Source: Escherichia coli | Lineage (GTDB): Bacteria; Pseudomonadota; Gammaproteobacteria; Enterobacterales; Enterobacteriaceae | Assembly: GCF_051903065.1 (NCBI RefSeq) | Contig: NZ_CP178438.1 | Reading direction: 5' to 3' (one strand) | DNA length: 64,000 nucleotides | Part shown: piece after piece, positions 1-64,000 of the stretch | Layout of the letters: every line of letters begins with the position of its first letter | Numbering within the stretch: position 1 is the stretch's first letter | Notes under the pieces: generated by a model | What the model was told of the DNA's origin: nothing | The model's input: the letters and a program-made list of their open reading frames with translations, nothing else | Database searches by the model: none | Made by a program: the position numbers and the translations under genes

Positions 1-454
1 GCTCCACCTGGGTGAAGCAGGGCCAGCCCAGCATTTCCGCCAGCAAAAATGGCGTTTGCCCATTCTGCCCTTCGCTGCTTTGGCAGCCGGTAATTATCAG
101 ATCCAGCGGATTCTGACGCTGCCATTCGGCAATATGGCGAGCGACAAATTCCGACGCAAAGCGCAGATCTGCCGCCGTCTCCAGCAATACAGCTTCCTCA
201 AACCCAAGAGCCATGAGATAGCGCAGCCAGTGTAACGCCCGTTCATCCCCCATGCTCAACGCGGTTAAAGACATCGGCGTACCGTTTTTTCTCTGCGCCA
301 ACAGTAGCGCGGCGGCAGCCTGTTCATCAGCACCGAGTAAACTTCGCAGTAGCGAAACATCCGGTCCGCTATTACCCTGAGCCGCCGCCTGCCACTCTTT
401 TTCCGCCAGCATTCCGGCATCCGGTTCGGCTTTAAACGCTAACAGAATGTTCAT
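1..454 (-). CDS. ygcR: Electron-transfer-flavoprotein beta-subunit-like protein, N-terminal part (3' end lies beyond the window start)
   Basis: Reverse-strand translation from the ATG at 454..452 gives MNILLAFKAEPDAGMLAEKEWQAAAQGNSGP..., typical of an ETF-beta fold; the frame stays open to the window edge; overlaps the ygcS stop. Confidence 0.7.
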   Translation of the reverse strand, partial: MNILLAFKAEPDAGMLAEKEWQAAAQGNSGPDVSLLRSLLGADEQAAAALLLAQRKNGTPMSLTALSMGDERALHWLRYLMALGFEEAVLLETAADLRFASEFVARHIAEWQRQNPLDLIITGCQSSEGQNGQTPFLLAEMLGWPCFTQVE

Positions 455-1769
455 TCGCACCTCCTACATTTCCCGCCGCCACCAGCGGGAGGGCTTTGGT
501 TTCTGGTGCCCATAGCCAGGTCACAACAAAACCAACCAACAACACTGCCGCCAGGAGCAATAAGGAGACTTGCATTCCCCACTGCGCCAGCACCCACGGC
601 AGCAGGCCAGTACTTACCGCCGCCCCCAACCGACTCATGGCGGTGGCAAAACCGACGCCCAGCGAGCGAATGTCAGTAGGAAAACTTTCCGCAGGCAAAA
701 TGCCCACCAGATTACTGACTGCCGAAATGGTGGTGCTGAAGAGAACAAAAAGCAGCAGCGTTAATGAACTGCCGGAAGGCAAACAGGCCATCACTACCAG
801 CGTTGCCGCCAGCAGCAAAAAACTTCCCAGCAAAAATTTGCGATGTGCCAGCAGGTGCGTCAGAACTAATCCCAGCAGCGCGCCCACAATTAACAATGCA
901 TTAAGCATCAGGCTGGCAGTCAGCGCATCTTCCAGACCAATAGTCTGGGCGATAGTTGGCAGCCAGGTATAAATCACAAACCATGGGATTACGAGGCAGA
1001 CAAAGAAGACGCTGTTAAACGCCGTGCGCCGCCAGTAACGCGAAGAGAACAAGGTTTTGATGTGTTTATGGGTCGCCGTTACCACTTCATCGCCCAGTAA
1101 AACATGGGGACCAAAATAGCGATGCACGATAGCGTGAGCTTCTGCAAAACGCCCCTGGCGCAGTAGCCAGCGTGGCGATTCTGGCGTTCCCCAGCGTAAT
1201 AACGTAATCAACAACGCGGGCAGAGCTGCCGATGCCAGCAGCCAGCGCCAGGCCTCCGGGCTTTCGCTAATAAAGTGATGTCCGGCAATACTTGCTAACA
1301 CATAGCCTACGGTCCACACCACGCTGAATGCGCCCAGCAAAACACCGCGATGGCGGCGCGGGGAAAATTCAGCCAGCAAGGTGTGACCTACTGAGTAATC
1401 GCCTCCCAGACCAATGCCGATCAAAATGCGCAGTCCAATAAGATGCTCTGGCGTGGTGGCAAAAAATTGCAGGAACGAAGCGAGCGTAATCAGCAAAAAG
1501 CTGAAGGTGAAGATTTTTTGCCGACCAATATGGTCGGAGATCCACCCAAGAACCAGGCTGCCAAGAAACAAACCAAGGAGCGCCGAGCCGCCGATCATTC
1601 CCGCCATAAACGGCGTCAGTTGCATGGCGGGCGTAAGTTGAATAATGGCGTAACCAATGACGCCGAGAACATAACCGTCGGTCAGGTGTGCGCCGAAAGT
1701 GAGCGCAGCAATTCGACAGTGAAAACGGTTAAGCGGTAAATCATCCATTCGCACCGGTGAAGTGTTCAT
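432..1769 (-). CDS. ygcS: MFS-family transporter
   Basis: ORF 432..1841; multi-helix hydrophobic protein with sugar-porter-like motifs; start placed at the internal MNTSPVRMDD (1769) rather than the upstream ORF-track start. Confidence 0.8.
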   Translation of the reverse strand: MNTSPVRMDDLPLNRFHCRIAALTFGAHLTDGYVLGVIGYAIIQLTPAMQLTPFMAGMIGGSALLGLFLGSLVLGWISDHIGRQKIFTFSFLLITLASFLQFFATTPEHLIGLRILIGIGLGGDYSVGHTLLAEFSPRRHRGVLLGAFSVVWTVGYVLASIAGHHFISESPEAWRWLLASAALPALLITLLRWGTPESPRWLLRQGRFAEAHAIVHRYFGPHVLLGDEVVTATHKHIKTLFSSRYWRRTAFNSVFFVCLVIPWFVIYTWLPTIAQTIGLEDALTASLMLNALLIVGALLGLVLTHLLAHRKFLLGSFLLLAATLVVMACLPSGSSLTLLLFVLFSTTISAVSNLVGILPAESFPTDIRSLGVGFATAMSRLGAAVSTGLLPWVLAQWGMQVSLLLLAAVLLVGFVVTWLWAPETKALPLVAAGNVGGANEHSVSV

Positions 1770-1862
1770 CTTTACCCCTTCATTGTCCGGTAATAAGAAC
1801 GGCTTCTCGCCTGAGAAGCCGAAAAGGCAACGCCCCATCATCGCGGAACGCTGCCTGACACA

Positions 1863-3317
1863 TTATTTTTCAATCGGATAGATAGTACCCGTATTCATAA
1901 TGCCGTTAGGATCGAATTGCTTTTTCAGCCCTTCCAGCAACGCCCACGCGCTGCCGTGTTCCAGCTTGCTCCAGTGAACGCGATGTTTACCAATGCCGTG
2001 GTGGTGCACCATCGAACCGCCGAGGCGAATGGTTTCTTCGCAGATGATTTTGTTGAGCGGATTGTGGTACTTGTCGATTTCCTCTTCCGGCTTACAGTCA
2101 ACAACGTTGTAGTCATAGACGAAGTACATGTTTGTGCCGTTCTGATAGCTATGAGAGGAGTGACCGCCCAGCATAGTGATGTCGTCGGCGTGCGGGAACT
2201 CGGTACGAATACGGTTAATAACGCTTTCGTAGATTTCGTGGATGCAGCTCCAGCAGCCGGACACTTCAGTGGTAAAGCCCATGTTGCCGGTTTTGAGGAT
2301 TTGCACACGTTCGGCAGCCACTTTATCCGGTCCCCAGTTCAGGTTGTTAAACCAGGTTTCGATCAGTTTGCTGTCCACGCGCTGGCACTGCGGGTAGCGG
2401 GCAACGATTTCCGCAATCCCTTCGCCCGTCGCCTTCGCAATGCGAGGGTTACCTTCAGCCATAAAGATCAGCACACATTTTCCGTCGGCAAAATGGGTGA
2501 AGTGTTGGGTGCCATCTTCAGCGTCATACAAACGAGCGATCGACGGACGATACCCTTCCACCATGATTTCACGCAGGATGTTGAAGCCGGTTTTCATGTC
2601 TTCCAGGATATAGCCGTAGAAGAGGTTGTTTTTCGGGGTGAATTTAAAGATTTTCACTGTTACTTCAGTGATATAGCACAATGCACCTTCGTTGCCGATG
2701 ATGATGTGACGAATGTCCGGGCCAGCCGCGCGGCGTGGCACGTTTTTAATACGTGTGACGGTGCCATCAGCCAATACGGCTTCCAGACCAACGACCATAT
2801 CTTCGATTGCGCCGTAGAGTGTGGAGAACTGCCCGATACTGCGGGTTGCTACCAGGCCGCCCATCTGCGCCAGCGGCTTTGACTGCGGAGAATGCCCAGT
2901 GGTGTAACCTTTTTCACGCAACGCGTTTTCCAGCACCTCCAGCGGAACGCCACATTGCGCCGTCGCCTGCATATTCTCAATATCAATATTAATGATTTGA
3001 TTCATGGCGGAACCGTCGAGCACCACCGAGTTTTCTACAACAGTTTCCAGCCCACCTTCGGTGGCGGAAGCACCGGTACGCGGCACACCGTTAATTTTGT
3101 GCGCATTCATAAAATTCAGCACACGGGAGACTTGTTCTGTGGAACCGAGTTTTACGACCGCAGCCGGAATCGGCAAAGTATAAATACCATGAATATCCGG
3201 AAATTTACGAAAACGGTCAATACTGTTCTTCTTTAATACTGTTTCATCGGTAATTACGCGATCTGCACCAACAATTTCCTTTAGCTGGTCGACAATCGCT
3301 GCGCGAGATAAAGACAT
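1863..3317 (-). CDS. ygcU: FAD-linked oxidoreductase (GlcD / alkyl-DHAP synthase-like)
   Basis: 484-aa ORF with an FAD-binding PCMH-type domain signature; same length and position as K-12 YgcU. Confidence 0.85.
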   Translation of the reverse strand: MSLSRAAIVDQLKEIVGADRVITDETVLKKNSIDRFRKFPDIHGIYTLPIPAAVVKLGSTEQVSRVLNFMNAHKINGVPRTGASATEGGLETVVENSVVLDGSAMNQIINIDIENMQATAQCGVPLEVLENALREKGYTTGHSPQSKPLAQMGGLVATRSIGQFSTLYGAIEDMVVGLEAVLADGTVTRIKNVPRRAAGPDIRHIIIGNEGALCYITEVTVKIFKFTPKNNLFYGYILEDMKTGFNILREIMVEGYRPSIARLYDAEDGTQHFTHFADGKCVLIFMAEGNPRIAKATGEGIAEIVARYPQCQRVDSKLIETWFNNLNWGPDKVAAERVQILKTGNMGFTTEVSGCWSCIHEIYESVINRIRTEFPHADDITMLGGHSSHSYQNGTNMYFVYDYNVVDCKPEEEIDKYHNPLNKIICEETIRLGGSMVHHHGIGKHRVHWSKLEHGSAWALLEGLKKQFDPNGIMNTGTIYPIEK

Positions 3318-3386
3318 AGTAATTCCTTCCTGATAATAAAAATGGAATAATCATTAATAAGAGAAAACAGAAACCACCGTTATGGG

Positions 3387-4172
3387 TTAGCGCACTAAAT
3401 AACCGCCATCAACCACTAATAAATGCCCGTTGACATAATTCGATGCCGGACTTGCGAGGAATACGGCTGCGCCCATTAAATCCTGAGTATCGCCCCAACG
3501 GTTTGCTGGAATATGATCAAGAACGCGCTGATTGGTTTCTGGATTACTGCGTGTCGCCAGCGTAATATCTGTTGCATAATAGCCAGGGGCGATACCATTT
3601 ACCTGAATATTATATTGACCTAGTTCATCACAATAAGCTTTGGTGAACCCGGCAAGAGCATGTTTAGTGGCAGAATATGCAGGTGACCATTGTCCACCTA
3701 AGTAAGAGAACAATGAACAGATATTAATGATTTTACCGCTTTTCTGCGGGATCATAATTTTTGCTGCTTCGTAGCTTAACTCAAATGCGGCGGTCAGGTT
3801 CACATCAATCATTGGATCCCAGTCGGCACGACCGAAGTCCAGCACCTTATTCAGCTTACAAATACCGGCATTGTTAACCAGAATATCGACGGTACCGAAA
3901 CGTTCGCAACAGGCGGCGATTATCTTCTGCGGCGCGCCTTCTGCGGTGATATCCACCTGCATGAAGTCCACCTCAACACCCTGTTTTTCAATCATTTCCT
4001 TTGTTTCGCCGTTATCTTTGACAAAACTTGGAATAAAGACATTTGCGCCTGCTTTGGCCAACGCCATGGCAAATGCCTGGCCTAAACCGCTATTCCCGCC
4101 GGTAACAATTGCGGTTTTACCTTTCAGGGAGAAAAAATCCATTGAGAACGCATTGAGAGATTCGATTGACAT
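3387..4172 (-). CDS. ygcW: Short-chain dehydrogenase/reductase (SDR) family oxidoreductase
   Basis: TGGNSGLG Rossmann motif and YxxxK catalytic motif (YSATK); start placed at MSIESLNAF (4172) instead of the longer ORF-track start. Confidence 0.85.
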   Translation of the reverse strand: MSIESLNAFSMDFFSLKGKTAIVTGGNSGLGQAFAMALAKAGANVFIPSFVKDNGETKEMIEKQGVEVDFMQVDITAEGAPQKIIAACCERFGTVDILVNNAGICKLNKVLDFGRADWDPMIDVNLTAAFELSYEAAKIMIPQKSGKIINICSLFSYLGGQWSPAYSATKHALAGFTKAYCDELGQYNIQVNGIAPGYYATDITLATRSNPETNQRVLDHIPANRWGDTQDLMGAAVFLASPASNYVNGHLLVVDGGYLVR

Positions 4173-4419
4173 AGTTAGCTCCAATTTCCGTAAGGCAAAA
4201 AAAAAGAAAGGTAACTTCCCCCGCAAGAGGGAAGTTACCTTTCTCATTATCTCTGGTAACTGGAGATAATTTTTAGCATAAGGGCATAACTGCTAATGTG
4301 ATCGTAATCACAGTGTAATATTCGTATTGTCAAATAATTTTAAAAAGCAGAAGCGTGATTACTCTCACACAACACCTCTGCTTTCCATGTTATTTATTAT
4401 TTCAATTACTAGAGACCTG

Positions 4420-4466
4420 AGAAAAGTAATCCACCTGAAAGGGCGGCTTACTTTTCTCTTTTTTTT
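4420..4466 (+). terminator. Terminator-like hairpin plus T-tract in the 5' leader of yqcE
   Basis: Inverted repeat gagaaaagtaa ... ttacttttctc followed by 9 T residues, ending about 25 bp before the yqcE ATG. Confidence 0.35.
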
Positions 4467-4490
4467 GTCTATTACAAATGGGAATACGAT

Positions 4491-5768
4491 ATGCAACACA
4501 ACTCATATCGCCGTTGGATAACCCTCGCGATAATTAGTTTTAGCGGCGGCGTTAGTTTCGACCTGGCTTATTTACGTTATATTTATCAAATTCCCATGGC
4601 GAAATTTATGGGATTCAGCAATACCGAGATAGGTTTAATAATGAGTACCTTTGGTATTGCAGCTATTATTCTTTATGCCCCCAGCGGCGTTATTGCTGAT
4701 AAATTCTCACATCGCAAAATGATTACTTCCGCGATGATCATTACCGGATTACTGGGTCTGTTAATGGCAACGTATCCACCGCTGTGGGTAATGCTCTGTA
4801 TTCAGGTCGCCTTTGCGATAACGACGATTTTAATGCTGTGGTCGGTGTCGATTAAAGCCGCATCGTTGCTTGGCGATCATAGCGAGCAAGGGAAAATTAT
4901 GGGCTGGATGGAAGGGCTGCGCGGCGTCGGTGTAATGTCGCTGGCGGTGTTTACCATGTGGGTCTTTTCTCGCTTTGCACCGGATGACAGCGCTAGCCTG
5001 AAAACGGTCATAATTATCTACAGTGTGGTTTACATCTTGTTGGGGATTCTGTGCTGGTTTTTTGTTAGCGATAACAACAACCTGTGCAGTGCCAATAACG
5101 AAGAAAAACAGTCATTCCAGCTTAGCGACATCCTGGCCGTTTTGCGCATCAGCACCACCTGGTATTGCAGCATGGTGATTTTTGGCGTCTTCACCATCTA
5201 CGCCATTCTGAGTTACTCCACCAACTATCTGACCGAAATGTATGGCATGTCGCTGGTGGCGGCGAGCTACATGGGGATTGTGATCAACAAAATCTTCCGC
5301 GCGCTGTGCGGCCCACTTGGCGGCATTATCACCACCTACAGTAAAGTGAAATCCCCTACCCGCGTGATCCAAATCCTTTCCGTACTCGGCCTGCTGGCGT
5401 TAACTGCCCTGCTCGTCACGAACTCTAACCCGCAATCGGTCGCGATGGGGATTGGCCTGATTTTACTGCTGGGATTCACCTGTTACGCCTCACGCGGGCT
5501 GTACTGGGCCTGCCCTGGCGAAGCGAGAACACCGTCTTACATTATGGGCACCACGGTAGGTATTTGTTCGGTGATTGGATTCCTGCCGGATGTCTTCGTT
5601 TACCCGATTATCGGCCACTGGCAGGACACCCTGCCCGCAGCAGAAGCCTACCGCAACATGTGGCTGATGGGCATGGCGGCGCTTGCCATGGTGATTGTCT
5701 TTACCTTTTTGCTGTTCCAAAAAATTCGTACTGCTGATATCGCCCCCACAACGGCTAACAGCAAGTAA
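4491..5768 (+). CDS. yqcE: MFS-family transporter
   Basis: 425-aa polytopic membrane protein; position and size match yqcE. Confidence 0.85.
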   Translation: MQHNSYRRWITLAIISFSGGVSFDLAYLRYIYQIPMAKFMGFSNTEIGLIMSTFGIAAIILYAPSGVIADKFSHRKMITSAMIITGLLGLLMATYPPLWVMLCIQVAFAITTILMLWSVSIKAASLLGDHSEQGKIMGWMEGLRGVGVMSLAVFTMWVFSRFAPDDSASLKTVIIIYSVVYILLGILCWFFVSDNNNLCSANNEEKQSFQLSDILAVLRISTTWYCSMVIFGVFTIYAILSYSTNYLTEMYGMSLVAASYMGIVINKIFRALCGPLGGIITTYSKVKSPTRVIQILSVLGLLALTALLVTNSNPQSVAMGIGLILLLGFTCYASRGLYWACPGEARTPSYIMGTTVGICSVIGFLPDVFVYPIIGHWQDTLPAAEAYRNMWLMGMAALAMVIVFTFLLFQKIRTADIAPTTANSK

Positions 5769-5794
5769 GCCAGAAAAATTACAGGAGAAAAATC

Positions 5795-7273
5795 ATGTCG
5801 AAGAAATACATCATAGGGATTGATGGCGGAAGTCAGAGCACAAAAGTGGTGATGTACGATCTGGAAGGTAACGTGGTTTGCGAAGGCAAAGGTTTATTGC
5901 AGCCGATGCACACGCCAGATGCCGATACCGCAGAACATCCTGACGACGATTTATGGGCATCATTATGTTTTGCCGGTCACGATTTGATGAGTCAGTTTGC
6001 CGGGAATAAAGAAGATATTGTCGGTATTGGTCTGGGATCCATCCGTTGCTGCCGTGCGTTATTGAAAGCCGATGGCACGCCAGCTGCGCCATTGATTAGC
6101 TGGCAGGATGCACGCGTAACGCGTCCCTACGAACACACTAATCCTGACGTGGCATATGTCACCTCTTTTTCGGGTTATCTAACGCATCGCTTAACCGGCG
6201 AGTTTAAAGACAATATCGCCAACTATTTTGGTCAGTGGCCAGTGGATTATAAGAGCTGGGCATGGAGCGAAGATGCTGCGGTAATGGAGAAGTTTAATAT
6301 CCCTCGTCATATGCTGTTTGATGTGCAAATGCCTGGCACCGTCCTCGGACATATCACACCACAAGCCGCACTGGCGACACATTTCCCGGCAGGGCTGCCG
6401 GTTGTTTGTACCACCAGTGATAAACCGGTAGAAGCTCTGGGAGCCGGATTACTGGATGATGAAACGGCGGTGATTTCTCTTGGCACCTACATCGCGCTGA
6501 TGATGAACGGTAAAGCACTGCCGAAAGATCCGGTGGCGTACTGGCCGATTATGTCTTCTATACCGGAAACATTGCTGTATGAAGGGTACGGTATCCGTAA
6601 AGGCATGTGGACGGTGAGCTGGCTACGCGACATGTTAGGCGAGTCGTTAATTCAGGATGCCAAAGCACAGGATCTTTCACCGGAAGATTTGCTCAACAAA
6701 AAAGCTTCTTGTGTGCCGCCTGGCTGTAATGGTCTGATGACGGTGCTGGACTGGCTGACCAACCCGTGGGAACCCTACAAACGTGGGATTATGATCGGCT
6801 TTGATTCCAGCATGGATTACACATGGATATATCGTTCGATACTGGAAAGCGTGGCGCTGACGCTGAAGAACAATTACGACAATATGTGTAATGAAATGAA
6901 TCACTTTGCAAAGCATGTGATCATTACTGGCGGCGGTTCGAACAGCGATCTATTTATGCAAATTTTTGCCGACGTGTTCAACCTTCCGGCACGCCGTAAC
7001 GCCATTAACGGTTGTGCAAGTCTGGGGGCAGCGATCAATACGGCGGTAGGTCTGGGGCTATACCCGGATTACGCAACGGCTGTCGACAAAATGGTTCGCG
7101 TGAAAGATATCTTTATGCCTGTTGAGAGCAATGCCAAACGCTACGACGCGATGAATAAAGGTATTTTCAAAGCCCTAACCAAACATACTGATGTGATCCT
7201 GAAAAAATCGTATGAAGTGATGCATGGGGAATTGGGGAATGCGGATTCGATCCAGAGCTGGTCGAATGCGTAA
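5795..7273 (+). CDS. ygcE: FGGY-family carbohydrate kinase
   Basis: 492 aa; N-terminal IGIDGGSQSTK actin-fold ATPase motif; RBS aggag upstream. Confidence 0.85.
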   Translation: MSKKYIIGIDGGSQSTKVVMYDLEGNVVCEGKGLLQPMHTPDADTAEHPDDDLWASLCFAGHDLMSQFAGNKEDIVGIGLGSIRCCRALLKADGTPAAPLISWQDARVTRPYEHTNPDVAYVTSFSGYLTHRLTGEFKDNIANYFGQWPVDYKSWAWSEDAAVMEKFNIPRHMLFDVQMPGTVLGHITPQAALATHFPAGLPVVCTTSDKPVEALGAGLLDDETAVISLGTYIALMMNGKALPKDPVAYWPIMSSIPETLLYEGYGIRKGMWTVSWLRDMLGESLIQDAKAQDLSPEDLLNKKASCVPPGCNGLMTVLDWLTNPWEPYKRGIMIGFDSSMDYTWIYRSILESVALTLKNNYDNMCNEMNHFAKHVIITGGGSNSDLFMQIFADVFNLPARRNAINGCASLGAAINTAVGLGLYPDYATAVDKMVRVKDIFMPVESNAKRYDAMNKGIFKALTKHTDVILKKSYEVMHGELGNADSIQSWSNA

Positions 7274-7319
7274 GTGAGGAAGACCGGGCGGGAAACTGCC
7301 CGGCCTGAACATACCTGAA

Positions 7320-7457
7320 TGGTTATCCCCGCTGGCGCGGGGAACATAAGTTCGACAACTTAAAAAATGATAACAAGTCCGGTTTATCCCCGCTGATGCA
7401 GGGAACATAATAAAAACTTTAACTAGTTCGGTTTATCCCTGTTTTTACAAGGAATAT
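7320..7457 (-). CRISPR. Degenerate CRISPR mini-array (3 type I-E-like repeats, 2 spacers)
   Basis: Repeats tggttatccccgctggcgcggggaacat (7320-7347), cggtttatccccgctgatgcagggaacat (7380-7408), cggtttatccctgtttttacaaggaatat (7429-7457); one 32-bp spacer and one 20-bp spacer; same orientation as the main array. Confidence 0.75.
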
Positions 7458-7519
7458 TAACTACACTCGATGTCTTTAGAATAAAAGACAATACGAATCG
7501 CACTTTATCAATTTTCACT

Positions 7520-8576
7520 GGCTTTGTTGAATAAATCGAACTTTTGCTGAGTTGAAGGATCAGATCACGTATCTTCCCGACAACGCAGACCGTTCCGTGG
7601 CAAAGCAAAAGTTCAAAATCACCAACTGGCCCACCTACAATAAAGCCCTCATCAACCGTGGCTCCATAACTTTCTGGCTGGATGATGAAGCTATTCAGGC
7701 CTGGTATGAGTCAGCAACACCTTCTTCACGAGGCAGACCTCAGCGCTATTCTGACCTTGCCATCACGACTGTGCTGGTCATTAAACGCGTATTCAGGCTG
7801 ACCCTGCGCGCTGCGCAGGGCTTTATTGATTCCATTTTTTCTCTGATGAACGTTCCGCTACGCTGCCCGGATTACAGCTGTGTCAGCAGGCGGGCAAAGT
7901 CGGTTAATGTCAGTTTCAAAACGCCCACCCGGGGTGAAATCGCACACCTGGTAATTGATTCCACCGGGCTGAAGGTCTTCGGTGAAGGCGAGTGGAAAGT
8001 CAAAAAGCATGGCCAGGAACGCCGCCGTATCTGGCGTAAGCTGCATCTCGCCGTTGACAGTAAAACACATGAAATCATCTGCGCTGACCTGTCGCTGAAC
8101 AACGTTACGGACTCAGAGGCCTTCCCCGGGTTAATCCGGCAAACCCACCGGAAAATCAGGTCAGCCGCCGCCGATGGCGCTTACGATACCCGGCTATGTC
8201 ACGATGAACTGCGGCGTAAGAAAATCAGCGCGCTTATCCCTCCCCGAAAAGGTGCGGGTTACTGGCCCGGTGAATATGCAGACCGTAACCGTGCAGTGGC
8301 TAATCAGCGAATGACCGGGAGTAATGCGCGGTGGAAATGGACAACAGATTACAACCGTCGCTCGATAGCGGAAACGGCGATGTACCGGGTAAAACAGCTG
8401 TTCGGGGGTTCACTGACACTGCGTGACTACGATGGTCAGGTTGCAGAGGCTATGGCCCTGGTACGAGCGCTGAACAAAATGACGAAAGCAGGTATGCCTG
8501 AAAGCGTGCGTATTGCCTGAAAACACAACCCGCTACGGGGGAGACTTACCCGAAATCTGATTTATTCAACAAAGCC
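7520..8576 (+). mobile_element. IS903-family (IS5 superfamily) insertion sequence, 1057 bp
   Basis: Perfect 18-bp terminal inverted repeats (ggctttgttgaataaatc at 7520; reverse complement ending at 8576); flanked by a 9-bp direct repeat attttcact at 7511-7519 and 8577-8585 (target-site duplication). Confidence 0.92.
7597..8520 (+). CDS. IS903-type DDE transposase
   Basis: Protein ...AKQKFKITNWPTYNKALINRGSITFWLDDEAIQAWYESATPSSRGRPQRYSDLAITTVLVIKR... matches the IS903/IS102 transposase as I recall it; probable GTG start at 7597 (the ORF-track start at 7552 is a TTG extension). Confidence 0.88.
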   Translation: MAKQKFKITNWPTYNKALINRGSITFWLDDEAIQAWYESATPSSRGRPQRYSDLAITTVLVIKRVFRLTLRAAQGFIDSIFSLMNVPLRCPDYSCVSRRAKSVNVSFKTPTRGEIAHLVIDSTGLKVFGEGEWKVKKHGQERRRIWRKLHLAVDSKTHEIICADLSLNNVTDSEAFPGLIRQTHRKIRSAAADGAYDTRLCHDELRRKKISALIPPRKGAGYWPGEYADRNRAVANQRMTGSNARWKWTTDYNRRSIAETAMYRVKQLFGGSLTLRDYDGQVAEAMALVRALNKMTKAGMPESVRIA

Positions 8577-8976
8577 ATTTTCACTTAAAGTATGAACAGG
8601 ATATCTTTATTCATAAGAACTATTCATCAACAGCGTATAGAGGCGGTTATGTAAAACCACTCATTAGCCTCAAAACAAAGACAAATTTCCAGATTTATTA
8701 CTTAATCAATGAATAACAAGCTTAAAAAATACACTGTTATTCTAAAGAAAAAATTAACAGGCATTAATTAATATTAAAAAAATAATATATTAAAATTTCT
8801 TAACGGTTTAAGGATTATACAAATAACACTTTGATTAAATTTGATTTTTTGTATCGATAATTGTGAACTTATCTGGCATGGGGAACTATTTTGAACATGA
8901 GGTGTTACGTGGATATGTTGCTTATTACAAGTACAGCTAATATAAAAACTTGAGAAAGAGATAACGGGTTATATGG

Positions 8977-9554
8977 TGGTTTATCCCCGCTGGCGCGGGG
9001 AACTCGTACTGACGGATAAAAATAATACCTTTTGCGGCGGTTTATCCCCGCTGGCGCGGGGAACTCGTCAACGTTTTTCATGTGGGCATGAGTTGGGGCG
9101 GTTTATCCCCGCTGGCGCGGGGAACTCTATTCGGCCTCGTGCTGGTCGTGACAAAATACCGGTTTATCCCCGCTAGCGCGGGGAACTCTGGCGATATTGC
9201 CTACCGCAACAAAGAAAATACGGTTTATCCCCGCTAGCGCGGGGAACTCATCCACGAATCCAGTGCAAATGAGTTTGTTGGCGGTTTATCCCCGCTAGCG
9301 CGGGGAACTCATTGTGACTACCACCGATAACCCCGCAACCACCGGTTTATCCCCGCTAGCGCGGGGAACTCCTGCATTCGCCTGCGGTTATCAGATCGCT
9401 AAACGGTTTATCCCCGCTAGCGCGGGGAACTCGCTGCCATTACTTCCCGCCAGCGTTGCTCTGGCGGTTTATCCCCGCTAGCGCGGGGAACTCGCAGAGA
9501 ATCGTTCGATTGCCCCTACATCTTCCGGTTTATCCCCGCTGGCGCGGGGAACTC
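8977..9554 (-). CRISPR. CRISPR array, type I-E (E. coli-type) repeats, 10 repeats / 9 spacers
   Basis: 29-bp repeat cggtttatccccgctggcgcggggaactc (reverse complement of GAGTTCCCCGCGCCAGCGGGGATAAACCG) with an exact 61-bp period; nine 32-bp spacers at 9006, 9067, 9128, 9189, 9250, 9311, 9372, 9433, 9494; the first repeat has t instead of c at its first base. Confidence 0.97.
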
Positions 9555-9760
9555 TCTAAACATAACCTATTATTAATTAATGATTTTTTAAGCCAGTCAC
9601 AATCTACCAACTTTACAGTATCACACAAACAACACATCCATTATGTTAAAGAGCGCTTAATCCATTGATTAAAAAGGTAAATATTTAAAATAACTCTATA
9701 CAAACTAAAATCTACCAAACTTTACCGCAATAATTTTCACTCCAACGAAAAATTAACGCC
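9555..9760 (-). promoter_or_regulatory. CRISPR leader (AT-rich, contains the array promoter and integration signals)
   Basis: The sequence abutting repeat 10 (reverse complement ...ATAATAGGTTATGTTTAGA) matches the conserved E. coli leader-repeat junction as I recall it; AT-rich tract; the far boundary is approximate. Confidence 0.7.
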
Positions 9761-9892
9761 ACAGAATTTGTAGAGAATGATAATGATTAGTCCAGGATGG
9801 GCAAAATGGAGGTTTTTCAGAGGCGACAAAGAATATAAATGAGTAGAAGTCTTTACAGGTTCCACCCATTTATAACGCTTATAAAAGTTTAA

Positions 9893-10564
9893 TCAGGCAA
9901 TATTTAGATATTTATGTGTTTGCATCGACAAACGCCAATTACGCGCAATGCAGATTTCAATGCACAATCGTGTGGCATCATCCTTTTGGCTAATCGGCTG
10001 CAGTGCAATGACTCGCGGTTTATCATCGGTCAGCGTTGCCAATAGTTCATCCAGTGCTTCAATATCGCGTACGCGCCCCACTGGATGCTTGATTTCGTTG
10101 GCTCGCTCCAGTGCCTGTGACAACACTTCATAGCCGCCGCGCATGTTCAGCTTTGGCGATACGGTAACCCAGGTATTCGGTGTGCAGCGTACCTCATGAG
10201 TACCACTGGTTTCGATCTGGCAGCTAAAACCGTTCTTTTCGAGCAGATCAGTCAGTGGTAGCAAATCATGAATGCAAGGCTCACCACCCGTAATCACCAC
10301 ATGCCGCGCGGTGTATCCCTGGCGACTAATGACAGCCAACAAGTCTTCACTGCTCGCCGCCCCCCACTTATCACTCTCTTTGGTCTTCGCCAGAATGCTG
10401 AAAAGGGAGACTTCCCGATCCTCAAGCTTTTCCCAGGTGTGTTTGGTGTCGCACCAGGCACAGCCAACCGGGCATCCCTGTAAACGAATAAAAATGGCGG
10501 GGACGCCGGTAAAGTAACCCTCACCTTGCAGGGTCTGGAACATCTCGTTAATCGGGTACTGCAT
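9893..10564 (-). CDS. queE: 7-carboxy-7-deazaguanine synthase (radical SAM)
   Basis: 223 aa, MQYPINEMFQTLQGEGYFTGVPAIFIRLQGCPVGCAWCDTKHTW with the CxxxCxxC radical-SAM cluster motif. Confidence 0.9.
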   Translation of the reverse strand: MQYPINEMFQTLQGEGYFTGVPAIFIRLQGCPVGCAWCDTKHTWEKLEDREVSLFSILAKTKESDKWGAASSEDLLAVISRQGYTARHVVITGGEPCIHDLLPLTDLLEKNGFSCQIETSGTHEVRCTPNTWVTVSPKLNMRGGYEVLSQALERANEIKHPVGRVRDIEALDELLATLTDDKPRVIALQPISQKDDATRLCIEICIARNWRLSMQTHKYLNIA

Positions 10565-10736
10565 AGCATTCTCTGTGAAGTGGATAATTGTTAATTATTG
10601 CAGATCCTGCCACAACAATCATGTCTTATTAACATTCTGTTACAGGCAGGCTTATGGCAAAAAGTGGATTAGATCATAAAGAATAAAATGAAGCAGTGTA
10701 TTATGTTTTAAGGAATTAATTAAAAGGGATTTAAAC

Positions 10737-11339
10737 ATGCTCAGAATATGCATCGTAATTATATTTATTTTCAATTTATCAGGCTGTGGATATAACGATA
10801 TTCAAACCTATGATGAGCAGGTTAACGCCTCCTGGTCTGAGGTATTAAATCAATATCAACGTCGCGCCGATCTTATTCCTAATCTTGTCGCCAGTATTAA
10901 AGGTTATTCCAACCATGAAAAAGACGTTTTGGAAGCCGTAACATTGGCTCGTAGCCAGGCTAATCGCGCCAGCAGCGATCTTCAGCAAGCTCCCGGAGAT
11001 GCACAAAAATTACAAGCCTGGCAACAGGCCCAGGCGCAGGTGACTCGCACTCTCGGTCAGTTAACGATAATTAGTGAGCGTTACCCTGAGTTAAAGGCTC
11101 AAGAGCTCTATCAAAACTTAATGGTACAGCTCGAAGGAAGTGAAAATAGAATTGCCGTTGCGCGAGGAAGATATATTAAAGCCATTGAACAATATAATGT
11201 CACTATCCGCAAATTCCCCGCTGTATTAACCGCAAAGGTCATGGATTACACACCAAAGAAAAATTATTTGCCGGATGATGTCACCGCAGTAAGTAAAGCC
11301 CCAACAATAGATTTTAGCCAGAATGCTAATGCTCATTAA
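10737..11339 (+). CDS. LemA-family lipoprotein
   Basis: 200 aa; N-terminal lipobox (LSGC); LemA-type core (...QRRADLIPNLVASIKGYSNHEKDVLEAVTLAR...); RBS aaaaggga upstream; AT-rich codon usage. Confidence 0.85.
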   Translation: MLRICIVIIFIFNLSGCGYNDIQTYDEQVNASWSEVLNQYQRRADLIPNLVASIKGYSNHEKDVLEAVTLARSQANRASSDLQQAPGDAQKLQAWQQAQAQVTRTLGQLTIISERYPELKAQELYQNLMVQLEGSENRIAVARGRYIKAIEQYNVTIRKFPAVLTAKVMDYTPKKNYLPDDVTAVSKAPTIDFSQNANAH

Positions 11340-11352
11340 GCGGGGAACTTCT

Positions 11353-12246
11353 ATGCGAAATTTTATCTTCCTTATGGCTTTCTTCTGTTCATCTGTGTTT
11401 GCCACACAAATTCCAGTACCTGAATCCCCCAAGTATGTGAATGACTTAACCGGCACATTAACAAACAGCGAAGTAAACACCCTGACCAACCAGATTAAAG
11501 CCCTGACGCAAAAAAACCACGCACAGTTGGTCGTGTTAGTGGTTGATACAACAGGCGATGAAACCATCGAGCAGTACGCAACGCGGGTATTCGATAGCTG
11601 GAAACCGGGTGATAAAGACCGCGATGATGGCGTTCTACTGTTAGTCGCCTGGCAGGATCATACCGTGCGTATTGAAATCGGTTACGGGCTGGAAGGTATT
11701 ATTACGGATGCACAGTCCGGGAAAATTATTCGCAACAGTATTATTCCTGCATTTAAAAAAGGCGACCTGGCTGGCGGTTTACAAAAGGGGATCAGCGATA
11801 TTGAAAGTCGTCTTACGGGGAATAATTTAGCAACGATAACACCGACCGATCACCCTTTGCCCTTTAGCGGTTGGTGGGCATTGTTAGTCTGGGCGATAGT
11901 ACTGACATTTATTTCTGCCAGAGGATATATCAAAACGCTGGGAGTAATTTGCTTCGCAGCTATTGTACTGGCCTTTGTTTTACCTATAGCAGGCTTCAGC
12001 GGAAGCTGGGGAGTACTCGCAACATTACTCTGCTTCGCCACACCGTTCCTGGCTGTCGCCATCGCTTTTACCCCCTTCGGCAAAAAAGTTCGGGATTTGA
12101 TGCGTGATGTCAACCAGCCATCACGCCATACAAGAAGCAATTCTTCCTCCCACTATTCATCATCGTCATCCTCTTCATTCAACAATGACAATTTCAGCGG
12201 TGGTGGCGGTTCATCTGGTGGCGGTGGCGCTTCCGGGCGCTGGTAA
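11353..12246 (+). CDS. TPM-domain (YgcG-like) membrane protein, paralog 1
   Basis: Signal peptide MRNFIFLMAFFCSSVFA, TPM/phosphatase-like domain (...VLVVDTTGDETIEQYATRVFDSWKPGDKDRDDGVLLLVAW...), C-terminal TM helices, Gly/Ser-rich tail ending SGRW. Confidence 0.85.
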   Translation: MRNFIFLMAFFCSSVFATQIPVPESPKYVNDLTGTLTNSEVNTLTNQIKALTQKNHAQLVVLVVDTTGDETIEQYATRVFDSWKPGDKDRDDGVLLLVAWQDHTVRIEIGYGLEGIITDAQSGKIIRNSIIPAFKKGDLAGGLQKGISDIESRLTGNNLATITPTDHPLPFSGWWALLVWAIVLTFISARGYIKTLGVICFAAIVLAFVLPIAGFSGSWGVLATLLCFATPFLAVAIAFTPFGKKVRDLMRDVNQPSRHTRSNSSSHYSSSSSSSFNNDNFSGGGGSSGGGGASGRW

Positions 12247-12260
12247 CAAAAGGAATTGAT

Positions 12261-13409
12261 ATGCGTATTTTTCTCTTACTTCTGATGCTATGCAGTTTTC
12301 AGGTATTCGCTGAACGATTGCCTTCAGTGAATGACTTAACCGGGACATTAACGACAGAAGAACAAAGTGTTTTAAATCAACAATTAAAGACTCTCGAGCA
12401 GCAAAACCACTTCCAGGTGGCCGTGTTAGTTACGCCAACCACAGGGGGCAAAAACATTAAACTTGCAGCCTCGCAGAGCTACGGGTTATATCACTGGAAA
12501 CCCATTGGAGAGAAGCGATACGGCGAAGGTATCTTAATTCTCGTCGTTTGGCCGGAAGGGCTGGCGTCAATGAAGATTGGACATGGACTGGAAGAGATGT
12601 TGCCGCCGGAACAAGCTGCGCAAATTGTTCGTTACCATATGCAGCCAGAATTCGAAAAAAACAATCTCTTTGCTGGATTAACGGGCGGAATTGAAAGCAT
12701 CGCACAGTTTACCCATATCAAAGCGAACCTTAGCCCTTTGGATGCTTTAGCCAATCATCTGTTTGCTAATCCGCAACGTTCGCTGCCATGTCTTGCCTGG
12801 ACACTGCTGATGATCGTTGCCATCGTTGTCCTCTGGCGATTTGCCAGCCGCCCACGGCGTGGCATATGGATGATATCGATGATTACCCCTATGGTCTGGT
12901 TTTTCTCCTTTCAGGACGATGTCATCATTCGGCGGGTATCGGTCGTTTGTTTTAGTTTATTGTTAGCAACAACCTGCAAGCAGCGTCTCGCGGTAGTTTT
13001 TAATATGTGCCGCGTATTTCCTATGATGCTGACCCCAAAAAATAAAAACTCTAAAGTGAAAAAACAAAAGAAGACTCCGCAGGTTCGTGAATCAGGACGA
13101 AATTCATTGTTTGTCGTGATGCTAATAATTATTGTGGGATGGTGCCTGGTGTTCGCCAGTAATAAAAATATTGCATTCATCTCAACAATTATTGGGTTAA
13201 TTGATCATTTTATCGGCCCAATAACCATTGCTGGCATCGTTCTGCTGATCATTGTGGCCAAATTTACTGGCAATCTTAAGCTGGGGTCAGGAGAAAAAAG
13301 CAACAGGAAAACGGGGAATCGTAATGCTCACTCTCGCTCTTCGTCGAGAAATTCTTTCCGCGGTGGTGGCGGTTCTTCAGGAGGCGGCGGTTCATCCGGC
13401 CGTTGGTGA
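12261..13409 (+). CDS. TPM-domain (YgcG-like) membrane protein, divergent paralog 2 with extended membrane region
   Basis: Signal peptide MRIFLLLLMLCSFQVFA, TPM domain, extra hydrophobic and Lys-rich segments, tail ...GGGGSSGGGGSSGRW. Confidence 0.8.
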   Translation: MRIFLLLLMLCSFQVFAERLPSVNDLTGTLTTEEQSVLNQQLKTLEQQNHFQVAVLVTPTTGGKNIKLAASQSYGLYHWKPIGEKRYGEGILILVVWPEGLASMKIGHGLEEMLPPEQAAQIVRYHMQPEFEKNNLFAGLTGGIESIAQFTHIKANLSPLDALANHLFANPQRSLPCLAWTLLMIVAIVVLWRFASRPRRGIWMISMITPMVWFFSFQDDVIIRRVSVVCFSLLLATTCKQRLAVVFNMCRVFPMMLTPKNKNSKVKKQKKTPQVRESGRNSLFVVMLIIIVGWCLVFASNKNIAFISTIIGLIDHFIGPITIAGIVLLIIVAKFTGNLKLGSGEKSNRKTGNRNAHSRSSSRNSFRGGGGSSGGGGSSGRW

Positions 13410-13414
13410 TCGTA

Positions 13415-14308
13415 ATGCGCTTAATCTTTATTCTATTCACTTTGTGGTGCCTTCCTGGGCTTGCCCAGCAAATTGCTGTGCCGGAACTGCGCCAACAGGT
13501 GACCGATATTACTGGTACGTTAAGCACTTCTGAACAACAATCACTGACACAGCAACTGCAGGATATTACACATAAAACACGGGCGCAGGTCGCTGTATTA
13601 GTAGTGCCGTCCACCGGAGACGATTCCATTGAACAATATGCAACACGCGTTTTTGATAGCTGGAAACTGGGAGATAAGCAGAGAAACGATGGTATTTTAC
13701 TTCTGGTTGCCTGGGAGGATCATGCTGTTCGTATTGAGGTTGGCTACGGGCTGGAAGGGATGGTTACCGACCTGCAAGCGGCGAAAATTATCAGGGATAT
13801 ATTGATCCCTGCCTTCAAAAGTGATGACCTGATGGGTGGATTAACACTGGCAAGCGAAAATATCGGCGCGCTTCTGTTGAATGGTGAATTATCGGAAGAC
13901 AAGGGGGATTATTACAGTATCAATCCCCCTATTCCATTATCGCTTGCTGTAATTATATTGCTGGCGGTACTTTCATATTTTATTGTTTTTACCGATCCGT
14001 CGAATTTACCCTGGATCACTCTCACTGGCGCCATTTACGGGATGGTATTCCTCTATGTTGCCGAGCCAGGACCATGGACCAATTTAATCGTTGCCTGCGG
14101 TATGTTAACACCTTTTGCGATCGTGACGCTGGTTATTTTTTGGCTTATCGTTAATAAAAAGCTACGCGCCAAATACAAAAAACTCAGTAAAGAAAGAGCT
14201 TCAAGAAAAGGTTCTTCTTCATCCTCTTCCGGTGGAGGCTCAAGTGGCGGCGGATTTAGCGGCGGGGGCGGTTCTTCTGGCGGTGGCGGCGCGTCCGGTC
14301 GCTGGTAA
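13415..14308 (+). CDS. TPM-domain (YgcG-like) membrane protein, paralog 3 (likely the counterpart of K-12 ygcG)
   Basis: Signal peptide, TPM domain closely similar to paralog 1 (...SIEQYATRVFDSWKLGDKQRNDGILLLVAWEDHAVRIEVGYGLEG...), tail ...GGGGSSGGGGASGRW; start could also be 13403, overlapping the upstream stop. Confidence 0.85.
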   Translation: MRLIFILFTLWCLPGLAQQIAVPELRQQVTDITGTLSTSEQQSLTQQLQDITHKTRAQVAVLVVPSTGDDSIEQYATRVFDSWKLGDKQRNDGILLLVAWEDHAVRIEVGYGLEGMVTDLQAAKIIRDILIPAFKSDDLMGGLTLASENIGALLLNGELSEDKGDYYSINPPIPLSLAVIILLAVLSYFIVFTDPSNLPWITLTGAIYGMVFLYVAEPGPWTNLIVACGMLTPFAIVTLVIFWLIVNKKLRAKYKKLSKERASRKGSSSSSSGGGSSGGGFSGGGGSSGGGGASGRW

Positions 14309-14321
14309 CTCAACCATAAAA

Positions 14322-14350
14322 AACGCCAGCCCGGAGGCTGGCATTTTTAA
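14322..14350. terminator. Bidirectional intrinsic terminator between the TPM cluster and eno
   Basis: Hairpin gccagcc-cggag-ggctggc flanked by an A-run upstream and a T-run downstream, between convergent genes. Confidence 0.6.
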
Positions 14351-14367
14351 ATCAGATAAAGTCAGTC

Positions 14368-15681
<1,314 letters not shown>

Positions 15682-15753
15682 TCACTAGTTAAACTGAAAC
15701 TCCAGACAAACAACGCGTACCCAGGGTACGCGTTGCCGTTCTAACTTTTTTAC

Positions 15754-17406
<1,653 letters not shown>

Positions 17407-17618
17407 TTAGGTTGAAAAGACGATGGAATAACCAGGACGGGAAAGCAGTATACCCGAACATGACCTGTGCCACAAACTTTCATTATCCCTCCTCTTCGCC
17501 AGCGCACTATTGAAATCAGGAGTGAGAAAATAGCCCCTTTGGGGTAAATGTTTTTGACGCAAATCAAGCGCTTGTCATTTAAAAAATGACACAAATGGCG
17601 CTTGACCGCGTAATTCCC

Positions 17619-18410
17619 TTAGAGATCAATTTCCTGCCGTTTTACCTGTTGCCAGACTTCTTCCATTGTTTCGAGGTCAACACCTGTCATTTCCAGTCCA
17701 CGCGCGGCAACAATACGCTCCACTTCGCGAAAACGACGCTCGAATTTTTCGTTCGCTTTTTGCAATGCGATTTCTGCTTTCGTCCCTAAATGGCGAGCCA
17801 GATTAACCGTGGCAAACAGCAGGTCGCCCATTTCCTCCTCCAGTTTAGCCTGGTCGATAACAGCCTGCCGTGCCTCGTACATCACCTCGTCGATCTCTTC
17901 GTAGACTTTATCGACTACCGGACCAAGCGTCGTCCAGTCGAAGCCAACGTTGGCGCAACGTTTCTGGATTTTTTGCGCACGCATTAAAGCCGGTAAACTA
18001 CGAGGAATATCGTCCAGCGCCGAATGCTGCGCTTTCTGCGCGCGCTCTTCGGTTTTGATTTGCTCCCAACGGGCAAGCACTTCACTACTGTTTTCGGCAG
18101 AACTGTCAGCAAAAACATGCGGATGGCGACGCTCTAATTTATCGCTAATAGCAGCGCAAATATCATTAAAGTCAAAGCGCCCTTCTTCCTGAGCCATTTG
18201 CGCGTAAAACACCACCTGGAATAGCAGATCGCCCAGTTCACCGCGCAGATCGTCAAAATCTTCACGGGCGATGGCGTCCAGCACTTCGTAGGTTTCTTCA
18301 AGGGTGTAAGGCGCAATGGTGGCAAATGTCTGCTCTTTATCCCACGGGCAGCCGTTTTCCGGATCGCGCAGGCGCTGCATAATAGTGAGCAAACGGTCGA
18401 TTTGATTCAT
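17619..18410 (-). CDS. mazG: Nucleoside triphosphate pyrophosphohydrolase MazG
   Basis: 263 aa with tandem MazG domains; immediately downstream of mazEF. Confidence 0.93.
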   Translation of the reverse strand: MNQIDRLLTIMQRLRDPENGCPWDKEQTFATIAPYTLEETYEVLDAIAREDFDDLRGELGDLLFQVVFYAQMAQEEGRFDFNDICAAISDKLERRHPHVFADSSAENSSEVLARWEQIKTEERAQKAQHSALDDIPRSLPALMRAQKIQKRCANVGFDWTTLGPVVDKVYEEIDEVMYEARQAVIDQAKLEEEMGDLLFATVNLARHLGTKAEIALQKANEKFERRFREVERIVAARGLEMTGVDLETMEEVWQQVKRQEIDL

Positions 18411-18480
18411 TAGAATGTCCTGAAAATTGCGGGTCCGTCAGGTGGAAACCTGTGACCAGAATAGAAGTGAGTTAGTAACA

Positions 18481-18816
18481 CTACCCAATCAGTACGTTAA
18501 TTTTGGCTTTAATGAGTTGTAATTCCTCTGGGGCAACCGTTCCTTTCTTCGTTGCTCCTCTTGCCCGCCAGGCGATACTTTTTACCTGATCAGCTAACGC
18601 TACGCCATCACGTTCCTGACCGGATAAAACAACTTCGAACGGATATCCTTTTGATTGCGTTGTACAAGGAACACACAGACACATACCTGTTTTGTTGTTG
18701 TACATGAACGGACTCAGGACAACAGCCGGACGATGTCCGGCTTGCTCGCTACCTTTTGTCGGGTCAAAATCAACCCAAATCAGATCGCCCATATCGGGTA
18801 CGTATCGGCTTACCAT
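18481..18816 (-). CDS. mazF: Toxin MazF (mRNA interferase, ACA-specific endoribonuclease)
   Basis: 111 aa, [66 protein letters not shown]... Confidence 0.97.
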   Translation of the reverse strand: MVSRYVPDMGDLIWVDFDPTKGSEQAGHRPAVVLSPFMYNNKTGMCLCVPCTTQSKGYPFEVVLSGQERDGVALADQVKSIAWRARGATKKGTVAPEELQLIKAKINVLIG

Positions 18817-19064
18817 TACCAGACTTCCTTATCTTTCGGCTCTCCCCAGTCGATATTCTCGTGGAGGTTTTCCGGCGTGATGTCGTTGACCAGTTCAGCA
18901 AGCGTAAATACGGGCTCTTTACGCACTGGCTCAATAATTAATTTGCCATCCACCAGGTCAATCTTCACTTCATCATCAATATTCAGATTGAGCGCCTGCA
19001 TTAACGTAGCCGGGATCCGCACCGCCGGTGAATTTCCCCAACGCTTTACGCTACTGTGGATCAT
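18816..19064 (-). CDS. mazE: Antitoxin MazE
   Basis: 82 aa, [82 protein letters not shown]; 1-nt overlap with the mazF start. Confidence 0.97.
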
Positions 19065-19141
19065 AACCCTTTCCTCAAACCGCTATCATATGTAGATACA
19101 GTATATATCAATCTACATTGTAGATACGAGCAAGTTTCGGC
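19065..19141 (-). promoter_or_regulatory. mazEF promoter region with palindromic operator
   Basis: Inverted repeats in atgtagatacagtatatatcaatctacattgtagatac directly upstream of mazE; consistent with the described MazE/MazF-bound alternating palindrome. Confidence 0.6.
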
Positions 19142-21376
19142 CTAACTCCCGTGCAACCGACGCGCGTCGATAACATCCGGCACCTGGTTCAGTTTACCCA
19201 GCACGCGACCCAGCACTTGCAGGTTGTAAATCTCAATGGTCATGTCGATGGTCGCCAGTTGCTGTTTGGTGTCGCTACGGCTGGCAACGCCAAGCACGTT
19301 CACTTTCTCATTGGCGAGAATGGTCGTGATATCACGTAACAACCCACTACGATCATTAGCCACCACGCGGACCACCAGCGAATATCCGGCGGAGTAGCTC
19401 TCGCCCCATACCGCGTCAACAATGCGTTCTGGCGCATGGGAGCGCAGTTCCGCCAGTTGTTCGCAATCGGCGCGGTGTACTGAAATACCGCGTCCCTGGG
19501 TAATGAAGCCGACAATCTCATCTCCAGGAATCGGCTGGCAGCAGCGCGCGATGTGGTGCATCAGGTTACCGACACCTTCAACCACCACACGACCGTTATC
19601 TTTACTGCGGTTTTGCGGCGTGTAGCTTTTTTGCTGAAGTTGCTTCAGCGCGGCGGCGTCCTGCTCTTCGGCACTCGGCTTATTAAATTGCGATTGCAGG
19701 AAGTTCACCATCTGATTGAGACGGATATCCCCGCCACCAATCGCCGCCAGCAACTCGTCGACATCATTGAAGTTGTAACGCGGCAGCAGATGTTTTTCTG
19801 CTTCTTTCAGGCTGATCCCCAGATGTTCCAGCTCGTCGTCAAGGATTTGCCGCCCAGCCAGAATGTTTTTGTCACGGTCCTGTTTACGGAACCAGGCGTG
19901 AATTTTCGAACGCCCACGGCTGGTTGTGACGTAACCGAGGTTTGGGTTTAACCAGTCACGGCTGGGGTTCGGCTGTTTCTGGGTGATAATTTCAATCTGG
20001 TCGCCCATTTGCAGCTGGTAGGTGAACGGCACAATGCGCCCGCCAATTTTTGCCCCGATGCAGCGGTGTCCGACATCACTGTGGATGTGGTAAGCGAAGT
20101 CCAGCGGCGTTGATCCCGCAGGCAAATCAACGACATCACCTTTCGGCGTAAAGACATACACCCGGTCGTCAAACACCTGACTACGTACTTCGTCGAGCAT
20201 TTCGCCGGAATCAGCCATCTCTTCCTGCCACGCAATCAGTTTACGCAGCCAGGCAATCCGGTCTTCATGTCCCGAACGTGCGCCGCCAGCAGCCGCGCCC
20301 TCTTTATATTTCCAGTGCGCAGCAACACCCAACTCTGCATCTTCATGCATCTGTTTGGTGCGGATTTGGATCTCAACGGTTTTTCCACCCGGCCCCAGAA
20401 CCACGGTATGAATAGACTGATAACCGTTTGGTTTCGGGTTAGCGACGTAATCGTCAAACTCATCCGGCAGGTGGCGATAGTGAGTGTGCACTATCCCCAG
20501 TGCGGCATAACAATCCTGTAAACGCTCGGCGACAATACGTACCGCACGCACATCAAACAGCTCATCGAAGGCGAGGTTCTTTTTCTGCATTTTGCGCCAG
20601 ATGCTGTAGATGTGTTTCGGACGACCATACACTTCAGCTTTAACGCCTTCAGCTTTCATCTCAGCGCGCAGATGACCGACAAACTCTTCGATATAGTGTT
20701 CGCGGTCGAGACGGCGTTCATGCAACAGTTTTGCGATGCGTTTGTATTCGGTCGGGTGGAGATAACGGAAGCAGTAATCTTCCAGCTCCCATTTCAGTTG
20801 CCCAATCCCAAGACGGTTTGCCAACGGCGCGTAGATATTGGTGCACTCTTTTGCCGCCAGTACGCGTTCATCTTCCGGCGCATCTTTTACTTCACGCAGA
20901 TGAGCAATACGCTCCGCCAGTTTGATGACCACGCAGCGAAAATCATCGACCATCGCCAATAACATCCGGCGAACGTTATCGACCTGTTCGGAGGAAACAG
21001 AATCAGTGTGCGTCGCTTTCAGCTGGCGGATCGCCGCCATATCACGCACGCCGTGAATAAGGTTAACGACCGACTTACCGACGCTCTCACGCAGCACATC
21101 TTCGCTGACTACGTTGGCATCGGCCAGAGGGAACAGCAGCGCCGCCCGCAGCGTGTCAATATCCATACTTAATGTCGAGAGGATCTCCACCATCTCAACA
21201 CCACGCCACAATAACAGACTGGCATCCGGATGCCCCTGCGTCTGCTGCAGACAATACGCCCAGGTTTCGGCTAAGCACTCACACGACTTCTGGCTGGTAA
21301 TACCCAGACTTGCGATCCATTTTTCCGGATCAAATTCACCAGCCTTATTGATATGTGCACTTCTTACCGCAACCAT
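19142..21376 (-). CDS. relA: GTP pyrophosphokinase ((p)ppGpp synthetase I)
   Basis: 744 aa; HD-like and synthetase domains plus TGS/ACT C-terminus; position upstream of mazEF. Confidence 0.97.
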   Translation of the reverse strand: MVAVRSAHINKAGEFDPEKWIASLGITSQKSCECLAETWAYCLQQTQGHPDASLLLWRGVEMVEILSTLSMDIDTLRAALLFPLADANVVSEDVLRESVGKSVVNLIHGVRDMAAIRQLKATHTDSVSSEQVDNVRRMLLAMVDDFRCVVIKLAERIAHLREVKDAPEDERVLAAKECTNIYAPLANRLGIGQLKWELEDYCFRYLHPTEYKRIAKLLHERRLDREHYIEEFVGHLRAEMKAEGVKAEVYGRPKHIYSIWRKMQKKNLAFDELFDVRAVRIVAERLQDCYAALGIVHTHYRHLPDEFDDYVANPKPNGYQSIHTVVLGPGGKTVEIQIRTKQMHEDAELGVAAHWKYKEGAAAGGARSGHEDRIAWLRKLIAWQEEMADSGEMLDEVRSQVFDDRVYVFTPKGDVVDLPAGSTPLDFAYHIHSDVGHRCIGAKIGGRIVPFTYQLQMGDQIEIITQKQPNPSRDWLNPNLGYVTTSRGRSKIHAWFRKQDRDKNILAGRQILDDELEHLGISLKEAEKHLLPRYNFNDVDELLAAIGGGDIRLNQMVNFLQSQFNKPSAEEQDAAALKQLQQKSYTPQNRSKDNGRVVVEGVGNLMHHIARCCQPIPGDEIVGFITQGRGISVHRADCEQLAELRSHAPERIVDAVWGESYSAGYSLVVRVVANDRSGLLRDITTILANEKVNVLGVASRSDTKQQLATIDMTIEIYNLQVLGRVLGKLNQVPDVIDARRLHGS

Positions 21377-21423
21377 CGTCCTCTCCTTTAGGGACCAGAC
21401 CTGCCGAAATCGGCAAATCGTAA

Positions 21424-22725
21424 CTATTTAACGCGCGAGAAAAGTACCATCGATTCCAGATGTCCCGTGTGTGGGAACATATCCAGCATCGCCAGTCGCG
21501 CAATGGTATATCCTGCTTTTAATAACGCTTCGCTATCCCGAGCCAGCGTTGCAGGGTTACAGGATACATAAACTATACGAATAGGTTCCAGTTTTATAAT
21601 TTGCTGCATAACACCTGCGGCACCTGCTCGCGCCGGGTCCAGCAACACTTTATCGAAGCCGTTTTTCGCCCACGGCTGCTTTGTGACATCTTCTTCAAGA
21701 TTTTCGTGATAAAACGTCACATTCTGTAAGCCATTAAGACGCGCATTCTGCTGGCCTTTTTCCACCAGCGCCGGAACACCTTCTACACCCACGACACTGG
21801 CTGCTTGTGTCGCCAATGGCAGTGTAAAGTTGCCCATACCGCAGAACAGATCCAGTACGCGATCTTCAGGTTGCACATCCAGCCATTCCAACGCACGCGC
21901 TTCCATTTTTTGGTTCACACCCGCATTGACCTGAATAAAATCGCGCGGGCTAAAAGTTAAGCGCAACCCGTTTGAGTCATACCAGGGCATCTCACCAGAG
22001 ACGGTTTCGAGTATCTCACTATCGGGGGCGAGATACAGATCCAGGCCTTCAGAATGCGAAAAGCGTTCCAGTTTTTCGCGATCTGCCGAACTTAGCGGTG
22101 CGGTATGGCGCAAAATCATCAGCGTGCCGCTGGTTGCCTGTACTAGTTCAACATGACCAAGATGGCGCATAGCTTGTAAGCTGCCCAGGCATGCCCTGAC
22201 TTTGGGCAGCAATGCTTCAAGTTGGGGCACTAAAATGGGGCATTGTTTAACGTCGACAATGTCACTGGAGCCCGCTTTGCGAAACCCCATCTGAAGTTGC
22301 TGTGTTTTCGGTAAGTAGTTCAGACTTAAACGCGCGCGACGGCGATAGCCCCAGGGAACATCGGCGATCACTTCAGAGACTTCGTGTTTCATTAATCGGG
22401 CGAGTGCCGCACTTTTGCTTCGCTGCTGTAAATCCACGCTGGCGTGTTGTTGCTGACAGCCGCCGCATACGCCAAAATGAGGACAGCGTGGCGTTTCGCG
22501 TTCCGGGCTATCGCTTAACCGGCGTACGACTTTAGCGCGGGCATACTGTTTTTTATCTTCAGTAACAGTAACTTCCGCGTTTTCCTGCGGCAATAATCCG
22601 GGGATAAATAGCGTTTTGCCGTTATGTCGCGCCACGCCCTGACCAAAAGAGTCGAGGTCGTTGACTGAAACGGTTATGATCTGACGCGTCGTCGTGCGTC
22701 GTTTTGCAGAGTAGAATTGCGCCAT
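21424..22725 (-). CDS. rlmD: 23S rRNA (uracil1939-C5)-methyltransferase
   Basis: 433 aa; TRAM domain, Cys cluster for Fe-S, SAM-dependent methyltransferase fold. Confidence 0.93.
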
Positions 22726-22781
22726 TGGCGAGACTTTCTCAATTTAACAGTGTGACCTTAATTGTCCCATAACGGAACTCC

Positions 22782-25538
22782 ATGACCAACTACAGCCTGC
22801 GCGCACGCATGATGATTCTGATCCTGGCACCGACCGTCCTTATTGGTTTATTGCTGAGTATCTTTTTCGTCGTGCATCGCTATAACGACTTGCAGCGTCA
22901 ACTGGAAGATGCCGGTGCCAGCATTATTGAGCCGCTTGCAGTTTCTACTGAATATGGCATGAGCCTGCAAAATCGCGAATCTATCGGTCAGTTAATAAGC
23001 GTACTGCATCGTCGCCATTCCGATATTGTTCGCGCGATTTCGGTTTATGATGAAAATAACCGGCTCTTTGTCACCTCCAATTTTCATCTTGATCCCTCAT
23101 CAATGCAGCTCGGCAGCAACGTGCCGTTTCCTCGCCAGCTCACTGTCACTCGTGACGGCGATATTATGATCCTCCGCACGCCGATTATTTCTGAGAGTTA
23201 CTCCCCCGACGAATCGCCCAGTAGCGATGCCAAAAATAGTCAAAATATGCTGGGATATATTGCGCTGGAGCTGGATCTTAAATCGGTTCGCTTGCAGCAA
23301 TATAAAGAGATCTTTATTTCCAGCGTGATGATGCTGTTTTGTATCGGCATTGCGCTTATTTTTGGCTGGCGCTTAATGCGCGATGTAACCGGTCCGATTC
23401 GCAACATGGTGAATACCGTCGACCGCATCCGTCGCGGGCAACTCGACAGCCGGGTGGAAGGATTTATGCTCGGCGAGCTGGATATGCTGAAAAACGGTAT
23501 CAACTCGATGGCAATGTCGCTGGCTGCTTATCACGAAGAGATGCAGCACAATATCGACCAGGCGACGTCCGATCTGCGTGAAACGCTGGAGCAGATGGAA
23601 ATTCAGAACGTTGAGTTGGATCTGGCGAAAAAGCGCGCCCAGGAAGCGGCGCGTATTAAATCCGAGTTTCTGGCAAATATGTCACACGAGCTGCGTACAC
23701 CACTGAATGGTGTTATTGGCTTTACCCGCCTGACGCTGAAAACAGAATTAACACCAACGCAGCGCGATCACCTGAATACGATTGAACGTTCGGCAAATAA
23801 TTTGCTGGCAATTATTAATGATGTTCTCGACTTCTCGAAACTGGAAGCAGGTAAGCTGATTCTGGAAAGTATTCCATTCCCACTACGCAGCACACTGGAT
23901 GAAGTCGTTACTCTGCTGGCACATTCTTCTCACGATAAAGGGTTGGAATTGACGCTCAATATTAAAAGCGACGTGCCTGATAACGTGATCGGCGACCCAC
24001 TGCGATTACAGCAAATCATCACTAACCTGGTGGGGAATGCAATTAAATTCACCGAGAATGGCAACATTGATATTCTGGTAGAAAAACGTGCGCTGAGTAA
24101 TACCAAAGTGCAGATTGAAGTGCAGATTCGGGATACCGGCATTGGTATTCCTGAACGCGATCAATCGCGCTTATTCCAGGCCTTCCGACAGGCTGATGCC
24201 AGTATTTCCCGCCGTCATGGTGGCACCGGGCTGGGGCTGGTGATTACACAAAAACTGGTTAATGAAATGGGCGGCGATATTTCGTTCCATAGCCAGCCGA
24301 ATCGCGGTTCAACTTTCTGGTTCCACATTAATCTCGATCTGAACCCGAACATTATTATTGAAGGGCCATCCACCCAGTGCCTCGCCGGTAAACGCCTGGC
24401 CTATGTCGAACCAAACTCCGCAGCAGCGCAATGCACGCTGGATATTTTAAGTGAAACGCCGCTGGAAGTGGTTTATAGCCCAACGTTCTCCGCGCTGCCT
24501 CCCGCGCATTACGACATGATGTTGTTAGGCATCGCGGTGACCTTCCGCGAGCCGTTAACAATGCAACATGAGCGATTAGCGAAAGCGGTATCGATGACCG
24601 ATTTCCTGATGCTGGCACTTCCTTGCCATGCACAAGTCAATGCTGAAAAACTCAAGCAAGATGGTATCGGCGCGTGTCTGCTGAAACCATTAACACCTAC
24701 GCGCCTGCTGCCTGCCCTGACGGAATTTTGTCATCACAAACAAAACACGCTTTTGCCTGTAACCGATGAAAGTAAGCTGGCAATGACAGTCATGGCGGTT
24801 GATGACAACCCCGCTAACCTGAAACTTATCGGCGCATTGCTGGAAGATATGGTGCAACATGTGGAACTTTGCGATAGCGGGCATCAGGCGGTTGAACGGG
24901 CGAAACAGATGCCGTTCGATTTGATCTTAATGGATATTCAAATGCCTGACATGGATGGCATTCGGGCCTGCGAGCTCATCCACCAGCTCCCCCATCAGCA
25001 ACAAACGCCGGTTATCGCGGTAACGGCGCATGCAATGGCCGGGCAAAAAGAGAAGCTGCTTGGCGCAGGGATGAGCGATTATCTGGCGAAACCGATTGAA
25101 GAAGAGCGATTGCATAATTTGTTGTTGCGCTACAAGCCTGGCAGCGGTATTTCGTCTCGCGTCGTGACGCCCGAAGTCAACGAAATTGTGGTGAACCCGA
25201 ATGCGACCCTCGACTGGCAACTGGCACTACGCCAGGCAGCAGGAAAAACCGATTTAGCGCGCGATATGCTGCAAATGTTACTCGATTTCCTGCCTGAAGT
25301 TCGCAACAAAGTTGAGGAACAGCTGGTTGGAGAAAACCCGGAAGGCCTGGTTGATTTGATTCATAAACTGCATGGCAGTTGCGGCTATAGCGGTGTGCCG
25401 CGTATGAAGAATCTCTGCCAACTGATCGAACAACAGCTACGTAGCGGTACTAAAGAAGAAGATTTGGAGCCGGAGCTGCTGGAACTGTTGGACGAGATGG
25501 ATAATGTCGCGCGCGAAGCCAGCAAAATTCTCGGGTAA
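22782..25538 (+). CDS. barA: Hybrid sensor histidine kinase BarA (tripartite: HisKA-HATPase, receiver, HPt)
   Basis: 918 aa; N-terminal TM segments, HAMP, H-box SHELRTPLN, receiver domain, C-terminal HPt. Confidence 0.96.
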
Positions 25539-25610
25539 CGGACGTCTTGTCGAGTAGCAATCGGCTTTTTATGACGCTGGTTTCAGATTGGTGACAAAGT
25601 GCCTGTGTTT

Positions 25611-25709
25611 ATGCCGGATGCGGCGTTAACGCCTTATCCGGCCTACAAAACCAATTAAATTCAATAAATTAAAAAGCATGTAGGCCTGATAAGCGTAGCG
25701 CATCAGGCA
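25611..25709. repeat. REP/BIME palindromic elements downstream of barA
   Basis: gccggatgcggcgttaacgccttatccggcctac and inverted partner tgtaggcctgataagcgtagcgcatcaggc. Confidence 0.8.
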
Positions 25710-25770
25710 ATTTTGTGTTTGGCATCAGTCTCAAACCGGCTCCAGATAGAGCCGGTTTTGGTTTTTTGTC

Positions 25771-27111
25771 TTAACGCACCATGCACGGGCGCTTATTATC
25801 GAACGTCCAGCCAGGAATCAGATACTGCATTCCCATCGCATCGTCACGCGCGCCAAGCCCGTGTTTCTGATACAGCTCATGGGCTTTCATCACTTGATCC
25901 ATATCGATTTCTACACCCAGCCCCGGTTTTTCTGGCACCTGTACCAGCCCGCCTTTGATCTCAAACGGTTCTTTGGTCAGGCGCTGATTGCCTTCCTGCC
26001 AAATCCAGTGCGTATCAATAGCAGTAATTTTACCCGGTGCAGCGGCGGCAACATGGGTAAACATCGCCAGGGAAATATCGAAGTGGTTGTTAGAGTGTGA
26101 ACCCCAGGTCAGGCCAAATTCATGGCACATTTGCGCCACACGTACCGAACCTTGCATCGTCCAGAAATGCGGATCCGCCAGCGGGATATCAACGGATTGT
26201 AACGAGAGCGTATGGCCCATCTGCCGCCAGTCGGTGGCGATCATATTGGTTGCAGTCGGCAGGCCAGTCGCGCGACGGAACTCTGCCATCACTTCACGCC
26301 CGGAGAAACCTTGCTCCGCACCACACGGATCTTCTGCATAAGCCAGCGAACCTTTCAGGTATTTACCAATTTTAATCGCTTCGTTCAGCGACCAGGCACC
26401 GTTAGGATCGAGCGTAATACGCGCCTGCGGGAAGCGTTGCGCCAGTGCCACAATAGACTCGGCCTCTTCTTCCCCGGCCAGTACACCGCCTTTCAGTTTG
26501 AAATCGTTGAAGCCATATTTTTCATACGCCGCTTCCGCCAGGCGCACCACCGCATCCGGCGTCATCGCTTCTTCATGACGCAGGCGATACCAGTCGCATG
26601 AGTCATCCGGCTGGCTTTGATACGGCAGCGGTGTGGCTTTGCGATTACCGACGAAGAACAGATAACCGAGCATTTCGACTTCGCTACGCTGTTGACCATC
26701 GCCCAGCAGCGATGCCACGTTAACCCCCAGATGCTGCCCCAGCAGATCCAGCATTGCCGCTTCTATCCCGGTAACTACATGAATAGTGGTACGCAAATCA
26801 AATGTCTGCAAACCGCGCCCGCCGGCATCACGATCGGCAAAAGTATTACGCACCAGCGTCAGAACGTTTTTGTATTCACCCAGCGTTTTACCCACTACCA
26901 GCGGAATCGCATCTTCCAGCGTTTTACGGATTTTCTCGCCGCCGGGAATTTCCCCTACGCCAGTGTGACCAGAATTATCTTTGATAATCACAATATTACG
27001 CGTGAAGAACGGTGCGTGTGCACCACTCAGATTCATCAGCATACTGTCATGGCCCGCCACCGGGATGACCTTCATTTCAGTAACAACAGGCGTCGTAAAT
27101 TGAGAACTCAT
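25771..27111 (-). CDS. gudD: Glucarate dehydratase
   Basis: Enolase-superfamily protein, [39 protein letters not shown]...; start at the internal ATG (27111). Confidence 0.93.
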
Positions 27112-27131
27112 ATTTATGTCCTTTTTCAGAA

Positions 27132-28472
27132 TCAATGACGGCCGAAAACGGGACGTTTACGGTCAAAGGTCCAGCCGGGGATCAGGTACTGCATCGGGCC
27201 TGCGTCGTTACGCGCACCGCCAGGCAGACGTTTATAGGCCTCATGTGCCTTTTGTACCTGTTCCCAGTCCAGTTCCACGCCCAGACCGGGCGCATCAGGA
27301 ACGGCAATTTTTCCGTTTTTAATCTCCAGCGGATTTTGGGTCAGGCGACAATCGCCCTCCTGCCAAATCCAGTGGGTATCGATAGCGGTAGGATTACCCG
27401 GTGCCGCCGCGCCCACATGGGTAAACATCGCCAGAGAGATATCGAAATGGTTGTTGGAATGGCAGCCCCAGGTCAGCCCCCAGTCGTCGCAAAGCTGCGC
27501 CACGCGGACTGCACCGGAAAGCGTCCAGAAGTGCGGATCGGCAAGTGGAATATCTACCGCATTGAGCATCACCGCATGGCCCATTTCGCGCCAGTTGGTG
27601 GCGATCATATTAGTCGCGACGGGCAAGCCGGTCGCCCGCCGAAACTCCGCCATCACTTCACGTCCGGAGAAGCCCTGTTCTGCGCCGCATGGATCTTCGG
27701 CATAGGTAAGAACATCATTCAGCCCTTTGCATAAAGAAATGGCTTCATCAAGCAGCCAGGCACCGTTGGGATCAACGGTAATCCGCGCATCCGGGAAGCT
27801 TTTCTTCAATGCACGAACAGTGTCGATTTCTTGCTCGCCAGGTAACACGCCGCCCTTAAGTTTGAAATCTTTAAAGCCATAGCGATCCTGTGAGGCTTCC
27901 GCCAGACGCACAACGGCTTCGCTGTTCATCGCTTTCTGATGTCGCAACTGATACCACTCATGGTTGCCCGGCGTATTTTCCAGATAAGGAAGATCGGTTT
28001 TAGTCCGATCACCGATATAAAACAGATAACCGAGGACGGTGATAGCATCGCGTTGCTTGCCTGGCCCTAACAGTTCGCAGACCGGAACATTCAGCGCCTT
28101 ACCTAGCAGGTCAAGCAAGGCGGCTTCCAGCGCCGCCACGGCGTTAACGCGCAATTCAAAGGTCCAGGCCCCTTTACCGAAGGTATCAAAATCGGCGGCC
28201 TGATTACCTTTATGCACCTGCTGAACCACTTTATTCAGGCGCGCAACTTCCTGGCCCAGCACCATCGGAATAGCTTCGACCAGTGTTTGATAAATCACCT
28301 CTCCGCCCGGCGCTTCACCAATGCCGGTATGCCCGGCATTATCGGTGAGTACCACGATATTGCGGGTGAAGTATGCGTTATGCGCACCACCAATATTGAG
28401 CAACATGCTGTCATGTCCGGCGACCGGAATGACTTTCATATCAGTAATAACAGGACTGGATTGTGTCGTCAT
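27132..28472 (-). CDS. gudX: Glucarate dehydratase-related protein
   Basis: 446-aa paralog of gudD directly upstream in the same operon. Confidence 0.92.
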
Positions 28473-28473
28473 C

Positions 28474-29826
28474 TTATTGCCCCGCGACAGGTTTCAGCTC
28501 GATACGCTTGATATCGCCCACCAGCACCAGGTAGCTCAGTACCGCGATTAAGGCATGAACACCAACATAAATCAGCGCCCCATTAAAGGAGCCAGTCGTG
28601 CCAACGATATAACCAATTGCGATTGGCGTGACGATGCCAGAAATGTTACCGAACATGTTGAACAGGCCACCGGAAAGACCGCTGATCTCTTTTGGCGCGG
28701 TATCTGCCATTACTGCCCAACCCAGCGCCCCAATGCCCTTACCGAAGAAGGCCAGCGCCATAAAGCCGATGATCATCCACTCAACGTTGACGTAGTTGCA
28801 GAACACCATCACCATCGACAGCAACATGCCCATTACGATCGGTGTTTTACGCGCAATGTTCAGCGATCCCGTGCGGCGCATCAGCCAGTCGGAAATAATC
28901 CCACCCAGCACACCGCCGATAAAACCGCAAACCGCCGGAACGGAAGCCACAAAGCCCGCTTTCAGAATCGACATCCCACGCGCCTGCACCAGATAAACCG
29001 GAAACCAGGTAATGAAAAAGTAAGTCAGGGCGTTGATACAGTACTGACCGATATAAACGCCGATCATCATCCGTGACCCGAGCAGCTGTTTGATCTGCCC
29101 CCACTTCACGCTGAACGGCACTTTAACTTTGGTGTTTTGCTGATCCATATTGATCAGCGCGCCACCCGCGGCGATGTACTCCAGCTCTTTCTGATTTACC
29201 CCCGGATGTTGATTTGGCTCGTGGATGACTTTCAACCAGATAAAGCTGATGACAATCCCCAGACCGCCCATAAAGAAGAAGACGTGTGACCAGCCCACTT
29301 CATGCGTCAGCCAGCCCATAATCGGCGCGAAGATCACCGTTGCGAAGTATTGAGCGGAGTTAAAAATCGACACCGCCGTTCCCCTTTCCTGCGCCGGAAA
29401 CCAGGCCGCAACAATGCGACTGTTGCCGGGGAAAGATGGCGCTTCAGCAAGCCCGACCAGGAAGCGCAGCGTAAACAGGGCAACGATAATGCCGAATCCA
29501 CTAAAGATATCGACGAAGCCTTGCAGCAAGGTAAACATCGACCAGATAAAGATCGACCAGAAGTAGACGCGTTTTGAACCAAAACGATCCAGCAACCAAC
29601 CACCAGGGATCTGCCCGATAACATAAGCCCATGAGAAGGCAGAGAACACATAACCCATTCCCACGGGATCAAGGCCGATATCTTTGGCCATTTCCGAACC
29701 GGCAATAGAAAGCGTAGCGCGGTCGCCGTAGTTGAAGGATGTGACGATAAACAACATCACCACTATCCAGTAACGAGCATTCGTGCGTTTTTCCACACTG
29801 CTCGCAGCCTGACTTAAAGAACTCAT
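28474..29826 (-). CDS. gudP: Glucarate/galactarate MFS transporter
   Basis: 450-aa MFS permease; stop abuts the gudX start. Confidence 0.92.
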
Positions 29827-30151
29827 TGTTGCACTCCTGAAAATTCGCGTTAGCCACGCTCACTCTGGACTGCGACATCGCCAGGAAATCAGAGGTGACG
29901 TAGGGTGTTTTTTGCCGTTTTTATAGGTTGTTCGCCGAATACGGCGCGTGTTTATATCTGGCAATAGCAGTATAAAAAGCGCGCCATAGCGGCTCACCGT
30001 GCAACAACACAACATTAATGCGTTCAATGAGGCCCGATTTTGGCATTAGCCCTGGACGGTGGAATCCACTTCACGGAAATGAAAACAAGAACAAGAAAGG
30101 AAGGGTTAAAACGAAGAAATAAAGAAGAGTATGAAATGGATCGCTTGACTC

Positions 30152-30207
30152 CAGGCAAACGCCAGTAAAAATCCGCGCTATGAAGCAGTTTTTACTGGCA
30201 TTTGCCT
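30152..30207 (-). terminator. Long stem-loop downstream of yqcA (probable terminator)
   Basis: About 19-bp inverted repeat aggcaaacgccagtaaaaa ... tttttactggcatttgcct with an 18-nt loop, about 55 bp past the yqcA stop. Confidence 0.5.
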
Positions 30208-30260
30208 GAAAAGATTCGATTCAGCACCGCTAAAACGACATTTACCGCTCGCTGAACATA

Positions 30261-30710
30261 TCAGGACAACAGCGTGCCCCACTGTTCGACCCACGGATTT
30301 GATTCCGTTTCCGGTTCCGGGTTCTCACTGGCGTCAATCAACAGCATTTCGCCAACCCGCTGAGCGCTCTGTTCCTGCAACAAGGCATCGAACTGTTTGC
30401 CGCCATTGCAGAAATTCACATAACTACTGTCGCCGAGCGCAATCACGCCATAACGCAGATTCGGCTGGAAGCCCAGACTATCTTTGATTCCCTGAAAGAG
30501 CGGCACAATGCTATCAGGAAGGTCGCCCTGCCCGGTCGTGGACGTAACCACCAGAACATACTTATCCTGATAGGGCAGCCAGTCGCTTAATTCAGGATCT
30601 TCAAATACCGTTGCTTTGTGGCCCTGTGCGGTCAGAATTGCTTCTGCTTCTTCCGCCACTAACAGCGAATTTCCGTACATGGTGCCGACAAAAATACCAA
30701 TTTCCGCCAT
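30261..30710 (-). CDS. yqcA: Flavodoxin-like protein
   Basis: 149 aa, [26 protein letters not shown]... flavodoxin fold. Confidence 0.9.
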
Positions 30711-30727
30711 ACCGTTTTCTCCCTGGA

Positions 30728-31510
30728 TTAGGAACTTATCTCTCCATCCTGACCTGATGGCGCACTGAACTCAACCCTTTCATTTTCAGGAAGCAGACCG
30801 CGCCAGCCAAATTGTGATAACGCCTGCATCCAGGTGTCGTCCAGGCCCGCGTGAATAGTCAGCGGCTCGCCAGTAAAAGGATGCGTCAATGACAACTGAC
30901 TGGCATGCAGCATTAACCGCTGAAGACCAAAATGCTCAGCACCGCTGCGATTCTGGCGTAAATCGCCATGTTTGCTATCGCCAATAATCGGATGACGCAA
31001 ATGGGCAAGATGTCGGCGAAGCTGATGTTTGCGTCCGGTTTTCGGCTCCAGTTCCACCAGGCCGTAGCGCGTGGTCGGGTAACGTCCGGTCGCTACCGGC
31101 ATTTCTACGGTCGCCAGACCGCGATAATGCGTCACTGCTGGCTGCGGGCCTTTATCTTCGCGGGCAAATTTATCAGCGATTTTGTCCAGTTCTTCCACCA
31201 GTGGATAATCCAGCACCGCTTCTTCCATCAACCAGCCGCGCACAATCGCATGGTAACGTTTCTGGATTTGGTGCTGTTCAAACTGTTGTGCCAGCAGCCG
31301 TCCGGCCTCGCTGGATAATCCCATCAACAACACACCAGAAGTTGGTCGGTCCAGACGATGAGCAGTAAAAACATGCTGTCCTATCTGGTCACGCACGGTT
31401 TGCATGACCACTACTTTCTCGTCGCGATCCAGCCAGCTGCGGTGAACCAGCCAGCCGGAGGGTTTATTTACCGCAACCAGCCATTCATCCTGATAGAGTA
31501 TTTCCAGCAT
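30728..31510 (-). CDS. truC: tRNA pseudouridine(65) synthase
   Basis: 260 aa; RluA-family catalytic motif [13 protein letters not shown]. Confidence 0.93.
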
Positions 31511-31839
31511 TAGCTCGCATCATCCGCAAAAAGAGCATCCAGTTTTTCCAACTCAGCCAGAATAAGCGCGCGTTGCGGATGGTCCGTCGCCAGCGCCATT
31601 TCATAATAGGGAGCAACGGCAAAAGCGCCCGGTAACGGCTGGTTGTTATTTAACAAATCGTGCATTCGCGGGATCAGCACCCACTGCAACCACTCCAGTG
31701 GTTCCATGGTGTCCATAAAGAACGGTTGGGTACTATTAAATTGATGCGGCTGGGGTACATCGTTTCGCCAGTGCTGATGTTCACGCAGTAACGCTTCAAG
31801 CGCCTGCAACTGGAGACGAACGCGGTCATGAGTGGTCAT
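31510..31839 (-). CDS. yqcC: DUF446-family protein
   Basis: 109-aa ORF whose stop overlaps the truC start (TAATG). Confidence 0.85.
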   Translation of the reverse strand: MTTHDRVRLQLQALEALLREHQHWRNDVPQPHQFNSTQPFFMDTMEPLEWLQWVLIPRMHDLLNNNQPLPGAFAVAPYYEMALATDHPQRALILAELEKLDALFADDAS

Positions 31840-31882
31840 AAAGCAACCTCAATAAGAAAAACTGCCGCGAAGGATAGCAGGA

Positions 31883-32250
31883 ATAAAAAAAGGGAGCACT
31901 GTATTCACAGTGCTCCCGGTTCGTTTCGCAGCATTCCAGCTACATTTGTTGCTCCCTGCTCATCCTTGACAACTTTTCCTCTGGCCTTGCGGCCAATCGT
32001 TCATCCTGAACTATTGCTTCCTGCTCACACCACCCCGATGTGATACTTCATCCTGAAGTGTCCCTGGCCTTCCTGACCCACCGAATCATCCTGACCGGTT
32101 CTCATTCTCCATCCTGGAGGTGTCCTTTAACGCGTCCTGCGTCATCCTCTTCGCTTCATCCAGAAGCCTTTCCCTGAAACACCATCCTGGTGTGTCCTTC
32201 AGAAGTGTCATCATCCTGATGTTCACTTCGTTGTCTGACTCCCTGTCGAC
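31883..32250 (-). ncRNA. csrB: CsrB small RNA (CsrA-sequestering)
   Basis: About 368 nt on the minus strand with many CAGGATG / AGGATG motifs (seen as catcctg on the plus strand) and a 3' terminator hairpin gggagcactg...cagtgctccc plus T-run; matches the csrB sequence as I recall it. Confidence 0.95.
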
Positions 32251-32423
32251 GAAGATAGAATCGTCTTTTTCGCGAAGTCTTACAAGGCGCTTACAGACAA
32301 TGCCTTAAGGAAAATTTCATATGAAAGTTAGGAATTAACAAGCAACATGTTGTTTTTAAATGAAAATAACGATTCTTATCTTTTTAAGTATTCGCTTATT
32401 TCCTGGCGATCTCCTACAGAGTC

Positions 32424-32441
32424 TGTAAGAGATCTCTCACA
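32424..32441. promoter_or_regulatory. UvrY (BarA/UvrY) binding palindrome upstream of csrB
   Basis: 18-bp near-perfect palindrome tgtaagagatctctcaca about 175 bp upstream of the csrB 5' end. Confidence 0.7.
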
Positions 32442-32460
32442 ACCAGATGGGGTATTTGGA

Positions 32461-33006
32461 TTACAGAAGAGGCTTAAGTTGATTAAGGAATTCCGCAAGA
32501 TTTGAGGCTAAATGCGTCCGTTTACGTGTTCCCAGCGTCTCTTTACACACTTCACCGGAGAGATTACACACCGAGATGACCTCTAACTCTTCTTCCAGCG
32601 TCGCGATAAATAGCGTGGGTGGCAGTTTTAGCCTTTTCTGAGTCACCAGATGACCAATCAGATTTTCCTGCACCCGACGGAAGTCGTCTTCACTCCAGGT
32701 TTGCAGCAATGTCAGTTTGATATCGCCAAACTGCGCGTGCATATCCCCGGCAAACTGAGTCGTATAAAAGGTATGAATTGTGGGTTGTATCACAATATCA
32801 AAAGCGCGTTCAACCGCGTTTACATTTTGTTCCCCGGTAAACGGCTGGGGTTGCCAGTATACGGCATCTTCAGTAGTTGAAATAATGCACGGTGAAGGAA
32901 CGCCGTACAGTTCCTCACTTAACGGCCAGCTTTTATGCTCTTCATGCCACGCATCGCAGTAGCGTGCAGTAAAATCTTTCAGGGCTTGTGCGGTCAAATC
33001 GTCCAC
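32461..33006 (-). CDS. syd: SecY-interacting protein Syd
   Basis: 181 aa, [41 protein letters not shown]... Confidence 0.92.
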
Positions 33007-33073
33007 TAATTTCTCTCTTCACTTAAACCAGATACACTTGTCGTTTAGTTTATCTGGTTTATGACGGTGAAAC

Positions 33074-33922
33074 ATGTCTTCTTATGCAAACCATCAGGCA
33101 CTTGCGGGCCTGACTCTTGGAAAATCAACCGATTACCGGGATACCTATGACGCCAGCCTACTGCAAGGCGTTCCACGCAGCCTGAATCGCGACCCGCTGG
33201 GTCTGAAAGCGGATAACCTGCCTTTTCACGGTACGGATATCTGGACGCTGTATGAACTTTCCTGGCTGAATGCGAAAGGTTTGCCGCAGGTCGCTGTCGG
33301 TCATGTTGAACTTGATTACACCAGCGTAAATCTGATTGAGTCGAAGAGTTTTAAGCTCTATCTCAACAGTTTTAACCAGACGCGTTTTAATAACTGGGAT
33401 GATGTGCGCCAGACGCTGGAGCGCGACTTAAGCACTTGCGCTCAGGGTGAGGTTAGCGTGGCGTTATATCGTCTTGATGAACTGGAAGGCCAGCCGATAG
33501 GTCATTTCAATGGCACTTGCATTGATGACCAGGATATCACTATCGATAACTATGAATTCACTACTGACTATCTGGAGAATGCCACCAGTGGTGAAAAAGT
33601 AGTGGAAGAGACGCTCGTCAGCCACCTGCTGAAATCAAACTGCCTGATCACCCATCAACCAGATTGGGGTTCGATCCAAATTCAGTATCGTGGACGCCAA
33701 ATTGACAGAGAAAAACTGCTGCGTTACCTGGTCTCATTCCGTCATCACAACGAGTTCCACGAACAGTGCGTGGAACGCATCTTTAATGACCTGTTACGCT
33801 TCTGCCAGCCAGAGAAATTGAGCGTTTACGCACGTTATACCCGTCGTGGCGGTCTGGACATTAACCCGTGGCGCAGTAATAGCGATTTTGTCCCATCGAC
33901 CACCCGACTGGTTCGGCAATAA
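33074..33922 (+). CDS. queF: NADPH-dependent 7-cyano-7-deazaguanine (preQ0) reductase
   Basis: 282 aa, two-domain QueF type II. Confidence 0.93.
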
Positions 33923-34033
33923 ATTTTTTCTCAATTTTGCGTGCTGGATTCACGCAGAAGGTTGTGAAAGGTCATCAGGCAGGGCTATTGTAATCAAAGG
34001 GAATGACGATATTCGTCCCATAAGGAGTTTTTC

Positions 34034-35398
34034 TTGATTACACATATTAGCCCGCTTGGCTCCATGGATATGTTGTCGCAGCTGGAAGTGGATATGCTTA
34101 AACGCACCGCCAGCAGCGACCTCTATCAACTGTTTCGCAACTGTTCACTTGCCGTACTGAACTCCGGTAGCTTGACCGATAACAGCAAAGAATTGCTGTC
34201 TCGTTTTGAAAATTTCGATATTAACGTCCTGCGCCGTGAACGCGGCGTAAAGCTGGAACTGATTAATCCCCCGGAAGAGGCTTTTGTCGATGGGCGAATT
34301 ATTCGCGCTTTGCAGGCCAACTTGTTCGCGGTTCTGCGAGACATTCTCTTCGTTTACGGGCAAATCCATAATACTGTTCGTTTTCCCAACCTGAATCTCG
34401 ACAACTCCGTCCACATCACTAACCTGGTCTTTTCCATCTTGCGTAACGCTCGCGCGCTGCATGTGGGTGAAGCGCCAAATATGGTGGTCTGCTGGGGCGG
34501 TCACTCAATTAACGAAAATGAGTATTTGTATGCCCGTCGCGTCGGAAACCAGCTGGGCCTGCGTGAGCTGAATATCTGCACCGGCTGTGGTCCGGGAGCG
34601 ATGGAAGCGCCGATGAAAGGTGCTGCGGTCGGACACGCGCAGCAGCGTTACAAAGACAGTCGTTTTATTGGTATGACAGAGCCGTCGATTATCGCCGCTG
34701 AACCGCCTAACCCGCTGGTCAACGAATTGATCATCATGCCGGATATCGAAAAACGTCTGGAAGCGTTTGTCCGTATCGCTCACGGTATCATTATCTTCCC
34801 TGGCGGTGTGGGTACGGCAGAAGAATTGCTGTATTTGCTGGGAATTTTAATGAACCCGGCCAATAAAGATCAGGTTTTACCATTGATCCTCACCGGCCCG
34901 AAAGAGAGCGCCGACTACTTCCGCGTACTGGACGAGTTTGTCGTGCATACGCTGGGTGAAAACGCGCGCCGCCATTACCGCATCATCATTGATGACGCCG
35001 CTGAAGTCGCTCGTCAGATGAAAAAATCGATGCCGCTGGTGAAAGAAAATCGCCGCGACACCGGTGACGCTTACAGCTTTAACTGGTCAATGCGCATTGC
35101 ACCAGATTTGCAAATGCCGTTTGAGCCGTCTCACGAGAATATGGCTAATCTGAAGCTTTACCCGGATCAACCTGTTGAAGTGCTGGCTGCCGACCTGCGC
35201 CGTGCGTTCTCCGGTATTGTGGCGGGTAACGTAAAAGAAGTCGGTATTCGCGCCATTGAAGAGTTTGGTCCTTACAAAATCAACGGCGATAAAGAGATTA
35301 TGCGTCGTATGGACGACCTGCTACAGGGTTTTGTTGCCCAGCATCGTATGAAGTTGCCAGGCTCAGCCTACATCCCTTGCTACGAAATCTGCACGTAA
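34034..35398 (+). CDS. ppnN: Pyrimidine/purine nucleotide 5'-monophosphate nucleosidase (LOG-family)
   Basis: 454 aa (ygdH); apparent TTG start with strong RBS taaggag 7 bp upstream. Confidence 0.9.
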
Positions 35399-35954
35399 TC
35401 TCCGCTCCCCCGGTGACGTTTGTTGCCGGGTTTTCTCGTTTTTGGTCACTTACTCATCAACTCATTTCATTTGTTATATGAATGTTTCTTATCACCCTCA
35501 CGCGACAAATATCATCACAGTTAATATGTCATACAATTTATATTGCAACGCAAACGTTTCCCTATTTTCATAAACCGTATTTTATCGCTATGAAAAAGAA
35601 ATTATCGCCATGATTAACTAAAAGTATTGATTTTTTCAGTTCAACCTACATATATTGCGCGCCCCGGAAGAAGTCAGATGTCGTTTAATGGGCAAATATT
35701 GCCCTTAAATTCTCTTTTACTTTTGATTTACAGAGTAAAGCGTTGGGATAATCTATCTTCCAAGTAGATTATTGTATTTGGGATCAAGATCACTGATAGA
35801 TACATAACTTGTGTGTATCTTTCCGCCCTCAAATTATTACGGCGGTAAATGATTAAGCCATCGCCGATAGACAGATTTCATTTTTACGGTCAGGCACCTT
35901 CCCGGGCTGAACTGGCTAAAAGCTGAATTATTTGCATTCCTCCAGGAGAAATAG

Positions 35955-37244
35955 ATGGAAACGACTCAAACCAGCACGATTGCGTCGAAAGACTCTCGTA
36001 GTGCCTGGCGCAAGACAGACACCATGTGGATGCTGGGCCTTTACGGCACGGCAATCGGCGCGGGCGTGCTGTTCCTGCCAATCAACGCCGGTGTTGGCGG
36101 TATGATCCCGCTGATCATCATGGCTATCCTTGCGTTCCCGATGACGTTTTTTGCTCACCGCGGCCTGACTCGCTTCGTACTGTCTGGTAAAAACCCGGGC
36201 GAAGACATCACCGAGGTTGTAGAAGAACACTTTGGTATTGGCGCAGGTAAACTGATTACCCTGCTCTACTTCTTCGCTATCTACCCGATCCTGCTGGTTT
36301 ATAGCGTGGCAATCACCAATACAGTTGAAAGCTTCATGTCTCACCAGCTGGGTATGACGCCACCGCCGCGTGCGATTCTGTCGCTGATCCTGATCGTGGG
36401 TATGATGACCATCGTTCGCTTCGGTGAGCAGATGATCGTTAAAGCGATGAGTATTCTGGTGTTCCCGTTTGTTGGCGTATTGATGCTGCTGGCTCTGTAC
36501 CTGATCCCGCAGTGGAACGGCGCAGCACTGGAAACGCTGTCTCTGGACACTGCATCTGCAACCGGAAACGGTCTTTGGATGACCCTGTGGCTGGCAATTC
36601 CGGTAATGGTGTTCTCGTTCAACCACTCTCCGATCATCTCTTCTTTCGCCGTTGCGAAGCGTGAAGAGTACGGCGATATGGCAGAACAGAAATGCTCGAA
36701 GATCCTGGCATTCGCACACATCATGATGGTGCTGACCGTAATGTTCTTCGTCTTCAGCTGCGTACTGAGCCTGACTCCGGCAGACCTGGCTGCGGCTAAA
36801 GAGCAGAACATCTCGATTCTGTCTTACCTGGCTAACCACTTTAACGCACCGGTTATCGCGTGGATGGCTCCGATTATCGCGATTATCGCTATCACCAAAT
36901 CCTTCCTCGGCCACTACCTGGGCGCACGTGAAGGCTTCAACGGTATGGTGATTAAATCTCTGCGTGGTAAAGGTAAGTCTATCGAAATCAACAAGCTGAA
37001 CCGTATCACTGCGCTGTTCATGCTGGTAACGACCTGGATTGTTGCCACCCTGAACCCGAGCATCCTGGGTATGATTGAAACCCTGGGCGGCCCAATCATC
37101 GCGATGATCCTGTTCCTGATGCCGATGTACGCAATTCAGAAAGTACCGGCAATGCGTAAGTACAGCGGTCACATCAGCAACGTATTCGTTGTCGTGATGG
37201 GTCTGATTGCAATCTCCGCAATCTTCTACTCTCTGTTCAGCTAA
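35955..37244 (+). CDS. sdaC: Serine:H+ symporter
   Basis: 429-aa HAAAP-family permease, [46 protein letters not shown]... Confidence 0.95.
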
Positions 37245-37301
37245 GTCCTTTCGCGCCGCTTTCGGGCGGCGCTTCCTCCGTTTTAACGCGATGTATTTCC
37301 T

Positions 37302-38669
37302 ATGATTAGCGTATTCGATATTTTCAAAATCGGCATTGGCCCTTCCAGTTCTCATACCGTTGGACCAATGAAAGCGGGTAAACAATTTACCGACGATCTG
37401 ATTGCCCGTAACCTGCTTAAAGACGTGACCCGCGTGGTGGTTGACGTGTACGGCTCGCTCTCTCTGACTGGTAAAGGCCACCACACTGATATCGCCATTA
37501 TTATGGGCCTGGCGGGTAACCTGCCGGATACCGTGGATATCGATTCCATCCCTGGTTTTATTCAGGATGTGAATACTCATGGTCGCCTGATGCTGGCAAA
37601 CGGTCAGCATGAAGTGGAGTTCCCGGTTGATCAGTGCATGAACTTCCATGCCGACAACCTTTCTCTGCATGAAAACGGTATGCGCATTACCGCGCTGGCG
37701 GGTGATAAAGTCGTTTACAGTCAGACTTACTACTCTATTGGCGGTGGCTTTATCGTTGATGAAGAGCATTTTGGCCAGCAGGATAGCGCACCGGTTGAAG
37801 TTCCTTATCCGTACAGTTCAGCAGCTGATCTGCAAAAACATTGTCAGGAAACCGGGCTGTCACTCTCTGGCCTGATGATGAAAAACGAGCTGGCGCTGCA
37901 CAGCAAAGAAGAGCTGGAACAGCACCTGGCGAACGTCTGGGAAGTCATGCGCGGCGGTATTGAGCGCGGTATTTCTACCGAAGGCGTGTTGCCTGGCAAA
38001 CTGCGCGTACCACGCCGTGCTGCGGCACTACGCCGGATGCTGGTCAGCCAGGATAAAACCACCACTGACCCGATGGCGGTTGTTGACTGGATCAACATGT
38101 TTGCACTGGCAGTGAACGAAGAGAACGCCGCTGGCGGTCGCGTGGTGACTGCGCCGACTAACGGTGCGTGCGGGATTATCCCGGCTGTGTTGGCGTACTA
38201 CGATAAGTTTATCCGCGAAGTGAACGCTAACTCACTGGCTCGTTACCTGCTGGTAGCCAGCGCCATTGGTTCTCTTTATAAGATGAACGCGTCGATTTCT
38301 GGTGCTGAAGTGGGTTGCCAGGGTGAAGTTGGCGTGGCGTGCTCAATGGCGGCGGCTGGTCTGGCAGAACTATTAGGCGCAAGCCCGGCGCAGGTGTGCA
38401 TCGCGGCGGAAATCGCCATGGAGCACAACCTCGGTCTGACGTGTGACCCGGTCGCCGGACAGGTCCAGGTGCCATGCATCGAGCGTAACGCCATTGCGGC
38501 AGTAAAAGCGGTGAACGCCGCACGTATGGCGCTGCGCCGTACCAGCGAGCCGCGCGTCTGCCTCGATAAAGTTATCGAAACCATGTACGAAACAGGTAAA
38601 GATATGAACGCCAAGTACCGCGAAACCTCTCGCGGCGGCCTGGCAATGAAGATCGTTGCCTGCGATTAA
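37302..38669 (+). CDS. sdaB: L-serine dehydratase 2 (Fe-S)
   Basis: 455 aa, MISVFDIFKIGIGPSSSHTVGPMKAG... Confidence 0.95.
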   Translation: MISVFDIFKIGIGPSSSHTVGPMKAGKQFTDDLIARNLLKDVTRVVVDVYGSLSLTGKGHHTDIAIIMGLAGNLPDTVDIDSIPGFIQDVNTHGRLMLANGQHEVEFPVDQCMNFHADNLSLHENGMRITALAGDKVVYSQTYYSIGGGFIVDEEHFGQQDSAPVEVPYPYSSAADLQKHCQETGLSLSGLMMKNELALHSKEELEQHLANVWEVMRGGIERGISTEGVLPGKLRVPRRAAALRRMLVSQDKTTTDPMAVVDWINMFALAVNEENAAGGRVVTAPTNGACGIIPAVLAYYDKFIREVNANSLARYLLVASAIGSLYKMNASISGAEVGCQGEVGVACSMAAAGLAELLGASPAQVCIAAEIAMEHNLGLTCDPVAGQVQVPCIERNAIAAVKAVNAARMALRRTSEPRVCLDKVIETMYETGKDMNAKYRETSRGGLAMKIVACD

Positions 38670-39536
<867 letters not shown>

Positions 39537-39590
39537 CGGCGAGCCGGATACGCCGCAAACGTCGTATCCGGCATTATCACATCAGCGCAT

Positions 39591-40739
39591 TTACCAGGCG
39601 GTATGGTAAAGCTCTACAATATCCTCAAGCGTTGCTTCACGCGGGTTGCCACCGGTACAAACATCATCCAGTGCCGCCTGAGCCAGTGCCGGAATGTCTT
39701 CCTTGCGTACACCAACATCACGCAAATGTGGCGGAATACCGACATCACGGTTGAGAGCAAACACCGCTTCAACAGCGGCATTACGCGCCTCTTCCAGGCT
39801 CATACCTTCCACTTTCACACCCATAACGCGCGCGATATCGCGGTACTTCTCACCGGTAAAGTCAGCGTTATAGAGCATGACATACGGTAACAGGATGGCG
39901 TTCGCAACACCGTGTGGAGTGTTGTAAAACGCGCCCAGTGGATGCGCCATACCATGCACCAACCCTAACCCAACATTCGAGAAGCCCATACCCGCAACAT
40001 ACTGCCCGAGCGCCATTTCTTCTCCGGCATCCTTATCACCAGCAACCGATCCTCGCAGCGCCCCAGCAATGATTTCAATCGCTTTAATGTGCAGTGCATC
40101 GGTTAGCGCCCACGCGCCACGGGTAATATACCCCTCAATAGCATGAGTGAGCGCATCGACACCCGTCGCAGCTTTCAGCGCTGGAGGCATACCATCCATC
40201 ATGTCAGCGTCAATAAACGCCACCTGCGGGATATCATGCGGATCAACGCAAACAAACTTGCGCCGTTTTTCTTCGTCAGTGATCACGTAGTTAATGGTCA
40301 CTTCTGCCGCAGTGCCTGCTGTGGTGGGGATTGCCAGAATCGGTACACTGGGTTTATTGGTCGGGGAAAGTCCTTCCAGGCTACGCACATCGGCAAACTC
40401 CGGGTTGTTGCTGATAATGCCAATCGCTTTACAAGTATCCTGTGGAGAACCACCACCAATAGCGATCAGGTAATCCGCGCCGCTATTCTGGAATACACCG
40501 AGCCCTTCTTTGACGACAGTAATTGTTGGGTTGGGCACTACGCCGTCGTAAATCGCCCATGCCAGCCCTGCAGCATCCATCTTATCGGTCACTTTCGCCA
40601 CCACGCCGCATTGCACCAGCGTTTTATCGGTGACGATCAGCGCCTTCTGATAACCACGGCGTTTCACCTCATCGGTTAAAGCCCCAACAGCACCCCGACC
40701 AAACCATGCCGTTTCGTTCAGAATCATTCTGTTAGCCAT
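39591..40739 (-). CDS. fucO: Lactaldehyde reductase (L-1,2-propanediol oxidoreductase), iron-containing ADH
   Basis: MANRMILNETAWFGRGAVGALTDEVKRRGYQKALIVTD... Fe-ADH family. Confidence 0.96.
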   Translation of the reverse strand: MANRMILNETAWFGRGAVGALTDEVKRRGYQKALIVTDKTLVQCGVVAKVTDKMDAAGLAWAIYDGVVPNPTITVVKEGLGVFQNSGADYLIAIGGGSPQDTCKAIGIISNNPEFADVRSLEGLSPTNKPSVPILAIPTTAGTAAEVTINYVITDEEKRRKFVCVDPHDIPQVAFIDADMMDGMPPALKAATGVDALTHAIEGYITRGAWALTDALHIKAIEIIAGALRGSVAGDKDAGEEMALGQYVAGMGFSNVGLGLVHGMAHPLGAFYNTPHGVANAILLPYVMLYNADFTGEKYRDIARVMGVKVEGMSLEEARNAAVEAVFALNRDVGIPPHLRDVGVRKEDIPALAQAALDDVCTGGNPREATLEDIVELYHTAW

Positions 40740-40766
40740 CATCCTTCTCCTTGTTGCTTTACGAAA

Positions 40767-41414
40767 TTACTCTTCAATCCGTAACCCATAGGTTTTGAAT
40801 TTCTCCAGCACTACGGCAATCTCTTCATCGCTCAGCACTGGCACCGGGTCCGTAATCGCCAGGGTCGTCAGGTAAAGTTGCGCCAGCACTTCAACTTCAT
40901 GCGCCAGCCATAACGCTTTTTCCAGATTCACCTCACAAGCGATAAGCCCATGATGTTGTAACAAAGTTGCCTTACGATTTTTGAGAGCCAGCGCAACATG
41001 TTCAGAAAGTTCGCGTGTTCCAAAGGTCGCATAAGGCGCGCAAGGAATAGAATTACCGCCAGCCGCCGCAATCATGTAGTGAATAGCGGGGATCGGTCGG
41101 TTAAGAATGGAAACTGCTGTGCAATGAACGGCATGATTGTGAACAACCGCGTTGGCATCCGGTCTGCTTTGATAGGCCGCCATATGGAAACGCCATTCGC
41201 TTGAGGGGAGCTTTCCTTCCTCATGTTTACCGTTGCCATCAATAAAGACAATATGCGACTCCGTCAGTTTTTCATATGGAATACCTGTAGGCGTAATCAG
41301 CATCCCATCCTGATAACGTACACTGACGTTCCCCGCGGTCCCCTGGTTCAGTCCCAGGCGGGTCATTTCCAGGCAAGTGTCAATAATCTGACGAGCAAGT
41401 TTATTTCGTTCCAT
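40767..41414 (-). CDS. fucA: L-fuculose-phosphate aldolase
   Basis: 215-aa class II aldolase, MERNKLARQIIDTCLEMTRLGLNQGTAGNVS... Confidence 0.96.
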   Translation of the reverse strand: MERNKLARQIIDTCLEMTRLGLNQGTAGNVSVRYQDGMLITPTGIPYEKLTESHIVFIDGNGKHEEGKLPSSEWRFHMAAYQSRPDANAVVHNHAVHCTAVSILNRPIPAIHYMIAAAGGNSIPCAPYATFGTRELSEHVALALKNRKATLLQHHGLIACEVNLEKALWLAHEVEVLAQLYLTTLAITDPVPVLSDEEIAVVLEKFKTYGLRIEE

Positions 41415-41960
41415 TAGCTACCTCTCTCTGATTCAAAACAGGGCAATAATGTTGTTCCTTTCACACTATTGAATTAGCCGTTTAATTACCCACCATCTTC
41501 TTCCTGATTAACCAGAAAGAAATTCACAAGCTTATATTTTGTGACCTGGTTCAACTAATCACAGTAAATAACTGCAAGCTCTCTTTTTATAACCCCATTA
41601 AAAATGACCGCTCTTAAAAATATTTATCAAAACGGTCATTTTTCTATTCACCTAAGCCAGGAATGCCCGTTTTCGGCATAAACAATTAATACGGTCATCT
41701 GGTTTGTGTTTTTTATGATTTATTTTCTGAAACGGGCATGAAATTTCGATTATTAAAGTGATGGTAGTCACATAAAGTCACCTTCCAGCTAATAAGTGTG
41801 ACCGCCGTCATATTACAGAGCGTTTTTTATTTGAAAATGAATCCATGAGTTCATTTCAGACAGGCAAATATTCACTGATATGAAGCCCGAACTCGCTGGT
41901 TTTGCACTTTTGAAAACATAACCGATTACGTGCTTAAGCTTCTGAACCTAAGAGGATGCT
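41415..41960. promoter_or_regulatory. Divergent fucAO / fucPIKUR control region
   Basis: About 545-bp AT-rich intergenic region between divergent operons; FucR/CRP sites expected from the literature, individual sites not resolved here. Confidence 0.6.
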
Positions 41961-43277
41961 ATGGGAAACACATCAATACAAACGCAGAGTTACCGTGCGG
42001 TAGATAAAGATGCAGGGCAAAGCAGAAGTTACATTATTCCATTCGCGCTGCTGTGCTCACTGTTTTTTCTTTGGGCGGTAGCCAATAACCTTAACGACAT
42101 TTTATTACCTCAATTCCAGCAGGCTTTTACGCTGACAAATTTCCAGGCTGGCCTGATCCAATCGGCCTTTTACTTTGGTTATTTCATTATCCCAATTCCT
42201 GCTGGGATATTGATGAAAAAACTCAGTTATAAAGCAGGGATTATTACCGGGTTATTTTTATATGCCTTGGGTGCTGCATTATTCTGGCCCGCGGCAGAAA
42301 TAATGAACTACACCTTATTTTTAGTTGGCCTATTTATTATTGCAGCCGGATTAGGTTGTCTGGAAACTGCCGCAAACCCTTTTGTTACGGTATTAGGGCC
42401 GGAAAGCAGTGGTCACTTCCGCTTAAATCTTGCGCAAACATTTAACTCGTTTGGCGCAATTATCGCGGTTGTCTTTGGGCAAAGTCTTATTTTGTCTAAC
42501 GTGCCACATCAATCGCAAGACGTTCTCGATAAAATGTCTCCAGAGCAATTGAGTGCGTATAAACACAGCCTGGTATTATCGGTACAGACACCTTATATGA
42601 TCATCGTGGCTATCGTGTTACTGGTCGCCCTGCTGATCATGCTGACGAAATTCCCGGCATTGCAGAGTGATAATCACAGTGACGCCAAACAAGGATCGTT
42701 CTCCGCATCGCTTTCTCGCCTGGCGCGTATTCGCCACTGGCGCTGGGCAGTATTAGCGCAATTCTGCTACGTTGGCGCACAAACGGCCTGCTGGAGCTAT
42801 TTGATTCGCTACGCTGTAGAAGAAATTCCAGGTATGACTGCAGGCTTTGCCGCTAACTATTTAACCGGAACCATGGTGTGCTTCTTTATTGGTCGTTTCA
42901 CCGGTACCTGGCTCATCAGTCGCTTCGCACCACACAAAGTCCTGGCCGCCTACGCATTAATCGCTATGGCACTGTGCCTGATCTCAGCCTTCGCTGGCGG
43001 TCATGTGGGCTTAATAGCCCTGACTTTATGCAGCGCCTTTATGTCGATTCAGTACCCAACAATCTTCTCGCTGGGCATTAAGAATCTCGGCCAGGACACC
43101 AAATACGGTTCGTCCTTCATCGTTATGACCATCATTGGCGGCGGTATTGTCACTCCGGTCATGGGTTTTGTCAGTGACGCGGCGGGCAACATCCCCACTG
43201 CTGAACTGATCCCCGCACTCTGCTTCGCGGTCATCTTTATCTTTGCCCGTTTCCGTTCTCAAACGGCAACTAACTGA
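41961..43277 (+). CDS. fucP: L-fucose:H+ symporter
   Basis: 438-aa MFS permease. Confidence 0.96.
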   Translation: MGNTSIQTQSYRAVDKDAGQSRSYIIPFALLCSLFFLWAVANNLNDILLPQFQQAFTLTNFQAGLIQSAFYFGYFIIPIPAGILMKKLSYKAGIITGLFLYALGAALFWPAAEIMNYTLFLVGLFIIAAGLGCLETAANPFVTVLGPESSGHFRLNLAQTFNSFGAIIAVVFGQSLILSNVPHQSQDVLDKMSPEQLSAYKHSLVLSVQTPYMIIVAIVLLVALLIMLTKFPALQSDNHSDAKQGSFSASLSRLARIRHWRWAVLAQFCYVGAQTACWSYLIRYAVEEIPGMTAGFAANYLTGTMVCFFIGRFTGTWLISRFAPHKVLAAYALIAMALCLISAFAGGHVGLIALTLCSAFMSIQYPTIFSLGIKNLGQDTKYGSSFIVMTIIGGGIVTPVMGFVSDAAGNIPTAELIPALCFAVIFIFARFRSQTATN

Positions 43278-43309
43278 ACATATTTTCCGAATAAAGTGAG
43301 GAATCTGTA

Positions 43310-45085
43310 ATGAAAAAAATCAGCTTACCGAAAATTGGTATCCGCCCGGTTATTGACGGTCGTCGCATGGGTGTTCGTGAGTCGCTTGAAGAACAAACAA
43401 TGAATATGGCGAAAGCCACGGCCGCACTGCTGACCGAGAAACTGCGCCATGCCTGCGGAGCTGCCGTCGAGTGTGTCATTTCCGATACCTGTATCGCGGG
43501 TATGGCTGAAGCCGCTGCTTGCGAAGAAAAATTCAGCAGCCAGAATGTAGGCCTCACCATTACGGTAACGCCTTGCTGGTGCTATGGCAGTGAAACCATC
43601 GACATGGATCCAACCCGCCCGAAAGCCATTTGGGGCTTTAACGGCACTGAACGTCCCGGCGCTGTTTACCTGGCAGCGGCTCTGGCAGCTCACAGCCAGA
43701 AAGGCATCCCGGCATTCTCCATTTACGGTCATGACGTTCAGGATGCCGATGACACATCGATTCCTGCCGATGTTGAAGAAAAACTGCTGCGCTTTGCCCG
43801 CGCCGGTTTGGCCGTCGCCAGCATGAAAGGTAAAAGCTATCTGTCGCTGGGCGGCGTTTCGATGGGTATCGCCGGTTCTATTGTTGATCACAACTTCTTT
43901 GAATCCTGGCTGGGAATGAAAGTCCAGGCGGTGGATATGACCGAACTGCGTCGCCGTATCGATCAGAAGATTTACGACGAAGCCGAACTGGAAATGGCAC
44001 TGGCCTGGGCTGATAAAAACTTCCGCTATGGCGAAGATGAAAATAACAAACAGTATCAACGTAATGCCGAGCAAAGCCGCGCAGTTCTGCGCGAAAGTTT
44101 ACTGATGGCGATGTGTATCCGCGACATGATGCAAGGCAACAGCAAACTGGCCGATATTGGTCGCGTGGAAGAATCACTTGGCTACAACGCCATCGCTGCG
44201 GGCTTCCAGGGGCAACGTCACTGGACCGATCAATATCCCAATGGTGACACCGCCGAAGCGATCCTCAACAGTTCATTTGACTGGAATGGCGTGCGCGAAC
44301 CCTTTGTCGTGGCGACCGAAAACGACAGTCTTAACGGCGTGGCAATGCTAATGGGTCACCAGCTCACCGGCACCGCTCAGGTATTTGCCGATGTGCGTAC
44401 CTACTGGTCACCAGAAGCAATTGAGCGTGTAACGGGGCATAAACTCGATGGACTGGCAGAACACGGCATCATCCATTTGATCAACTCAGGTTCTGCTGCG
44501 CTGGACGGTTCCTGTAAACAACGCGACAGCGAAGGTAACCCGACGATGAAGCCGCACTGGGAAATCTCTCAGCAAGAGGCTGACGCTTGCCTCGCCGCTA
44601 CCGAATGGTGCCCGGCGATCCACGAATACTTCCGTGGCGGCGGTTACTCTTCCCGCTTCCTTACCGAAGGCGGCGTCCCGTTCACCATGACTCGTGTCAA
44701 CATCATCAAAGGCCTGGGACCGGTACTGCAAATCGCGGAAGGCTGGAGCGTGGAATTGCCTAAGGATGTGCATGACATCCTCAACAAACGCACCAACTCA
44801 ACCTGGCCAACCACCTGGTTTGCACCGCGCCTCACCGGTAAAGGGCCGTTTACGGATGTGTACTCGGTAATGGCGAACTGGGGCGCTAACCATGGGGTTC
44901 TGACCATCGGCCACGTTGGCGCAGACTTTATCACTCTCGCCTCCATGCTGCGTATCCCGGTATGTATGCACAACGTTGAAGAGACCAAAGTGTATCGTCC
45001 TTCTGCCTGGGCTGCGCACGGCATGGATATTGAAGGCCAGGATTACCGCGCTTGCCAGAACTACGGTCCGTTGTACAAGCGTTAA
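43310..45085 (+). CDS. fucI: L-fucose isomerase
   Basis: 591 aa, [41 protein letters not shown]... Confidence 0.97.
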
Positions 45086-45163
45086 TACATTACTCCCTGA
45101 TGTGATGCCCGGTCGCTCCGGCTACCGGGCCTGAACAAGCAAGAGTGGTTAGCCGGATAAGCA

Positions 45164-46612
45164 ATGTTATCCGGCTATATTGCAGGAGCGATTATGAAAC
45201 AAGAAGTTATCCTGGTACTCGACTGTGGCGCGACCAATGTCAGGGCCATCGCGGTTAATCGGCAGGGAAAAATTGTTGCCCGCGCCTCAACGCCTAATGC
45301 CAGCGATATCGCGATGGAAAACAACACCTGGCACCAGTGGTCTTTAGACGCCATTTTGCAACGCTTTGCTGATTGCTGTCGGCAAATCAATAGTGAACTG
45401 ACTGAATGCCACATCCGCGGTATCGCCGTCACCACCTTTGGTGTGGATGGCGCTCTGGTAGATAAGCAAGGCAATCTGCTCTATCCGATCATTAGCTGGA
45501 AATGTCCGCGAACAGCAGCGGTTATGGACAATATTGAACGGTTAATCTCCGCACAGCGGTTGCAGGCTATTTCTGGCGTCGGAGCCTTTAGTTTCAATAC
45601 GTTATATAAGTTGGTGTGGTTGAAAGAAAATCATCCACAACTGCTGGAACGCGCGCACGCCTGGCTCTTTATTTCGTCGCTGATTAACCACCGTTTAACC
45701 GGCGAATTCACTACTGATATCACGATGGCCGGAACCAGCCAGATGCTGGATATCCAGCAACGCGATTTCAGTCCGCAAATTTTACAAGCCACCGGTATTC
45801 CACGCCGACTCTTCCCTCGTCTGGTGGAAGCGGGTGAACAGATTGGTACGCTACAGAACAGCGCCGCAGCAATGCTCGGCTTATCCGTTGGCATACCGGT
45901 GATTTCCGCAGGTCACGATACCCAGTTCGCCCTTTTTGGCGCTGGTGCTGAACAAAATGAACCCGTGCTCTCTTCCGGTACATGGGAAATTTTAATGGTT
46001 CGCAGCGCCCAGGTTGATACTTCGCTGTTAAGTCAGTACGCCGGTTCCACCTGCGAACTGGATAGCCAGGCAGGGTTGTATAACCCAGGTATGCAATGGC
46101 TGGCATCCGGCGTGCTGGAATGGGTGAGAAAACTGTTCTGGACGGCTGAAACACCCTGGCAAATGTTGATTGAAGAGGCTCGTCTGATCGCGCCTGGCGC
46201 GGATGGCGTGAAAATGCAGTGTGATTTATTGTCGTGTCAGAACGCTGGCTGGCAAGGAGTGACGCTTAATACCACGCGGGGGCATTTCTATCGCGCGGCG
46301 CTGGAAGGGTTAACTGCGCAATTACAGCGCAATCTACAGATGCTGGAAAAAATCGGCCACTTTAAAGCCTCTGAATTATTGTTAGTCGGCGGAGGAAGTC
46401 GCAACACATTGTGGAATCAGATTAAAGCCAATATGCTTGATATTCCGGTAAAAGTTCTCGACGACGCCGAAACGACCGTCGCAGGAGCTGCGCTGTTCGG
46501 TTGGTATGGCGTAGGGGAATTTAACAGCCCGGAAGAAGCCCGCGCACAGATTCATTATCAGTACCGTTATTTCTACCCGCAAACTGAACCTGAATTTATA
46601 GAGGAAGTGTGA
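45164..46612 (+). CDS. fucK: L-fuculokinase
   Basis: FGGY kinase; start could alternatively be the ATG at 45194 ([15 protein letters not shown]). Confidence 0.94.
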
Positions 46613-46613
46613 A

Positions 46614-47036
46614 ATGCTGAAAACAATTTCGCCGTTAATTTCTCCCGAACTATTGAAAGTGCTGGCAGAGATGGGACATGGAGATGAAATTATTTTTTCC
46701 GATGCTCACTTTCCCGCCCATTCGATGGGACCGCAGGTGATCCGCGCTGATGGCCTGTTGGTGAGCGACTTGCTCCAGGCGATTATCCCGTTATTTGAGC
46801 TGGACAGTTATGCACCGCCGCTGGTGATGATGGCAGCGGTAGAAGGTGACACTCTCGATCCTGAAGTAGAACGACGTTACCGTAATGCGCTTTCACTACA
46901 AGCCCCCTGTCCTGACATCATCCGCATCAATCGTTTTGCGTTTTATGAACGGGCGCAAAAAGCCTTTGCGATCGTTATCACAGGCGAACGAGCGAAGTAC
47001 GGGAATATTCTTTTAAAAAAAGGGGTAACACCGTAA
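46614..47036 (+). CDS. fucU: L-fucose mutarotase
   Basis: 140-aa RbsD/FucU family protein. Confidence 0.95.
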
Positions 47037-47093
47037 TCTCATACCGGTACGCCCGCATGACGCGGGCGGTTATCGAATGATGGGGTGAAAAAT

Positions 47094-47825
47094 ATGAAAG
47101 CGGCACGCCAGCAAGCGATAGTCGACCTGCTGCTGAACCATACCAGCCTGACCACGGAAGCTCTCTCTGAACAGCTAAAGGTCAGTAAAGAAACCATTCG
47201 TCGCGATCTCAATGAATTACAGACGCAGGGTAAAATTCTGCGCAATCATGGACGCGCTAAATATATCCACCGTCAAAATCAAGACAGTGGCGATCCCTTT
47301 CACATCAGGCTGAAAAGCCATTATGCGCATAAAGCAGATATCGCGCGCGAGGCGCTCGCGTGGATTGAAGAAGGGATGGTGATAGCCTTAGACGCCAGTT
47401 CAACTTGCTGGTATCTGGCACGCCAGTTGCCTGACATCAACATTCAGGTCTTCACCAATAGCCATCCGATTTGCCATGAACTCGGTAAACGCGAACGCAT
47501 TCAACTGATCAGTTCCGGCGGCACACTTGAGCGCAAATATGGCTGTTACGTCAATCCCTCGCTGATTTCCCAACTTAAATCGCTGGAAATCGATCTGTTT
47601 ATTTTTTCTTGTGAAGGGATCGATAGCAGCGGCGCACTGTGGGACTCCAATGCCATCAACGCTGATTACAAATCGATGCTATTAAAACGCGCCGCGCAAT
47701 CGTTGTTATTGATTGATAAAAGTAAATTTAATCGTTCAGGGGAAGCCCGCATCGGGCATCTGGATGAGGTAACGCACATTATTTCTGATGAACGCCAGGT
47801 TGCAACTTCTTTGGTAACAGCCTGA
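47094..47825 (+). CDS. fucR: DeoR-family transcriptional activator of the fuc regulon
   Basis: N-terminal HTH (DeoR type) and sugar-binding C-domain; start at MKAARQQ. Confidence 0.94.
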   Translation: MKAARQQAIVDLLLNHTSLTTEALSEQLKVSKETIRRDLNELQTQGKILRNHGRAKYIHRQNQDSGDPFHIRLKSHYAHKADIAREALAWIEEGMVIALDASSTCWYLARQLPDINIQVFTNSHPICHELGKRERIQLISSGGTLERKYGCYVNPSLISQLKSLEIDLFIFSCEGIDSSGALWDSNAINADYKSMLLKRAAQSLLLIDKSKFNRSGEARIGHLDEVTHIISDERQVATSLVTA

Positions 47826-47868
47826 CGGAAAGGGTAGCAGGCCGGAAACGACGCCCCGGCCTTGCCTG

Positions 47869-48969
47869 TTATCGCTCGTCGCGACGACCACCAACAGCAG
47901 CCCATATACGACGGACATGCACCGTCACTTCTTCGCGATCGTGATACAACTGCCGCGCCTGAATCTGAGCATTTATGCCATGTTCATCAAGCTGTGCCTG
48001 AATATACGCCAGATTGTGTGACACTTCTTCGTAGCGTTTTTTCATCGGCAGTTTGAGGTTGAAAATGGTTTCACGGCACCAGCCATTAACCAGCCACTGC
48101 GCCATCAATGCCGCAACTTTCGCCGGTTTTTCAACCATATCGCATACCATCCAGGAGATATTGCTGCGTGTCGGACGGAATTTGAACCCGTCTTCCCGTA
48201 GCCACGTCACCTGTCCGGTATCCATCAGACTTTGCGCCATCGGGCCGTTGTCGACGGAATAAACCCACATGTTGCGCTTCACCAGTTGGTAGGTCCAGCC
48301 GCCAGGGCAAGCGCCTAAATCCACCGCCCACATCCCGTTCGCCAGGCGTTCATCCCACTCATCCGCAGGAATAAACACATGAAATGCCTCTTCCAGTTTG
48401 AGCGTGGAACGACTCGGCGCATCTGCCGGAAATTTCAGGCGCGGAATGCCCATATAGAACGGCGAATTATTGTTGCTGTATGAGTAACCGGTATAGCAGC
48501 AGCCTGGTGCAATAAAGAATACATGCACAACCGGACGCTTCGGCGTTTCATAGTTCGCCAGCACCCCGGCATCGCGCAAGGCAGCGCGTAGCGGCACGGT
48601 GAATTTACGGCAGAATTTCAGCAACTCTTTGCTTTCGTTGGTATCGGCAACTTCAACACGCAGTTCACCGCCCTTCTCTACTACGCCCTGTAACATGCCG
48701 ACAATGGGGGTAATACGATCTTCTGGCGGCAAATGCTGCAGGAGTTCCCCCACCACAAACCACTGGCGGGCAAAAATTAATGAACTGAACGGCAACTCAC
48801 GGATTAACTTATCGCCATCATCAGGTTGATAACATTCATAAATCACATAACCCGCATTCTCTTTCACGCGGGCAAAACCGAAAATTTCCCGCTGGCCGGC
48901 TTTATCGGTAATTTCTGCGGCGCACTCTTTTTCAAAGCCCGGACGGCACAGCAATACAACCTTATTCAT
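47869..48969 (-). CDS. rlmM: 23S rRNA 2'-O-ribose C2498 methyltransferase
   Basis: 366 aa with THUMP-like N-domain and SAM-dependent methyltransferase C-domain. Confidence 0.9.
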
Positions 48970-49357
48970 GACTTACGCCCTTGCGCTTTAAACGGATAGC
49001 ACCAACTAACATTAACGCCCAGCCCGCAAGGAAGCTCACGCCGCCAACCGGAGTGACAAACGCCCACAAACGCAGATGGGACAGTGCCAGGCAATAAAGG
49101 CTGCCGCTGAACAGCACCGTGCCTAACGCGAGGAAAACGCTACTCCAGTAAAACCAGATACTGATGCGACGCTGCATTGCCACCGCCAGACCTAAGATCG
49201 CCAGCGTATGAAACGCCTGGTATTCGAGGCCGGTCTGGATCCAGCCCATCTCAACGGCCCCCATGGTTTTACTTAACACATGCGCGCCAAAAGCGCCCAG
49301 AGCCACAAAAATGAAGCCGCTAATGGCGGCGAAAATCAGCATAAAACGGCTGGTCAT
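48962..49357 (-). CDS. ygdD: DUF423 inner-membrane protein
   Basis: 131-aa four-helix hydrophobic protein; start overlaps the rlmM stop by 8 bp. Confidence 0.85.
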
Positions 49358-49375
49358 GGTCGTACCCTACGTAAA

Positions 49376-50293
49376 TTATTGTTCATAACGAAAGCGGAAT
49401 TTTTCTTGTTCAGCAGCGGCTTTCGCCAGGATCCATTGGCGAAAGGCGGCTATTTTACCCAGTTCTGCCTGGCTGTCATGACAAACCAGATAAAAAGCGT
49501 TTTTACTGACCAGAACATCATTAAACGGGCAAACAAGACGTCCGGCTTCAATTTCAGATTGCGCCATCACGTTATTTGCCAGCGCCACTCCCTGCCCGTG
49601 GATAGCCGCTTGCAGCACCATGGCACTATGGCTAAAAATTGGCCCTTGCTGAACGTTGATATGATTTAACCCCAACTGTCGGGTATATGTCTGCCAGTCA
49701 CGGCGTGACGCATCATGTAATAGCGTATGTTTAGCCAGATCTTCCGGGGTCTTCAAGGGTTTTTCGCCAGTCAGCAGTAGCGGCGAACACACCGGCAATA
49801 AATATTCGGCGTACAGTTTTTCCACCCGTAGCCCCGGCCAGTTGCCCCGACCATAAAATATCGCCACATCAACATCATCCGCCAGCTTATCTTCCTGACG
49901 ATCAACCGCCTGGATTCGAACGTCAATTCCCGGATAAGCTGAATTAAAGCTGGAAAGTCGCGGAACCAACCAATGAATGGCGAAACTAGGGAGTAAACTG
50001 ACCGTCAACGCCCCCTTGGCGCTACGGGCCTGGAGTTTACGCGTCGCTTCGGTTAATTGCGAAAATATCTCTTTGATATCGAGGAAATAGCTTTGCCCTT
50101 CCTCGGTCAGCAGGAGTGAACGATTACGGCGGCGGAACAGTTTTAGCCCCAAAAAATCCTCAAGAGACTTGATTTGATGACTTACTGCGGCCTGGGTCAC
50201 AAAAAGCTCTTCTGCTGCGCGAGTGAAACTTAAATGGCGTGCTGCGGCATCAAAAACTCGTAAGGCATTTAGCGGTGGTAATCGTTTAGACAT
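49376..50293 (-). CDS. gcvA: LysR-family regulator of the glycine cleavage system
   Basis: 305 aa, MSKRLPPLNALRVFDAAARHLSFTRAAEELFVTQAAVSHQIKSLE... Confidence 0.96.
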   Translation of the reverse strand: MSKRLPPLNALRVFDAAARHLSFTRAAEELFVTQAAVSHQIKSLEDFLGLKLFRRRNRSLLLTEEGQSYFLDIKEIFSQLTEATRKLQARSAKGALTVSLLPSFAIHWLVPRLSSFNSAYPGIDVRIQAVDRQEDKLADDVDVAIFYGRGNWPGLRVEKLYAEYLLPVCSPLLLTGEKPLKTPEDLAKHTLLHDASRRDWQTYTRQLGLNHINVQQGPIFSHSAMVLQAAIHGQGVALANNVMAQSEIEAGRLVCPFNDVLVSKNAFYLVCHDSQAELGKIAAFRQWILAKAAAEQEKFRFRYEQ

Positions 50294-50421
50294 GGCTTTT
50301 AAACTTTGATGTTAAATTAATTTAACAATTAGATCACACTGTGTAACCTATTAGTTTTTTTAATCTGAGCCATTATAAATTGTCCGTTGAGCTTCTACCA
50401 GCAAATACCTATAGTGGCGGC

Positions 50422-50627
50422 ACTTCCTGAGCCGGAACGAAAAGTTTTATCGGAATGCGTGTTCTGGTGAACTTTTGGCTTACGGTTGTGATGTTGTGTT
50501 GTTGTGTTTGCAATTGGTCTGCGATTCAGACCATGGTAGCAAAGCTACCTTTTTTCACTTCCTGTACATTTACCCTGTCTGTCCATAGTGATTAATGTAG
50601 CACCGCCTAATTGCGGTGCTTTTTTTT
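50422..50627 (+). ncRNA. gcvB: GcvB small RNA
   Basis: Begins acttcctgagccggaacgaaaag..., contains the GU-rich tracts tgtgatgttgtgttgttgtgtttg, ends with terminator gcaccgcctaattgcggtgcttttttt; divergent from gcvA. Confidence 0.95.
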
Positions 50628-50643
50628 ACCTTGCGATCGCGAA

Positions 50644-50871
50644 TTACTGATCCAGTTCGACCATCTCTTTCACGTCGGTACGGTTGATCTGCTGTTTGTT
50701 GCCATTAGCGTCTTTATACGAAATCATACCGGTATCGTTATCAGTCTGCGGTTTGCCGTCAGAGACGATGGTACGTCCGTCATTGGTGTGCATCACATAG
50801 TTCGAACCGGAACAGGCGCTCAGGGCAAAAGTCAGCATACAGGCAGAAATAATTGCGGCAGTCTTTTTCAT
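50644..50871 (-). CDS. ygdI: DUF903-family small lipoprotein
   Basis: 75 aa with lipobox LSAC. Confidence 0.85.
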
Positions 50872-51062
50872 CATCTTCTCCTTAAAGCGATTAATAAATC
50901 TTAATAGTATTGATTAACAGGCTAAAATTAACGCCTAACACTATTCAGCATATGTTACTGACGCGGCTTCGCCAGGATATCCAGATAATTCTGATGGTTA
51001 GCACTCTCCTTGTATCAAAGTGAATTTTGCGTCACGATCGGTGCATCAAGCCGAGGAGTACC

Positions 51063-52268
51063 ATGAACGTTTTTAATCCCGCGCAGTTTCGCGCCCAGTT
51101 TCCCGCACTACAGGATGCGGGCGTCTATCTCGACAGCGCCGCGACCGCGCTTAAACCTGAAGCCGTGGTTGAAGCCACTCGACAGTTTTACAGCCTGAGC
51201 GCCGGAAACGTCCATCGCAGCCAGTTTGCCGAAGCCCAACGCCTGACCGCGCGTTATGAAGCTGCACGAGAGAAAGTGGCGCAATTACTGAATGCACCGG
51301 ATGATAAAACTATCGTCTGGACGCGCGGCACCACTGAATCCATCAACATGGTGGCACAATGCTATGCGCGTCCGCGTCTGCAACCGGGCGATGAGATTAT
51401 TGTCAGCGTGGCAGAACACCACGCTAACCTCGTCCCCTGGCTGATGGTCGCCCAACAAACTGGAGCCAAAGTGGTGAAATTGCCGCTTAATGCGCAGCGA
51501 CTGCCGGATGTCGATTTGTTGCCAGAACTGATTACTCCCCGTAGTCGGATTCTGGCGTTGGGTCAGATGTCGAACGTTACTGGCGGTTGCCCGGATCTGG
51601 CGCGAGCGATTACCTTTGCTCATTCAGCCGGGATGGTGGTGATGGTTGATGGTGCTCAGGGGGCGGTGCATTTCCCCGCGGATGTTCAGCAACTGGATAT
51701 CGATTTCTATGCTTTCTCTGGTCACAAACTGTATGGCCCGACGGGTATCGGCGTGCTGTATGGCAAATCAGAACTGCTGGAAGCGATGTCGCCCTGGCTA
51801 GGCGGCGGCAAAATGGTTCACGAAGTGAGTTTTGACGGATTCACGACTCAATCTGCGCCGTGGAAACTGGAAGCAGGAACGCCAAATGTGGCTGGTGTCA
51901 TAGGATTAAGCGCGGCGCTGGAATGGCTGGCAGATTACGATATCAACCAGGCCGAAAGCTGGAGCCGTAGTTTAGCAACACTGGCGGAAGATGCACTGGC
52001 GAAACGTCCAGGCTTCCGTTCATTCCGCTGTCAGGATTCCAGCCTGCTGGCCTTTGATTTTGCTGGCGTTCATCACAGCGATATGGTGACGCTGCTGGCG
52101 GAGTACGGTATTGCCTTGCGGGCCGGGCAACATTGCGCTCAGCCGCTACTGGCAGAATTAGGCGTAACCGGCACACTGCGCGCCTCTTTTGCGCCATATA
52201 ATACAAAGAGTGATGTGGATGCGCTGGTGAATGCCGTTGACCGCGCGCTGGAATTATTGGTGGATTAA
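51063..52268 (+). CDS. csdA: Cysteine sulfinate desulfinase / cysteine desulfurase (PLP-dependent)
   Basis: Class V aminotransferase fold; start at [13 protein letters not shown]. Confidence 0.93.
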
Positions 52269-52711
52269 TGACGAACCCGCAATTCGCCGGACATCCGTTC
52301 GGCACAACCGTAACCGCAGAAACGTTACGCAAGACCTTCGCACCGTTGACGCAATGGGAAGAAAAATATCGCCAGTTGATCATGCTGGGGAAACAGCTTC
52401 CGGCTTTGCCAGACGAGTTAAAAGCGCAGGCTAAAGAGATTGCCGGATGCGAAAACCGCGTCTGGCTGGGATATACCGTGGCTGAACACGGTAAAATGCA
52501 CTTCTTTGGCGACAGCGAAGGACGTATAGTGCGCGGCCTGCTGGCGGTGCTGTTGACTGCCGTTGAGGGGAAAACCGCCGCCGAATTGCAGGCACAGTCG
52601 CCGCTGGCATTGTTTGATGAGCTGGGATTGCGTGCGCAACTTAGCGCCTCACGCAGCCAGGGGCTGAATGCGTTAAGCGAGGCGATTATCGCTGCGGCGA
52701 AGCAGGTTTAA
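52268..52711 (+). CDS. csdE: Sulfur acceptor protein (SufE-like)
   Basis: 147-aa SufE-family protein with overlapping start/stop with csdA. Confidence 0.92.
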
Positions 52712-52761
52712 GCACAGTACCAGGTCGGATAAGACGTTCGCGTCGCATCCGACCTGATTAT

Positions 52762-53568
52762 TTACCCCTGACGAGCCGCTTTCGCCATCATCTTTTTCAG
52801 CGCATGAGAAACCGCAACAAAACCAAAGGTGGCGGTCACCATCGTCGCCGCGCCAAATCCAGATGCACAATCCATCCGCTTCGGCCCTTCTGCCGTGGCT
52901 TTCATAGCACACACCGTACCGTCTGACTGCGGGTACACCAATGCTTCGGTAGAGAACACGCAATCGACGCCGAGCTTACCTTTACTGTTTTTCACTACGC
53001 CAAAATCGCTTTTCAGGCGCTCACGCAACTTCGCCGCCAGCGGGTCCTGAATCGTTTTCGCCAGATCGGTAACCTGAATCTGCGTCGGGTCAATCTGCCC
53101 ACCCGCGCCACCGGTTGTGACCAGTGGGATTTTATTGCGCCGACAATAAGCAATCAGCGCCGCTTTGGGCCGTACACTATCAATGGCATCAATCACGTAC
53201 GAATAACCCACGCTCATATACTGCGCTACGTTATCCGGCGTCACGAAATCATCCACCACCGTTACACGGCACTCCGGGTTAATCTGGCGAATACGCTCCG
53301 CCATAACTTCCGCTTTTGCCAGCCCAACGTTATCGCGCAGGGCATGAATTTGCCGATTGGTATTGGTGACGCACACATCATCCATATCGATAAGCGTGAT
53401 TGCGCCAATCCCCGTGCGCGCCAGCGCTTCCGCCGCCCAGGAACCGACACCGCCAATACCGACCACACAAATATGCGCGTCAGCAAACAGTTGCAGCGCT
53501 TTTTCACCATACAGACGCGCTGTGCCACCAAAACGCTGACGCCATGCATCACTAATTACCACAGACAT
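52762..53568 (-). CDS. tcdA: tRNA threonylcarbamoyladenosine dehydratase (E1-like)
   Basis: 268 aa with ThiF/MoeB-type nucleotide-binding motif VVGIGGVGSWAAEALARTG. Confidence 0.92.
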   Translation of the reverse strand: MSVVISDAWRQRFGGTARLYGEKALQLFADAHICVVGIGGVGSWAAEALARTGIGAITLIDMDDVCVTNTNRQIHALRDNVGLAKAEVMAERIRQINPECRVTVVDDFVTPDNVAQYMSVGYSYVIDAIDSVRPKAALIAYCRRNKIPLVTTGGAGGQIDPTQIQVTDLAKTIQDPLAAKLRERLKSDFGVVKNSKGKLGVDCVFSTEALVYPQSDGTVCAMKATAEGPKRMDCASGFGAATMVTATFGFVAVSHALKKMMAKAARQG

Positions 53569-53610
53569 AGCACCTCAGAATAAAAAGGGCGAGGTTATCC
53601 CTCACCCTAA

Positions 53611-53718
53611 ACGCATAAATGCCTGATGCGCTACGCTTATCAGGCCTACATAACTCCTGCAATATTTTGGATTTGCATGATTTGTAGGCCGGATAAGGCG
53701 TTCACGCCGCATCCGGCA
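53611..53718. repeat. BIME (pair of inverted REP elements)
   Basis: gcctgatgcgctacgcttatcaggcctac and inverted tgtaggccggataaggcgttcacgccgcatccggca. Confidence 0.8.
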
Positions 53719-53805
53719 TGAACAACGCGCACTTAGTCAATAATCAGGATGTGAGGTTATCCCTCACCCTGTCATATCCGTAAAAACGGCATACAGAATA
53801 TCACA

Positions 53806-54903
53806 TCAGCCGCTAAAGACGTTACCTGCGCCCGGGGCGGTTTTCAGCACCCAAACCCGTCCATAGTGGTTGTACCAACCTGCGCGGTGCCCGGCTTCCG
53901 GCCCGATCCCTTGATAGATATCGAAGTGTTGGCCTTTGATTGCGCCACCGACATCCAGCGCCACCATCAGACGCAATTCGTACTGACCATTAAATTTGCC
54001 GTTATTATCCAGCAGCGGCACTTCTGCCAGCAAGGTTGTACCTGGCGGAATAATGGAACGATCAGAGGCAACAGAAGCACGGCCAACCAGCGGCACCGCA
54101 CTTGCCCCTTTCACCGGTGCAAAAGATTGCGGTTTAAAGAAGACGAAAGACGGGTTCTGTTCCAGCAGCTCGCGAACCTCGGCTTCACTGTGTGTTTCGC
54201 CCCAGTGACGAATCGCCTGCATCGACATATCTTCTTTTTTCACTTCGCCACGGTCGATCAGCACCTTACCAATGCTGCGATAGGCATGACCGTTTTTCCC
54301 TGCATAGCTGAAAAAGTTAAGCGGACTGCCATCACCAAAGTCGATATACCCACTACCCTGCACATCCATAATGAAGTTATCCATCAGGGAGTTACTGTAA
54401 GCGAGAATATATTTATCACTCAATGCCCCCGCGTAGATCTCCGCACGAGACGGCAGACGACCACGTTTTGGCGGCATACGGTAAATAGGATACTGGAACT
54501 CGCCCTGGCGGGTATGGCGCGCCTGAATTACCGGCGTGTAATAGCCTGTAAACTGCACGTTACCATAGTTGTCGGCACCTTCCATCTGCCAGGCATCAAT
54601 GCCGAACTGACGCATATTGCGGGTATCACCGCCTGCGCGCAGCCACTCTTGCACCGCGTTATAAACATTACTCTGGTTGCCATACAGACGCGGTGACGAA
54701 TTACGGATATGGTTAATTTGCTCGGCAAAATCACCGGCGTTAATCGGCGCGCCAACGGCATCTGGCTGGTTCACCAGAGAGAAAGGCTGGGTAAATTTCC
54801 CGTCTTTATATTGCTGTCCGCGATCGGTTGGTTTGGAAGAGCAGGCGGCAAGCATTGCCACAACCATGCCCATAAGAAGGTACTTTACCCAACGTCCTTT
54901 CAT
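53806..54903 (-). CDS. mltA: Membrane-bound lytic murein transglycosylase A
   Basis: 365 aa starting MKGRWVKYLLMGMVVAMLAACSS (lipobox); the ORF-track N-terminal extension runs into the tRNA genes and is rejected. Confidence 0.93.
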   Translation of the reverse strand: MKGRWVKYLLMGMVVAMLAACSSKPTDRGQQYKDGKFTQPFSLVNQPDAVGAPINAGDFAEQINHIRNSSPRLYGNQSNVYNAVQEWLRAGGDTRNMRQFGIDAWQMEGADNYGNVQFTGYYTPVIQARHTRQGEFQYPIYRMPPKRGRLPSRAEIYAGALSDKYILAYSNSLMDNFIMDVQGSGYIDFGDGSPLNFFSYAGKNGHAYRSIGKVLIDRGEVKKEDMSMQAIRHWGETHSEAEVRELLEQNPSFVFFKPQSFAPVKGASAVPLVGRASVASDRSIIPPGTTLLAEVPLLDNNGKFNGQYELRLMVALDVGGAIKGQHFDIYQGIGPEAGHRAGWYNHYGRVWVLKTAPGAGNVFSG

Positions 54904-55111
54904 TGTTCTCTTCTTCAGGTTAAAAAATAAGGCGCAACGAAGATAACAAACCGCCGCGTTTAATGAAATGAGCAGCCTCTCCCTGACGCAAATTTTGCAC
55001 AAAAAATAGGCTTTAGTGATTTGTTTTTGTTCAAAATCATGCCAAATCCGTGATCGGGGTAAAAAAAAGGTTGCATGAAAACGCGAGCGGAGTATAGTGC
55101 GCTTCCACGGA

Positions 55112-55188
<77 letters not shown>

Positions 55189-55221
55189 ATTAAAATTTGA
55201 TGAAGTAAAGCAGTACGGTGA

Positions 55222-55298
<77 letters not shown>

Positions 55299-55332
55299 AT
55301 CAAAATTTGATGAAGTAAAAGCAGTACGGTGA

Positions 55333-55409
<77 letters not shown>

Positions 55410-55417
55410 ATTATTGA

Positions 55418-55439
55418 ACACCCTAACGGGTGTTTTTTT
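55418..55439 (+). terminator. Intrinsic terminator of the tRNA-Met operon
   Basis: Hairpin acaccc-taac-gggtgt followed by a run of 7 T. Confidence 0.8.
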
Positions 55440-55483
55440 GTTTCTGGTCTCCCATAAAAAAAGCGCCATTCAGCGCCTTTTTA

Positions 55484-56737
55484 TCATCCTCTTCTCGCCA
55501 GCGTCGCCCCATCGGCAAAATACGCTTTAATTCCCGCAAGAATAGACTCCGCAACTTCCTGCTGGAATGTCGCCGTTTTCAGTTTACGCTCTTCCTCAAC
55601 GTTACTGATAAACGCCGTTTCGACCAGAATGGAGGGAATATCTGGTGCCTTTAGTACGGCAAACCCGGCCTGTTCAACTTGATTTTTATGCAGCTTGTTG
55701 ATTTTACCGAGCTTATTCAGTACCGCTTTACCAAACTTCAGGCTGTCGGCAATGGTCAGCGACTGCACCATATCGAACATGGTGTGGTCGACATAGCGGT
55801 CACCGCTTTTGCTCACGCCACCAATCAAGTCCGAGGCGTTCTGGGTTTGTGCCAGATATTTTGCCGCAGTACTGGTTGCGCCTTTGGTTGAGAGCGCAAA
55901 CACCGAGGAACCGCTCGGCTGGCGACTGGTAAAGGCGTCGGCATGGATAGAGACAAACAGGTCAGCACGCTGTTTCTGGGCTTTTGCTACGCGCACTTGC
56001 AACGGAATGAAGATGTCTTCATTGCGCGTCATGTACACCTTCATATTGCCCTCTTTCTCGATCAGAGAGCGCAAACGGCGAGCTATTTGCAATACCACAT
56101 CTTTTTCGCGCGTTTTGTATTTCCCCACCGCACCGGAGTCTTCGCCACCGTGGCCAGGGTCAAGCATAATGACAATCGGACGATCGCGCCCTGCTTTACC
56201 TGGTTGTGGACCACTTTGCGCTGGCGGCACCTGCTTTTCGAGGTCGCCTTTGTTGTAATCCTCCAGCAGCGCCAGCAGCGGGTCCTGCATATCCTGCGCA
56301 TTGGCCGGATAGAGGTCCATCACCAGACGCTCTTTAAACCCGGCGACCGGCGCAAGGGCAAACAGCTGCGGTTTTACGTTTTGCTTTAATTCAAAAACCA
56401 TGCGTACGGTTTGCGGGTCAAATTGCCCGACGCGCGCCGACTTGATGAACGGGTCGTCTGCACGAATTTGTGCCGCCATCCCCTTGAGTACCGAGTTCAG
56501 GTTTACATCTTCGATATCCACCACCACGCGTTCCGGGTTACTCAACGCGAACTGCTTATATTTCAGCTGACGATTTGATTCTACCGTCACGCGGGTGTAG
56601 CTGGACGCAGGCCAGACGCGCACCGCCACGACCTGGCTGACCGCAGCCAGGCTGACCTGACTTACGCTCAATAGCCACATGGCGCCCGCGCCTTGCAGTA
56701 AACGACGACGGCTGATTGCAGTGTTGGATCCTGACAT
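55484..56737 (-). CDS. amiC: N-acetylmuramoyl-L-alanine amidase AmiC (Tat-exported)
   Basis: Start at [18 protein letters not shown] (twin-arginine signal); AMIN and amidase_3 domains. Confidence 0.93.
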
Positions 56738-56968
56738 GCCTCTCCCGAGCAAAAGAAATCTAAGCTGTGTAACAAGTAAACGACTAATTTGACCGGAAAC
56801 TTTAGCGAAAGACGCATAATCTGTCATCTAATAAACGGTAAACATTCTTTTTATATTCACGGCATTACTGATAAAAAAGTCGCTCTCGCATAAAATTTAC
56901 ACTTGCACCCTGCGAAAAAACAGAATAAAAATACAATAATTTCGAATAATCATGCAAAGAGGTGTGCC

Positions 56969-58300
56969 GTGGTAAAGGAACGTAAAACCGAGCTGGTCGA
57001 GGGATTCCGCCATTCGGTTCCCTATATCAATACCCACCGGGGAAAAACGTTTGTCATCATGCTCGGCGGTGAAGCCATTGAGCATGAGAATTTCTCCAGT
57101 ATCGTTAATGATATCGGGTTGTTGCACAGCCTCGGCATCCGTCTGGTGGTGGTCTATGGCGCACGTCCGCAGATCGACGCAAATCTGGCTGCGCATCACC
57201 ACGAACCGCTGTATCACAAGAATATACGTGTGACCGACGCCAAAACACTGGAACTGGTGAAGCAGGCTGCGGGAACATTGCAACTGGATATTACTGCTCG
57301 CCTGTCGATGAGTCTCAATAACACGCCGCTGCAGGGCGCGCATATCAACGTCGTCAGTGGCAATTTTATTATTGCCCAGCCGCTGGGCGTCGATGACGGC
57401 GTGGATTACTGCCATAGCGGGCGTATCCGGCGGATTGATGAAGACGCGATCCATCGTCAACTGGACAGCGGTGCAATAGTGCTAATGGGGCCGGTCGCTG
57501 TTTCAGTCACTGGCGAGAGCTTTAATCTGACCTCGGAAGAGATTGCTACTCAACTGGCCATCAAACTGAAAGCTGAAAAGATGATTGGTTTTTGCTCTTC
57601 CCAGGGCGTCACTAATGACGACGGTGATATTGTCTCCGAACTTTTCCCTAACGAAGCGCAATCGCGGGTAGAAGCCCAGGAAGAGAAAGGCGATTACAAC
57701 TCCGGTACGGTGCGCTTTTTGCGTGGCGCAGTGAAAGCCTGCCGCAGCGGCGTGCGTCGCTGTCATTTAATCAGTTATCAGGAAGATGGCGCGCTGTTGC
57801 AAGAGTTGTTCTCACGCGACGGTATCGGTACGCAGATTGTGATGGAAAGCGCCGAGCAGATTCGTCGCGCAACAATCAACGATATTGGCGGTATTCTGGA
57901 GTTGATTCGCCCACTGGAGCAGCAAGGTATTCTGGTACGCCGTTCTCGCGAGCAGCTGGAGATGGAAATCGATAAATTCACTATTATTCAGCGCGATAAC
58001 ACGACTATTGCCTGCGCCGCGCTCTATCCGTTCCCGGAAGAGAAGATTGGGGAAATGGCCTGTGTGGCTGTTCACCCGGATTACCGCAGCTCATCACGGG
58101 GCGAGGTTCTGCTGGAACGCATTGCCGCTCAGGCGAAGCAGAGCGGCTTAAGCAAATTGTTTGTGCTGACCACGCGCAGTATTCACTGGTTCCAGGAACG
58201 TGGATTTACCCCAGTGGATATTGATTTACTGCCCGAGAGCAAAAAGCAGTTGTACAACTACCAGCGTAAATCCAAAGTGTTGATGGCGGATTTGGGGTAA
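56969..58300 (+). CDS. argA: N-acetylglutamate synthase
   Basis: GTG start ([36 protein letters not shown]...), amino-acid kinase fold plus GNAT domain; ARG-box-like AT-rich repeats upstream (about 56906-56960). Confidence 0.93.
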
Positions 58301-58361
58301 GCGACGAAAATCGCCGGATGCGGCAGGCGTAACACTCGTACGTCGCATCCGGCAATTACGT

Positions 58362-60188
58362 TTATTCCCGTGAACTAAACAACGCCGCCAGACCACTGCG
58401 CCGCTCAGTACGAGTGGCGATTGCCGCACTTAATATGCGCTCATCGGCATACAGCGACAGACGGCGACGCGCGCGGGTCACCGCGGTATAAACCAGCTCT
58501 CGCGTTACTACCGGCGTGCGTTGGCTCGGCAAAATCAACGCCGCATGGTCGAACTCCGAACCCTGCGATTTATGTACCGTCATCGCCCACGTAGTTTCGT
58601 GCTCTGGCAAACGACTCGGTTGCACAGACTTAATATTGCCGTCCGGCATCGCAAACCAGACGCGCGTCCCCTGCCCGCGATCCAGCGCAATACCGATATC
58701 GCCATTAAACAACCCAAGCGCGCTGTCATTACGGGCAATCATCACCGGTCGGCCTTCGTACCAACGAGAGTGCGGATTACGATGAATTTTGCGCTTCTGT
58801 TGCATAAACTGCTCAATTCGCTCATTCAGTCCAGCCACGCCAAATGGCCCTTCCCGCAGGGCGCACAAAAGTTGGTACTCATTGAACGCCTGAATGATTA
58901 AATCCGGCTCGGCACGCGCTTGCAGCAGATCCAGATAACGTCCATAACCCGCAAGAGCTTCCTCAAGCATCGCAATATAATCTTCGCCGCTCTGTAAAAG
59001 CCGTTTTTCGATATCAGTAAAATCCTGCTGAAAAACGGTTTTCACTGCCGTTTTATCACCACGGTTGATCGCCGCAGCTAACTGACCAATGCCAGAATCG
59101 CTGCCGAAACGATAGCTTTTTTGCAGCAGGCAGAGACTGTCGCGCAAAGATGCCGCTTCTGTGCCAGTTCCTGCCGGAACGTGAGTTCCCGTCAGGCGGC
59201 TTAGCTGCCTGGCACGCTCGGCGGTAAAGCCCGCGTTGGCATAAGCGCAGATATCGCCCAGCACAGCCCCAGCCTCAACCGAGGCCAGTTGATCACGATC
59301 GCCGAGAAAGATCACTCGCGCATGATCGGGCAAGGCGTCGATCAGTCTCGACATCATAGGCAGATCGATCATTGACGCTTCATCTACCACCAGCACATCA
59401 AGATGCAGCGGGTTACCGGCATGATGACGTAAACGCTGGCTACCCGGCTGCGCGCCCAGCAATCGGTGCAAAGTGCTGGCATCTTCCGGAATGCGTTTCT
59501 TTTGTTCATCGGTCAGCGGTAACTGTCGCAAAGCCTTGCCGAGAGATTCGGTTAAGCGCGCGGCAGCTTTACCCGTTGGTGCAGCCAGACGGATACGGCA
59601 GCGTTCGCCGTCGGCCATTTGAATTAACGCTGCCAGCAACTTCGCCACGGTGGTCGTTTTACCGGTGCCAGGGCCGCCGGAAATCACCGAGATCCGCCGC
59701 GTCAGCGCCACTGCCGCTGCAACTTTTTGCCAGTTAATTTCATCGCTTACTGGGAAAAGTTTGTCCAGGGTTTGCGCCAGTAGAGCTTCATCAACCTCGA
59801 TGGCATGATTCACCTCATTGAAGAAGCGCGCTACCGTCCGCTCGTTACACCACATGCGATTCAAATAAAGACGATCGCCACAGAGGATCATCGGCGTTGG
59901 TTCATCTCCCCGGCTGACCGCTTGTGAAGCCAACAAGCATTCTTCCCAATTTTGTAGCTCACCGATTTCACTGACACAGGTCGCCAACAGCGGATGCGAC
60001 TCCTCGTTATTTTCCAGTCGTGAAAGCGGCAAACAAACGTGTCCCTCTCCGGCATCATGACTTAATAGTGCCGCCGCGAGTGTGACGGCAGGATGTTCAT
60101 CTCCCGCCACGATCAGGGCAAACTGCACGTCCAGCGGGCGTAGCTGTTTGTGCTCCACAGCTTCCAGTAATTGCTTTTGCAATTTCAT
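58362..60188 (-). CDS. recD: Exodeoxyribonuclease V alpha subunit (RecD helicase)
   Basis: 608 aa with Walker [10 protein letters not shown]; start overlaps the recB stop (TAATG). Confidence 0.96.
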
Positions 60189-63100
60189 TACGCCTCCTCC
60201 AGGGTCATACCGGCAAACATCTCATCCATCAGGGCAATCAACCCGGCGTTGGGTCGGGTTGTGTAAATCCCCTGTTGCGGATGTTCTTTATCAACGCCAC
60301 GCAGGAACAGATAAATAACGCCGCCAAAGTGGCGCTCATAGTCGTAATCAGCAATGCGATGGCGCAGATAACGATGCAGCGCCAGGGTATAAAGCTGATA
60401 TTGCAGATCATAGCGGTGTGCCTGCATTGCCGCTACCATAGCCTGTTGGGTGTAAGCCGAACTGTCTTCACCCAACCAGTTGGATTTATAGTCGAGCAGG
60501 TAATAACGCCCTTCGTGGCGGAACACCAGGTCGATAAAGCCTTTTAACATGCCACGTACCTGCATGAACTCCAGCGGCGGGCAGCCTGCGGATAGCGGGT
60601 CAAACTGGCGGATTAACGTATCAAGCTGACTGGCGATAAGCGGTTCACTAATCGGCAGATAAAACTCCATCTCCACCTGTTTATTGCGGGCGGAAAGTTG
60701 ACTCAGGCTTACGCCGGTTTCATTGAGAGGTGCCTGGAGGACAGCCGTGATCCACTCGGTCAATACCGGTTCCCACTGCGATTCAAAGCCGCCGAGTTCC
60801 AGTTTTTCCCGCACCCAGTTCGGGTCAACCGGCTGGGTAAAATCCAGGTCTTCAAACAAACTGTGCAAGAACGTCCCCGGTGACGCACCGCGCGGAAACT
60901 GATGTGGTGTTAACGTCGGTTCTTCAACGACGCTGGCAACGCCTGCAGCATCGACATCCAGCCGAGGCATCAAATCCTGGGCGATACCGTGACCCCGCTG
61001 CTGCAAGCCGGAGTAGCTGGTGACACGCCAGTTATCGCCGGGCAATCGTTGTAACGTCTTCGCATTCAGCTCTGCTGTAGAAACATCATTAACCTGCCAG
61101 GGTTGGTTATCACCAGTTTGTGCCGTTTGCCAGGCAATATCATCATCGCATAACGCTTCAATACAGGTGCGAAGCCCTGCCGCATCTTGCGGTTCCCCTT
61201 TTTGCAGCAAACGCCCGAGCGCACTTTGGTGGACGTCGGTGTCACCTTTTTTATCGCCACGACGGCGCACCAGCGGTGCAACGCCGAGACTACAATGCCA
61301 AACCGAACGCGTCAGCGCCACGTAAAGCAAACGCAGATCTTCCGCCAGACGTTCGGCCTCCGCGAGATCGACACTTTCTGGCGCAGCGTTAAGATCCAGA
61401 ACAGCCTCAAACGAGTGGCGATCGTGATAAAACGCCTGATCCTGGACGCGGAAATTGGTAATAAATGGCAACCAGACAAGCGAATATTCCAGCCCTTTTG
61501 ATTTATGGATCGTGACAATCTGCACCAGATGTTTATCACTTTCGAGGCGCATTTGTTGGCTGGAGGCATTACTGTCTGGCTCGAGGATATGTTGCGATAA
61601 CCAGCGTACCAGCGCATGTTCACTTTCCAGCTGCGTTCCGGCTTCTTGTAGCAGTTCGCTGATATGCAAGATATCGGTAAGACGCCGCTCACCGCCTGCC
61701 GTTGCCAGCAAGTTTTCTGCAATGTTACGCGCCGACATCAGCGCCCGCAGCATCGGCATAACGCCACGTTTGCGCCAGATTTGCCGATAACCATCGAACT
61801 CTTCGACCACCGCGTCCCACGCATGTTCGTCATTATTCAGCGTTTCGATATCCAGCGCGTTCAGCCCCATCATTGACGTTGCCAGCGCACTACGCAGGGT
61901 GTTCTCACGTTCGGGCGTCATCACCGCCTGCAACAACCAAAGCATTTCTTGCGCTTCCAGAGTTTCAAAAACACTGTCGCGGTTCGAAAGGTAAACGGAA
62001 GGGATTTCCAGCAACGTTAAGGCATCGCGCACCTGGGCAGCCTCCTGGCGGCTGCGCACCAGCACACTGATGTCCGAAGCACGCACCGGACGCGCGTCGT
62101 CGCCGTTCATCAGCAACGCTTCGCCCCGCTGTCCGGCTTGTAGCCAGTCGCGGATTTGCGCAGCACATACCTGCGCCATGGTACTTTGATAGTCGCCAAC
62201 GCCGCAGCTTTCGCCTTCCATCAGCCACATTTTCATCGCAGGCTGCGTTTCACCTTTAAATACAAAACGTAACGCCTGATTTTTCCCGGCTGATTTCACT
62301 GGAATAAACGGTATTTCGCGAAACATGAACGCGTCATCAGTCTGGCTGAAAAGCTTGTTCACGCTGTTCACCATTCCTGGTGCGGAACGCCAGTTGGTGT
62401 CTAAAGTGTAGTGGGCGTGAACTTCGCTACGCGCCTTCATATAAGTGAAGATATCCGCACCCCGGAATGCATATATGGCCTGCTTCGGGTCGCCAATTAG
62501 CAACAATGCGGTTTCCGGCTGATGGTGCCAGATACGGCGAAAAATTCGGTACTGCTGGGGGTCGGTATCCTGAAATTCATCGATCATTGCCACCGGGAAT
62601 CGCGTACGGATCGCCGCTGCCAACACCTCACCGCTTTCGCTACGCAGCGCGGAATCGAGCCGACTTAACATGTCATCAAAACCCAATTCGCCACGGCGGC
62701 GTTTTTCACGCGCTACTGTTTCGCGGATCTCAGCCAATGCGCGGGTGATCACCAGATCGCGGATCGACAATGGTTCTGCAAGCAGTTGATCGATCGCCTC
62801 AAACAGTGGATGTCGCGGGGTTTCCCCCCCGGCCTTCGTGCGATCTTCTAAGAAACGCTGGGAGAATTTTTCCAGCGACTCCGGCAACTGATAACTGTTT
62901 GTCTCTTCTTCTGCCCAGGCGCTGATCTTGTCGATCCATTTAGCCTGATTGCTACGGTTAAACTTGCGTCGATCAATACCAGAAGATTCGATCAGCGCAT
63001 CCAGTTCACCCACTGCGTCGCGCCACTGCTGTTTTACCGTATCAATACGCGCCACAATTTGCGCGTGACGGGAAGCCAGCGTTTCATCATCGGGCGGCGG

Positions 63101-63730
63101 TGCTTTGATAACCGGCGCTTCGCCTTGCAGATAACGATTAATATCGCGCAGCAACGCCTGCGGCCCTTTCCAGGTTTCAAAGACGACCTGGGCTATTTCA
63201 CGCGGCAGCGGGTAGCAGTGGCGACGCCAGAAATCGGCGCAGGCTTGGTAGCGTAGCAGAGACTCATCTTCAATCAGCTGCTGCTCAAACAGCATGCCGG
63301 ATTCAAAGGCATTCAGGTTGAGCATGCGCTGGCAAAAGCCGTGAATAGTAAAGACTGCCGCTTCATCCATCTGCCGTTCGGCTAACAACAACCACTGCGC
63401 GGCTTGCGCTTTATCGTCGATCTCTTCCAGCAGACGTTCGTACAGTGGATTGTCGGTGGTTTCACGCAGACAGGCGATGCGCAACTCGTGGATATTGCTA
63501 CGGATACGACCGCGCAATTCTGCCGTGGCAGCCTCGGTAAAGGTGACCACCAGCAGTTCTTCAACGGTCAGCGGGCGGGGAAAGGCGGCGGAACCGCCTA
63601 GTCCAAGTAACAGGCGCAAATAGAGCGCCGCAATCGTAAAGGTTTTGCCTGTGCCGGCAGAGGCTTCAATCAGGCGCTCGCCCTGTAAGGGCAAGCGCAA
63701 AGGATCTAGTGTCTCGGCGACATCACTCAT
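60188..63730 (-). CDS. recB: Exodeoxyribonuclease V beta subunit (RecB helicase-nuclease)
   Basis: Start at [31 protein letters not shown] (UvrD-type helicase motif I); about 1180 aa. Confidence 0.96.
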
Positions 63731-64000
63731 TCTTTTCACTCATCAGGGGCATTGTTTGCTGCAACGCGCTGACGTTCTCCCACACTTTCCAGCCTTCAGG
63801 ATGCACATATTCGGCTTTCCCGTTCTGGCTGCCGGAAATCTGCGACAGAATAGCCATGCCTTGCGGCTCGACCACCGCCTGATGGAAGAAATCAGCAAGT
63901 TTTTGCGGCGTCAGCAGTTTTATCTGGGCCACGATTTTATCACGCGAATCGAAGCGCATATTGCCGCGATCGAAATCTTTACTTAACTTCGATGCTTCTT
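63723..64000 (-). CDS. ptrA: Protease III (pitrilysin), C-terminal end only (5' part lies beyond the window end)
   Basis: C-terminal peptide ...[76 protein letters not shown]; stop overlaps the recB start. Confidence 0.85.
   Translation of the reverse strand, partial: EASKLSKDFDRGNMRFDSRDKIVAQIKLLTPQKLADFFHQAVVEPQGMAILSQISGSQNGKAEYVHPEGWKVWENVSALQQTMPLMSEKNE

What the first reader, a model, noticed from the sequence alone, without database searches (positions are those of the whole stretch)
9160..9493. Block structure of repeat variants inside the main CRISPR array
Repeats 4 to 9 carry gctAgcg in the hairpin loop, whereas the leader-proximal repeat 10 and the leader-distal repeats 1 to 3 carry gctGgcg. 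New repeats are copied from the leader-proximal repeat during adaptation, so a variant block sandwiched between canonical repeats implies either a transient leader-proximal variant that later reverted, or recombination between arrays.
Basis: partly seen in the sequence, partly recalled or inferred. Interest (0 to 1): 0.35.

Follow-up and report, generated by a model that had tools for sequence, protein, structure and literature searches.

The report
Variant-repeat block in E. coli CRISPR array
Six neighbouring repeats of an ordinary E. coli type I-E CRISPR array share a harmless one-base change that was copied along as new spacers were added, and the unchanged repeat at the growing end most likely marks a past DNA exchange with another strain; the pattern is real but already described.

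Summary
The array at 8977-9554 has 10 repeats. Repeats 4-9 (9160-9493) carry A at + strand repeat position 16; repeats 1-3 and 10 carry G. This is the E. coli type I-E CRISPR2.3 array between ygcE and queE, transcribed on the minus strand, with its leader on the right. The change is C14>U in the crRNA tetraloop (GCCA>GCUA) and leaves the predicted hairpin unchanged.

Three complete genomes carry the same G-capped A block, so it is not a sequencing error. Three related arrays share the oldest spacers and the same block start, but their A block runs up to the leader. That is the expected result when a mutated leader-proximal repeat is copied at each acquisition.

Only the window's sub-lineage has the G cap. 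Only that sub-lineage also has a different flank haplotype from leader position +101. An almost identical 740-bp island around the array sits inside flanks that are 2% diverged. I therefore favour a recombination junction in the leader-proximal repeat (about 0.6) over a back-mutation (about 0.25).

The pattern is published as "Pattern 2", found in 18% of arrays with trackable repeat mutations. Interest is low.

The parts
8977..9554 (-). E. coli type I-E CRISPR2.3 array: 10 repeats of 29 nt and 9 spacers of 32 nt. It is transcribed right to left in window coordinates.
   Evidence: The homologous position is annotated as CRISPR between ygcE and queE in E. coli genomes.
9160..9493 (-). Block of six repeats (numbers 4-9) carrying the variant. 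This is + strand position 16 G>A, equal to sense position 14 C>T, which turns the GCCA tetraloop into GCUA. The block also holds spacers 4-8 between these repeats.
   Evidence: The exact variant repeat occurs in only 45 of 5426 complete E. coli genomes.
9526..9554 (-). Leader-proximal repeat 10 with the canonical sequence (G at 9541), referred to here as the cap. It is the proposed recombination junction.
   Evidence: Related arrays have A here. The same G repeat with the same leader bases 1-146 is found in the unrelated strain 88-3493.
8977..9127 (-). Leader-distal canonical repeats 1-3 with the two oldest spacers. Repeat 1 is the degenerate terminal repeat, starting with T on the + strand.
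   Evidence: Spacers 1-3 are shared with strain 48, PapRG-06-5 and the metagenome contig L027.
9494..9525 (-). Newest spacer, spacer 9 (GCAGAGAATCG... on the + strand). It has an A repeat on its distal side and the G repeat on its leader side.
   Evidence: It occurs only in the window's own sub-lineage among 5426 genomes and was not found in metagenome contigs.
9555..9654 (-). The first 100 bp of the leader. They are identical in the window and in strain 48, PapRG-06-5, ET350 and TUM13936, and nearly invariant in the rest of the sample, so they give no information on the junction.
   Evidence: Almendros 2014 (PMC3903273) also reports that the CRISPR2.3 leader is similar in all strains.
9655..10654 (.). 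The rest of the leader and the 5' part of queE, where the window lineage switches haplotype. The first differences are at 9655 (+101) and 9661 (+107). Divergence from strain 48 here is 2.1%.
7199..7519 (.). Left edge of the near-identical island shared with strain 48, ET350 and PapRG-06-5. There is one difference in 7201-7519 against 2.03% divergence in 1-7200. This stretch contains the CRISPR2.2 remnant.
7319..7408 (-). CRISPR2.2 remnant: two degenerate repeats (7319-7347 and 7380-7408) with one spacer.
   Evidence: The CRISPR-II locus layout is described in PMC3903273.

Best explanation
The array is the ordinary E. coli type I-E CRISPR2.3 array. The proposed history has three steps.

1. While spacer 3 was the newest spacer, the leader-proximal repeat acquired a C>T change at sense position 14, in the hairpin loop. 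The change is neutral for the predicted fold.

2. Each Cas1-Cas2 integration duplicates the leader-proximal repeat, so every later acquisition (spacers 4 to 9, plus spacers since lost) laid down another copy of the variant. This produced a contiguous block that reached the leader. Sister arrays still show that state.

3. Later, on the branch leading to the window, homologous recombination with a different E. coli background exchanged the DNA on the leader side. One crossover fell inside the leader-proximal repeat or its heteroduplex, between 9481 and 9541. The result was a canonical G at 9541 joined to a foreign leader/queE haplotype from 9655 onward. No spacer has been acquired since, because the repeat on the distal side of spacer 9 is still A.

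Shown directly: the block, its inheritance, the uncapped relatives and the mosaic flanks. Inferred: that the cap and the flank switch are one event.
For: Block and locus identity: for the block; for the locus.

The closest relative, 23CRST027, has a complete type I-E operon (cas3, casABCDE, cas1e, cas2e).

The hairpin energy is -15.1 kcal/mol for both repeat alleles.

Sister arrays:
- Strain 48 has spacers 1,2,3 | A: 4,22,5,23,24,6,66-70.
- PapRG-06-5 has 1,3 | A: 4,21,22,5,23-27.
- Metagenome contig L027 has 1,3 | A: 4,21,22,5,23,110,111.
All three have A at the leader-proximal repeat. The order of acquisitions gives the tree (((window, strain 48), PapRG-06-5), L027).

All three uncapped arrays carry the flank haplotype A101/C107/G191/T238/A269 and so on. 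Only the capped sub-lineage carries G101/T107/A191/C238/G269. By parsimony, both the cap and the flank switch are derived on the same branch.

Window against strain 48:
- 0 differences in 8577-8976 and in 9555-9654.
- 1 difference in 7201-7519.
- 2.03% divergence in 1-7200 and 2.10% in 9655-10654.
- The longest difference-free run has a permutation p of about 5e-6.
- The max-chi-square breakpoint falls after +100, with p=0.03.

Canonical first repeats linked to the G101/T107 leader exist in the population, for example 88-3493 and ATCC 8739.

Other arrays at this locus show allele switches that a single mutation cannot make. In C21, ET761 and ATCC 8739, a block with 26G gives way to a block with 28A, which needs two changes at once.
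Against: - No donor with the window's full flank haplotype is in the collection. The best non-family match is 99.2% over 596 bp.
- The first 100 bp of the leader are uninformative. The junction can only be placed between 9481 and 9655, and the model needs it in the leftmost 61 bp, with homology limited to parts of a repeat.
- The argument rests on one evolutionary event.
- The single-breakpoint tests are only modestly significant: p=0.03, 0.03 and 0.09.
- The region is mosaic in every strain compared. A flank switch near the array could therefore be coincidental.
Confidence: 0.6

Rival explanations
1. Back-mutation. After spacer 9 was acquired, the leader-proximal repeat reverted T>C (sense strand) by an independent point mutation. 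The nearby flank switch is then an unrelated recombination whose junction lies in 9542-9654.
For: It needs only one transition at one site. The site looks mutable, because the A allele appears in at least five array families with unrelated spacers and as single copies. The junction cannot be placed more finely than 9481-9655. Ou and McInerney list reversal as one reading of Pattern 2.
Against: It needs two independent events on one short branch within 114 bp. Divergence inside the shared island is about 1 difference in roughly 820 bp. By my rough estimate, a specific change at one specific site is therefore far less likely than a crossover falling in 15-61 bp of a roughly 175-bp interval.
Confidence: 0.25
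2. Ectopic (non-leader) integration. The G first repeat and spacer 9 are old, and the A-block spacers were inserted at an internal variant repeat behind them.
For: Internal insertion is one of the published explanations for Pattern 2. Spacers 10 and 11 are present inside the block in ECNB21-M121 only, which could be read as internal insertion.
Against: The three sister arrays lack spacer 9 and have A repeats up to the leader. Spacer 9 is confined to the youngest sub-lineage. The shared spacers follow a strictly polar order.
Confidence: 0.05
3. Gene conversion within the genome. The first repeat was corrected using another repeat of the same cell, either from CRISPR2.1 or from repeats 2-3 of the same array.
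For: Canonical G at position 16 is present in repeats 2-3 and in all CRISPR2.1 repeats of the relative.
Against: All CRISPR2.1 repeats of 23CRST027 carry 28A. A tract covering position 16 would have to stop before position 28, and repeat 10 has no 28A. Exchange with repeats 2-3 would usually delete the intervening spacers. This reading also leaves the flank switch unexplained.
Confidence: 0.07
4. Artefact. The A/G pattern comes from assembly or sequencing error in a repetitive region.
For: None, beyond the general difficulty of assembling repeats.
Against: The identical pattern is present in three independent complete assemblies from Ecuador and China. The same block start is seen in three further sequences.
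Confidence: 0.01

Closest known systems
E. coli type I-E CRISPR-II locus, CRISPR2.3 array (ygcE-ygcF/queE), as described by Diez-Villasenor 2010 and Almendros 2014 (PMC3903273)
   Same: Same chromosomal position, 29-nt repeat, 32-nt spacers and conserved leader. A CRISPR2.2 remnant lies about 0.5 kb away once the IS is discounted. The type I-E cas operon lies about 17 kb away in the closest relative.
   Different: Nothing structural. This array carries a rare loop allele of the repeat (45 of 5426 genomes) and an IS5-family insertion between CRISPR2.2 and CRISPR2.3.
'Pattern 2' repeat-mutation maps of Ou and McInerney 2022 (bioRxiv 10.1101/2022.05.19.492656)
   Same: A repeat mutation persists through at least two duplications and then returns to the original base towards the leader. 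This was reported in 219 of 1095 arrays (18.1%) and explained by reversal, internal insertion or recombination.
   Different: Here the sister arrays and flank SNPs allow the alternatives to be weighed for one case. The return to the original base is confined to the single leader-proximal repeat.
Leader-linked repeat variants at the CRISPR-I locus (Almendros 2014, PMC3903273)
   Same: Leader-proximal repeats of a type specific to one leader variant were taken as evidence that a leader-cas module was inserted by recombination inside the array.
   Different: That case concerns CRISPR2.1 and exchange of whole cas-leader modules. Here the locus is CRISPR2.3, which that paper described as comparatively clonal, and the exchanged part is leader/queE-side DNA.

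Membership tests
Type I-E CRISPR array (E. coli CRISPR2 repeat type) | 29-nt partially palindromic repeat GAGTTCCCCGCGCCAGCGGGGATAAACCG with about 32-nt spacers (61-nt period) | tested here: met
   Ten copies with at most 1 mismatch at an exact 61-nt period, where 0 are expected by chance. The repeat folds into a 7-bp stem with a tetraloop.
Type I-E CRISPR array (E. coli CRISPR2 repeat type) | Type I-E cas genes, including cas1e and cas2e, in the same genome | tested here: inconclusive
   The cas genes are outside the 64-kb window. The closest relative, 23CRST027, has flanks 100% identical to the window's and a complete cas3-casABCDE-cas1e-cas2e operon next to CRISPR2.1.
Type I-E CRISPR array (E. 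coli CRISPR2 repeat type) | Spacers derived from mobile DNA next to an AAG/ATG-type PAM | tested here: met
   Spacer 2 matches Escherichia phage vB_EcoM-705R4 at 32 of 32 bases, with ATG on the sense strand. The other spacers had no match in the phage or plasmid collections.
E. coli CRISPR2.3 array (CRISPR-II locus) | Located between ygcE and ygcF/queE, with the leader on the queE side and CRISPR2.2 upstream | tested here: met
   with the locus description in PMC3903273.
Polar, leader-end repeat duplication (Pattern 1, then Pattern 2) | Variant repeats are contiguous, and shared spacers are leader-distal while lineage-specific spacers are leader-proximal | tested here: met
   All blocks are contiguous and the spacer order is colinear among six related arrays.
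Polar, leader-end repeat duplication (Pattern 1, then Pattern 2) | The new repeat is templated by the leader-proximal repeat | not testable with these tools
   This is established knowledge for E. coli type I-E (Yosef 2012 and Nunez 2015 from memory; also stated). The comparative pattern here is consistent with it, but no assay was done.
Recombinant (mosaic) CRISPR locus | Abrupt change of nearest relative or divergence at a breakpoint next to or within the array | tested here: met
   Divergence is 0-0.3% inside 7201-9654 and 2.0-2.1% outside. The difference-free run has p of about 5e-6, and the breakpoint falls after +100 with p=0.03.
Recombinant (mosaic) CRISPR locus | Junction located inside the leader-proximal repeat | tested here: inconclusive
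   There is no informative site between 9541 and 9655. The placement is inferred from the cap and the flank switch arising on the same branch.

The most novel reading that the evidence does not exclude
The allele of the leader-proximal repeat may be exchanged routinely between E. coli strains together with the leader-side flank, by homologous recombination that ends in the first repeat. This would be a main source of 'reverting' repeat blocks (Pattern 2) and of the radical array turnovers reported for E. coli. The same process could have moved the rare loop allele into at least five unrelated spacer sets; the alternative is that tetraloop C14 is a recurrent C>T hotspot. If so, repeat alleles combined with flank SNPs would serve as a general marker for dating and mapping array transfers.
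Probability: 0.3. Interest if true: 0.35.

Novelty: already known. Interest (0 to 1): 0.15.

Why it matters
The finding matters little beyond bookkeeping. It is a clean, well-resolved example of two known facts. First, repeat point mutations record the order of spacer acquisition. Second, CRISPR arrays in E. coli move between genetic backgrounds by homologous recombination.

It also shows natural, fairly recent spacer uptake at CRISPR2.3 in several lineages, each with 2 to 5 lineage-specific spacers, in a species whose type I-E system is usually regarded as silent.

For strain typing, the practical point is that the leader-proximal repeat allele and the flank SNPs should be read together before spacer order is interpreted as history.

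Tried and rejected
- The first search with the whole array plus flanks did not rank the true relatives first. They were found through the flank instead.
- Rfam at gathering threshold over 7200-9800 gave no family.
- A plasmid search with all spacers gave no match. The phage search matched only spacer 2.
- A metagenome scan for spacer 9 gave 0 hits, so the predicted intermediate (A first repeat next to spacer 9) was not found.
- The search for a donor of the window-type flank failed. The best non-family match was 99.2% over 596 bp (TR01). Strains 88-3493 and F9792 share only leader bases 1-146 and diverge after +170.
- CRISPR2.1 was rejected as an internal donor because all its repeats carry 28A.
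- Sequencing error was rejected.
- I considered whether the loop change affects folding. It does not in prediction. Cas6e processing was not testable.
- I checked the variant site by eye against the Dcm motif (CCWGG). The sequence is CCAGC, so it is not a Dcm site.

Full report
**Observation**

The window holds ten 29-nt repeats at an exact 61-nt period from 8977 to 9554. Repeats 4-9 (9160-9493) read CGGTTTATCCCCGCTAGCGCGGGGAACTC. Repeats 2, 3 and 10 have G instead of A at repeat position 16, and repeat 1 also starts with T. The finding's coordinates and description are exact.

On the transcribed (minus) strand the change is C14>U, the third base of the GCCA tetraloop. Both alleles fold into the same 7-bp hairpin at -15.1 kcal/mol.

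**What the locus is**

Flank searches place the array between ygcE (5795-7273) and queE (9893-10564, minus strand) of Escherichia coli. This is the CRISPR2.3 array of the CRISPR-II locus (layout in PMC3903273).

A two-repeat CRISPR2.2 remnant lies at 7319-7408.

The type I-E cas operon is outside the window. It is complete in the closest relative, 23CRST027, whose CRISPR2.1 repeats all carry a different allele, 28A.

The leader is on the right. Spacers shared between strains are on the left and strain-specific ones on the right. The degenerate repeat is on the left, and the first 100 bp after 9554 are identical to the window's in strain 48, PapRG-06-5, ET350 and TUM13936 and nearly invariant in the rest.

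**Relatives with the same array**

The right flank is 100% identical to 23CRST027 and 23CRST031 and 99.9% identical to ECNB21-M121.

- 23CRST027 has the window's array minus spacer 2. Search statistics indicate the same for 23CRST031, which was not fetched.
- ECNB21-M121 has the window's array plus two internal spacers.
- In all of them the A block is contiguous and the leader-proximal repeat is G.

This excludes sequencing error and shows that the pattern is inherited.

**Population frequency**

The exact A-variant repeat occurs in only 45 of 5426 complete genomes, 154 copies in all. I fetched arrays from 19 of those genomes, plus the single metagenome contig that carries the variant.

Spacers are numbered as, with 1 the oldest and 9 the newest in the window. 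The related arrays are:

| Source | Spacers before the A block | Spacers inside the A block |
|---|---|---|
| Strain 48 | 1, 2, 3 | 4, 22, 5, 23, 24, 6, 66-70 |
| PapRG-06-5 | 1, 3 | 4, 21, 22, 5, 23-27 |
| Metagenome contig L027 | 1, 3 | 4, 21, 22, 5, 23, 110, 111 |

These three share the window's oldest spacers and the same block start, between spacers 3 and 4. Their A block runs up to and includes the leader-proximal repeat.

Four other array families with unrelated spacers also have A blocks that reach the leader: Combat11I9; LH50-c, O78 strain 3, NCTC10444, NCTC9112 and KV7; ET350; and TUM13936. One further family has a single internal A.

The G cap is unique to the window's sub-lineage.

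**How the block arose**

The comparative pattern matches the established mode of type I-E adaptation, in which each integration duplicates the leader-proximal repeat. This is stated; Yosef 2012 and Nunez 2015 are cited from my own knowledge.

A mutation in the first repeat, made when spacer 3 was the newest, was copied at every later acquisition. The order of shared and private spacers gives the tree (((window lineage, strain 48), PapRG-06-5), L027). Each lineage has 2-5 private spacers at the leader end, and internal spacers have been lost here and there.

**How the G cap arose**

Spacer 9 has an A repeat on its distal side. It was therefore acquired while the first repeat was still A, and the G replaced A afterwards. 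No acquisition has followed.

The flank SNPs bear on the mechanism.

| Window coordinates | Window versus strain 48 |
|---|---|
| 1-7200 | 2.03% divergence |
| 7201-7519 | 1 difference |
| 8577-8976 | 0 differences |
| 9555-9654 | 0 differences |
| 9655-10654 | 2.10% divergence |
| Further right | 0.5-0.9% divergence |

- A difference-free run of this length has a permutation probability of about 5e-6.
- A max-chi-square test places the right breakpoint after leader position +100, with p=0.03 for strain 48 and ET350 and p=0.09 for PapRG-06-5.
- All three uncapped relatives carry A101/C107/G191/T238/A269 and so on. The capped sub-lineage alone carries G101/T107/A191/C238/G269.

By parsimony on the array tree, the flank switch and the cap are both derived on the same branch. 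They lie at most 114 bp apart with no informative site between them.

Canonical first repeats joined to a G101/T107 leader exist in other strains, such as 88-3493 and ATCC 8739. One recombination event with its junction, or the end of its heteroduplex, in the first repeat (9481-9541) explains both observations. The alternative needs a recombination plus an independent, exact back-mutation.

My weights are about 0.6 for recombination and 0.25 for reversion. The remainder goes to gene conversion within the genome (disfavoured because CRISPR2.1 repeats carry 28A), internal insertion (disfavoured by the uncapped sister arrays and by spacer 9 being confined to the youngest lineage) and artefact (excluded).

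**Limits**

- This is a single event.
- No exact donor is in the collection.
- The leader's first 100 bp carry no SNPs.
- The whole region is mosaic in every strain examined, so coincidence cannot be ruled out.

**Generality and prior knowledge**

Other repeat alleles at this locus also form blocks.

- C21 and ET761 read G, 26G x2, then 28A up to the leader.
- ATCC 8739 reads 26G x2, 28A x3, then G.

The 26G-to-28A switch needs two simultaneous changes, which again points to exchange rather than mutation.

The phenomenon is published. Ou and McInerney (bioRxiv 10.1101/2022.05.19.492656) classify repeat-mutation maps. Their Pattern 2, in which a mutation persists through at least two duplications and then returns to the original base, occurs in 219 of 1095 arrays. 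They list reversal, internal insertion and recombination as explanations.

Almendros et al. 2014 used leader-specific repeat variants to infer recombination inside the CRISPR2.1 array. Kupczok et al. 2015 discuss recombination in E. coli arrays from spacer order alone.

**Verdict**

The comparison it asked for supports a propagated leader-proximal variant followed, most likely, by a recombination junction at the first repeat. This is a known kind of pattern in a well-known array, so novelty and interest are low.

Noticed in passing
window 7520-8576 (target-site duplications at 7511-7519 and 8577-8585): A 1057-bp IS5-family (IS903-like) element with a 9-bp target duplication (ATTTTCACT) and terminal inverted repeats (GGCTTTGTTGAATAAATC...). 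It is inserted between the CRISPR2.2 remnant and the CRISPR2.3 array. It is absent from the otherwise identical relatives 23CRST027 and ECNB21-M121.
   Followed up: yes
window 7319-7408: CRISPR2.2 remnant: two degenerate repeats and one spacer (AAGTTCGACAACTT...). It is present in all 8 related loci scanned with the looser 5-mismatch pattern and in 23CRST027.
   Followed up: partly
window 9067-9098 (spacer 2): This spacer matches the ImmA/IrrE metallopeptidase gene of Escherichia phage vB_EcoM-705R4 at 32 of 32 bases, with an ATG PAM. The search with all eleven spacers also matched 619 further E. coli genomes; the 55 of those listed all match spacer 2 in the same gene, many of them ST131 strains. 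None of the other spacers matched the phage or plasmid collections.
   Followed up: partly
window array versus L001 and L002: Internal spacers differ among near-identical strains. ECNB21-M121 has two extra spacers inside the A block (GCATCACG... and ATCGCTGATC...). 23CRST027 lacks spacer 2. Repeat-to-repeat deletion is the simplest reading, but internal insertion is not excluded.
   Followed up: no
L017-L019 (C21, ET761, ATCC 8739), homologous array: Other repeat alleles also form blocks (26G x2, then 28A). In ATCC 8739 the 28A block is followed by canonical repeats. That array also has a duplicated spacer pair and an IS421 element splitting it.
   Followed up: partly
L003, L005/L007/L021-L023, L008, L009: The rare A allele heads arrays with four further, mutually unrelated spacer sets. 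Either loop C14 is a recurrent C>T hotspot, or the first-repeat allele spreads by recombination together with the leader. This was not resolved.
   Followed up: no
L006, L011, L012, L024, L025: One array family has a single A-variant repeat as its second repeat, followed by canonical repeats. Its leader-proximal repeat differs at three positions (1A, 17A, 20T).
   Followed up: no
window 10737-14308 and homologous loci: Gene content to the right of queE is polymorphic. The window and several other loci have a LemA plus three TPM-domain gene set. C21, ATCC 8739, 88-3493 and others have yqcG/ygcG instead.
   Followed up: no
window 1-7200 and 9655-10654 versus strain 48 (L030): The segments immediately flanking the array island are about 2% diverged from strain 48, which is two to four times the 0.5-0.9% seen over the next 40 kb. 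This suggests repeated recombination around the CRISPR-II locus.
   Followed up: partly
several arrays, + strand repeat position 1: Single repeats carry T, A or G instead of C at the spacer-adjacent base (1T, 1A, 1G), and these variants are not propagated. This fits the known donation of that base by the PAM in type I-E.
   Followed up: no

Follow-up and report, generated by a model that had tools for sequence, protein, structure and literature searches.

Results

Organization of the queE–eno interval

We analysed a 64 000-nucleotide stretch of an Escherichia coli genome (contig NZ_CP178438.1), hereafter the window. According to its open reading frame (ORF) listing, the interval between queE (9893–10564, minus strand) on one side and eno (14368–15666, minus strand) on the other holds four co-directional genes on the plus strand at 10737–14308, termed lemA, T1, T2 and T3. 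The first, lemA (10737–11339), encodes a LemA-family lipoprotein of 200 aa that is predicted to face the periplasm. T1 (11353–12246, alternative ATG at 11323) is an uninterrupted ORF of 297 aa with the family C-terminal motif at its end. T2 (12261–13409) encodes 382 aa with a signal peptide, a TPM domain, about five membrane helices, a Lys-rich loop and a Ser/Gly tail, and T3 (13406/13415–14308) encodes 297–300 aa with a signal peptide, a TPM domain, three membrane helices and a Ser/Gly tail. The gaps between lemA and T1 and between T1 and T2 are 13 and 14 nt, respectively. The GTG start of T3 at 13406, which is the RefSeq start position in an identical strain, overlaps the T2 stop by 4 nt, and the alternative ATG at 13415 leaves a gap of 5 nt. 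The tight co-directional packing noted in a preliminary description of this DNA is thus borne out.

The divergent intergenic region between queE and lemA (10565–10736) presumably contains the promoters of both genes, and a consensus scan detected no sigma-70-like site within it. The first ~206 nt past queE have 83% identity to the K-12 form, for which a BL21(DE3) derivative supplied the sequence. In K-12, PhoP binding has been reported upstream of queE, in the equivalent region (PMC4974570). At the other end, a GC-rich hairpin at 14325–14342 (GCCAGCC-CGGA-GGCTGGC), followed by TTTTTAAAT and preceded by AAAAAAC, is flanked by an A-run and a T-run on opposite sides and serves as a bidirectional terminator common to the TPM operon and the convergent eno. 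The block is an intact, tightly packed lemA–TPM operon that ends at this terminator before eno.

The GC content of the four-gene block was 46.0% against 50.7% for the window, with 42.3% for lemA (GC3 37.8%) and 31.4% for the queE–lemA spacer. The AT-richness remarked on earlier, above all in lemA, is therefore real but modest. We rejected it as a mark of acquisition, given that the operon occupies the same site in other Escherichia, Klebsiella and Entomohabitans. The ORF listing contained no mobility gene inside the block. A CRISPR array and an IS5 element lie close to it.

Domains and topology of the encoded proteins

The first product passed the threshold of the Pfam LemA family (PF04011, E = 1.4e-48, 165 bits, model positions 1–149 of 149), and residues 23–177 matched PDB 2etd_A (‘lemA protein’, E = 4.3e-32). 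RefSeq annotates the gene in the identical strain as ‘LemA family protein’. Its lipobox reads L-S-G-C17 with Gly at position +2, and G16 and C17 were invariant in 13 gamma- and beta-proteobacterial orthologs. The N-terminal anchor is hence predicted to be a lipoprotein signal, in line with the preliminary assignment of a LemA-family lipoprotein. Identity with MamQ, a magnetosome LemA-like protein (NCBIfam NF040966), was rejected at 87.8 bits against a cut-off of 250, MamQ being a related family.

Matches to the Pfam TPM family (PF04536) were obtained at E ≤ 0.001 in all four sequences scanned (T1, T2, T3 and K-12 YgcG; best 3.8e-41 for T1), and the PDB relatives of the TPM domains were 5anp, 7tbr and 2kw7 (E = 1e-24 to 1e-31). 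T1, T2 and T3 each consist of a signal peptide, an acidic TPM domain of ~150 aa, membrane helices (three in T1, three in T3 and five in T2 by hydropathy) and a basic Ser/Gly-rich tail. In the AlphaFold2 model of T2, an alpha/beta TPM domain with pLDDT ~80–88 precedes helices at 171–194, 200–216, 221–256, 280–299 and 302–337, and residues 257–279 and 338–382 are disordered. The C-termini of T1–T3 read GGGGSSGGGG[AS]SGRW, and proteins of Escherichia, Klebsiella, Brenneria and Pseudomonas share the tail F[SR]GGGGSSGGGG[AS]SGRW unchanged. Hydropathy and charge thus agree with the YgcG-type plan (signal peptide, TPM domain, membrane helices and a Gly-rich tail ending in G-x-W), and the domain assignments made for the three TPM proteins hold at Pfam thresholds. 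Psb32 identity (NCBIfam NF047379) was rejected, with two scores of 34.3 and 31.5 bits against a cut-off of 160 and no match for T2. Full-length homologs of T2 were found in Escherichia only; other matches covered at most ~58% of the query, usually its TPM-domain part.

RefSeq flags T1 as a pseudogene in the identical strain, though the ORF is intact in the window. In the O157 genome examined (strain Al Ain), the T1 allele has a nonsense codon at Leu225 and yields a 224-aa protein, and the flag is probably an artefact of alignment to such an O157 allele. All four genes are under purifying selection, with dN/dS values of 0.03–0.4: lemA gave 0.03 against E. albertii, T1 and T2 gave 0.13–0.20 and 0.25–0.40, respectively, and T3 gave 0.12–0.16 against E. 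albertii and E. whittamii. TPM values of 0.2–0.4 are relaxed relative to the flanking genes.

Paralog classes and the K-12 form of the locus

T1 and T3 had been described as close copies. Their identity is only 47% across the whole protein, with 61% for the TPM domain and 23% for the membrane region, and that description does not stand. Each paralog class is 90–98% conserved across E. coli, E. albertii and E. whittamii, and the duplications therefore predate the genus. The membrane modules in particular are 90–98% identical within a class across species versus 9–24% between classes. What the classes have in common is the periplasmic TPM domain and the invariant C-terminal peptide F-S-GGGGSSGGGG-[AS]-SGRW; the membrane-helix module is conserved class by class.

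K-12 strains and a BL21(DE3) derivative carry only yqcG and ygcG at this site, and the queE–eno interval is 1224 nt in the K-12 form versus 3803 nt in the window. K-12 YgcG shares 31–56% identity with T1–T3 in the TPM domain and 9–15% in the membrane region. Judged by these sequence comparisons, it is a fourth paralog class (T4) and an ortholog of none of T1–T3, so that T1, T2, T3 and T4, all of them old, bring the TPM paralog classes of the Escherichia pan-locus to at least four. The statement that K-12 has a single ygcG here was right, but the accompanying estimate of 2.7 kb of extra sequence was not, as the whole block differs and ygcG is not a retained member of it.

The neighboring K-12 gene, yqcG, encodes only 46 aa and is 70% identical over 112 nt to the leader and signal-peptide codons of lemA. 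In the alignment, ‘KIIFIF’ of YqcG faces ‘VIIFIF’ of LemA, and the lipobox cysteine is missing from YqcG. The gene is frameshifted in some K-12-type strains, and in strain AVS0756 the surviving ORF begins at the former lemA ATG. From this alignment, yqcG of K-12 appears to be what is left of the lemA leader and signal peptide.

Distribution in E. coli and other species

Among 5426 complete E. coli genomes, lemA was present in 1451, and the form with lemA and three TPM genes in 1102 (~20%, the count for TPM2 and for the whole block), including O157:H7 and UTI89. The T3-specific 3′ half was found in 782. The K-12 form with yqcG and ygcG accounted for 3924 genomes (~72%), and a form with lemA, one TPM gene and a small membrane protein for ~6%. 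The arrangement is accordingly strain-variable, as first suspected, and K-12 and most E. coli are without the identical four genes. Since ~72% of E. coli are without lemA, T1, T2 and T3, and T1 has a nonsense codon in the O157 genome examined, the locus is dispensable.

Insertion sequences were found in the locus in some genomes (IS4 under a four-gene match and IS1 inside a K-12-type locus), and a laboratory O157 derivative had only two TPM genes. Alleles were very divergent between near-identical flanks, with dS of ~1.1 in the 3′ part of T3 versus 0.02 in eno. The gene content of the locus shifts by deletion and by recombination between paralogs. None of the E. coli matches was plasmid-borne, and the plasmid and phage collections yielded no LemA of more than 60% identity, except in one chromosome-sized E. 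coli record of 4.9 Mb filed as a plasmid (96.5%). LemA homologs below 60% identity occur in some phages.

Outside E. coli, E. albertii and E. whittamii have lemA-T1-T2-T3 between queE and eno, two Escherichia sp. genomes have lemA-T1-T3, and the operon also persists in E. marmotae. The order is queE-lemA-two TPM genes-eno in Entomohabitans and queE-lemA-TPM-eno in Klebsiella, where the downstream gene was identified as TPM by blastp. Because the same genes lie at the same site in other Escherichia, Klebsiella and Entomohabitans, the operon is ancestral and not an insertion, and the K-12 form is therefore a reduced, derived state. Absence from this site in related species or carriage on mobile elements would have marked a genomic island, but the genes are present there and, as stated, no E. 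coli copy is plasmid-borne. The block in the window is a vertically inherited, fuller version of a locus that is reduced in most E. coli, including K-12.

Together with Brenneria and Pseudomonas, which also have lemA–TPM operons or pairs, these genomes substantiate the earlier statement that the pairing is widespread, while no lemA–TPM adjacency was seen at six distant LemA loci (Bacillota, Bacteroidaceae and archaea).

Discussion

The best explanation, to which we assign a probability of about 0.5, is a vertically inherited lemA–TPM operon whose TPM domains aid the assembly or maintenance of membrane protein complexes. We found no experimental study of LemA–TPM pair function in the literature, and we infer for the operon a periplasm-facing role in the assembly or upkeep of membrane proteins. 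LemA is predicted to be exported and lipidated at Cys17 and, because of its Gly at +2, would probably end up at the inner face of the outer membrane. In the inner membrane, the TPM proteins would be placed with the TPM domain on the periplasmic side, and the basic Ser/Gly tail is predicted to be cytoplasmic, as the helix count is odd (three or five). Studied TPM proteins include Psb32/TLP18.3 on photosystem II assembly intermediates, CcoZ with cbb3 oxidase and YdjH with PspA, and a role of TPM as assembly factor is treated in several reports (PMC11237479, bioRxiv 10.1101/2025.01.14.632903, PMC8267372, bioRxiv 10.1101/2025.05.08.652833 and 10.1101/2024.10.28.620569). By analogy, the TPM domains here are probably non-enzymatic factors of this kind; the class-specific membrane modules would select different clients, LemA would act as the shared periplasmic partner and the invariant tail could be a common cytoplasmic docking peptide.

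An enzymatic function is an unlikely alternative, in which the TPM proteins would be periplasmic phosphatases or nucleotidases (ecto-ATPase/ADPase), with LemA as an accessory and paralogs differing in substrate. The Pfam family is named TPM_phosphatase, and weak phosphatase or ATPase activity in vitro has been reported for TPM domains, with published opinion divided. However, the activity reported for TLP18.3 is low, two comparative analyses deem the function unlikely and propose an assembly role (PMC11237479, bioRxiv 10.1101/2025.01.14.632903), and cryo-EM associates Psb32 with a photosystem II assembly intermediate (bioRxiv 10.1101/2025.05.08.652833). The strongest class-specific conservation, moreover, lies in the membrane modules and not in a catalytic pocket.

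We hold it similarly improbable that the block is decaying, dispensable cargo, an ancestral operon that is being lost and has little present role in E. coli. Loss or replacement in ~80% of complete genomes, the O157 nonsense codon in T1, the IS4 and IS1 insertions, the O157 derivative down to two TPM genes, the yqcG frameshifts and TPM dN/dS values of up to 0.4 would all fit such decay. Yet the four ORFs are intact in the window with dN/dS well below 1 (0.03 for LemA), the membrane modules are 90–98% conserved between species, and the operon is kept in E. albertii, E. whittamii, E. marmotae and Klebsiella.

A still less probable reading is an envelope-stress sensing pair in which outer-membrane LemA contacts the inner-membrane TPMs and the tails relay the signal, like RcsF–IgaA or NlpE–CpxA. 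The predicted geometry suits it, with a lipoprotein lacking Asp at +2 and multi-pass inner-membrane proteins ending in an invariant cytoplasmic peptide; YqcG, the K-12 remnant, carries the annotation of a cell-envelope-stress protein, sigma-S binding has been reported at the queE/ygcG intergenic region, and a Flavobacterium sppA mutant whose envelope is defective shows induction of lemA and of a TPM gene. Against this, no regulator, kinase or other recognized output domain is linked to the locus, the tail is of low complexity and predicted to be disordered, and LemA of other phyla is predicted to be cytoplasmic and is paired with HtpX, a picture that fits upkeep better than a signalling role.

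That the block is an island gained by horizontal transfer, perhaps one for defence or conflict inserted beside the CRISPR array, is highly improbable: GC below that of the flanks, strong polymorphism (dS ~1.1 in the T3 3′ part vs 0.02 in eno), the nearby CRISPR array and IS5 and the phage LemA homologs could suggest it, but PADLOC-DB 2.0 gave no family at E ≤ 0.01 for the six proteins scanned, the block has no mobility gene, its genes are same-sited in Klebsiella, Entomohabitans and other Escherichia, and there is no E. coli copy on a plasmid, with phage and plasmid LemA below 60% identity bar the one chromosome-sized record.

Returning to a role in assembly or upkeep, a more speculative proposal, which we regard as a long shot, is a modular envelope-spanning system in which a shared LemA would work with interchangeable inner-membrane TPMs, the old class-specific modules would pick clients and the invariant peptide GGGGSSGGGGASGRW-COOH would recruit a common cytoplasmic partner. 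If so, paralog swapping from strain to strain would retune how the envelope is maintained, and K-12, keeping only T4 and the LemA signal-peptide remnant YqcG, would be a natural near-null, which would explain the absence of a phenotype for a widespread pair in the model strain.

LemA and TPM/YgcG proteins are very widespread, and K-12 is without LemA and has just one of the four TPM classes, a possible reason why work on its genetics revealed so little on the pair. Tractable strains exist, as ~20% of E. coli, including O157:H7 and UTI89, have the lemA and three-TPM form, with T1 cut short in the O157 allele examined. For annotation, the analysis offers a suggested origin for YqcG, a probable artefact in the T1 pseudogene flag and a ygcG that is not an ortholog of T1–T3.

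Comparison with known systems

The operon is a real but fairly ordinary instance of a widespread gene pair, and it does not overturn current understanding. K-12 YgcG shares with T1–T3 the site, the family, the plan of signal peptide, TPM domain, membrane helices (three, as in T1 and T3) and tail, and 15 identical C-terminal residues, and YqcG appears to share DNA ancestry with the lemA 5′ end. On the other hand, K-12 has no LemA, its YgcG represents the fourth TPM class and its YqcG has no lipobox cysteine.

LemA of Thermotoga maritima (PDB 2etd) belongs to the same Pfam family as LemA of the window. In the LemA–HtpX pairs of Firmicutes and Bacteroidetes, lemA likewise adjoins a gene for membrane-protein homeostasis, but the partner is HtpX instead of TPM. 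HtpX-like proteases are a family known for membrane-protein quality control, and lemA lies next to such a protease gene in a Bacteroidaceae locus. In Streptococcus pneumoniae, LemA is paired with an HtpX-like protease as SPD_1138/1139 (PMC8546594). Bacteroidaceae LemA is anchored N-out/C-in with a domain predicted to be cytoplasmic, whereas LemA of the window has a lipoprotein signal and a predicted periplasmic location; because of this predicted cytoplasmic orientation, a single mode of LemA–TPM contact across bacteria is not assured.

Psb32/TLP18.3 and CcoZ are the family members with a studied function, in photosystem II assembly and repair and with the Campylobacter cbb3 oxidase, respectively, and they resemble the E. 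coli proteins in an extracytoplasmic (lumenal or periplasmic) TPM domain held by membrane helices. They differ in that no LemA partner or Gly-rich tail has been described for them and E. coli has no photosystem, and Psb32 model scores of 31–34 bits against the cut-off of 160 mean that the E. coli TPMs are not orthologs. The closest solved relative is BA41 of Bizionia argentinensis (PDB 5anp; profile match E = 8.4e-31 over the TPM domain), for which ATPase/ADPase activity was reported in vitro. BA41 has a single membrane helix, unlike the three of T1 and T3 and the five of T2 with their class-specific sequences, but it has the same N-terminal export signal, TPM domain, membrane anchorage and Gly-rich tail, which ends in GGGGASGGW.

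Gene organization of the queE-eno interval

The interval between queE (9893-10564, minus strand) and eno (14368-15666, minus strand) holds a real and intact ancestral operon that is variable between strains. As the preliminary description had placed them, four co-directional genes were recovered in the ORF list: lemA (10737-11339), followed by three genes for TPM-domain membrane proteins, T1 (11353-12246), T2 (12261-13409) and T3 (13406/13415-14308, with two possible starts). The spacers were 13 nt between lemA and T1 and 14 nt between T1 and T2, and T2 and T3 either overlapped by 4 nt or were separated by 5 nt. A GC-rich hairpin with A and T runs on its flanks (14325-14342) lay between the stop codons of T3 and eno and looks like a bidirectional terminator common to both sides. 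The promoter scan returned no consensus sigma-70 site in the queE-lemA spacer.

The LemA and TPM family calls of that description also held. LemA covered the whole Pfam model PF04011 (E = 1.4e-48) and matched the Thermotoga LemA structure 2etd (E = 4.3e-32), and T1, T2, T3 and the YgcG of K-12 all matched the Pfam TPM domain (best E = 3.8e-41) and the solved TPM proteins 5anp (BA41), 7tbr and 2kw7. The AT richness it had noted, especially in lemA, agreed with GC contents of 46.0% for the block and 42.3% for lemA (GC3 37.8%) against 50.7% for the window.

Between ygcE (5795-7273) and queE, we also observed a CRISPR array (8977-9554) in which the 29-nt repeat CGGTTTATCCCCGCTGGCGCGGGGAACTC occurs 10 times, with a period of 61 nt and 9 spacers; RefSeq annotates an array at the same position in the related strains compared. 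An IS5-family transposase ORF (7552-8520; NCBIfam NF033579, E = 6e-107) was found between ygcE and this array. Strain 23CRST027 matches the window exactly across the lemA-TPM block and has a ygcE-CRISPR gap ∼1.1 kb shorter, so the IS5-family insertion appears to be missing there.

Distribution in E. coli

Using megablast and requiring coverage of 80% or more of every query, we counted each element in 5,426 complete E. coli genomes. The whole four-gene interval was present in 1,102 genomes and T2 likewise in 1,102, while lemA was found in 1,451 and the T3-specific 3′ half in 782. The K-12 form, with yqcG and ygcG at the same site, was carried by 3,924 genomes. O157:H7 strains and UTI89 were among the carriers of lemA with three TPM genes, and TG1 and other K-12 strains matched the BL21(DE3)-derived K-12-form reference at 100% identity. 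A few genomes had IS-mediated deletions at the locus, and all copies were chromosomal.

We also observed a third form, lemA with one TPM gene, in which a 120-aa protein stands in place of T2 and T3 (6730-7092 of the PS1Thumoskin9 locus, and 339 other genomes). Its gene was counted in 340 of the 5,426 genomes; the protein has two predicted membrane helices and no family match, and its identity was 99% or higher in 339 of these carriers.

Ancestry and TPM classes

The order lemA-T1-T2-T3 between queE and eno was also present in E. albertii and E. whittamii. Two Escherichia sp. genomes carried lemA-T1-T3, one Escherichia genome carried lemA-T1-T3 with a gene having a YgcG-type membrane module, and a close LemA was present in E. 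marmotae. The arrangement was queE-lemA-eno with two TPM genes after lemA in Entomohabitans and queE-lemA-TPM-eno in Klebsiella, the latter inside the same cysJIH-queD...pyrG-mazG-relA synteny. The lemA-TPM operon is thus ancestral at the queE-eno site, the K-12 form being the derived one.

Alignment of 23 TPM proteins from E. coli and other-species loci separated four classes, T1, T2, T3 and T4, the last being YgcG. Between classes, TPM domains were 31-61% and membrane regions 9-24% identical, while within a class the membrane regions were 77-98% identical across species, mostly 90-98%; judged from the alignment, the TPM duplications are old. T1 and T3 had earlier been taken for close copies, but even this most similar pair was only 47% identical overall and they are therefore not close copies. 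Full-length T2 homologs were found in Escherichia only.

A simple T1::T3 recombinant was considered as the origin of K-12 ygcG and rejected, since ygcG nt 178-873 were 95% identical to the last gene of strain CRECJHTL34, which has another four-gene form of the locus, and only ∼64-69% identical to T3 of the window. That last gene joins a T3 5′ end (177 nt) to a T4 body 95% identical to K-12 ygcG. The first 177 nt of ygcG closely matched nothing in blastn and local alignments. K-12 ygcG thus forms a class of its own, with mosaic alleles.

The 46-aa yqcG of the K-12 form (4139-4279 of the BL21(DE3)-derivative locus, compared with window 10703-10812) aligned to the window over 112 nt, starting 34 nt before the lemA ATG and taking in the signal-peptide codons, at 70% identity and with a 1-nt indel. 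'KIIFIF' of YqcG is the counterpart of 'VIIFIF' in LemA, and the lipobox cysteine has been lost. A frameshift interrupts yqcG in strain AVS0756, where the ORF that survives begins at the old lemA ATG (MSKTFTKIIFIF...). YqcG is thus best interpreted as what appears to be left of lemA, namely its leader and signal-peptide codons. Frameshifted yqcG was found in some K-12-type strains. A match of the yqcG 3′ end to that of lemA was unconvincing (57% identity with many gaps). Deletion of yqcG in K-12 leads to higher queE expression (PMC4974570).

Protein architecture

The N-terminus of LemA is MLRICIVIIFIFNLSGC, and its lipobox Gly-Cys did not vary among 13 orthologs from Escherichia, Klebsiella, Brenneria, Photorhabdus, Pseudomonas, Bordetella and Burkholderia. 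Glycine at +2 directs E. coli lipoproteins to the outer membrane under the standard sorting rule, and because LemA has this residue it is predicted to be a periplasm-facing outer-membrane lipoprotein.

In each TPM protein a cleavable signal peptide is followed by an acidic domain of ∼150 aa, membrane helices and a basic Ser/Gly-rich tail. Hydropathy gave three helices in T1, T3 and YgcG. For T2, AlphaFold2 gave five helices, a disordered Lys-rich loop (257-279) and a disordered tail, at low overall confidence (mean pLDDT 57.5, pTM 0.38), the model being used only for the TPM domain (pLDDT ∼80-88) and the helix count. Because the helix number is odd and the tails are positively charged, the tails are probably cytoplasmic. 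The last 17 residues, F[SR]GGGGSSGGGG[AS]SGRW, were identical across gammaproteobacterial TPM proteins (Escherichia, Klebsiella, Brenneria and Pseudomonas) with otherwise unrelated membrane regions (C-terminal peptide at 12199-12243 in T1, 13362-13406 in T2 and 14261-14305 in T3; homologs in three loci outside the window, L019, L020 and L021).

Selection and annotation

Nei-Gojobori dN/dS between the window and E. albertii was 0.028 for LemA, 0.18 for T1, 0.25 for T2 and 0.16 for T3, compared with 0.008 for queE and ∼0 for eno; among K-12-type strains, ygcG gave ∼0.3-0.4. The ratios point to lemA and TPM genes that are functional and under weaker constraint than their housekeeping neighbours, and decaying cargo is an unlikely description of the block.

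RefSeq labels T1 'incomplete, missing C-terminus' in a strain identical over the block. The T1 ORF is intact in the window and ends in the family motif. The O157 allele (strain Al Ain, L023 2289-2963, corresponding to window 11353-12246) has a nonsense codon at Leu225, within the third membrane helix, and its product is a 224-aa RefSeq protein. The flagged T1 span is exactly 224 codons, and the pseudogene flags on intact T1 in other strains therefore probably come from alignment to the truncated O157 protein.

Proposed function and relation to known systems

No functional study of ygcG, yqcG, LemA with TPM, or LemA in O157 was found in the literature searched. LemA is again paired with TPM in Pseudomonas and Brenneria, and elsewhere with an HtpX-like membrane protease. 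Beside distant LemA genes of Bacillota, Bacteroidaceae and archaea, TPM genes were found at none of six loci with a narrow four-sequence HMM that may miss distant TPM domains, and one of the six had an HtpX-like protease in place of TPM. The stop of lemA and the start of an M48 protease gene (HtpX-like) overlap in a Bacteroidaceae MAG (L015 221-1779). This LemA has an uncharged N-terminus and one membrane helix followed by KLRNNRK, which predicts a cytoplasmic LemA domain, on the opposite membrane side from the proteobacterial lipoprotein form.

The TPM proteins with data, Psb32/TLP18.3 and CcoZ, act on the extracytoplasmic side as factors in the assembly or repair of membrane complexes (PMC8267372; bioRxiv 10.1101/2025.05.08.652833, 10.1101/2024.10.28.620569). 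From the recurrent LemA-TPM pairing, the LemA-HtpX pairs and the studied TPM proteins, we favour LemA and TPM as a periplasm-facing module for assembly or upkeep of membrane proteins. The membrane modules of the TPM proteins would select clients, LemA would be their common partner and the invariant tail may be a cytoplasmic docking peptide.

Comparative analyses propose for TPM a chaperone-like role instead of a phosphatase one (PMC11237479; bioRxiv 10.1101/2025.01.14.632903), and we consider it doubtful that the TPM proteins are such enzymes. YqcG is annotated as a 'cell envelope stress response protein'; an operon serving as an envelope-stress sensor is less probable still. An acquired island or defence system is very improbable: PADLOC gave no matches for LemA, T1-T3, the 120-aa protein or YqcG, and in tblastn of LemA against phage and plasmid collections all relatives were below 60% identity except in one E. 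coli record of chromosome size that is classed as a plasmid. LemA-family genes of at most 48% identity were observed in 37 phage records, mostly of Enterococcus and Listeria phages.

The lemA-TPM operon, favoured here as an assembly or upkeep module, is of use as an entry point for genetics. BA41, from a Bacteroidetes species, has a C-terminus similar to the TPM tails, GGGGASGGW. The block is one more case of the LemA-TPM gene pair already known, here with three old TPM paralogs, and will not surprise a specialist.

Follow-up and report, generated by a model that had tools for sequence, protein, structure and literature searches.

In a 64-kb stretch of Escherichia coli DNA, hereafter the window, three diverged tandem genes encode membrane proteins of the TPM family that all end in one Gly/Ser-rich peptide, and the question arises as to what this peptide does. 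The TPM domain occurs in proteins of bacteria, plants and invertebrates, and its fold has no agreed function (10.1101/2024.10.28.620569). The genes form an operon, lemA-TPM1-TPM2-TPM3, in which all features described below lie on the plus strand. The first gene, lemA (10737..11339), encodes a LemA-family lipoprotein (Pfam PF04011, E 1e-48) with the lipobox LSGC. TPM1 (11353-12246; alternative ATG at 11323) consists of a signal peptide, a TPM domain (PF04536, E 3e-41, 140.7 bits), three hydrophobic helices, a basic, Ser-rich linker and the tail. The ORF is intact here; in an identical genome, NZ_AP045789, PGAP calls it a pseudogene with a "missing C-terminus". TPM2 (12261-13409; E 2e-21, 76.6 bits) is the divergent one of the three; its membrane region is larger, about five helices by inspection, and its TPM domain is 39% identical to that of TPM3. 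TPM3 (13406-14308; E 6e-38, 130.2 bits) starts at a GTG, the PGAP start of the third gene, in a GTGA overlap with the TGG-TGA end of TPM2. All three paralogs thus exceed the gathering cutoff of the PF04536 (TPM_phosphatase) HMM, 22.1 bits. A terminator-like hairpin with a T-run (14325..14342) closes the operon in the gap shared with the convergent eno gene.

TPM3 adjoins eno and occupies the position of ygcG in strain K-12. K-12 has a single such gene together with the small gene yqcG, compared with lemA and three tail-bearing paralogs here. K-12 YgcG shows the same succession of signal peptide, TPM domain, hydrophobic helices and low-complexity C-terminus, and its last 17 residues are identical, although its membrane region is less than 25% identical to those in the window. 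The haplotype with lemA and three tail-bearing paralogs is shared by 1102 of the 5426 complete E. coli genomes examined, and in strain WP2-W18-ESBL-08 the TPM3 position behind lemA-TPM1-TPM2 is taken by a ygcG of the K-12 type. Among the loci examined, multi-copy arrays of tail-bearing paralogs were confined to Escherichia.

The tail common to all three paralogs, the divergent TPM2 included, reads F[S/R]GGGGSSGGGG[A/S]SGRW and is followed directly by the stop codon; a basic and/or Ser-rich linker precedes it in each case, as the earlier note on this DNA had recognized. In TPM1 the linker SRHTRSNSSSHYSSSSSSSFNNDN (12124..12192), whose Ser run differs in length between strains, leads into the last 17 residues, FSGGGGSSGGGGASGRW (12193..12243; stop 12244-12246), a tail with the minimal two Gly blocks only. 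The TPM2 linker is basic, KFTGNLKLGSGEKSNRKTGNRNAHSRSSSRNS (13260..13355), and its terminal motif is FRGGGGSSGGGGSSGRW (13356..13406). The Gly/Ser linker of TPM3 (14186..14254) precedes the motif FSGGGGSSGGGGASGRW (14255..14305; stop 14306-14308). RTX nonapeptide repeats (GGxGxDxUx) were considered as a relative and rejected, as the two GGGG blocks are split by SS and have no Asp/hydrophobic register. A peptide of 17 residues in three copies is much more than chance would produce, and it returns throughout the family.

At the DNA level the tails are less alike than at the protein level. Paralog pairs are identical at 39-42 of 51 nucleotides and at 15-17 residues, with 7-9 synonymously different codons per pair and longest exact runs of 11-16 nt. 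Identical codons were found for 5-7 of the 16-17 conserved tail residues, a range like that seen when the TPM domains are compared pair by pair. Because of these synonymous differences and the lack of a long identical tract, recent gene conversion is excluded. The proposal that selection acts on the peptide was therefore upheld, also by the presence of the same tail in K-12 YgcG and other strains and by its near-invariance across phyla.

To avoid a search driven by the tail itself, a tail-free profile of the TPM domain only was run against 1.84 billion cluster representatives and the best 150 were examined. The tail was present on 113 of these 150, and 92 fit GGG[AS]SGxW at the C-terminus; the representatives without it were mostly visible fragments or frameshifts. 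The terminal SGRW, which had been suggested, is not itself the functional unit; the conserved unit is longer, about 17 residues of the form [F]xGGGGx[S/F]GGGGASGxW-COOH. It is anchored at the free C-terminus, with Ala at -5, Ser at -4, Gly at -3 and an invariant Trp at -1. Arg turned out not to be a fixed part of it, being the least conserved of the four residues (R 43, S 40, G 9 and D 8 of 110). In a full-length alignment of 105 sequences the invariant columns comprised four in the TPM core and five in the tail (G293, G294, G295, S297 and W300). Conversely, ORFs from cellular metagenomes that end in GGGGA[ST]GxW were TPM proteins in 109 of about 118 cases. The linker has a family-wide composition of 36% Gly and 16% Ser and a median length of 31 residues, some linkers having just 5-12, and many relatives carry extra GGGGF blocks N-terminal to the motif. 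On this sequence evidence the tail is an ancient C-terminal module that defines the YgcG-type family of TPM membrane proteins. Unrelated proteins, namely phage virion proteins (tail-tube-like) and small proteins, end in the motif as well.

The structure of TPM3 was predicted with AlphaFold2 from the 105-sequence alignment (mean pLDDT 81.5, about 97 in the TPM domain). The domain comprises strands 32-34, 61-67, 96-102 and 107-112 and four helices, in agreement with the TPM fold, a central four-stranded sheet flanked by four helices (10.1101/2024.10.28.620569). Foldseek matched the model to 5ANP, 7TBR, 2KW7 and 3PTJ, with a best E of 1e-10 and a target-normalised TM-score of 0.89. A weak NCBIfam match to Psb32 (E 1e-8) was far under the cutoff. 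Membrane helices were predicted at residues 178-196, 198-218 and 223-261. The linker that follows is predicted to be disordered (pLDDT <50, residues 261-281), and the last ten residues have a mean pLDDT of 94 with a predicted strand, by DSSP, at 294-299. This strand has the same length as β4 (residues 107-112, AVRIEV; 13724..13741), which, from the equal length and the covariation described below, is its putative pairing partner; antiparallel pairing of the two would set residue 299 (tail position -2) beside residue 107 (column 87). As a specificity control, a tail of the same type was fused through a 30-residue linker to the tail-less TPM protein that other genomes encode alongside, and there it stayed undocked (AlphaFold2, pLDDT 39-44).

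Covariation between tail and domain was scored as MI-APC z in 277 non-identical proteins. The highest pair without a gap-dominated column joined tail position -10 to column 63 (z = 9.8), which in TPM3 is Phe83 at the end of helix α2 (codon 13652..13654). It is an aromatic swap, fitted by 263 of 267 proteins: an aromatic residue at 83 goes with Ser at -10 (115 of 118) and a small one with Phe at -10 (148 of 149). A second pair, between column 87 (TPM3 Ala107, the first residue of β4) and tail position -2, is a swap of positive charge (z = 5.0); Arg at -2 is the compensating residue and appears where the first β4 residue is non-basic. Tail position -17 is coupled to the GYG loop (columns 93-95, z about 3.5). 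The two swaps are mutually independent, all four combinations being present (92/62/40/36). Mapped on a neighbour-joining tree, column 63 changes 32 times and tail -10 changes 27 times when each is taken singly, and the joint state also requires 32 changes, no more than column 63 does, indicating repeated co-switching, on about 27-32 independent occasions (the tree is rough and these counts are approximate). Furthermore, in 108 operon pairs coupling was found within the protein, between the tail and the domain that carries it (z = 5.1 and 3.3), and z did not exceed 2.0 for the tail-less TPM protein encoded beside it.

Structure prediction and evolutionary coupling together suggest that the tail plugs into its own TPM domain. 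On balance it is probable that the tail is a leashed docking strand for this domain or, in E. coli, for that of a sister paralog. A disordered Gly/Ser leash, often basic, would carry the near-invariant terminal peptide, the last 6-10 residues or so of which would add a β-strand to the TPM domain, most probably in antiparallel pairing with the edge strand β4 (RIEVGYGLEG motif). Tail position -2 would then lie next to the first β4 residue, and position -10 would pack on the end of helix α2. In E. coli the acceptor could equally be the TPM domain of a sister paralog, and the strand may serve as a latch or in assembly. TPM1, TPM2, TPM3 and K-12 YgcG have the same coupling states (an aromatic residue at 83 with Ser at -10, and a non-basic residue at 107 with Arg at -2), so that their tails should be interchangeable; this would explain why the same tail is kept even by the divergent TPM2. 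Of the three roles put forward previously (sorting, docking and protease recognition), docking agrees best with the data, but AlphaFold2 and covariation point to the protein's own or a sister TPM domain as the target and not to an external machine. A literature search found no published description of the docking strand or of the covariation.

Several observations count against the docking strand. The leash is short in some members, at 5-12 residues. Recombinant tail-less TPM domains fold and crystallise (5ANP, 7TBR), so the tail is dispensable for folding. Moreover, about 40 non-TPM proteins in viral contigs bear the same motif, which can therefore function without a TPM domain in cis.

C-terminal peptide docking is well known from PDZ domains and from donor-strand complementation in chaperone-usher systems, and flexible leashes with a terminal peptide from the tips of SSB and FtsZ. 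The docking predicted for the TPM tail would resemble the β-strand addition of PDZ and donor-strand systems, a leashed C-terminal strand being placed at the edge of a sheet beside a helix; it shares with SSB and FtsZ the disordered linker and invariant tip. There is no kinship to any of these in sequence or fold, and in the TPM proteins peptide and acceptor belong to one polypeptide with transmembrane helices between them.

This last feature brings the docking strand into conflict with conventional membrane topology. Every member begins with a signal peptide of the cleavable kind, AxA-type by inspection. By a crude count, the hydrophobic segments between domain and tail number one in 65 proteins, three in 137 and two in 49. 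A K/R cluster follows the last transmembrane segment, the net charge of single-pass members being +2.15 after it compared with +0.38 before it. From the signal peptide, the mostly odd number of segments and the basic cluster, the domain is therefore expected in the periplasm and the tail in the cytoplasm. In the accompanying LemA, the lipobox residues G16 and C17 are invariant across 16 proteobacterial proteins, and the lipobox pattern was matched by 126 of 181 LemAs from related loci. Among the others are further lipobox-like variants that keep a Cys (LTNCGYN, LCGCGYN) as well as N-in signal anchors, which places the LemA domain outside the cytoplasm.

The solved TPM domains (BA41 of Bizionia argentinensis, 5ANP; 7TBR, 2KW7, 4OA3) are the closest structural counterparts of the TPM3 model and are structures of the isolated domain. 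According to Cerutti et al. in 2017, BA41 is reportedly a single-pass protein whose TPM domain is extracytoplasmic and which has a "C-terminal cytoplasmic low complexity region", a layout as here. Psb32/TLP18.3, which acts in photosystem II assembly and repair, has its TPM domain on the lumenal, periplasm-equivalent side and a C-terminal transmembrane helix; Psb32 is without the tail.

Since 53 strict single-pass proteins, too, show the coupling without exception, conventional topology rules seem to make docking in cis physically impossible once the protein is mature and embedded in the membrane. A tentative and rather doubtful proposal is that these are widespread type-I membrane proteins with a "split" extracytoplasmic domain, whose closing β-strand is the extreme C-terminus, an odd number of transmembrane segments and a Gly/Ser leash lying between. 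If the contact exists in the mature protein, the accepted topology would be wrong and the uncharged Gly/Ser tail would cross the membrane unconventionally; otherwise, the tail might latch the domain before export, as an export or assembly checkpoint. The phage virion (tail-tube-like) and small proteins could, on the same proposal, plug into host TPM domains by mimicry.

The possibility was considered that the tail is instead a cytoplasmic docking tag that recruits a separate protein to the membrane, in the manner of the linker-borne tips of SSB or FtsZ; candidates are the tail-less TPM protein or stress-response factors. The topology rules set the tail in the cytoplasm, and the motif is also found on soluble and phage proteins. 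Furthermore, in most other genomes a tail-less TPM gene without a signal peptide lies just downstream, following the tail-bearing gene at 56 of 61 proteobacterial and at least 52 of 98 metagenomic loci. An analogy is provided by Bacillus subtilis YdjH (pspA-ydjGHI operon), an experimentally established membrane anchor for the cytoplasmic YdjI and for PspA, with two-hybrid interaction with both (PMC8581546). However, the context of YdjH is PspA/SPFH and not LemA, and the primers imply that it ends in ...SRGSF, not in GGGGASGxW; neither PspA nor Band-7 genes were found near the tail-bearing genes examined. The tail covaries with its own domain rather than with the tail-less partner, on which AlphaFold2 did not dock it and whose own NELPDxPVxL end is an extra strand. 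This end, conserved as NELPDxPV[VI]L and predicted as strand E164-166 (pLDDT 83-91), would have a role like that of the TPM3 tail. It differs in that the strand comes directly after the domain, in a protein that has no signal peptide and is soluble or has a two-helix transmembrane hairpin within the domain. No tail-less TPM partner gene is present in the 64-kb window, and the K-12 tail is perfect although neither lemA nor a tail-less partner is there. The gene lemA lies directly 5' of the tail-bearing genes at 55 of 63 and 71 of 100 loci in two locus sets, and across about 170 loci no neighbour other than lemA and the second TPM gene recurs. Recruitment of a separate protein is thus unlikely, the analogy notwithstanding.

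Less likely still is a self-associating module, in which Gly blocks and spaced aromatic residues (F...F/S...W) would act as stickers and spacers or as polyglycine II, clustering the proteins or mixing the paralogs without a specific pocket. Consistent with this are the additional GGGGF blocks of many relatives, the likeness of the tails in all three paralogs and the portability of the motif to unrelated proteins, oligomeric phage tail-tube-like ones included. However, the position-specific conservation anchored at the free C-terminus goes beyond what composition would need, swap covariation with two defined domain residues is unexpected for generic cohesion, and TPM1 makes do with the minimal two Gly blocks.

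That the tail is a signal for sorting or proteolysis, as the earlier note had also envisaged, recognized by a sorting enzyme, by a secretion system or by a protease of the tail-specific or AAA+ kind, is very improbable. The motif does lie at the extreme C-terminus with an aromatic end, and FtsH could in principle start on a tail that is long, unstructured and cytoplasmic. The layout (transmembrane segment, basic cluster, Gly-rich stretch, W-COOH) is, however, the reverse of the order in tripartite sorting signals (LPXTG/sortase, PEP-CTERM/exosortase, GlyGly-CTERM/rhombosortase), with nothing hydrophobic after the motif. No sortase-, exosortase- or rhombosortase-like gene recurs near the 170 loci, a single rhomboid match being found where lemA is missing from the locus (66 neighbour ORFs). 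The ends ...ASGRW and ...SSGRW are unlike the ssrA-type ...LAA and have neither a terminal aliphatic tripeptide nor a ClpX basic C-motif, and the covariation with a folded domain would be left unexplained. An outer-membrane β-signal or DegS-activating YxF end was also considered and rejected; the Trp is present, but in a protein with an α-helical membrane region and an α/β domain, and the tail comes after a K/R cluster.

Finally, a low-complexity stretch without selected function, kept alike among tandem paralogs by gene conversion or slippage, is almost certainly not the explanation: the GGN/TCN-rich DNA is slippage-prone, linker lengths differ between strains and TPM3 shares a 26-nt exact tail run with K-12 ygcG, but the latter likeness is allelic (same locus position, common 3' flank) and not between paralogs, the paralog tails themselves share runs of only 8-16 nt amid their synonymous differences, and the peptide is near-invariant across phyla, also in the tail-free search.

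The leashed docking strand is thus the preferred reading, and its meaning extends beyond this operon. The C-terminus of bacterial membrane TPM proteins, dismissed as low complexity, is closed by a peptide that ranks among the best conserved of the whole protein and that coevolves, through residue swaps, with two defined domain positions. A strand on a leash that closes or links TPM domains would be the first concrete, testable structural hypothesis for the family. It exposes a conflict with textbook topology whose resolution will be informative either way. Mutual compatibility of the tails would explain why the same one is found in three diverged E. coli paralogs and in K-12 YgcG, and its occurrence on phage virion proteins may indicate a contact between phage and host that is as yet unexplored.

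The tail-bearing genes lie in an operon at window positions 10737-14342, flanked by queE and eno, both on the minus strand. It consists of lemA (10737-11339, plus strand, PF04011 match) and three TPM-domain genes on the plus strand, TPM1 (11353-12246), TPM2 (12261-13409) and TPM3 (13406-14308), each matching PF04536, and it ends in a terminator-like hairpin (14325-14342, plus strand). Against NCBIfam, only MamQ and Psb32 were matched, weakly and below threshold. The region is 100% identical in DNA sequence to that of E. coli 23CRST027 (NZ_AP045789). The TGG TGA end of TPM2 shares bases with the GTG start of TPM3 (GTGA, 13404-13409), and this overlap of stop and start suggests translational coupling. 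LemA has the lipobox LSGC (10737-10800), as do most of its relatives, and the non-lipoprotein LemAs are N-in signal-anchor forms, so the LemA domain is extracytoplasmic. This placement is contrary to the Pfam comment on LemA, by which its small N-terminus is extracellular. In the PGAP annotation of NZ_AP045789, TPM1 is labelled a pseudogene ('incomplete; missing C-terminus') that stops at what corresponds to window position 12024 (2254-2925 of that comparison locus, L003), and a TPM1-like gene of strain RM10466 received the same call. Despite this label, the TPM1 ORF is unbroken through the tail to the stop at 12246; its low-complexity end has probably given rise to a spurious call. The annotation of NZ_AP045789 also has a CRISPR repeat array shortly upstream of queE (L003 1-455, window about 9100-9555), and K-12 likewise has one there.

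Between 12124 and 14308, all three paralogs were found to end in F[S/R]GGGGSSGGGG[A/S]SGRW and a stop, preceded by a basic and/or Ser-rich linker, as the earlier note had described. The tail is numbered here from -17 to -1, with the terminal Trp at -1 (for example, FSGGGGSSGGGGASGRW). The note had also argued for selection on the peptide rather than recent gene conversion, and the DNA bears this out, since the paralog tails have diverged at synonymous positions and have no long exact runs in common. Any two paralogs agree at 39-42 of their last 51 nt, with 7-9 synonymous codon differences, 0-2 residue differences and longest exact runs of 8-16 nt, and at conserved residues their tails have no larger a share of identical codons than their TPM domains. 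The only high similarity was between the tails of TPM3 and K-12 ygcG (48/51 nt, with an exact run of 26 nt). This similarity is allelic, given their common position beside eno and the mosaic strain WP2-W18-ESBL-08, in which lemA-TPM1-TPM2 is followed by a K-12-type ygcG. The 3' tail DNA is common to both genes but their membrane regions are less than 25% identical, so that a haplotype boundary falls within the tail-coding region or immediately ahead of it.

The queE-eno gap (10600-14400) is polymorphic in E. coli (loci L001, L002 and L260). Of 5426 complete E. coli genomes, 1102 carry the four-gene form. K-12-like genomes carry ygcG and, next to it, yqcG, whose product is annotated as a cell envelope stress response protein. 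In a third haplotype, lemA and a TPM1-like gene are accompanied by an unrelated membrane ORF of 120 aa, and the mosaic is a fourth form. The tail was intact in all intact copies translated. Decay was seen in strain N56, whose TPM1 is frameshifted at an A-run, and in Escherichia albertii NBRC 107761, whose TPM2 ortholog ends in ...ASGR through a TGG to TAG change. The run in question is A7 in the window, early in TPM1 (11510-11516); N56 has one A fewer and the gene is annotated as frameshifted (L259 960-1852), which could reflect an error in sequencing or a site prone to slippage. The E. albertii TPM2/TPM3 junction reads CGT TAG TGA, with the terminal Trp of TPM2 lost.

To avoid query bias, the search profile (A1) was built from the TPM domains of the four E. 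coli proteins, with the tail left out, and was run exhaustively against 1.84 billion cluster representatives. An earlier TPM-domain-only search of a word-indexed database had returned mostly truncated or frameshifted fragments of <260 aa that were unusable for C-termini, and the exhaustive search was substituted for it. At E <= 1e-3 the profile matched 26,184 proteins. The tail was present in 113 of the best 150 matches, 92 of which fit the pattern GGG[AS]SGxW$; the tail-less remainder of these 150 were mostly visible fragments or had frameshifted Gly-rich ends. The logo of 110 tails from -17 to -1 reads F S G G G G [S/G/R] [S/F] G G G G A S G x W, with Trp, G-6 and G-7 invariant (each 110/110) and S-4 (108/110) and A-5 (95/110) nearly so. 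Position -2 was R in 43, S in 40, G in 9 and D in 8 of the 110. A conserved C-terminus therefore stands, as the earlier note had it, and the proposed SGRW tetrapeptide tag does not, because the R is variable and the conserved unit is the 17 residues. In a full-length alignment of 105 sequences, the only invariant columns were four in the domain (D34, G89, A102 and P135) and five in the tail (G293, G294, G295, S297 and W300). Literature searches, on the motif itself and on TPM with LemA or with glycine-rich sequence, found nothing on tail function, the region being mentioned only in passing. PDB sequence searches with the tail and one phage carrier gave no matches. The register of an RTX repeat is not that of the tail; the colicin TolB box and polyglycine-II adhesin repeats were considered as candidate resemblances.

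AlphaFold2, run for TPM3 on the 105-row alignment, gave a model with a mean pLDDT of 81.5, about 97 in the TPM domain and <50 in the linker (261-281). Foldseek confirmed the TPM fold (5ANP, 7TBR, 2KW7 and 3PTJ). The model has helices at 178-196, 198-218 and 223-261, and the last ten residues, at pLDDT 94, contain a beta-strand at 294-299. This strand equals strand 107-112 of the domain in length, and an inferred antiparallel pairing of the two would set R299 beside A107, in agreement with the covariation described next.

The covariation of the tail with its own domain is the decisive result of the analysis. For 277 non-identical tail-bearing proteins aligned to the domain profile (column p is TPM3 residue p+20), an almost perfect aromatic swap was found between tail position -10 and column 63 (Phe83 in 'RVFDSW', where helix alpha2 ends). 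An aromatic column 63 goes with Ser at -10 in 115/118 proteins, and a small one (A, V, G) goes with Phe in 148/149. The MI-APC z of 9.8 was the strongest of any pair without a gap-dominated column. A positive-charge swap was found between tail position -2 and column 87 (Ala107, with which beta4 begins; z = 5.0), with a non-basic -2 in 161 of 165 proteins having K/R at column 87 and mostly R or K at -2 where the column is T, A, S or E. Position -17 was coupled to columns 93-95, the GYG loop that follows beta4 (z about 3.5). Neither main pair depends on the other, all four combinations being seen (92, 62, 40 and 36). On a neighbour-joining tree built without the coupled columns, which is rough and gives approximate change counts, column 63 needed 32 changes, tail -10 needed 27 and their joint state only 32, so the two positions have switched together many times. 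TPM1-3 and K-12 YgcG all pair an aromatic residue with Ser and a non-basic one with Arg, so that any of these E. coli tails would suit the domain of any other.

The possibility was considered that the tail docks on a neighbouring tail-less TPM protein. The usual order across 80 proteobacterial lemA loci is lemA, a tail-bearing TPM gene and a third gene, present in 56/61 proteobacterial loci, whose product is a TPM protein of ~165 aa that lacks both signal peptide and tail and ends in NELPDxPV[VI]L; in other phyla this protein has a 2-TM hairpin inserted in the domain. Among 108 metagenomic loci picked solely by the DNA pattern of the tail, 71 had a tail-less TPM gene, and lemA was upstream of the tail gene in 71/100. 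In 108 operon pairs, coupling was seen between the tail and the domain of the same protein (z = 5.1 and 3.3) but not between the tail and the tail-less partner (maximum z = 2.0). Furthermore, when the tail-less partner of a canonical operon, a sensible target by topology, was fused to its cognate tail by 30 residues of GGGGS and modeled by AlphaFold2 on 51 operon-paired rows, the tail remained undocked (pLDDT 39-44), indicating that docking by AlphaFold2 is not promiscuous across TPM sheets. In this fusion a short strand (E164-166, pLDDT 83-91) came instead from the C-terminus of the partner itself, and an extra strand from the extreme C-terminus is thus predicted in both types of TPM protein. 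The idea that the TPM domain of Psb32 holds the D2 C-terminus was rejected, as a preprint has CP47 stabilising that C-terminus.

The second TPM family adjoins tail-bearing genes in about 130 loci besides L009 8414-8923 (e.g., L071 7297-7794 and L174 3968-4615), as a soluble form of ~165 aa or a hairpin form of ~210 aa, and its C-terminal motif NELP[D/N]xPV[VI]L is predicted to be a strand on its own domain. No tail-less TPM gene was found throughout the 64-kb window, and the E. coli locus, with three tail-bearing paralogs, is atypical; among the loci examined, arrays of several tail-bearing genes occurred in Escherichia only. No recurrent neighbours other than lemA and the second TPM gene were found in these loci. 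A PspA/SPFH context, as in B. subtilis ydjH, was not seen around tail genes without lemA, and DUF2207 proteins with the same tail beside lemA appeared neither in the 80 proteobacterial lemA loci nor in the pattern scans.

A signal peptide of cleavable type is present in every tail-bearing member, and export of the TPM domain is therefore expected. By a crude hydropathy window, in which the parity of the two-helix class is unreliable, the hydrophobic helices between domain and tail number one in 65 proteins, three in 137 and two in 49. K/R residues cluster after the last helix (net charge in single-pass members of +2.15 after and +0.38 before), and by standard topology rules the tail should be cytoplasmic. 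In 53 strict single-pass proteins, the coupling held without violation (29 small/Phe and 23 aromatic/Ser). The tail may contact the domain before export or without export, it may reach the outer side by an unconventional route, or the coupling may be indirect. Some of the linkers before the tail have only 5-12 residues.

Cellular metagenomes and viral contigs were also scanned at the DNA level for GGGG-A-[S/T]-G-x-W-stop. In the cellular metagenomes, 109 of about 118 motif-ending ORFs were TPM proteins; the others were small TM-plus-basic-plus-tail proteins, two of them beside TPM genes, and one secreted peptidoglycan-binding protein. In the viral contigs, TPM proteins made up 13/54 and about 40 were other proteins, including tail-tube-like (Pfam Phage_T4_gp19; PHROG 'tail tube'), virion structural, small zinc-ribbon and small TM proteins. 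Viral-contig carriers include L117 (423 aa), L120 (275 aa), L116 (373 aa) and L088 1024-3870 (949 aa), and about 35 further small carrier ORFs lie in L085-L138; most of these viral-contig carriers lack a family assignment. All of these carriers also have the upstream half of the tail, [F/W/Y]xGGGG[D/S][F/S], which was outside the search pattern, so theirs is the same module and no chance match. The small proteins adjoining tail-bearing TPM genes are in L186 (7779-region, 107 aa) and L155 (122 aa). The former matched PF25184, 'YxzE-like putative bacteriocin', at a sub-threshold 30 bits (cutoff 40), and this Pfam family may really comprise TM-plus-Gly-rich-tail proteins. The secreted protein (L235, 543 aa) has a signal peptide, a PG_binding_1 domain, a weak lectin-like match and the end ...FEGGQSGGGGASGSW; it is the sole clearly exported non-membrane carrier among those found.

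The genes belong to a known family and are ordinary within it. No description was found in the literature of two features, the motif on phage virion proteins and the coupling of a supposedly cytoplasmic tail with an exported domain. The tail is best read as a family-wide, leashed docking strand of 17 residues, for which a TPM domain is the best-supported target.

Follow-up and report, generated by a model that had tools for sequence, protein, structure and literature searches.

An intact mazEF toxin-antitoxin module at the relA-mazG site of an Escherichia coli chromosome

The chromosomal mazEF module of Escherichia coli K-12 (chpAI/chpAK, b2783/b2782) ranks among the best-studied toxin-antitoxin systems, and its closest described relatives are built to a similar plan. 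The chpBIK (chpS/chpB) paralogue of E. coli likewise combines a toxin of the PemK/MazF fold with an AbrB-type antitoxin, and the plasmid systems pemIK and parD (kis-kid) carry the same toxin fold in the same antitoxin-first architecture as mazEF. For the E. coli toxin, Arg29 and Thr52 have been described as contacting the scissile phosphate (PMC10864209), and an inactive enzyme, E24A, serves as a control construct (PMC5888573). The regulatory region has been dissected with defined DNA fragments, among them a three-site operator oligonucleotide designated 'cab' (Zorzini et al. 2015; PMC4333400) and a promoter fragment, 'Sense_MazEF', defined as the 75 bp that precede +1 (PMC8749433). The same study that supplied the promoter fragment described an antisense RNA, aMEF, transcribed from a promoter within mazF, and combined five silent mutations to knock that promoter down (PMC8749433).

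How the module serves the cell is a much less orderly subject. Reviews report co-transcription of relA-mazEFG (PMC7167474, PMC6343021), and one of them has already argued both that mazEF is a presence/absence polymorphism, with UTI89 as a cassette-free strain, and that relA-mazG functions as a bicistron in the absence of mazEF (PMC7167474). Directly contradictory claims of programmed cell death, reversible stasis and no phenotype at all stand side by side in the review literature (PMC7167474), and a 2025 paper puts forward a role in promoting growth at rRNA genes (PMC12541390). As for the physiological role, whether the module serves the stress response, modulates growth, excludes phages or is a selfish insert is disputed, and sequence does not settle it.

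Here we describe a mazEF copy in a 64,000-nucleotide stretch of an E. coli genome (assembly GCF_051903065.1, contig NZ_CP178438.1), hereafter the window. A six-frame list of open reading frames places relA, mazE, mazF and mazG on the minus strand in that order of transcription (Table 1). The interval under study, 18481-19141, begins at 18481, where the mazF stop codon ends, and runs to 19141, one base short of the relA stop codon. The module therein occupies the relA-mazG position characteristic of E. coli mazEF, with the antitoxin gene first and mazE directly 5' of mazF. The two genes overlap by one nucleotide, base 18816 being common to the mazE stop codon TAA (18818-18816) and the mazF start codon ATG (18816-18814), such that the junction contains TAATG; on the coding strand it reads AAGGAAGTCTGGTAATGGTAAGC. 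Both genes have a Shine-Dalgarno motif at a normal distance from the start codon: GAGG within 19076-19062 for mazE, and AAGGA for mazF, the latter inside the 3' end of mazE.

Table 1. Positions of the features discussed in the text, numbered from the first base of the window
Feature	Position	Strand	Description
relA	19142-21376	(-)	GTP diphosphokinase, 744 aa, upstream neighbour
relA-mazE intergenic region	19065-19141	(-)	77 nt, 38% GC; mazEF promoter, operator, leader
'cab' operator (MazE/MazEF)	19081-19130	(-)	oligonucleotide match, first 50 bases (PMC4333400)
Operator site c	19127-19109	(-)	
Operator site a	19111-19098	(-)	ATATAT core within 19109-19101
Operator site b	19106-19088	(-)	
Sense mazEF transcription start	19093	(-)	inferred from published oligonucleotide (PMC8749433)
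mazE antitoxin	18816-19064	(-)	82 aa, ATG start
mazF toxin	18481-18816	(-)	111 aa, ATG start, ACA-specific endoribonuclease
aMEF promoter fragment	18702-18776	(+)	75 bp, oligonucleotides from PMC8749433 supplement
mazF-mazG spacer	18411-18480	(-)	70 nt
mazG	17619-18410	(-)	nucleoside triphosphate pyrophosphohydrolase, 263 aa, downstream neighbour
CRISPR array, type I-E	8977-9552	(-)	ten repeats, 61-nt spacing
CRISPR repeat cluster, type I-E	7319-7406	(-)	two degenerate repeats

The encoded proteins leave little doubt about identity. The toxin scores 84.8 bits against the Pfam PemK_toxin model (PF02452; cut-off 23.1) and 227.4 bits against the NCBIfam equivalog for endoribonuclease MazF (NF007386; cut-off 120), and it is identical over 111/111 residues to PDB 3NFC_A (E = 1.9e-73). 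The antitoxin, which has an N-terminal DNA-binding domain of the AbrB/SpoVT type and a C-terminal tail that binds MazF, scores 52.9 bits against MazE_antitoxin (PF04014; cut-off 24.7) and 196.2 bits against the NCBIfam equivalog for antitoxin MazE (NF007312; cut-off 113), is identical over 82/82 residues to PDB 1MVF_D (E = 4.8e-52), and also matches the MazE chain in PDB 1UB4, a MazE-MazF complex. Arg4, Glu24, Arg29 and Thr52 of MazF are all present. The RefSeq protein accessions WP_000581937.1 and WP_000254738.1 occur at both the K-12 locus and that of ECNB21-M121, a strain from meat whose mazEF locus is 100% identical in DNA to the window.

A preliminary description of this DNA, made from its letters and open reading frames, had reported a complete, well-known mazEF module with a one-nucleotide overlap, flanked by relA and mazG, and had proposed alignment to K-12, inspection of the MazF catalytic residues and careful retranslation as checks. 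Each of these points was borne out. The neighbours are confirmed by the open reading frame list and by RefSeq annotation of matching loci; MazE, MazF and RelA equal their K-12 counterparts residue for residue; the catalytic residues Arg29 and Thr52 are unchanged, as is Glu24; and retranslation revealed neither a frameshift nor a premature stop in mazE or mazF, both of which are full length and matched by Pfam, NCBIfam and PDB entries. The relA and mazG frames are likewise free of internal stops.

The same description had noted a palindromic operator upstream of mazE, and this too is upheld, both by the published binding fragment and by inverted repeats that use a common middle arm. The operator comparison rests on the 'cab' oligonucleotide from Zorzini et al. 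2015 (PMC4333400), whose initial 50 bases match the window with 0 mismatches, and by chance none was expected, as judged from 100 shuffles; the last base of the oligonucleotide is T against G in both the window and K-12, and hence does not distinguish the strains. The palindrome is of the alternating kind, in which the arm at 19111-19118 is complementary to 19090-19097 on one side and to 19119-19125 on the other: the first pairing joins ATGTAGAT (19090-19097) to ATCTACAT (19111-19118), the second ATCTACA (19111-19117) to TGTAGAT (19119-19125). The autoregulatory operator overlaps the promoter. The promoter itself was placed by the published 75-bp fragment and not by consensus scanning. The 'Sense_MazEF' fragment maps to 19168-19094 with 1 mismatch at 19134, and the transcription start that it implies would give a 29-nt leader, with the hexamer TATACT ending at -7. 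The mismatched base is also the single substitution in the leader relative to K-12 (C here, T in K-12) and lies outside the operator. Scans for consensus sigma-70 promoters and for terminators yielded counts no better than those of shuffled sequence; the promoter scan missed the published mazEF promoter, and its sole minus-strand site near mazE is weak and overlaps the mazE start codon. The relA-mazE leader folds no better than its shuffles (z = -1.06). An Rfam scan of 17400-19400 returned no match at E <= 1, and for aMEF no Rfam family exists.

These comparisons bear directly on whether the locus could instead be a remnant, decayed or inactive, in the form of a pseudogene or a non-functional operator. 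Nothing found in this analysis favors such a reading, and it is refuted by the full-length frames, by proteins that equal the active, crystallised ones, by mazE DNA identical to that of K-12, and by an operator equal to the published binding fragment; its probability is negligible. The feature is almost certainly mazEF (chpA), the canonical type II toxin-antitoxin module of the E. coli chromosome, intact and at its usual site, and no evidence against this identification emerged from the analysis. As such, it is an ordinary and already well described module.

The mechanism of the canonical module can be read across from the characterised K-12 proteins, which are residue-for-residue identical. 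What the sequence itself establishes is that the genes are intact, what the proteins are, and where operator, overlap and module lie; cleavage of RNA, neutralisation and proteolysis, as well as autoregulation and a transcript shared with relA and mazG, we infer from the literature. ACA cleavage, MazE neutralisation and MazE lability are assigned to this copy because its proteins are 100% identical to those characterised experimentally. A MazF dimer would act as an endoribonuclease that cuts single-stranded RNA at ACA, with Arg29 and Thr52 positioned at the scissile phosphate, and a MazE dimer would block it, the C-terminal tails of the antitoxin, which are disordered, entering two MazF dimers. 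The N-terminal AbrB-type domain of MazE is predicted to bind the three 'cab' sites over the promoter, and MazF would strengthen this binding, such that the pair would repress its own transcription. MazE is presumably labile, through Lon and ClpAP, and a fall in its synthesis would free MazF to cut mRNAs, rRNA precursors and its own mRNA, with arrest of translation and growth as the outcome. The single-base TAATG overlap probably couples translation of mazF to that of mazE, and the antisense promoter inside mazF may add the further layer of control that has been reported for aMEF.

The downstream neighbour is a well-supported MazG (133.9 bits against Pfam PF03819). A terminator scan identified no minus-strand terminator-like site in either the relA-mazE or the mazF-mazG interval, and the mazF-mazG spacer contains a weak 5-bp hairpin only, with no convincing terminator (fold z = -0.20). 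The absence of terminator-like sites and the weakly folding spacers are compatible with read-through, be it over relA-mazEF, over mazEFG or over both. The term 'operon' is nevertheless a claim of the literature and is not readable from sequence; relA is served by one promoter and mazEF by a separate promoter-operator.

From relA to mazG, 62 positions differ from the K-12 chromosome (L001). There are no DNA differences in mazE, and 3 small ones in the mazF-mazG spacer. The 4 substitutions in mazF, at 18739, 18727, 18709 and 18538, are all synonymous, the corresponding codons here being Ala26 GCC, Pro30 CCG, Pro36 CCG and Thr93 ACG. In relA, 47 differences are synonymous and 0 non-synonymous. 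The only residue that differs across relA-mazE-mazF-mazG is MazG Ile185 (codon at 17858), which is Val in K-12. Within relA, 28 of the 47 synonymous differences are crowded into ~420 bp at 20510-20930, where divergence reaches ~6.7% compared with ~1% elsewhere, a clustering that suggests a recombination patch that left the RelA protein unchanged.

Three of the four synonymous changes in mazF (18709, 18727 and 18739) lie inside the aMEF promoter fragment, at -68, -50 and -38 with respect to the implied aMEF start at 18777 (+); the published northern probe for aMEF spans 18781-18824. The change at -38 (A in K-12, G here, on the antisense strand) is one of the five knock-down mutations of PMC8749433. 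The entire fragment, moreover, equals the 'Shig_asmazEF' oligonucleotide insert of that study, the main text of which reports no result for the 'Shig' construct. The fourth substitution converts codon 93 (18538) from ACA in K-12 to ACG, and by our count mazF contains 8 ACA sites here and 9 in K-12. Published counts for K-12 disagree (7 in PMC8749433, 9 in PMC5888573), and our own agrees with the latter. A second ACA-to-ACG difference from K-12 is found at 18436, in the mazF-mazG spacer. Among complete E. coli genomes, the aMEF 75-mer is matched exactly in its window allele ~1,261 times and in its K-12 allele ~2,936 times, counts that are approximate because BLAST may clip terminal mismatches and the query was shifted by one base. 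The window and K-12 mazF alleles are both common and natural. Judging from these changes in the aMEF promoter and the lost ACA site, expression set-points may differ slightly from those of K-12. That the synonymous allele actually sets a MazE:MazF expression balance or a self-cleavage feedback different from that of K-12 strikes us as quite improbable; if it did, it would mean that 'silent' variation tunes the set-point of a toxin-antitoxin system between E. coli lineages.

With a 731-bp region as the query and a coverage of 80% or more, the mazEF cassette was found in 4,415 of 5,426 complete E. coli genomes (~81%), and an empty relA-mazG junction, at the same coverage, in 1,007 (~19%); together the two states account for 5,422 of the 5,426. 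Each of the 4,415 genomes has a single copy of the cassette, whose position in the chromosome does not vary, and none of these copies lies on a plasmid record. In the cassette-free strain FCI1, mazG follows relA after 95 bp. Alignment of the two alleles indicates that ~688 bp (~18452-19139) replace ~50 bp located just after the relA stop codon, the alleles diverging right after that stop and rejoining ~40 nt ahead of the mazG start codon; GC content is 46% in the cassette, against 51-54% in the flanking genes. The empty site of FCI1 (L002:3445-3545) has features of its own: directly behind the relA stop sits a strong 12-bp hairpin, with another hairpin after it, and the fold energy is -33.3 kcal/mol (z = -4.7) in this 95-bp spacer, whereas the allele that carries mazEF has nothing comparable. 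The structure might act as a terminator or attenuator of relA, one that was lost when the cassette took its place.

Such a distribution lends itself to the view that mazEF, while intact, is an essentially selfish accessory cassette inserted between relA and mazG, which persists by addiction or drift and has neither a dedicated host function nor a functional link to relA and mazG. The 1,007 undisturbed junctions set beside 4,415 cassette-bearing genomes, among 5,426, the clean exchange of ~688 bp for ~50 bp, and the contrast in GC content all argue for it, and the review PMC7167474 argues exactly that. On the other hand, the proteins equal those of K-12 and only synonymous changes have accumulated (4 in mazF, 0 in mazE), a pattern that indicates purifying selection, although addiction alone could yield the same. 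Published phenotypes also speak for a host function, namely autoregulated growth heterogeneity (PMC5888573) and resolution of transcription-replication conflicts (PMC12541390). Nor is there a sign of recent mobility, the best genuine plasmid-borne homologue of MazF in a search of a plasmid collection being only 67% identical, on an Erwinia plasmid. Taken together, we regard the selfish cassette as a serious possibility whose chances fall somewhat short of even. A plasmid origin was considered separately and rejected, as the sole match above 95% identity in the plasmid collection was a 4.8-Mb record, evidently a chromosome, and the next stood at 67%. The record in question, PLSDB NZ_OL790696.1, is an E. 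coli sequence that appears to have been filed among plasmids.

For the canonical mazEF module, a role in phage defence has also been put forward. The reading in which its main role is anti-phage abortive infection, whereby a phage shuts down host transcription, MazE decays and MazF destroys RNA before the phage cycle ends, appears unlikely here. Arg4 of MazF, present in this copy, is what we take to be the target of T4 Alt. The phage evidence for mazEF is limited to P1 and to modification of MazF by T4 Alt (PMC7167474, PMC6343021): deletion of mazEF is cited as raising P1 infection loads (PMC7167474), and T4 is cited as ADP-ribosylating and inactivating MazF, which resembles a counter-defence (PMC6343021). 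Against this literature, PADLOC-DB v2.0.0 gave no match to MazE, MazF or MazG at E <= 0.001, and mazEF resides between housekeeping genes and not in a defence island.

The preliminary description had also drawn attention to CRISPR arrays in the same window, and type I-E repeats are indeed there at two places (Table 1). They lie ~9 kb from mazEF, however, with eno, pyrG and other metabolic genes between, and the same arrangement of mazEF, metabolic genes and CRISPR arrays recurs in ECNB21-M121, the strain with the identical allele. As the arrangement is a fixed one with housekeeping genes in between, the proximity of mazEF and CRISPR is best regarded as chromosomal happenstance and not as linkage. 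The arrays of the window are the ones adjacent to queE and ygcE, and the larger of the two contains six consecutive repeats with the same C-to-T variant. In ECNB21-M121, a CRISPR array is located between queE and ygcE, and the region from eno to queE (L004:18042-21613) carries a LemA gene and three TPM-domain genes. Calling mazEF a stress or abortive-infection module finds some backing in the P1 and T4 literature. As a statement of function it needs qualification: the role is contested, PADLOC-DB offers no model match and 1,007 genomes do without the cassette; the 'abortive infection' label was the weakest part of that earlier reading.

A mazEF copy that encodes the exact K-12 proteins matters little in itself, and the value of describing it resides in correct annotation. 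Two mildly useful by-products may be added: a clean population count, with the cassette in ~81% and the empty junction in ~19% of complete genomes, and the recognition that common 'silent' mazF alleles alter a published antisense promoter and one self-cleavage site.

The placement of the module among its relatives is clear. Against the ChpB equivalog model the window toxin reaches 55 bits (cut-off 129), and against the ChpS model the antitoxin reaches 35 bits (cut-off 101); the pair is thus far below the ChpB/ChpS cut-offs and far above those for MazF and MazE, which rules out a ChpBS identity. Kid of the kis-kid system (PDB 1M1F) matches MazF at E = 7.6e-9, and the plasmid systems pemIK and parD are only distantly related to the window copy, which is chromosomal and at a fixed site. 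With K-12 mazEF, by contrast, the agreement is close to complete: gene order and chromosomal neighbours are the same; the spacing is the same, with a 77-nt leader, a 1-nt overlap and a 70-nt spacer; the MazE and MazF proteins and the mazE DNA are 100% identical; and the operator is identical to that of the window.

Follow-up and report, generated by a model that had tools for sequence, protein, structure and literature searches.

The window, a stretch of 64 kb, was found to be a part of the Escherichia coli chromosome in which the genes follow one another as rlmD-barA-gudDXP-yqcA-truC-yqcC-csrB-syd-queF. The following features were located in it; the basis of each assignment is given in parentheses.

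22782..25538, + strand: barA, whose 918-aa product BarA is a tripartite sensor histidine kinase (ORF, NCBIfam NF008318)
25771..29826, - strand: gudD-gudX-gudP (ORFs, protein families, K-12 annotation)
30261..31839, - strand: yqcA (flavodoxin), truC (tRNA pseudouridine-65 synthase) and yqcC (DUF446) (ORFs, families, K-12 annotation)
31882..32250, - strand: csrB, CsrA-sequestering small RNA, 369 nt by the K-12 annotation (Rfam RF00018, K-12 alignment)
31892..31917, - strand: stem-loop of the csrB intrinsic terminator (terminator scan)
32255..32285, - strand: csrB core promoter (position relative to +1, cross-genus conservation)
32315..32326, - strand: perfect 12-bp palindrome TTTCATATGAAA, -76..-65 (conservation, single exact occurrence in the window)
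32343..32355, - strand: putative IHF element, -105..-93 (consensus scan with WATCAANNNNTTR)
32405..32418, - strand: third UvrY-type half-site, TGTAGGAGA(TCGCC) (sequence, match to the published partial repeat)
32424..32441, - strand: UvrY-P binding site, an 18-nt near-perfect inverted repeat TGTGAGAGATCTCTTACA (match to the published footprinted site)
32461..33006, - strand: syd, encoding the SecY-interacting protein (ORF, family, K-12 annotation)

The barA product matched the NCBIfam equivalog NF008318 with 1623.9 bits (cutoff 890) over residues 1-917 of the 920-position profile, and it was identical to K-12 BarA at 918 of 918 residues. The residues H302, D718 and H861, the known phospho-sites of BarA, were all present in the alignment (SH302ELRTP, LILMD718IQ and IH861KLHGS). 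The gene gudD codes for a glucarate dehydratase, gudX for a paralogue of this enzyme and gudP for a transporter; these genes are variable cargo that separates barA from the csrB block and are outside the signalling pathway. The genes yqcA, truC and yqcC follow csrB directly in the same orientation, and their order is kept across genera. The upstream neighbour of csrB is syd, the stop codon of which is 19 bp from the UvrY box.

The csrB RNA was recognized by Rfam RF00018 at 31882..32241 on the - strand with 384 bits (gathering score 71; E = 1e-111), and the match extended over the whole model (positions 1-356 of 356). The transcription start was set at 32250 by aligning the K-12-annotated csrB of 369 nt to 31882..32250. 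At 366 of 369 positions the RNA was identical to that of K-12, and it contained 22 GGA motifs and nine CAGGA[UAC]G motifs, the same numbers as in K-12 csrB. Judging from this 99% identity, CsrB of the window would be expected to bind and sequester CsrA. The three substitutions relative to K-12 (32199, 31944 and 31911) removed no GGA motif. According to the terminator scan, the terminator has a stem of 11 pairs, seven of them GC, and a tail TTTTTTTATT, with the T-run reaching 31882. The change at 31911 from G in K-12 to A in the window would convert a G·U pair of this stem to A-U, a stronger pair.

A scan of 31800..32520 with a generic sigma-70 consensus gave no match, as expected for a weak promoter that depends on an activator. 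Therefore, the -35 element (TTGTAA, 32285..32280) and the -10 region (GATTCTAT, 32262..32255) were placed by position and cross-genus conservation. They were the most conserved blocks in an alignment of 31 promoter sequences, with majority fractions of 0.91 and 0.96, respectively.

The palindrome that the sequence-only reading placed about 175 bp upstream of the csrB start was located at -191..-174 (centre -182.5), and its proximal edge is 173 bp from +1, so the distance was right as an edge distance. It reads TGTAAGAGATCTCTCACA on the + strand, occurs once in the window and did not turn up in any of 100 shuffles, so that no chance occurrence is expected. The description of it as an 18-bp palindrome held for the presence and uniqueness of an 18-nt inverted repeat, but not for perfect symmetry, since 16 of 18 positions are self-complementary and the reverse strand differs at two. 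No second UvrY/GacA-type box was found in the 64 kb with the pattern TGTRAGN6CTYACA at up to one mismatch. After a 5-bp spacer, GACTC, the repeat is followed by the half-site TGTAGGAGA at 32418..32410 (-168..-160).

Correspondence of the palindrome to the mapped UvrY site had been set beforehand as the point on which the claim would stand or fall. Zere et al. (2015) demonstrated by ChIP-exo and DNase I footprinting that UvrY-P bound TGTGAGAGATCTCTTACA, "centered at -183/-182" of E. coli csrB, and described a partial repeat, TGTAGGAGA, that lies 5 bp farther downstream (PMC4682653). The box in the window is this site in both sequence and position, and the partial repeat matched as well. BarA-dependent binding of UvrY at K-12 csrB was observed by ChIP-exo, ChIP-PCR and footprinting (PMC4682653); given the identity with K-12, UvrY-P would be expected to bind the window box in the same BarA-dependent manner.

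A comparison of the 56 bp spanning the box with 5,425 E. coli genomes gave 100% identity in 4,377; all of the remainder except one genome were at least 95% identical. The box itself was identical in 23 of the 30 other promoters, the majority fraction of the half-site across genera was 0.86, and in every examined genus with csrB next to barA the box was sited at -189..-195.

Because the inverted repeat directly follows the same-strand syd ORF, its stop codon being 19 bp away, the possibility was considered that the repeat is mainly a transcription terminator of syd rather than an activator site. However, its two 9-nt arms abut without a loop and are A/T-rich, they are followed by GACTCTGTAGG with no T-run, and the terminator scan did not flag the repeat; as a syd terminator it was therefore rejected. 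Moreover, footprinting with UvrY-P in vitro and crosslinking in vivo had both identified this same sequence (PMC4682653), and the quantity conserved across genera was the distance of the repeat to csrB +1. This explanation has practically no chance of being correct, and the repeat is best regarded as the UvrY site. It is a remote possibility that the GATC (Dam) sites in the box and the half-site carry regulatory meaning; the titles and abstracts of the literature on Dam or GATC together with csrB mentioned nothing on the UvrY box.

Comparison with the K-12 MG1655 locus, barA (b2786) to csrB (b4408), showed the same gene order and an identical UvrY repeat, half-site, -35 and -10 in both sequence and position. 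Seven SNPs were found in 621 bp, and the intergenic region between barA and gudD was offset by 1 bp. Apart from the three in the RNA, four SNPs were in the promoter spacer, at 32353, 32349, 32342 and 32331 (-103, -99, -92 and -81), and three of these were assigned to the IHF-like element. This element reads AAACAACATGTTG in the window and AATCAAAATGTTG in K-12. When scanned with WATCAANNNNTTR, the window had one mismatch per strand, whereas K-12 had none on either strand, that is, two overlapping perfect matches. An IHF site was reported between the two UvrY crosslinks of csrB, with its sequence given in a figure (PMC4682653), and the element at -105..-93 probably corresponds to this site.

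The claim that the module was apparently intact was thus upheld for the UvrY site, the promoter, the RNA and BarA, whereas the putative IHF element is a variant allele. It could be argued that the SNPs at -103, -99 and -92 degrade an IHF element on which full activation of csrB depends, and that the locus of this strain is therefore impaired in its function. In K-12, csrB activation requires IHF, and loss of IHF decreases CsrB about 10-fold (PMC4682653). Against this, the allele, although a minority one carried by about 8% of the E. coli genomes (442 of 5,425 were at least 99% identical to the window over -150..-51), is fixed in hundreds of natural isolates, O157:H7 among them. The changed consensus position, T to A, is also A in seven other genera. 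Across genera the element follows the pattern WWWCAnnnnnTTR, and the invariant CA and TT are retained in the window. In addition, IHF accepts considerable degeneracy in its sites. Impairment is therefore considered unlikely. The level of csrB activation could nevertheless differ quantitatively from that of K-12, because the element has one consensus mismatch per strand.

Between the IHF-like element and the core promoter lies the perfect palindrome TTTCATATGAAA. It was found with up to two mismatches in 14 of the 30 other promoters, about half of the Enterobacteriaceae promoters examined, and its majority fraction was 0.72 compared with about 0.5 in the flanks. No description of it in the context of csrB was found in the searchable literature, and the papers containing the string were all unrelated. 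Upstream of K-12 csrC, at -80..-69 relative to the annotated start, there is an A/T palindrome, TTTTATATAAAA, which is only a loose A/T-rich counterpart; the published csrC numbering seems to be offset from the RefSeq start, so that the two palindromes may differ in position. As a long shot, TTTCATATGAAA is a candidate site for a further factor required for csrB transcription.

The sequence-only reading further stated that barA and csrB lie within 7 kb and that a signalling module and its output sRNA are physically linked. The distance was correct: the barA stop codon is separated from the 3' end of csrB by 6,343 bp, from csrB +1 by 6,712 bp and from the distal edge of the UvrY box by 6,903 bp. 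The linkage is also real, but it is due to inherited gene order and is not evidence of a functional module. UvrY, which stands between BarA and csrB in the pathway, has no gene in the window, and uvrY and csrC are at distant positions in K-12. A tblastn search of the 64-kb window with K-12 UvrY matched only the BarA receiver domain (29% identity), with no uvrY found. In K-12, uvrY is near 1.995 Mb and csrC near 4.051 Mb, whereas barA and csrB are at 2.915-2.925 Mb.

The comparison of loci around barA drew on 71 fetched loci, a set from which Salmonella was absent. All of the Enterobacteriaceae loci with sufficient flank had the order barA…yqcA-truC-yqcC-csrB-syd, and their gaps were 2.0-9.3 kb. 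In the gene-order table of about 50 loci, the distance from the barA stop codon to csrB +1 varied from 2,037 to 9,771 bp, and the gap size tracked the presence of gudDXP or other cargo. The gud operon was missing from the equivalent position in E. albertii, Pluralibacter gergoviae, RIT691 and Citrobacter R56; in E. albertii, which has no gud genes, the gap was 2.1 kb. No csrB was found by nhmmer and Rfam within 10 kb on either side of barA in Yersinia, Rahnella, Rouxiella, Edwardsiella and Moritella. For more distant relatives of BarA, csrB was absent within 10 kb of the kinase gene by Rfam in Moritella JT01 (47% identity) and near the kinase gene by nhmmer in Moritella PE36 (47%) and Alcanivorax (35%). 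Loci negative by nhmmer were re-scanned with Rfam as a guard against false negatives, and csrB was detected in none of them. The L005, Erwinia, Mixta and Pantoea loci were not counted as unlinked; csrB is probably just past the end of their flank, because the flank stops at yqcA or yqcC.

The proximity of barA and csrB might itself be functional. For example, co-translational insertion of BarA into the membrane could tether the locus, so that UvrY is phosphorylated near the csrB promoter and selection keeps the genes within a few kilobases. Such a view could draw on the fact that, despite cargo turnover, the two genes stayed close together in each Enterobacteriaceae locus with sufficient flank and kept their order in Erwiniaceae. 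However, unrelated housekeeping genes (rlmD, truC, yqcC, syd and queF) were equally conserved, as vertical inheritance predicts, and the gap differed about five-fold, from 2.0 to 9.8 kb. Furthermore, the genes were unlinked within 10 kb in the five genera named above, despite the presence of BarA orthologues, and in K-12 the unlinked csrC is an equally strong UvrY target (PMC4682653). A functional cause of the proximity is therefore very improbable. The proximity is a result of the inherited order rlmD-barA-[variable cargo]-yqcA-truC-yqcC-csrB-syd-queF, with no pathway requirement, and this order is common to Enterobacteriaceae and, at greater distance, Erwiniaceae.

Pseudomonas GacS/GacA, an orthologous two-component system, activates the CsrB-type sponge RNAs rsmY and rsmZ via a far-upstream palindrome of the form TGTAAG-N6-CTTACA; these RNAs belong to Rfam families other than that of CsrB and, to our knowledge, are not adjacent to gacS. 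The BarA/SirA-csrB system of Salmonella enterica was reportedly treated by Martínez et al. in 2014. According to Zere et al., csrB of this different species has the same 18-nt inverted repeat, centred at -182/-181, and IHF binds at a site that lies between it and the promoter (PMC4682653).

Taken together with the literature, the mechanism at the locus would be as follows. BarA would autophosphorylate and pass the phosphate from H302 via D718 and H861 to UvrY, encoded elsewhere on the chromosome. A UvrY-P dimer would then bind the inverted repeat centred at -182.5, and IHF would bend the DNA between the repeat and the promoter, aiding the distant activator at the weak -35 and -10. The resulting CsrB RNA of 369 nt, with its 22 GGA motifs, would titrate CsrA dimers. 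The published mechanism is itself incomplete, because UvrY-P and IHF on their own did not suffice for Zere et al. to reconstitute transcription of csrB in vitro (PMC4682653).

It may be concluded, with a probability of about 96%, that the window carries the canonical E. coli barA-csrB region with all mapped elements present and that the proximity of the two genes reflects inherited gene order. This is an ordinary, well-studied region and nothing new; the sequence-only reading had itself called it not novel, and rightly so. The value of the locus as a discovery is small, since the window reproduces, base for base, a published circuit (BarA-UvrY-CsrB) and a published 18-nt UvrY site at its published position. 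In natural E. coli populations, however, the IHF-like element occurs as two alleles, and the palindrome near -70 is a conserved element of the csrB promoter. For the family, the adjacency of barA and csrB is a gene order with a variable cargo slot of 2-10 kb and should not be called a functional "module", and the near-constant distance of the UvrY box from the csrB start (about -191..-174 in more than 25 genera) fits phase- or geometry-dependent, IHF-assisted activation.

The gene content around barA and csrB was established from an ORF listing combined with NCBIfam matches, which gave the following features:

21424..22725, minus strand, rlmD
22782..25538, plus strand, barA
25771..29826, minus strand, gudD / gudX / gudP
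30261..30710, minus strand, yqcA
30728..31510, minus strand, truC
31510..31839, minus strand, yqcC
32461..33006, minus strand, syd
33074..33922, plus strand, queF

Among 5,426 complete E. coli genomes, 5,425 matched the 721 bp around csrB at ≥95% identity, and the gene order was the same as that of K-12 MG1655 at 2.913-2.926 Mb. Therefore, the window is E. coli chromosome. Elsewhere in it, the RNA scan found the GcvB sRNA gene (50422..50627, 199 bits), three tandem tRNAs with identical scores (55112..55406) and a match to the sRNA ES036 (CssrF) on the minus strand (53642..53684), as expected for the normal content of this E. coli region.

The barA product, of 918 aa, scored 1624 bits against the BarA equivalog NF008318 (cutoff 890) and was identical to K-12 BarA at 918 of 918 positions; the phosphorelay residues H302, D718 and H861 were seen in this alignment. 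Full-length CsrB was found on the minus strand at 31882..32241 (Rfam RF00018, 384 bits versus a gathering score of 71, model positions 1-356 of 356). Because the 369-nt csrB annotated in K-12 aligned to 31882..32250, +1 was placed at 32250; the Rfam end falls at 32241 since the model starts 9 nt inside the RNA. The gene differed from that of K-12 at 3 of 369 positions (32199, 31944 and 31911) and contained 22 GGA motifs and a terminator stem of 11 pairs, one of which is G·U in K-12 and A-U here owing to the substitution at 31911.

The window contained a single copy of the 18-nt sequence TGTAAGAGATCTCTCACA (32424..32441, plus strand), and no shuffled version of the window gave a match to it even at 2 mismatches. 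It is a near-palindrome (16/18), the reverse strand differing at 2 positions. On the csrB strand it reads TGTGAGAGATCTCTTACA and occupies -191..-174 (centre -182.5), leaving 173 bp to +1. No additional UvrY/GacA-type site (TGTRAGN6CTYACA, up to 1 mismatch) was found within the 64 kb. At csrB, UvrY crosslinking in ChIP-exo extended over -222..-142, and DNase I protection was confined to this upstream site (PMC4682653). The published inverted repeat and the partial repeat, TGTAGGAGA at 32418..32410, were both matched exactly in sequence and position. Thus, the palindrome that the sequence-only reading had assigned to UvrY is the mapped UvrY site, and the proposed proximity of barA and csrB (within 7 kb) also holds, with 6,712 bp from the barA stop to csrB +1. 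The evidence supports this interpretation of the locus, which was known before.

A GATC (Dam) site lies at the centre of the inverted repeat (32431..32434, within AGATCT), and the third half-site contains another, 23 bp farther downstream (32408..32411). Both are kept together with the box in most genera. A search of the accessible literature gave no paper that ties Dam methylation to the UvrY site of csrB.

Conservation of the linkage was studied in 71 loci around BarA relatives (10-kb flanks, one genome per species), in which csrB was searched for by nhmmer and Rfam and neighbour proteins by tblastn. The order rlmD-barA-(cargo)-yqcA-truC-yqcC-csrB-syd-queF was present in all Enterobacteriaceae loci with enough downstream sequence, and in these loci csrB +1 lay 2,037 to 9,310 bp from the barA stop. 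This distance was ~2.0-2.1 kb where yqcA directly adjoins barA (E. albertii, RIT691), ~7.6-7.9 kb in loci with gudDXP, and larger where extra genes were inserted (Citrobacter). In E. albertii, which lacks gudDXP here, barA and yqcA are separated by ~105 bp (L003, 12754..12860), and in E. coli by 4.7 kb (25539..30260). The barA–yqcA junction is thus a variable cargo slot across the Enterobacteriaceae. Erwinia, Mixta and Pantoea had the same order, with yqcA not appearing until the far end of the 10-kb flank; csrB of Pantoea stewartii lay at 9.8 kb. In Yersinia, Rahnella, Rouxiella, Edwardsiella and Moritella, the 10-kb flanks of barA yielded no csrB.

The adjacency of barA and csrB is thus an old inherited gene order, in which unrelated housekeeping genes of the block take part equally, and not a co-localised module. 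The physical linkage of a signalling module to its output sRNA was real as adjacency only. The window does not encode UvrY, and the K-12 positions of uvrY and csrC are 1.995 Mb and 4.051 Mb, respectively. A functional role for the proximity itself is very unlikely, and nothing supports it.

According to established knowledge, BarA would autophosphorylate and relay phosphate to UvrY, phosphorylated UvrY would bind the inverted repeat of csrB, and the GGA motifs of CsrB would sequester CsrA. Without BarA, UvrY binding in vivo decreased about 35-fold (PMC4682653). IHF is required for full csrB activation, probably because it bends the stretch of ~130 bp that separates repeat and promoter; in ihf mutants, CsrB was about 10-fold less abundant (PMC4682653). 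A cross-genus alignment of 31 sequences showed which elements are conserved in the 210 bp between syd and csrB.

Elements of the csrB promoter region (positions from csrB +1)
-191..-174, UvrY inverted repeat: majority fraction 0.97; identical in 23/30 other promoters
-168..-155, third half-site TGTAGGAGATCGCC: majority fraction 0.86
-105..-93 (window 32343..32355), IHF-like element: majority fraction 0.75
-76..-65 (window 32315..32326), palindrome TTTCATATGAAA: majority fraction 0.72; ≤2 mismatches in 14/30 other Enterobacteriaceae csrB promoters
-35..-27, -35 element TTGTAAGAC: majority fraction 0.91
-12..-5, -10 element GATTCTAT: majority fraction 0.96

In every locus examined the box was sited at -189..-195, most often at -191..-174, despite a spacer that is otherwise poorly conserved (majority fraction ~0.5). 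This constraint fits a geometry-dependent looping mechanism.

Four promoter SNPs distinguished the window from K-12, at -103, -99, -92 and -81 (32353, 32349, 32342 and 32331), the first three of them in the IHF-like element, which we infer to be the putative IHF site of PMC4682653. In K-12 this element, AATCAAAATGTTGATT, matches the IHF consensus WATCAANNNNTTR perfectly on both strands, in two overlapping sites; that of the window, AAACAACATGTTGCTT, has one mismatch per strand. Over -150..-51, the window allele was found at ≥99% identity in 442 of 5,425 E. coli genomes (~8%), including O157:H7 strains, and most others, at 96%, were of the K-12 type. It is therefore a natural minority variant. 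The cross-genus pattern is WWWCAnnnnnTTR; the window retains CA and TT(R), which are invariant, and 7 other taxa likewise have A where the window differs. The putative element is probably still functional. The description of the system as apparently intact stands for BarA, for csrB with its GGA motifs and terminator, and for the UvrY site, but is not fully established at the IHF-like element.

The sequence centred near -70 is a perfect 12-bp palindrome. No description of it was found in the searchable literature, where papers containing the string were unrelated, and the only counterpart in K-12 csrC was a loose A/T-rich one, TTTTATATAAAA, at -80..-69 relative to the RefSeq start. Speculatively, it is a candidate binding site for an additional factor.

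An uncultured Enterobacteriaceae MAG (L028, 15982..17038) had two tandem csrB copies, identical at 366 of 371 positions and with 24 GGA motifs each. A separate UvrY-type inverted repeat lay at ~-191 before each copy, and the spacer DNA differed. The pair looks like a local duplication with diverged promoters, and could also be an assembly artefact. In Pseudocitrobacter faecalis (L011, 20249..20666), csrB matched in two nhmmer segments with overlapping query ranges (1-98 and 54-368), which suggests an internal duplication of ~50 nt; if true, it would add CsrA-binding repeats to csrB. In the csrB promoters of a few genera (L022, L043, L028 and L045) the asymmetry of the near-palindrome was flipped, the csrB strand reading TGTAAGAGATCTCTCACA instead of TGTGAGAGATCTCTTACA; therefore, the G/A asymmetry has no fixed orientation relative to the promoter.

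What remains of value are three side observations: the IHF-like element occurs as two alleles, a palindrome is present near -70, and the UvrY box keeps a fixed distance across genera.

Follow-up and report, generated by a model that had tools for sequence, protein, structure and literature searches.

A long stem-loop between yqcA and gudP of Escherichia coli as the probable, Rho-backed 3′ end of the yqcA operon

What is the role of the unusually long stem-loop that separates yqcA from gudP in Escherichia coli? The hairpin lies in a 64-kb stretch of E. coli DNA (64,000 nt, here called the window), within a 434-bp yqcA-gudP spacer that carries no annotation in the K-12 RefSeq record. It was originally predicted, from the sequence itself, to be an inverted repeat of roughly 19 bp that could act as a bidirectional terminator insulating the gud operon or as a structured RNA element. 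All neighbouring genes (gudP, yqcA, truC, yqcC, the gene for CsrB RNA and syd) are located on the minus strand. The predicted placement between yqcA and the gudP upstream region is correct, with the stem positioned 52 nt beyond the yqcA stop codon at 30261 and gudP starting at 29826 (Table 1). Literature searches found no paper that deals with yqcA and gudP together, or with gudT and a small RNA together. The explanation favoured here, to which we assign a probability of about 0.6, is that the hairpin represents the 3′-end-defining, exonuclease-blocking stem-loop of the yqcA operon, backed by Rho.

The hairpin is identical to that of K-12, and across the whole intergenic region the two sequences differ at one base (29929), which is outside the hairpin. 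Over these 434 bp, K-12 MG1655 coordinates are obtained by adding 2892274 to the window coordinates. A repeat search recovered the predicted inverted repeat as two arms of 20 nt each with a gap of 17 nt between them, which is the longest hairpin in the 64-kb window among inverted repeats with arms no more than 40 nt apart. In RNA of the yqcA (minus) strand, the arms form a stem of 20 bp without interruption, including one G·U pair; in plus-strand RNA this position is a C·A mismatch. Basal pairing of 30149-30151 with 30209-30211 lengthens the minus-strand stem to 23 bp. RNA folding, which had been proposed as a check of the prediction, showed that the 57-mer is far more stable than shuffled sequences on both strands, with folding energies of -36.8 kcal/mol (z -9.0) for the minus strand and -30.2 kcal/mol (z -7.9) for the plus strand, and none of the 200 shuffles was as good in either case. 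The A/T-runs that were described on both sides of the repeat do exist, but they are found inside the stem, where A5 (30167-30171) and T5 (30189-30193) border the loop, and not outside it. Outside the stem there is a single run, AAAA (30209-30212), corresponding to UUUU ahead of the stem on the yqcA strand.

Table 1. Positions of the hairpin and of associated features in the window (position 1 is the first letter of the 64,000-nt stretch)
Feature	Position	Strand	Source or remark
gudP	28474-29826	-	start at 29826
Reported Rho termination region, 18 nt before the gudP ATG	29844	-	PMC7815308; coarse, 800-nt windows
Second conserved gudP-upstream motif, minus-strand TTTCATTTCCGTGAAG	30069-30084	.	
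C/U-rich, G-poor tract, candidate rut (Rho-loading) region	30069-30143	-	base composition
Invariant motif adjoining the hairpin, minus-strand GTCAAGCGATCCATTTCATACTC; TCAAGnGA-N5-TTTCAnAnT in all genera	30127-30149	.	
Published RNA 3′ ends	30143-30149	-	PMC10667835, supplementary tables 3, 4 and 7
Additional pairing with 30209-30211 at the stem base (G·U, A-U, G·U; 23 bp in total)	30149-30151	-	
Hairpin 3′ arm, UUUUUACUGGCGUUUGCCUG; Escherichia has GUUUGCCUG where other genera have the U-tract GUUUUCAU	30152-30171	-	
17-nt loop region; four pairs (CUGC/GCGG) form an apical mini-stem with one bulged A and a loop of 8 nt	30172-30188	-	MFE structure
Hairpin 5′ arm (in the sense of the yqcA transcript), CAGGCAAAUGCCAGUAAAAA	30189-30208	-	repeat search, folding
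yqcA (flavodoxin) CDS, last gene of the unit ending at the hairpin	30261-30710	-	

With respect to the features of intrinsic terminators, the locus has a G+C-rich stem-loop directly downstream of a gene, with an atypically long stem and a 17-nt loop. A T-run 3′ of the stem is absent from both strands: minus-strand RNA continues past the stem with GAGUCAAGC, in which one base of nine is U, and plus-strand RNA with AAAAGAUUC, and neither tail has at least 4-5 U in the 8 nt directly 3′ of the stem. The terminator scan did not flag the E. coli hairpin on either strand. E. coli RNA polymerase terminates poorly at hairpins lacking a U-tract, and the E. coli hairpin alone is probably a weak terminator.

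RNA 3′ ends at this locus have been published in a SEnd-seq study of the wild type and of pnp, rnb and rnr mutants, the mutant libraries being single replicates (Liu et al. 2023, PMC10667835). The original prediction had been made to depend on transcript 3′ ends mapping here, and minus-strand ends do map to the foot of the stem. Of the ends in the wild type, 49% are listed at K-12 position 2922422 (window 30148), an end missing from the RNase II mutant (0), and 10.7% at 2922423 (window 30149), an end missing from the PNPase mutant (0) (PMC10667835). In the RNase II mutant, an end at 2922417 (window 30143) is paired with 2922422, which equals a trim of 5 nt, and a transcription-unit boundary is called at 2922421 (window 30147) for the unit 'csrB syd truC yqcA yqcC' (PMC10667835). 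The wild-type ends are located 1 nt beyond the 23-bp stem, and the mutant end 9 nt beyond the 20-bp core. The published SEnd-seq operon table also places CsrB in this complex transcription unit that ends at the hairpin; in the window, the CsrB RNA (Rfam RF00018, 384 bits) is encoded between syd and yqcC (31882-32241, minus strand). Among the curated Term-seq 3′ ends of Adams et al. 2021 (PMC7815308), none falls at 29221xx-29225xx. Hence, not every dataset shows the end at the hairpin prominently; expression of yqcA is weak, and the Term-seq list is thresholded.

The same ends could be generated by a self-sufficient intrinsic terminator that lacks a U-tract, with release about 9 nt past the stem (30143), trimming of 5 nt by RNase II, and Rho acting only on a separate gudP leader. 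The mutant end at 30143 speaks against the favoured explanation, because its position 9 nt past the core stem, within the range of 7-9 nt past a stem, is the distance expected of hairpin-driven termination. The 5-nt trim is like that of dozens of terminators in the published table, where most other entries for RNase II resemble ordinary intrinsic terminators (PMC10667835); a transcription-unit boundary is called at 2922421, and the orthologues of the hairpin are canonical terminators. However, the tail of the E. coli hairpin contains a single U and escaped the terminator scan, and poor termination without a U-tract is established knowledge for the E. coli polymerase. Moreover, the loss of the 2922423 end in the PNPase mutant points to trimming from longer precursors, and bicyclomycin brings the downstream reads to 80% of the upstream ones, so that a self-sufficient terminator, although the main alternative, is the less likely of the two.

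The sequence beyond the hairpin has a distinctive composition. On the yqcA strand, the 60 nt past the hairpin (30084-30143) contain 27% C, 7% G and 82% pyrimidine (C/G 4.0), which is the composition expected of a Rho-loading region and makes this segment a candidate for one. C exceeds G downstream of the hairpin in 22 of 22 species, with ratios ranging from 16:3 in Escherichia to 14:13 in one Raoultella. A Rho termination region has been reported on the minus strand at K-12 position 2922118 (Rho score 3.98, p 9e-8; PMC7815308 supplementary file 2). In the 800-nt windows of this one experiment, the reads downstream and upstream were 23/114 in untreated cells and 90/112 with bicyclomycin (PMC7815308), which raised the downstream/upstream ratio from 0.20 to 0.80, equivalent to 4-fold more read-through into gudP. 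The gudP promoter's own leader could be the source of the extra gudP reads under bicyclomycin instead of read-through from yqcA. Given the missing U-tract and the read-through into gudP raised by bicyclomycin, insulation of gud seems to depend largely on Rho. Hence, the proposal of a terminator insulating gud has survived in part: the hairpin is a 3′-end element of the yqcA operon that adjoins the gudP upstream region, but the absence of a U-tract and the bicyclomycin effect are at odds with a simple intrinsic terminator.

According to the mechanism favoured here, the hairpin would be the 3′-terminal stem-loop of minus-strand transcripts running through yqcC-truC-yqcA. RNA polymerase would mostly run on past it into the untranslated C-rich, G-poor tract, Rho would terminate transcription in that tract, ahead of gudP, and PNPase together with RNase II would then trim the tail in the 3′-to-5′ direction to the foot of the hairpin, leaving the mature end at 30148/30149. 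In this scheme Rho, and not the hairpin, would release most polymerases, the read-through transcripts would come from the yqcA unit, and the gudP promoter would thereby be shielded from upstream transcription. The lack of a U-tract, the dependence of the ends on PNPase and RNase II, the C-rich tract and the effect of bicyclomycin all fit Rho termination followed by trimming to a protective hairpin.

RNase III requires a duplex of roughly two helical turns, and the minus-strand stem of 20-23 bp without interruption is long enough for the hairpin to be a candidate RNase III processing site, which would control the stability of yqcA mRNA. Such a role would be compatible with Rho termination and trimming to the hairpin, but we regard it as unlikely, since the mature 3′ end, which requires exonucleases, is found at the base of a stem that is still intact, implying that the stem survives in vivo.

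The origin of the hairpin was analyzed by comparing 80 yqcA loci from different species. Homologous hairpins are present in Escherichia species, in part of Citrobacter, in Salmonella enterica subsp. arizonae and diarizonae, and further in Superficieibacter, Silvania, Kosakonia, Phytobacter and Raoultella. Most genera other than Escherichia have a separate G+C-rich yqcA terminator right past the stop codon, and there the hairpin follows about 100 nt beyond. The copies outside Escherichia consist of an apical G+C stem between an A-run and a U-run, followed by GUUUUCA, and the orthologues from Raoultella, C. koseri and Salmonella carry tails of U4-U6. Between genera the apical stem can be fully different (CCUUUC/GAAAGG in Citrobacter, CCACU/AGUGG in Raoultella) with complementarity kept, and one stem position covaries, being C-G in 9, A-U in 7, U-A in 3 and U·G in 2 cases (29 sequences). 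The covariation score of 0.157 compares with 0.126 in shuffles, none of the 500 of which reach it, and with 0.057-0.102 in slid controls.

The basal 8 bp of the stem are specific to Escherichia. In this genus GUUUUCAUAG has been replaced by GUUUGCCUGG, and the latter forms base pairs with CAGGCAAA, a conserved sequence upstream; at the site of the U-tract, E. coli has GTTTGCCTGG versus GTTTTCATAG in Citrobacter. The conversion of the U-tract into a segment that pairs with this upstream sequence made the stem longer (20-23 bp) and removed the U-tail. The E. coli hairpin descends from a conserved intrinsic terminator of the A-tract/hairpin/U-tract type that borders the gudP regulatory region on its upstream side; in the Escherichia lineage the U-tract of this terminator was replaced (Table 1), so that the stem grew as the U-tail was lost.

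The hairpin is absent where gudP does not follow yqcA, for example in E. albertii, and wherever the two genes are adjacent, some stem-loop separates yqcA from the gudP control region. Two loci (L033 and L043) lack the hairpin and retain the invariant motif, and in these yqcA's own terminator adjoins the motif. In Enterobacter and in the C. freundii group, a REP-like palindrome is found in place of both the hairpin and the invariant motif. These REP-like palindromes (GTAGGCCGGGTAAGGCG...CGCCACCCGGCAA) occur in the first 100 nt past yqcA in loci L037-L041 (Enterobacter) and L011, L012 and L017 (Citrobacter freundii group).

In E. coli itself, only one of 5426 complete genomes lacks the hairpin, and of the 5425 that carry it, all except two do so with at least 95% identity; the hairpin is a single-copy element, with a median of one place per genome (5425 genomes), and within the window the arms match only each other, with no further copies. 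A dispersed repeat or mobile element was rejected on the grounds that the hairpin is single-copy and that the matches on plasmids are mislabelled chromosomes. A DNA-level element, such as a palindromic protein-binding site, a cruciform or the remnant of a mobile inverted repeat, would be in keeping with several properties of the locus: an imperfect outer extension to inverted arms of 35 nt (30137-30171 and 30189-30223, 77% complementarity), the near-palindrome GGCAAAYGCC within each arm, and the adjoining invariant DNA motifs with fixed spacing. But the apical stem varies and yet stays complementary, with one position covarying, which fits selection on pairing of RNA or single strands; together with the one copy per genome and the RNA 3′ ends at the stem foot, this makes a DNA-level function scarcely credible.

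The symmetry of the A5 and T5 runs about the loop raises the question of whether the hairpin also stops plus-strand transcripts, such as a transcript diverging from the region of the gudP promoter, and in this way shields yqcA from antisense transcription. The Citrobacter sp. MGH106 orthologue is terminator-like on both strands in the terminator scan, the Phytobacter copy has a U-run solely on the plus-strand side, and the E. coli plus strand shows a weak promoter-like match at 30145-30172. However, no annotated plus-strand gene reads into the hairpin, as the flanking genes are all on the minus strand, and the only plus-strand open reading frame (30040-30168) is unconserved and interrupted in one Escherichia lineage. 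The plus-strand stem contains the C·A mismatch and is followed by AAAAGAUU. All 3′ ends in the tables of PMC10667835 are from the minus strand at this hairpin; these data are thresholded, and the absence of plus-strand ends from them is weak evidence. With no converging plus-strand gene, no plus-strand 3′ end in the tables and no plus-strand U-tract, the bidirectional terminator of the original prediction was not upheld, and we consider such a function highly improbable.

Several coding and promoter candidates around the hairpin were also rejected. The 42-codon open reading frame 30040-30168 on the plus strand, whose stop codon falls within the hairpin arm, appears in the RefSeq annotation of some E. 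coli genomes as a hypothetical protein (WP_001296328.1). The frame is interrupted by a stop in one lineage of Escherichia, its middle part is unconserved, and its richness in Lys, Arg and Glu results from the purine-rich complement of the C/U-rich opposite strand; it is almost certainly not a gene. A small protein encoded across the hairpin or the conserved block described below was dismissed for either strand: two closely related Citrobacter have the ATG of the loop in different frames, lineages of Escherichia carry in-frame stops, and for the two sites that look synonymous the probability of falling at third codon positions was one in three. A mini-ORF of five codons before the hairpin on the plus strand (ATGAAATGGATCGCTTGA) has a stop at codon 3 in L005, and the same in L004, and just 1 nt separates its Shine-Dalgarno sequence from the start. 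Finally, a plus-strand sigma-70 promoter that would use the invariant TTGAC has a -10 region that is unconserved across genera.

The hairpin borders a region with conserved DNA architecture. Two motifs upstream of gudP, one of which adjoins the hairpin (Table 1), are separated by 56-57 nt in 22 of 22 species, and the sequence of the spacer between them is unconserved. Fixed spacing combined with a free spacer sequence indicates an architecture at the DNA level, and the gudP control region thus has the hairpin at its upstream boundary. Transcription factors of the CdaR-dependent gudP promoter probably bind at the two motifs. A comparison of the gudP upstream region with the garP-garD intergenic region for shared CdaR-type motifs revealed nothing beyond chance 8-mers. 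In other genera, the TCAAGnGA-N5-TTTCAnAnT motif reads as a CRP-like TGTGA-N6-TCGCT on the plus strand. Closer to gudP, the minus strand carries the hexamer TATACT, a good -10-like match, at about 29960-29975; its -35 is poor and the conserved TTGCACGGTGAG precedes it, a combination consistent with an activator-dependent gudP promoter. The presumed gudP leader/promoter further contains a 5-bp G+C hairpin at 29933-29946, which is terminator-like on the plus strand, and the reported Rho termination region (window 29844) falls inside the presumed leader.

On the yqcA side of the hairpin, a conserved 16-nt block was found, ACTGAATCG(A/T)GT(T/A)AGC followed by GGCA(A/T)(A/T)TGCC, with variable flanks. 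It is nearly invariant in Citrobacter, Salmonella, Silvania, Kosakonia, Phytobacter and Superficieibacter and degenerate in E. coli (window 30213-30232); in loci L009 and L024 it is located at 3530-3560 and 3540-3570, respectively. The block has no conserved open reading frame, no Rfam match and no consistent promoter. Its near invariance across six genera between variable flanks, the position of yqcA's own terminator about 100 nt upstream in those genera, which makes the second hairpin look like a separate unit, and the -10-like hexamers 5-8 nt before the block in several genera could indicate a small RNA. The hairpin and the block (ACUGAAUCG(A/U)GU(U/A)AGC...GGCAAAUGCC) would then form a conserved unannotated sRNA, or a stable 3′-UTR-derived RNA, of Enterobacteriaceae, whose E. 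coli copy is degenerate and now only the 3′ end of yqcA, which we judge to be very unlikely. That the hairpin ends an unannotated sRNA or stable 3′-UTR fragment of about 70-80 nt starting at ACUGAAUCG(A/U)GU(U/A)AGC is a similarly improbable version.

Against both versions, Rfam 15 searched at E up to 1 with window positions 29000-33000 and with five orthologous loci matched only CsrB, and thus gave no match to this element in E. coli or five other genera. The -35/-10 pair is not consistent, and the block is degenerate in E. coli itself. Furthermore, the SEnd-seq tables (PMC10667835) contain no 5′ end at 29225xx, and the sRNA tables derived from RIL-seq hold only a 'yqcA CDS' node, with no intergenic or 3′-UTR node. 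The E. coli copy also lacks the U-tail needed for Hfq binding. The suggestion of a structured RNA element, in the sense of a riboswitch or sRNA, has therefore found no backing in Rfam or in an Hfq-network node for the intergenic region. A second small hairpin, common to Salmonella and Citrobacter, is located between the yqcA terminator and the conserved block (at about 3470-3500 in L024 and L025 and about 3470-3495 in L009 and L023). It has a GCCAG-containing loop and compensatory changes in the stem (CTGCTTA/TAAGCAG, TTTGCTTGC/GTAAGCAAA and CTTGC/GCAAG), and a conserved AACGAC comes after it.

Assignment of the hairpin to the 3′ end of yqcA transcripts gives the yqcC-truC-yqcA unit a defined terminus in a 434-bp region that is empty in the K-12 RefSeq record, and exposes the 42-codon open reading frame annotated in this spacer of some genomes as spurious; beyond annotation, it matters little. 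A minor evolutionary point is that extension of the stem can cost a canonical terminator its U-tract, with the work seemingly shifted to Rho and exonuclease trimming. If this is true, Escherichia and Citrobacter provide a clean natural pair for testing the contribution of the U-tract in vivo. The 16-nt block and the motifs with fixed spacing may also help to define the poorly described, CdaR-dependent control region of gudP.

The hairpin is an ordinary element of a known kind. Rho-dependent terminators with transcripts trimmed to a protective stem-loop were reported by Dar & Sorek (2018, NAR 46:6797), as cited by Adams et al. 2021. Like members of this class, the yqcA hairpin is a stable stem-loop without a U-tract, has a PNPase/RNase II-dependent end at its foot, and is followed by C-rich, G-poor untranslated RNA and bicyclomycin-sensitive read-through. 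It differs from them in its unusually long stem (20-23 bp) and in its derivation from a canonical terminator that survives in sister genera, and the evidence for Rho at this hairpin is of low resolution and not tied to yqcA-derived transcripts.

With canonical intrinsic terminators it shares the position directly after the last gene of an operon, ends a few nt past the stem, the 5-nt trim by RNase II, and orthologues in Citrobacter, Salmonella and Raoultella that have both a hairpin and a U-tract. In contrast to such terminators, the E. coli element has no U-tract, a loop of 17 nt (8 nt if the 4-bp apical stem is formed) and a stem that exceeds the usual length two- to threefold.

Terminators of the bidirectional intrinsic type were reportedly described by Ju, Li and Liu in Nat Microbiol in 2019. 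The A-run and U-run placed symmetrically about the hairpin, and the Citrobacter orthologue that scores on both strands, are reminiscent of this group, whereas the locus has no convergent gene pair, no plus-strand 3′ end was found in the tables, and the A/U runs of E. coli are buried in the stem. Like the REP/BIME stabilisers of 3′ ends, the hairpin would be an intergenic stem-loop that blocks 3′ exonucleases, and its place is taken by a REP-like palindrome in both Enterobacter and the C. freundii group; unlike REP/BIME palindromes, the hairpin is present in a single copy, has no REP consensus and belongs to no dispersed family.
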